NCBI GenBank assembly: GCA_038217285.1
Contig: JBBQPO010000216.1
Coordinates: 1-10,650, forward strand
Length of the DNA: 10,650 nucleotides
From: Chthonomonadales bacterium
Lineage (GTDB): Bacteria > Armatimonadota > Chthonomonadetes > Chthonomonadales > Chthonomonadaceae
Direction of reading: 5' to 3'
The translations under genes and the position numbers were made by a program. This document shows positions 1-10,650 of the stretch, piece by piece (position 1 is the stretch's first letter; each line of letters opens with the position of its first letter). The notes under the pieces were generated by a model, which worked only from the letters and a program-made list of their open reading frames with translations, was not told where the DNA came from and searched no databases.

Positions 1-2213
1 TGGACCGGCGACTCGGTCTCCGCGTTCGCCTGGCCCTGCTCGGTCAGCAACCGGTCCACCTCCCGGCCCGCTTCCAGCGCCTCGTCGTACTGCCCGGCAT
101 GATTGAGCGCATAGACCAGAGACATCCGCGCTTCCAGCATATAATAGGCCATGCGGATAGCCTCCCGGTACTCAACGGCAGCCTGCTTGAACTGTTGCTG
201 CATGCTCAGCAATTCCCCCAGCCCGAAGTGTGCGGACGCGTCGCGGGGGTTCAGCCGCATCGCGAGACGCAGTTCGGACAGCGCCTCCGGGAACTGACGA
301 TCGTGCTTGAGATCATAACCCAACGCGAAGTGCGCGGCGGAGTCGAACGGGTCGAGTGCTACTGCCCGCCGATACTCGGCTATCGCTTCGACCGTCTTGT
401 GCCGCCTATCGAGTACGTCCCCGAGCCAGCGGTTGATCGCAGGGGCGTTGGGCATCAGGTGCTCGGCGGTGCGGTACTCCAATGAGGCTTCGCGCAGGCT
501 GGCGGGGGTGTTCTGAGCAGCCAGCGCGGCGGCCAAATTCCAGTGGAGGAGGGCGTCCGACGGCGCTTTTGCGATTTCGGCGCGCTCCCGCGAGAGGAAG
601 CCGGAAACCACCCCATCGGCCTGCGCTGCAAATCCCGCCGAACGCAGGTTCTCCGCCGCACCGATCGCCTCGCTGGAGTCGTCCCACGGCTCGGCGGCGG
701 CCAGCACGGCGATTTTGCTGAGTGCCGCCGGGTCGTCGTGCCACTTGGGCTGGTACATCTGAAGGCCCCACGCGTAAACCTCCTTTTTGTCCAGGTCCAT
801 GGTGAGCGCCTTCCCGATAGCGTCGGTGGCGCGGCCCTCATCGCCCGCGAAGGTGGCGGTTTCGGCCAGCCGTAACCAGGCGTGGCCTTCGTGTGGGTCC
901 AGCGCCGTTGCCCGCAGATCGGCATTCTCCATTCGGGAATATAGGCTTTGGAGGGTCGTCCATTCCACCGCCGAGATGTCTCCGGCCAGCCGGCCCTGGC
1001 GCAGGTCCTCCGACACATTGGAGAGAGTATAGCCGAGGGTAAGCCAGGCGTCGGGGTCGCCCGGCGCGTCACGGGTGGTCCGTAGCGTTGCCTCCAGCTC
1101 CCCCGCACGTGTTCCCCACACCCGCTGTTGCCATACGTCCGTATGGGCGAGCAGAGCACTCGCCGGATAGCGGGCGAACAGGGTCTGCGTTGCGGCGGCG
1201 TAGGGGCGGAGGGCAGCCGGCTCTTTATAGCCGATATGGGCCAGGACGAGCGCATTGTCGGGAAGTTGCTCCCGCAAGGTCTTCACCAGGCCGGTGAGCA
1301 AGACCTGATCGTTCACGGCGCGTGATCCCAGGTAGAGCATGCCGGCCGCCGGCGAGCGGGCACTGAGGCGCGCGAGAACCGAGAGGTCCGCGTCGTTGAG
1401 GTGGGCTCCCTGGCGGAACGTGTCCAACTGAGTCAGTTCGGCGGGCGACAGGGCCACGGAAGTCGGAACGCGCGGGGCGGGGACGCCAAGCCGGGCATCG
1501 AGCGCCTGCGCCATGGCCGGTAGGCCGTCGAGGACCTGCGCCTCGCTTCCGGTTTGGGTAAGCGGCAGGCCAACCGATTTGCCTTCAGGCAACTGGTACA
1601 GCCCGTAGGTCAGCGTACAGCGCTCCGGAGTGCCGTCGATCGTGCCGCACGCGGCGTGGGTCGCCCCCGTCATGGCGGCCAGCCCAATGGCCTGTTCGGG
1701 GGAAAGGCGAAAATCCTTGCGGCCCATCTCCCGTTGAGCGCGGGCCCGGGACTCCCAGAATGGCGTGCGGCCCAGTTCGGGCTGGCCCGCGGCGACCAGG
1801 TCCAGCCAGCGACCACACTCCGAGCCGAACGCCGCAAGTTCCGGGCTGCCGGCGACCGGGTCGCAGACCACCAGGCCTGCATTGGGCGGGGTGGCCCCAC
1901 GCGGAGCGGGATCGGCGCCGATGGCCCGGCGGGCGACCTCGCCGGTATCGGAGGGACGGGGCGGCAGGGGCGCGTGCTCCACCTGTCGGGAGGGCGACAG
2001 GGCGAGGGTGGCTGCAGAGGCGAACAGCGCCAGAGGGGCGGGCAGGTTTGTGGGCGCGTCCGGTATGGCGCGGAAGGCCGCGATAGGAGATAGACCAGCG
2101 TCCGTGTCCGCCGCCTGATGGCAGCCTGCGAGAAGCGGCAGGGCCACAATCAGCGCGGCAAGGGCAGAGTTTGGCCGGAGCGTTCGATTTCGAGAGCAGC
2201 AGTGCGGGCGCAT
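1..2213 (-). CDS. Tetratricopeptide-repeat (TPR) lipoprotein, partial (3' end beyond the left edge); >737 aa
   Basis: Manual translation from ATG at 2213 (minus strand, GGAGG ~6 nt upstream) is open to position 1. N-terminus MRPHCCSRNRTLRPNSALAALIVALPLLAG-C has a basic n-region, a hydrophobic h-region and a lipobox LAGC (Cys31). TPR-like units include APGDPDAWLTLGYTLS, ALDPHEGHAWLRLA, EAIAEYRRAVALDPFDSAAHFALG, EALSELRLAMRLNPRDASAHFGLG and QAAVEYREAIR. Confidence 0.9.
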   Translation of the reverse strand, partial: MRPHCCSRNRTLRPNSALAALIVALPLLAGCHQAADTDAGLSPIAAFRAIPDAPTNLPAPLALFASAATLALSPSRQVEHAPLPPRPSDTGEVARRAIGADPAPRGATPPNAGLVVCDPVAGSPELAAFGSECGRWLDLVAAGQPELGRTPFWESRARAQREMGRKDFRLSPEQAIGLAAMTGATHAACGTIDGTPERCTLTYGLYQLPEGKSVGLPLTQTGSEAQVLDGLPAMAQALDARLGVPAPRVPTSVALSPAELTQLDTFRQGAHLNDADLSVLARLSARSPAAGMLYLGSRAVNDQVLLTGLVKTLREQLPDNALVLAHIGYKEPAALRPYAAATQTLFARYPASALLAHTDVWQQRVWGTRAGELEATLRTTRDAPGDPDAWLTLGYTLSNVSEDLRQGRLAGDISAVEWTTLQSLYSRMENADLRATALDPHEGHAWLRLAETATFAGDEGRATDAIGKALTMDLDKKEVYAWGLQMYQPKWHDDPAALSKIAVLAAAEPWDDSSEAIGAAENLRSAGFAAQADGVVSGFLSRERAEIAKAPSDALLHWNLAAALAAQNTPASLREASLEYRTAEHLMPNAPAINRWLGDVLDRRHKTVEAIAEYRRAVALDPFDSAAHFALGYDLKHDRQFPEALSELRLAMRLNPRDASAHFGLGELLSMQQQFKQAAVEYREAIRMAYYMLEARMSLVYALNHAGQYDEALEAGREVDRLLTEQGQANAETESPV

Positions 2214-2261
2214 GTCGTTCCTCCGAGGCAGCCTGAGCGGTCTATACAAAAGCAGCAGATG

Positions 2262-2291
2262 ATTATGTCCGCATGTTCGCGGTCGTTTCAC
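2262..2291 (-). promoter_or_regulatory. Possible sigma70-type promoter for the TPR lipoprotein gene
   Basis: Minus strand reads GTGAAA-18 nt-CATAAT about 50 nt upstream of the start codon. Motif match only. Confidence 0.25.
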
Positions 2292-2437
2292 CACTCTCCT
2301 GCCCGAAACAGCAGGTCGATTTCATCTCACCCACACTACCTCCCGCACCTAATTTCGGTTTCAGTTTCAAAGTTAGCAGATGCACCGTCCTCTCCCACAC
2401 GGCGCTTCCATTGCATGAAGTGTTGGCGACAGGACGC

Positions 2438-2569
2438 ATGAGGCAAAAGACGATGTATCACCTCGAAGGTTGGCCGGAACCGATCCGGGATGTGCAGGCA
2501 TTTGCAGCAGAGCATCCAACCGGCGCGGTGGTGGCCCATCTCGATGCGGAAGGTTCTCCTGTTTTGTAG
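2438..2569 (+). CDS. Possible small protein or gene remnant (43 aa: MRQKTMYHLEGWPEPIRDVQAFAAEHPTGAVVAHLDAEGSPVL)
   Basis: ATG at 2438 preceded by CAGGA; protein-like composition; followed by a hairpin (AATCGCGA-aacc-TTGCGATT, ~2577-2596). No recognisable family. Confidence 0.3.
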   Translation: MRQKTMYHLEGWPEPIRDVQAFAAEHPTGAVVAHLDAEGSPVL

Positions 2570-2666
2570 GGGTTCGAATCGCGAAACCTTGCGATTGTCG
2601 CGTTGACCCGGGGGACGCCGCCAATTTCCGCGTAAATAATCCCTGGCGCTTTTCGAGATACCAGCG

Positions 2667-2689
2667 TATACTATTGACTGATCAATCAA
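2667..2689 (+). promoter_or_regulatory. Putative -10 box (TATACT, 2667-2672) followed by a TetR-type palindromic operator (2674-2689)
   Basis: TTGACTGATCAATCAA matches its own reverse complement at 14/16 positions. It sits just downstream of TATACT and ~20 nt upstream of the TetR start, the usual layout for TetR autorepression. The -35 element is weak. Confidence 0.7.
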
Positions 2690-2708
2690 ACAATCGATAG
2701 GGGACCTA

Positions 2709-3329
2709 TTGACCACGCGACGTGAGCAGATTTCGGAAGAGCGACGACAGCAGATCATCGATGGCGCGCTGAAAGTCTTTGCCGAAAAAGGCTTCGTGCA
2801 GGCGACCAACAAGGATGTGGCGGAGGCGGCGGGCATCAATTCGCCCGGCCTGATCTATCACTATTTCGCGGATAAGGCGGACCTGTTGCGCGCCATCATC
2901 GAACGGTATGGCCCGCCAATGCAGGTGCTGGCGCGGCCGGAAGAGTTTATGCAGCTTCCGCTCGAAGAGGCGCTGACGCAGTTTGGCCTCAGCTATCTGC
3001 GTCTGACGGATGACCCCAAGATCGGCGCGTCCATCCGGGTGTTGATGGCCGAAGCGTTCCATAATCCCGAGTTTGCAAAGATCCTGGCGGAGGTCGGCCC
3101 GTTGCGTGTCTGGCAGTTGCTCGCCGACTATCTGGCCCATAAAATGGACGATGGAACGCTGCGCCGCGCCGATCCGCGCATTGCGGCACGCTGCTTTGTG
3201 GGGCCGCTGGTGCTGGAAATGCTGTCGCGAAAGATCTTCAGTCTGGCGTACGATATGAGCGTCGATGCCGGCGCTCTGGTCGCAATGAATGTCGCAATCT
3301 TTGTACGCGGCATGAGCCCGGAGCGCTGA
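2709..3329 (+). CDS. TetR/AcrR-family transcriptional regulator (206 aa)
   Basis: N-terminal HTH RRQQIIDGALKVFAEKGFVQATNKDVAEAAGINSPGLIYHYFADKADLL. TTG start preceded by AGGGGA. First gene of an efflux operon. Confidence 0.95.
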   Translation: MTTRREQISEERRQQIIDGALKVFAEKGFVQATNKDVAEAAGINSPGLIYHYFADKADLLRAIIERYGPPMQVLARPEEFMQLPLEEALTQFGLSYLRLTDDPKIGASIRVLMAEAFHNPEFAKILAEVGPLRVWQLLADYLAHKMDDGTLRRADPRIAARCFVGPLVLEMLSRKIFSLAYDMSVDAGALVAMNVAIFVRGMSPER

Positions 3330-3351
3330 TCTTTTGTGCGTAAGAAATTGA

Positions 3352-3367
3352 TTGACTGAACAACCAA
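3352..3367 (+). promoter_or_regulatory. Second putative TetR operator, between the regulator and the adaptor gene
   Basis: TTGACTGAACAACCAA is 14/16 identical to the site at 2674-2689 and lies in an AT-rich intergenic gap. Confidence 0.6.
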
Positions 3368-3420
3368 CCCCAGCGATCAGACGGATAGAACCAGGGAGAA
3401 ACCTCTGGAAAAGGAGCATT

Positions 3421-5043
3421 ATGATGCCGGCGAGCAGGCAGACCGTGGATACAGCCGCCACCGAACCCTCTGGTGGGAGCGCACCCAAGCCCGGCTCCAG
3501 TCTGAAGGGAGCCGTGCCCGGCGACGACGGAGCGGGAGATAAAGCCGGCGCACATCGCAAGTTTCCCGTGCGCATCCTCATCCCCCTGGCGATCCTTGGA
3601 GCGATTGCGGCGTGGTGGTATTTCACCCGCCCCGCGCCTCAGCCGCGCAATCTAATCGCCGTAAGCGGGCGCATCGAAGGCGACGATGCCGCCATTGCCT
3701 CCAAACCCGGCGGGCGCGTGCTGGAGATCCGCGTGCGCGAGGGCGACAGCGTCAAAGCCGGTGACCTGATTGCCGTGATCGACGACGCCCAATTGCGCGC
3801 CCGTGAAGACCAGGCACGTAGCGCCCTGCAGCAGGCGGAGGCGCAGGCCCTGGTGCAGAAGCAGCAGATCCCGGTTCTGGAGCAGCAGCTGGAGCAGAGC
3901 AGGCTGGCGGTAGGGCAGGCTCGACTGGATACGCAGGGCAAAGTGTTCCAGGCGCAGCAGCAGGTGGTCGCCGCCGACGCCAATATCCTGCAGGCGGAGG
4001 CGCGACTCCGGGCCGCACGCCGACAGATCGCCGTGCTGGGGCAGCAGTTGGAGCAGAACCGCCTCGGAGTGGATCAGGCGCGGCTCGATGCCGAGGGCCG
4101 CGTCGCGCAGGCCGAGCAGCAGATCGCGGCGGCGGAGGCGACTCTGGCGCAGGCGCAAGCGCAGCACCATCAGGCCGAAGTGGATGCCAGACGTTACGTC
4201 GTGCTTGCCAACGAGGGCGCCACGTCCCGGCAGACGGCGGAGCAGTACCAGACCAATGCGGCCAGTTTGCTGGCCGTGGAGAACGCCGCGCGGAAGCAGG
4301 TCGCCGCAACCCAGGGCGCGCTGACCACGGCGCGGGCGAACCTGACGAACCCCGCAGTGCGCCGGGCACAGGAGGCGGGCACGCGGGAGCAGATCCAGGC
4401 GGCGCATGAGGATGTGGCTGCGGCCGAGGCCGAGGTGGGCCAGATGAAAGCCATGCGCGCCCAGACGGCCGGCAACCTGACCGCAACCCGCGCGGGCCTG
4501 ACCAACCCCGCAGTGCGCGTTTCCCAGGAGGCGGCCATCCGCGAACAGATCGTACAGGCGCAGTCCACGATTGCGGCCGCACAGGCGACGGCCAAACAGG
4601 CGCGTGCCAAACTGGCCGAGGCGCAGGCGGACCGTAAAGACCTGCGCGTACTTGCGCCGTTCGCCGGGACGGTGGCGACCCGCGTCGCGGAGCCGGGCGA
4701 AGTGCTGGCCCCCGGCGCGACGGTGGTCACCCTCGTGGATCTGAGCAAGGCCTATCTGCGGGGTTACATCCCGGAGGGCGATATCGGGCGCGTCCGGGTG
4801 GGCCAGGAAGCGCGCATCTATCTGGACTCCGCGCCAAACCGGTCTGTGGCCGCCGTGGTGTCCCGTATCGACCCCGAAGCCTCGTTTACGCCTGAGAACA
4901 CGTATTTCCGCAACGACCGGGTTCTTCAGGTAGTGGGAGTCAAGCTCCAGATCCGGGACGGGATCGGCTATGTCAAACCCGGCATGCCCGCCGATGGCGA
5001 AGTGCTGGTCGAGGGCGTATGGCCCGCCGGGAAGAAACGATGA
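3421..5043 (+). CDS. HlyD-family (YbhG-like) efflux periplasmic adaptor / membrane fusion protein with an elongated helical hairpin (540 aa)
   Basis: Start chosen at ATG 3421 (AAGGAG 5 nt upstream) rather than the track's TTG 3352. Features: TM anchor ILIPLAILGAIAAWWYF; SGRIEGD; lipoyl halves (GGRVLEIRVREGDSVKAGDLIAVID and APFAGTVATRVAEPGEVLAPG); long Ala/Gln coiled coil; YbhG-type EASFTPEN motif; C-terminal KPGMPADG. Confidence 0.93.
   Translation: MMPASRQTVDTAATEPSGGSAPKPGSSLKGAVPGDDGAGDKAGAHRKFPVRILIPLAILGAIAAWWYFTRPAPQPRNLIAVSGRIEGDDAAIASKPGGRVLEIRVREGDSVKAGDLIAVIDDAQLRAREDQARSALQQAEAQALVQKQQIPVLEQQLEQSRLAVGQARLDTQGKVFQAQQQVVAADANILQAEARLRAARRQIAVLGQQLEQNRLGVDQARLDAEGRVAQAEQQIAAAEATLAQAQAQHHQAEVDARRYVVLANEGATSRQTAEQYQTNAASLLAVENAARKQVAATQGALTTARANLTNPAVRRAQEAGTREQIQAAHEDVAAAEAEVGQMKAMRAQTAGNLTATRAGLTNPAVRVSQEAAIREQIVQAQSTIAAAQATAKQARAKLAEAQADRKDLRVLAPFAGTVATRVAEPGEVLAPGATVVTLVDLSKAYLRGYIPEGDIGRVRVGQEARIYLDSAPNRSVAAVVSRIDPEASFTPENTYFRNDRVLQVVGVKLQIRDGIGYVKPGMPADGEVLVEGVWPAGKKR
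3865..4182 (+). repeat. Tandem 159-nt (53 aa) intragenic duplication, ascending arm of the adaptor hairpin
   Basis: QIPVLEQQLEQSRLAVGQARLDTQGKV... (from 3865) vs QIAVLGQQLEQNRLGVDQARLDAEGRV... (from 4024); 30/53 aa identical by manual count. Confidence 0.85.
4315..4626 (+). repeat. Tandem 156-nt (52 aa) intragenic duplication, descending arm of the adaptor hairpin
   Basis: GALTTARANLTNPAVRRAQEAGTREQI... (from 4315) vs GNLTATRAGLTNPAVRVSQEAAIREQI... (from 4471); 27/52 aa identical by manual count. Confidence 0.85.
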
Positions 5044-7055
5044 CACCGGCCGGCGCGCTCAGCCAACCCGGCGCGATGCGCCTTGCCGAGGCGCTGCCAC
5101 AGGCGGCCGAACCGGGCGCCGCGATCCGGGTGCGGGACCTGTGGAAACGCTATGGAGCGGTGGAAGCGGTGCGCGGCATCTCGATCGACATCCGGCCCGG
5201 CGAGATCTTCGGCCTGATCGGTCCGGACGGCGCGGGCAAGACCTCCACGTTCCAGATGCTCAGCGGCGTCATGGAGCCGACCTCGGGCGAGATCGCGATG
5301 CTGGGCCTCTCCGCGCAGGGGGGACGTGCGCATGTCGGGTACCTCACGCAGGCGTTCAGCCTTTATCAGGACATGACCGTCCACGAGAACCTGCGCTACA
5401 TCGGGGCCATGCGCAGCCTTACCGACGCGCAGATCGACGAGCGCGGCCGGCATTACCTCGGCCTGTTCGGCATGGATCGGTTCCTGGACCGCCTGGCCGG
5501 ACGGCTGAGCGGCGGGATGAAGCAGAAACTGGCCCTCGCCTGCGCCCTGGTGGCCGCGCCGCGCGTGCTGCTGCTGGACGAGCCCACCACGGGCGTCGAT
5601 CCGGTCTCGCGCCGTGAATTCTGGGACTCGTTGGCGGACCTGTCCTCCAGCGGAATGACCATCGTGGTCGCAACACCCTATCTGGACGAGGCGGAGCGCT
5701 GCACCCGGGTCGCGCTGATGTACGACGGGAATATCCACGCGGTCGACACACCCGCCGAACTGCGCGCCGGTCTGGGCCTGAAGCGGCTGGAAGTGCATAC
5801 TCCGGACCTGCGCCATACCGAAAGCGCCCTGCGCGCCATCCCCGACATTGCGGACGTGCAGCGCTTCGGCGATCGACTGGACGTGATGGTGCAGGACGCG
5901 GAAGCCGGGGAGCGGCAGGTACGTGAGGCGCTCGAGGCCGCCAACATCCCTCTAACCTCCCTGCGCGCCGCGCCGCCGACCCTGGAGAATGTTTTTGTGG
6001 CTACGCTGCGCGCTCAACACCCCGAGAGTGCGCGGAGCGAGCCACACGTGGTCGGGCTTGAAACCCATCCGCATGCGCCGGGTGCTCTGACCGGCGACGT
6101 CGCCTCTATCGCCATCGGGGCGCGCAGACTGGTCAAGAATTTCGGCGATTTCCATGCGGTGAAGGACATCGACCTGGGCATCCGCTACGGCGAGATCTAT
6201 GGTCTGCTGGGCGCGAACGGCGCGGGCAAGACCACCACCATCAAGATGCTCTGCGGCCTGCTGGCCCCCACGAGCGGAGAGATCACCCTGGCGGGCGAGA
6301 CCGGTTCGGCGCGTTCTCCGGCCGTGCGGCAGCGGGTGGGCTATATGTCGCAGAAGTTCTCCCTCTACGACGACCTGAGCATCGACCAGAACCTGGAGTT
6401 CTTCGCCGGAGTCTACGGCGTGCCGGCTTCGGTGCGCCCGCGCAAAAAGCAGTGGATCCTGGAGTTCGCCGGCCTGACGGGCCGGGGCAAAATGCTTACG
6501 GGGGAGCTGCCGGGCGGCTGGAAGCAGCGCGTCGCCTTCGGCGCGGCCATCATGCACGAGCCGCGCGTGCTGTTCCTGGACGAGCCGACCTCGGGCGTCG
6601 ATCCCATCGCCCGCCGCGCCTTCTGGGAGGTGATCAACGATCTGGCCGACCAGGGCGTGGCCGTTCTCATCACCACGCATTACCTGGAAGAGGCGGAGCA
6701 GTGCAATCGCCTGGGCATGATGGTGGCGGGGGAACTGGTGACGGAGGGCACGCCCACAAGCGTCAAGGCGGAGCAGGGCGGCCATCTGCTGAACCTGCGC
6801 ACCGATCAGCCGCAGCGCGCCTCCAACACCCTCAAGACCCGCATGGACCGCTGGCGCGTCTCGCTGTTCGGCGATCAATTGCACGTGGTCGTGGACGAGT
6901 CGCCGGAAGACGGCATCGCGGGCCTGACGCGCATCCTGGGCGAGGCGGGGATCCAGGTGCTGGACGCGGAGGAGCAGTCCTATTCCCTGGAAGACGTCTT
7001 TATCTCGGTGGTGGAAAAGGCCCGTACGCAGGGCAAAGCGGCCGCGGAGGAGTGA
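5040..7055 (+). CDS. ABC transporter ATP-binding protein with two NBDs (YbhF-like; 671 aa)
   Basis: NBD1: GPDGAGKTS, LSGGMKQK, LLLDEPTTGVDP. NBD2: GANGAGKTT, LPGGWKQR, LFLDEPTSGVDP, TTHY. The start at 5040 overlaps the adaptor stop (ATGA); 5019 is an alternative start. Confidence 0.95.
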   Translation: MTPAGALSQPGAMRLAEALPQAAEPGAAIRVRDLWKRYGAVEAVRGISIDIRPGEIFGLIGPDGAGKTSTFQMLSGVMEPTSGEIAMLGLSAQGGRAHVGYLTQAFSLYQDMTVHENLRYIGAMRSLTDAQIDERGRHYLGLFGMDRFLDRLAGRLSGGMKQKLALACALVAAPRVLLLDEPTTGVDPVSRREFWDSLADLSSSGMTIVVATPYLDEAERCTRVALMYDGNIHAVDTPAELRAGLGLKRLEVHTPDLRHTESALRAIPDIADVQRFGDRLDVMVQDAEAGERQVREALEAANIPLTSLRAAPPTLENVFVATLRAQHPESARSEPHVVGLETHPHAPGALTGDVASIAIGARRLVKNFGDFHAVKDIDLGIRYGEIYGLLGANGAGKTTTIKMLCGLLAPTSGEITLAGETGSARSPAVRQRVGYMSQKFSLYDDLSIDQNLEFFAGVYGVPASVRPRKKQWILEFAGLTGRGKMLTGELPGGWKQRVAFGAAIMHEPRVLFLDEPTSGVDPIARRAFWEVINDLADQGVAVLITTHYLEEAEQCNRLGMMVAGELVTEGTPTSVKAEQGGHLLNLRTDQPQRASNTLKTRMDRWRVSLFGDQLHVVVDESPEDGIAGLTRILGEAGIQVLDAEEQSYSLEDVFISVVEKARTQGKAAAEE

Positions 7056-7101
7056 CCGGGAAGCAACGCATGCTCGCATTTCCCGGCTTCTGGAGGGATC
7101 T

Positions 7102-8208
7102 ATGAGACGTATTCTCGCGCAGGCAAAGAAAGAATTGATCCAGTTGCGGCGGGACCGGTTGGCGCTGGTGATGGCCATCGGTCTGCCGCTGATCCTGGTG
7201 ATGCTGCTGGGCAACGCCATCTCGTTGACGGTGACGGATATGTCCATCGTGGTGCAGGACCTGGATCAGACGCCGGTGTCACGCCGATACATCGACGCGT
7301 ATCGCACGTCGCTGACGTTCCATGTCGTTCCGCTGGCCCCTTCGGCGCGTCCGGAGTCGGCTCTGCTCAATAGCCGTGCCCGCGCGGCGTTGATCCTTCC
7401 GGAGCATTTCGAACGCGATTTGCGGCGGGGACGCAGTGTGCAGGTGCAGATGCTGGTGGACGCCACCGACGCCAACACGGCGAATGTGATTCGTGGCAGC
7501 GTCGCGGCGATCACCAGCCGCTTCGAAAGCCATCTGCACCCGAAAATAGCGGGTGCGCCGCTCCTACTGGATACACGGCTGTGGTTCAATCCGGGGCGCA
7601 AAAGCAATCTGTACATCGGGCCGGGCGCGTTTGTGGTGAGCCTTTCGCTGCTACCGCCGCTGCTGATGGCGCTCGCCATGTCGCGCGAAAAGGATGGCAA
7701 GACGATCCTGCAGGTCTATGTGTCGGGCATCTCGGCGCATGAATACCTGCTCGGTAAGATCCTCGCCTACTACCTGCTGACGACCGTGGCGTGGACGCTG
7801 GCTTTTTTGCTGGTCACCACCACGATGGGGCTGCGCGTGCTGGGCGATCCGACCATGTTCCTGGCGGGCAGTCTGGCGTTTCTTTTTGCCACGGTGACGT
7901 TCGGCGCGATGCTGGGTTCACGAGCGCCGGACCAGGCGACCGCCATCCAGTTGGTGCAGCTTATCGCCTTCATCCTGGCTTTTCTGCTGTCGGGCTTCAT
8001 CTATCCGCTGACCAATGTGCCCATCCAGATCCGGTGGATTTCGGGCATCACGCCGGCGCGCTACTATATCGACATCGTGCGCGACGCCTTTCTACGCGGC
8101 GGTGGCTGGGCGGCGGAGTGGGGACAGGTGCTCTCGCTGCTGGTGCTGGGCCTCGCGCTTTACGGCATGACCTGGCGGCAGATGCGCCGGATGCAGGTGA
8201 AGGCATGA
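7102..8208 (+). CDS. ABC-2 type transporter permease (YbhS-like; 368 aa)
   Basis: KKELIQLRRDR N-terminus, one TM, extracytoplasmic domain (VQMLVDATDANTA, WFNP), REKDGKT motif, several TMs, LSGFIYPL and PARYY. GGAGGG precedes the start. Confidence 0.94.
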   Translation: MRRILAQAKKELIQLRRDRLALVMAIGLPLILVMLLGNAISLTVTDMSIVVQDLDQTPVSRRYIDAYRTSLTFHVVPLAPSARPESALLNSRARAALILPEHFERDLRRGRSVQVQMLVDATDANTANVIRGSVAAITSRFESHLHPKIAGAPLLLDTRLWFNPGRKSNLYIGPGAFVVSLSLLPPLLMALAMSREKDGKTILQVYVSGISAHEYLLGKILAYYLLTTVAWTLAFLLVTTTMGLRVLGDPTMFLAGSLAFLFATVTFGAMLGSRAPDQATAIQLVQLIAFILAFLLSGFIYPLTNVPIQIRWISGITPARYYIDIVRDAFLRGGGWAAEWGQVLSLLVLGLALYGMTWRQMRRMQVKA

Positions 8209-8284
8209 CCTTGCTTCTGTTCCAAACGCCGGACATGCTCGGGGCTTGCTCGCGCGGGACTCGCCCCGTGGAGATGGAGACGCC

Positions 8285-9439
8285 ATGAACACAAACAGCA
8301 CTTTCGGCAGTCGTCTCTGGGCGCTGCTACGCAAGGAGTTTGCGCAGATCGGCCGCAACCGGTCGCTGATCATTTCCCTGATCATCCCGCCGACCCTGCA
8401 GATCATCCTGTTCGGCTTCGCCTTGAACCCGACCGTGAACCGTCTGCGTCTGGGGGTGGTGGACGAGAGCCGCAGCCACCCGAGCCGCGACCTGACGTCG
8501 GCCTTCACCGCGAACGGAACCTTCGTCGTCACCGGCGCGTTTGCGGGCGTCGAGCCCCTCGGGACGGCGCTGCAGCGCGGCACATTGGATGCCGGGTTGG
8601 TGATCCCGGCGGACTATGCGCGGCAGCGGAACCACAAATCGGGACCCGTGCAGGCGCAGTTTCTGCTGAACGCCATGGACGCCAACACGGCGGGCATTGC
8701 GGCAAGTTACGCCGGCTCCATCGCCCAGGCGTTCAATGGCAGCACTCTCGACGTGCAATCGCATCCCCGCAACGGACCTTCCGGTCTGGCGGACGCGCAT
8801 CTCAAGGCGCAGGTGAACCTGCTTTATAATCCCGGCCTGATCTCCGCCTGGTTTGTGGTGACCGGCACCTTCGGCATTCTGCTGATCCTGAACGGCTCCC
8901 TTGTGGCGACGACCACGATGAGCCAGGAGAAGGAGAACGGCACGCTGGAGCAGTTGCTGATGACCCCGGCGGGCACCACGGAGATCATCCTCGCCAAGCT
9001 CATGCCGCTGTTCCTGCTGCTCATGCTGGACGTCGGCCTGGTGCTGGTGGTGTGCGATCTGGTCTTCCATGTGCCGGTGCGCGGCAGCCTCTGGCTGATC
9101 TTCCTGGCGGGTGCGCTCTGCATTCTGACTGGCATCGGGATCGGCACGTTCATCTCCACGTACACCAAATCGGGCCTGCAGGCCAAGCTGCTGAGCTTCT
9201 TCGTCAACCCGCCGATGGCGCTGCTTTCCGGCGCGACCACGCCGGTGGAAGCGATGCCGAAGTGGATGCAGCCGCTGGTGAACCTCAACCCCGTGCGTCA
9301 CTTCTCCCTCATCGCCCGCGGCGTCATGATCAAAGGCGTGGGCATGGACGTGCTCTATCCCAACTTCCTGGCTCTCCTCTGCTTTGCCGTCCTCCTCCTC
9401 GGCGTCAGCATCACCCGCTTCCGCAAGCAACTCGCCTGA
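8285..9439 (+). CDS. ABC-2 type transporter permease (YbhR-like; 384 aa)
   Basis: LRKEFAQIGRNR, QIILFGFA, LYNPGL, EKENGTLEQLLMTP, LLSGATTPVEAMPKWMQ, NPVRHF. Start chosen at ATG 8285 with GGAGA upstream. Confidence 0.94.
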   Translation: MNTNSTFGSRLWALLRKEFAQIGRNRSLIISLIIPPTLQIILFGFALNPTVNRLRLGVVDESRSHPSRDLTSAFTANGTFVVTGAFAGVEPLGTALQRGTLDAGLVIPADYARQRNHKSGPVQAQFLLNAMDANTAGIAASYAGSIAQAFNGSTLDVQSHPRNGPSGLADAHLKAQVNLLYNPGLISAWFVVTGTFGILLILNGSLVATTTMSQEKENGTLEQLLMTPAGTTEIILAKLMPLFLLLMLDVGLVLVVCDLVFHVPVRGSLWLIFLAGALCILTGIGIGTFISTYTKSGLQAKLLSFFVNPPMALLSGATTPVEAMPKWMQPLVNLNPVRHFSLIARGVMIKGVGMDVLYPNFLALLCFAVLLLGVSITRFRKQLA

Positions 9440-9739
9440 ACACCCCCTTCGCCCAACGAGGAAATCAAGGTTCCAGGCCGCATGAGAATTACGATTTTCG
9501 GACGCAACCTTCGGCCCACCTACTGAAGTTAAATATACGCTCGTCAAGAGACCTGTATCGACTGCAGGATTCCGCGTTCGCTCGGTTCAATAAAGAAATC
9601 GAAAGAGTGATAAAGTGTCAAGCCCTTGGGGCGGTTAATATTGGCCGTTGGTTCGCATCGACTGCGGGCTTGAATTTAAGCACAACGTGCGAGAGATATC
9701 GGTCATTCCTTCATCCATTCAGGGAGTAATGAAACACAA

Positions 9740-10650
9740 ATGACTAAGATGGCCCGAAATGAAGTACTTCGGCTTATAAAGCAGGCAAAGCGAGAGAATG
9801 CTACAGAGCTAGACCTTTCCGGAACCGGCTTGACGACGCTGCCTGCGGAAATGTGGCAACTCACGGCGTTGGAGACATTGCTCCTTGCTAACAATCGCTT
9901 GACGACGCTGCCTGCGGAAATCGGGCAACTCACGGCGTTGCAGAGATTGAACCTTTTTGGAAACGGCTTGACGACGCTGCCTGCGGAAATCGGGCAACTC
10001 ACGGCGTTGCAGACATTGGACCTTGCTAACAATCATTTGCCAGACGATCTGAAAGCTGCTTACGACGTAAGTGTTCCGACCTTGCTTAATTACCTCAGGC
10101 GTCTTGCTGAAGACAGCGAAATGCTCTATGAGATCAAACTCGTTCTTATCGGTGAAGGGACAGTAGGCAAAACGACGCTGCTGGATGCGCTGCTGGGAAA
10201 CCCGCTGATAAATAAACGCAATTCGACGGAAGGAATGGAAATTGCCCGTACACAGATACCACTCCCGCATCCGGACGGCGACCATACGCTGCAATGCAAC
10301 GCCTGGGATTTCGGAGGACAGAAAATCTATCGTGTCCAACATCAATTCTTCTTTAGCAGGAACGCAGTCTATCTTCTTGTATGGGACCCGCGCTCCGGAC
10401 CGCAAAAATGCGACGTAGATGGATGGCTTGAACGCATTCAACTGCGCGTGGGTGAGGAGGCACGGGTGTTGGTCGTCTCCTCTTATGCCGCAGATGAGAG
10501 GCATCCGCCGCGCATAAGCGAAACCGAGATTCGGGAGAAGTACGGCAAACTTGTGTATGGCTTCTATGCGGTGGATGGGATGGAATATGCAACAGACCCC
10601 CGCATGAACAGCCTGCTCGCCGACCTTAAATTAGAAATTGCCAGGGCAGC
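9740..10650 (+). CDS. Roco-family protein (LRR-Roc GTPase; COR domain expected downstream), partial (>303 aa)
   Basis: Manual translation: cap MTKMARNEVLRLIKQAKRENATELDLSGTG; 23-aa LRRs (LTTLPAEIGQLTALQRLNLFGNG); linker LLNYLRRLAE; Roc motifs EIKLVLIGEGTVGKTTL (G1), STEG (G2), WDFGGQKIYRVQHQFFFSRNAVYLLVWD (G3 region). Open to the right edge. The start could instead be ATG 9749. Confidence 0.93.
   Translation, partial: MTKMARNEVLRLIKQAKRENATELDLSGTGLTTLPAEMWQLTALETLLLANNRLTTLPAEIGQLTALQRLNLFGNGLTTLPAEIGQLTALQTLDLANNHLPDDLKAAYDVSVPTLLNYLRRLAEDSEMLYEIKLVLIGEGTVGKTTLLDALLGNPLINKRNSTEGMEIARTQIPLPHPDGDHTLQCNAWDFGGQKIYRVQHQFFFSRNAVYLLVWDPRSGPQKCDVDGWLERIQLRVGEEARVLVVSSYAADERHPPRISETEIREKYGKLVYGFYAVDGMEYATDPRMNSLLADLKLEIARA
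9830..10036 (+). repeat. Three tandem 69-bp LRR-encoding repeats with high DNA identity
   Basis: Units start at 9830, 9899 and 9968, each beginning TTGACGACGCTGCCTGCGGAAAT. Pairwise identity by manual count: R1/R3 62/69, R2/R3 58/69, R1/R2 56/69. Confidence 0.95.

Follow-up and report, generated by a model that had tools for sequence, protein, structure and literature searches.

The window, a stretch of 10,650 nt that constitutes the entire contig C216 of the source genome (G000), ends within the first third of a gene for an LRRK2-like (Roco) GTPase. In our preferred reading (probability about 0.6), this part of the gene encodes the sensor portion of a bacterial Roco protein of the ordinary, single-gene kind, with leucine-rich repeat (LRR) units kept alike by concerted evolution. 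According to this reading, tandem duplication specific to the lineage, gene conversion within the gene, or both, would have produced the three 69-nt units and kept them alike, and the residues that differ between them are the solvent-exposed positions of the beta-strand face, which vary in every protein of this LRR class. The features of the region are as follows:

9440..9739, no strand: low-GC intergenic stretch and onset of the compositional shift (GC 0.49 versus 0.62-0.68 upstream)
9740..10648, + strand: 5' 303 codons of the LRR-Roc-COR-CTD (Roco) gene, from the ORF list, translation and Pfam; open at the contig end, 10650
9740..9829, + strand: predicted helix that caps the N-terminus (aa 6-18), followed by the first beta-strand of the LRR (aa 23-25), from AlphaFold2 secondary structure
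9830..9898, + strand: LRR unit R1, 2 nt apart from R2 and R3 within its first 42 nt (codons 8-9)
9899..9967, + strand: LRR unit R2, which holds the array's sole synonymous codon difference (codon 22)
9968..10036, + strand: LRR unit R3, with its first 42 nt equal to those of R2
10037..10129, + strand: LRR C-terminal cap and linker helices (aa 102-110 and 112-123), up to Roc, as predicted in the AlphaFold2 model
10130..10648, + strand: Roc G-domain (Pfam, aa 133-246), the fold of which extends to the contig end

The repeat search found three copies spaced 69 nt between 9830 and 10036 in codon register (unit starts 9830, 9899 and 9968), and Tandem Repeats Finder reported positions 9828-10034 with a period of 69, 3.0 copies, 84% matches, no indels and a score of 316, in agreement with the three 69-bp repeats described in the first-pass annotation. 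The units are near-identical at the DNA level (56-62 of 69 nt), with 13 differences between R1 and R2, 7 between R1 and R3 and 11 between R2 and R3. The counts given in that annotation were also reproduced: 7 of 7 R1/R3 differences fall in amino-acid-changing codons (8, 9, 15, 18 and 23), and the only purely synonymous codon difference of the array is the one in R2. Fifteen of the 69 nucleotide columns are variable, 2 of 42 in the first block and 13 of 27 in the last (Fisher p = 3.2e-5), and at the codon level (9 of 23 variable) the differences take up all six x positions of LxxLxLxxNx versus 3 of 17 positions elsewhere (p = 8.3e-4). The clustering in the xxLxLxxNx segment is therefore real, as had been claimed, and far beyond chance.

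Four LRR beta-strands are present in the AlphaFold2 model, which covers the 303 residues at a mean pLDDT of 89.2, and those at aa 46-48, 69-71 and 92-94 correspond to unit positions 16-18, with short helices at unit positions 6-10, which places the variable codons in or just after the beta-strand. The codon counts and the model together bear out the assignment of the variable x positions to the beta-strand face, and in the model the constant block of 42 nt forms the convex side of the LRR. How the units group depends on the block: R2 equals R3 in the constant block, and R1 is nearest to R3 in the variable block (5 nt versus 11). The type of linker that follows the array also closes two LRR-only paralogues in the source genome.

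The identity of the protein as a Roco protein was confirmed. In the window, Pfam detected LRR_8 (E 1e-16) and Roc (PF08477, E 2.6e-20, 73.2 bits versus a cut-off of 27; 75.7 bits in the scan of the source genome), and the Roc part adopts a Ras-like fold in the AlphaFold2 model. The G1 P-loop (aa 138-145, nt 10151-10174) and the G3 DxxGQ switch II motif (aa 190-194, nt 10307-10321) are intact, and G138, G143, K144, D190, G193 and Q194 are invariant Roc columns in 36 aligned relatives. Among the closest known proteins is CtRoco of Chlorobaculum tepidum (PDB 6HLU, 8R4B-D, 3DPU), which shares the order of N-terminal LRR, Roc and COR. The window Roc aligns to it with E 3e-19 to 9.5e-19 (chains 3dpu and 4wnr compared), with G1 and G3 present in both, and for P0021, a full-length relative of the window protein, the alignment to 6hlu and 8r4b spans LRR-Roc-COR-A with E about 1e-62. 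However, at the G4 position (aa 247-252, nt 10478-10495) the alignment with CtRoco shows only the Asp of NKxD to be kept, the Asn and Lys being absent.

The COR domain is not part of the window. In the source genome (a 459-contig draft, 95.27% complete) the family scan did not find COR-A, and tblastn searches for the 3' part of the gene with P0021 and a second relative, P0031, found no COR. Another bin, G018, has a contig (G018:C675) that starts about 2 nt past the window end, in frame, encodes COR-A (E 4e-29) and COR-B (E 4.5e-14), and is close in composition to the window gene (GC 0.546 versus 0.524, GC3 0.58 versus 0.57). On the basis of frame, position and composition, we infer that the window ORF and G018:C675 are parts of one gene. 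Roc and COR are contiguous in P0021 and P0031 (65-67% identity) and in the orthologue locus L016, all of which have the domain order of the window gene. In the latter, an N-terminal cap is followed by four LRR beta-strands (one degenerate unit and three 23-residue units), Roc and, across the putative contig join, COR-A, COR-B and a C-terminal domain (CTD) of about 220 residues. Thus, of the 3' end and effector anticipated in the first-pass annotation, the former was found as COR-A and COR-B across the putative contig join, whereas no recognisable effector domain came with it.

To the comparison of orthologues we owe the evidence for concerted evolution. Units differ by 6-22 nt per 69 nt inside one gene and by 23-43 nt between orthologues (internal units), the scaffold codons are gene-specific, each orthologue having its own choice, and the four family members have 3, 4, 4 and 5 LxxLP units. 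Homogenisation within genes and differing unit counts indicate that intragenic duplication or conversion has acted, and concerted evolution of the LRR units is real. This is the part of the proposed recombination between repeats that held; the part that invoked paralogous donor arrays did not, since the best non-self match to the constant block or array was 19 nt in the source genome and, in G018, 30 nt at 83%, and neither bin has a second copy of the block. No reverse transcriptase or template repeat of a diversity-generating retroelement was found among the window ORFs, and there is no sign of a mechanism of diversification that is programmed or fed by donors. The suggestion that the array is in a contracted state was not upheld either, as the array is short, with 4-6 beta-strands, in each of the four family members. 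The split into 42 constant and 27 variable nucleotides is not general, because the youngest unit pairs of two orthologues, R1/R2 of L016 and R1/R2 of L018, differ at 5 nt in the first 42 and at only 1 and 3 nt, respectively, in the last 27.

The restriction of variation to the strand face is not particular to this gene. Among 116 relatives with at least three regex-defined units, the fraction of unit pairs within a protein that differ peaks at unit positions 16, 18, 20 and 21 (0.68-0.75), with 0.55 at position 23 versus 0.22-0.49 at positions 2-13. The mean unit identity of the window array (0.74) ranks 22 of 116, and in 104 of the 116 relatives the most similar unit pair is at least as alike as that of the window. 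Face-restricted variation is therefore general to the LRR class, and the window array is not extreme.

We also examined G018:C61, which carries an identical array, as a possible second strain and rejected it as not independent, since it matches the reverse complement of the entire window, with the same ends and only 2 differences over 10,650 nt; the other DNA sampled from the two bins is unrelated. One public run contained 26% of the sampled words, and its k31 contigs cover the window in pieces, with none that bridges the array or the contig end. Two short records in this run represent a related but different gene.

The gene lies at a sharp change of composition. The GC content drops abruptly at about 9440, and the Roco ORF has a GC of 0.52, versus 0.62-0.68 in the upstream genes and 0.604 in the whole genome. 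Within the 9440..9739 stretch no Rfam family (E<=0.1) and no tRNA marked the boundary, and no promoter-like site was found on the + strand within 9300-9900. The Roco gene lies at the edge of a low-GC segment that was probably acquired horizontally. It is accessory, on the basis of a search with P0021 as the query, which gave no orthologue-level match in the four congeners searched, one of them 98% complete. Its neighbours in the window encode a TPR protein, HlyD, an ABC ATPase and two ABC-2 permeases, that is, an ABC exporter operon, and the orthologue loci are flanked by HicB-like, EF-Ts/S2 and sulfatase genes, which are housekeeping or unrelated. The continuation contig G018:C675 bears a HicB-like gene and a small ORF. 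The HicB-like gene and the foreign composition weakly resemble mobile or defence neighbourhoods, a likeness that we count against our preferred reading.

Bacterial LRR-Roc-COR proteins that lack an effector have served mostly as models for human LRRK2. By analogy with CtRoco and LRRK2, the window protein is probably a GTP-controlled switch, in which COR would mediate a nucleotide-dependent dimer-monomer cycle, the short LRR may recognise a ligand or partner or else pack against the Roc-COR core, and signal relay or modulation would fall to the CTD. The GTPase cycle, the ligand binding and any cellular role of the window protein are thus proposed from its better-studied homologues.

A different account of the array is gene conversion combined with unit-specific purifying selection, in which the face residues are fixed for one partner or for docking on Roc-COR and the rest of each unit is homogenised; the pattern would then reflect a conserved, fixed interface and not diversification. 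In three of the four family members (the window, L016 and L018) the first LxxLP unit has a bulky hydrophobic pair at positions 8-9 where later units have I-G, which suggests that some unit-specific residues outlast homogenisation. The incongruent grouping of the constant and variable blocks would also fit a mosaic history, but the incongruence amounts to two adjacent nucleotides in R1. As to docking, in closed CtRoco the LRR is described as being in contact with the C-terminal domains (PMC11052575), but an LRR of four strands is short for wrapping Roc-COR. Since, in addition, the face residues are not conserved unit by unit across orthologues, we regard this account as unlikely.

Alternatively, the LRR could be the specificity surface of an anti-phage or anti-parasite sensor-switch, with its concave face reshaped by diversifying selection and unequal crossing-over or conversion, as in the immune-like diversifying receptor proposed in the first-pass annotation. 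Variation confined to the beta-face positions agrees with this, but such a pattern is common to the whole LRR class. Whole-unit pN/pS values by the Nei-Gojobori method were 2.94 (p = 0.11), 1.99 (p = 0.45) and 1.26 (p = 0.46; one-sided Fisher tests), so that the supposed excess of dN over dS was not significant. At the face positions, in three arrays only, pN/pS was 2.31 in the window (on 2.7 synonymous differences), which speaks for diversification, but 0.71 and 1.20 in the orthologue arrays L016 and L018. Relative to the silent-site divergence of whole units, however, the face positions of the window array have changed strongly, which goes against our preferred reading: summed over pairs, the constant block offers about 34 synonymous sites and shows 0 synonymous differences, the face codons have a pN of 0.53, and the array has 1 certain synonymous event. 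If the units were very recent whole-unit duplicates, omega would be well above 1 at the face positions. The scans of the metagenome and genome collections yielded 2 + 2 loci, the window's own contig included, which is too few for a site model.

The immune proposal also draws on the lower conservation of the LRR than of Roc (57% versus 75% identity to P0021), on the differing unit numbers among orthologues and on the accessory, compositionally foreign nature of the gene. In the literature, LRR + AP-GTPase + COR proteins are predicted to act against invaders and their LRRs are described as rapidly evolving (PMC8195603), and a Roc-COR-CHAT protease is reported to activate gasdermin in Runella (bioRxiv 10.1101/2021.06.07.447441). 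Against it, the comparison with PADLOC-DB 2.0 gave only two marginal P-loop matches for the window protein P0001 (E 0.003 and 0.006) and none for the full-length relative P0021 or the CTD, and the matches of the window ABC ATPase are of a generic ATPase kind. The neighbours (ABC exporter, EF-Ts/S2, sulfatase) do not make a defence neighbourhood, donor arrays are absent from both bins, and the protein has no recognised effector domain. The source genome has one Roc over the Pfam cut-off, with two further matches below it (in the 459-contig draft), and hence no paralogue repertoire. A limited search of the literature on bacterial Roco proteins and phage defence retrieved no experiment on an effector-less LRR-Roc-COR protein. 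The receptor claim was thus not substantiated, and we give this explanation a low probability. Its most elaborate form, a horizontally acquired single-gene Roco immune sensor with quick turnover of the LRR face by duplication or conversion and selection, and with the CTD as a new signalling or effector module spread over hundreds of lineages, is in our view quite improbable.

Very improbable is an assembly artefact, in which short-read assembly collapsed or mis-ordered the array or made the contig chimeric near 9440: the exact blocks of 42 nt or more common to the units, the k141 contig at 10x cover, the abrupt GC drop, the occurrence of the same contig in two bins of otherwise unrelated DNA and the gene broken at the contig end, with its 3' part missing from G000, would all allow for it, but no 141-mer of the array fails to include a variable block, which means that collapse requires further identical units. 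Moreover, there is no break in frame, fold (pLDDT 89) or homology, either within the array or over 9440-9740 up to a normal gene start, the arrays of orthologues are about as short, and the same contig came from two assemblies.

The modelled LRR of the window protein is short, and that of CtRoco is much longer. The top PDB matches to the LRR of P0021 are the Leptospira LIC LRR proteins (PDB 4U08, 4U09 and 4U06; E 7.7e-78 to 1.7e-54), which, like SHOC2 and LRRD1, have the same 23-residue unit length and 'LxxLPxxIGxL' consensus as the window LRR; however, these proteins are LRR-only or otherwise fused, have more units and lack Roc-COR. Brown-algal LRR-ROCO proteins and fungal NLRs are described as having similar 23-residue units with concave-face variation, and in the brown-algal proteins four concave-side sites were found to be positively selected by PAML (PMC11378527). 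In these systems, as described, each unit is an exon of its own, the exons are shuffled, the gene families are large and positive selection has statistical support, whereas the window array comprises three units in one prokaryotic gene, with neither paralogous arrays nor a significant excess of dN over dS.

The immune idea for the LRR + AP-GTPase + COR class has already been published as a prediction: Kaur, Iyer, Burroughs and Aravind (eLife 2021, PMC8195603) assigned a predicted counter-invader role to AP-GTPase (Roc)-COR proteins of prokaryotes, a class defined by a C-terminal effector (TIR, caspase, trypsin, GT4, DRHyd, FGS or EADs) and frequently represented by many paralogues in one genome. 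The window gene, via the putative contig join, shares the LRR + AP-GTPase + COR architecture with this class, but its CTD matches no Pfam or PADLOC model, and its genome has only the one Roc over the cut-off where several paralogues are often found.

The CTD (about 220 aa; coordinates L005:972-1643) matched no Pfam family at E<=0.01, no PADLOC model and, by sequence and profile, no PDB chain, the full-length CtRoco chain included, and the ESM Atlas gave nothing usable. A Foldseek structure search returned 0 matches at E<=0.001, and the best Z in a wide VIA-align search was only 3.8. The domain is nevertheless present in 586 representative clusters at E<=0.001. It has an invariant Trp-Cys and a C-terminal Cys-x2-His, which, judged from the motifs, could possibly form a zinc site, and the CTD may possibly be an effector of a so-far unrecognised type.

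If the fast-changing LRR face truly served as a surface of immune specificity, bacteria would have in it a simple and testable equivalent of NLR-type receptors, built around a GTPase switch. On the evidence at hand the window gene does not stand out in this respect: a variable face on a homogenised scaffold is the norm of the repeat class. The more useful by-product is the CTD, which is widespread, is without a Pfam model or recognisable fold, and merits definition as a family.

The window is one whole contig of 10,650 nt (G000:C216), and a Roco gene runs off its end.

9740 to contig end (open), + strand: Roco reading frame, 303 residues in the window

A repeat search of the window found three copies 69 nt apart, and a second repeat program placed 3.0 copies of period 69 at 9828-10034 (score 316); in codon register, units R1, R2 and R3 start at 9830, 9899 and 9968. 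The units differ by 13 (R1/R2), 7 (R1/R3) and 11 (R2/R3) nt of 69. All seven R1/R3 differences fall in non-synonymous codons, and the sole purely synonymous codon difference in the array is codon 22 of R2. Variable columns make up 13/27 of the last block of the unit vs 2/42 of the first (p = 3.2e-5), and variable codons occupy 6/6 x positions of the LxxLxLxxNx segment vs 3/17 codons elsewhere (p = 8.3e-4). In the confident structure model of the 303 residues (pLDDT 89.2), unit positions 16-18 form beta-strands and positions 6-10 short helices; thus, in the model, the variable block is on the strand face and the constant block on the convex side. The repeat anatomy and clustering of differences described in the first-pass annotation were right in every detail that we checked by repeat programs, unit comparison and modelling, and the variation was, as claimed, restricted to the face, as indicated by both the codon clustering and the model.

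The 303 residues match LRR families and Roc (Pfam PF08477, E 2.6e-20, residues 133-246). COR gave no match in a family scan of G000 (the 95.27%-complete, 459-contig draft to which the window belongs), and tblastn of this draft was likewise empty. The closest full-length relatives are P0021 (883 aa; identity 65%, query coverage 100%) and P0031 (907 aa; 67% and 93%); both were drawn from 2,118 matches among 8,000 scored candidates and have the order LRR, Roc, COR-A, COR-B, followed by ~220 more residues. In a second bin, G018, the start of the 3,143-nt contig C675 (L005) continues the reading frame of the window ~2 nt past its last base, and the contig encodes COR-A (E 4e-29), COR-B (E 4.5e-14) and the same ~220-residue tail, with GC of 0.546 vs 0.524 and GC3 of 0.58 vs 0.57 in the gene part in the window. 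From this we infer that C675 carries the 3ʹ part of the gene, and the joined protein would have ~850 residues. The assignment to the Roco type was therefore upheld, with LRR and Roc in the window and COR on the putative continuation and in both relatives. Both assemblies break at the same base (10650), inside the Roc-COR junction, and the COR contig (L005 1-3) begins ~2 nt later, in frame and without overlap with the window. Missing coverage in data common to both assemblies, or a branch between variants, could account for the shared break point.

The same bin contains the window itself: its contig C61 (L020) is window 1-10650 reverse-complemented, of equal length and with equal ends, with two differences (6905 and 9788). 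G018 is placed in another genus than G000, and a 64-kb sample of six further contigs of G018 had no near-identical counterpart in G000. One contig was thus binned into the genomes of two different organisms and one of the bins probably holds it wrongly, so the host assignment of the Roco gene is uncertain. C61 was considered as a second strain and rejected: being the same contig, it is not an independent witness to whether the repeats are stable.

Unit DNA was compared for three arrays, those of the window and of the orthologue loci L016 and L018 (the latter encoding P0031). Internal units differ by 6-22 nt of 69 within one gene vs 23-43 nt between genes, in agreement with the homogenised scaffold proposed earlier, and the scaffold synonymous codons are particular to each gene. 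LxxLP units number 3 in the window, 4 in P0021 and in L016, and 5 in P0031. Judged from these sequences, the similarity of units is attributable to concerted evolution or to repeated lineage-specific duplication. The split into 42 constant and 27 variable nt is particular to the window array; the youngest pairs (R1/R2 in each case) differ by 5 nt in the first block vs 1 nt in the last in L016, and by 5 vs 3 nt in L018. At the protein level, the positional profile of the window's units recurs across 116 relatives with at least three regex-defined units, taken from the 2,118 matches.

Fraction of differing within-protein unit pairs, by unit position, in the 116 relatives
Positions 16, 18, 20, 21: 0.68-0.75
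Position 23: 0.55
Positions 2-13: 0.22-0.49

By mean unit identity (0.74) the window ranks 22 of 116; the closest unit pair is at least as alike as that of the window in 104/116 relatives, and some have many identical units.

Whole-unit pN/pS values were 2.94 (p = 0.11), 1.99 (p = 0.45) and 1.26 (p = 0.46). The ratio for face codons was 0.71 in L016 (three of four units, the diverged C-cap unit being dropped), 1.20 in L018 and 2.31 in the window, the last value calculated from 2.7 path-averaged synonymous differences. The strongest point for a diversifying reading is the contrast inside the window array, where the constant block has 0 synonymous differences over ~34 pair-summed synonymous sites vs a pN of 0.53 in the face codons. 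Three histories could explain this and fit the three units alike: a very recent duplication with adaptive change after it, conversion tracts sparing, or selected against in, face codons, or simply relaxed constraint. Positions 8-9 of the first LxxLP unit hold two bulky hydrophobic residues in 3/4 family members and I-G in later units, a hint of unit-specific constraint.

Donor arrays, which had been proposed to feed the units, were found in neither bin: no other copy of the array is present in G000 (best non-self match 19 nt, E 0.95) or in G018 (best match 30 nt at 83%). G000 has four other, diverged proteins of the same LRR class, two of which end in the cap/linker seen at the LRR-Roc junction. 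LRR-only proteins of this 23-residue class that close with this cap/linker lie on G000:C24 (~132-1037, - strand) and G000:C224 (3-410), and resemble the sensor part of a Roco protein that lacks its GTPase.

The gene neighbourhood comprises the following features, together with a TPR protein upstream of Roco.

Window 3352-9439: exporter operon with HlyD-family adaptor, fused double ABC ATPase (678 aa) and two ABC-2 permeases
L005 1833-2333, - strand: HicB-family antitoxin-like gene (PF05534, E 1.2e-8), downstream of the Roco part
L005 2330-2677, - strand: overlapping 115-aa ORF, no Pfam match

The last two may form a toxin-antitoxin pair. At orthologue loci the neighbours are a HicB-like gene with a small ORF, EF-Ts with S2, or a sulfatase. 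No defence island is recognisable around the Roco gene. PADLOC returned nothing for the window protein, P0021 or the tail. The PADLOC matches of the exporter ATPase, although strong (mad3, E 1.7e-49), were generic ATPase matches and are not to be taken as a sign of defence.

Any match to P0021 was seen in 7/41 related genomes, G000 counted; orthologue-level matches occurred only in G000 and G018, the holders of the same contig, and in 0/4 congeners, one of them 98% complete. GC of the Roco gene is 0.52 vs 0.62-0.68 upstream and 0.604 genome-wide, dropping abruptly at ~9440, the end of an ABC-2 permease gene, to 0.50-0.53 over 9440-10650; no tRNA or repeat was found at this boundary. GC is 0.51 downstream of the Roco part on C675 and ~0.53 around the orthologues. 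The distribution of orthologue-level matches and the foreign composition indicate that the gene is accessory and probably acquired; together with the DNA downstream on C675, it looks horizontally transferred.

The analysis establishes which folds the protein has (LRR, Roc, COR) and in what order they come. G1 and G3 of Roc are intact; at G4 (window 10478-10495), where CtRoco (from Chlorobaculum tepidum) has NKxD, this subfamily keeps just Asp, with Asn and Lys absent, and its nucleotide specificity may differ from that of CtRoco. By analogy with CtRoco, as described in PMC11052575 and PMC6337361, the protein would switch between dimer and monomer depending on GTP, and its LRR would shift relative to Roc-COR.

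The immune receptor idea is not new for this class. Bacterial AP-GTPase and COR proteins were already described, with quickly evolving LRRs and a predicted role as counter-invader receptors, by Kaur et al. 2021 (PMC8195603) and assigned to conflict systems by Kaur et al. 2020 (PMC7159879), and in Runella a Roc-COR-CHAT protease accompanies a bacterial gasdermin (bioRxiv 10.1101/2021.06.07.447441). In brown-algal ROCO genes, according to PMC11378527, LRR exons shuffle and four concave sites are positively selected. In the literature searched, no LRR-Roc-COR protein lacking an effector had been tested by experiment. The overall reading in the first-pass annotation is partly supported: the identification as a Roco protein, the restriction of variation to the face and the homogenisation within the gene stood; the immune, diversifying and donor-fed part found no specific support.

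Beyond COR-B lies the tail, a domain of ~200-220 aa.

L005 972-1643: tail domain, 224 aa, corresponding to P0021 residues ~662-883

No effector was recognised after COR by Pfam, PADLOC, PDB or Foldseek: the tail has no Pfam model, neither sequence nor profile searches of the PDB gave a relative, the ESM Atlas gave no usable match, and the structure model of the tail, of moderate confidence (pLDDT 78.4), gave 0 Foldseek matches at E<=0.001 (best VIA Z 3.8). It recurs in 586 representative clusters at E<=0.001 (221 at E<=1e-10).

Tail architectures, 40 sampled from the best 150 of 586 clusters
Full Roco proteins, N-terminus LRR, NB-ARC (P0168), HSP70 (P0226) or none: 20/40
COR-only pieces with tail: 14/40
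Tail without any Pfam domain: 5/40
DUF4062 with tail: 1/40

In these architectures the tail nearly always follows COR-B, and in P0147 a TIR domain comes after it; hence it seems to extend the Roc-COR core rather than to be the terminal effector. The tail alignment has an invariant Trp-Cys pair, an invariant C-terminal Cys and two near-invariant His, one of them in Cys-x2-His, which suggests a putative metal site in what is a candidate new domain family.
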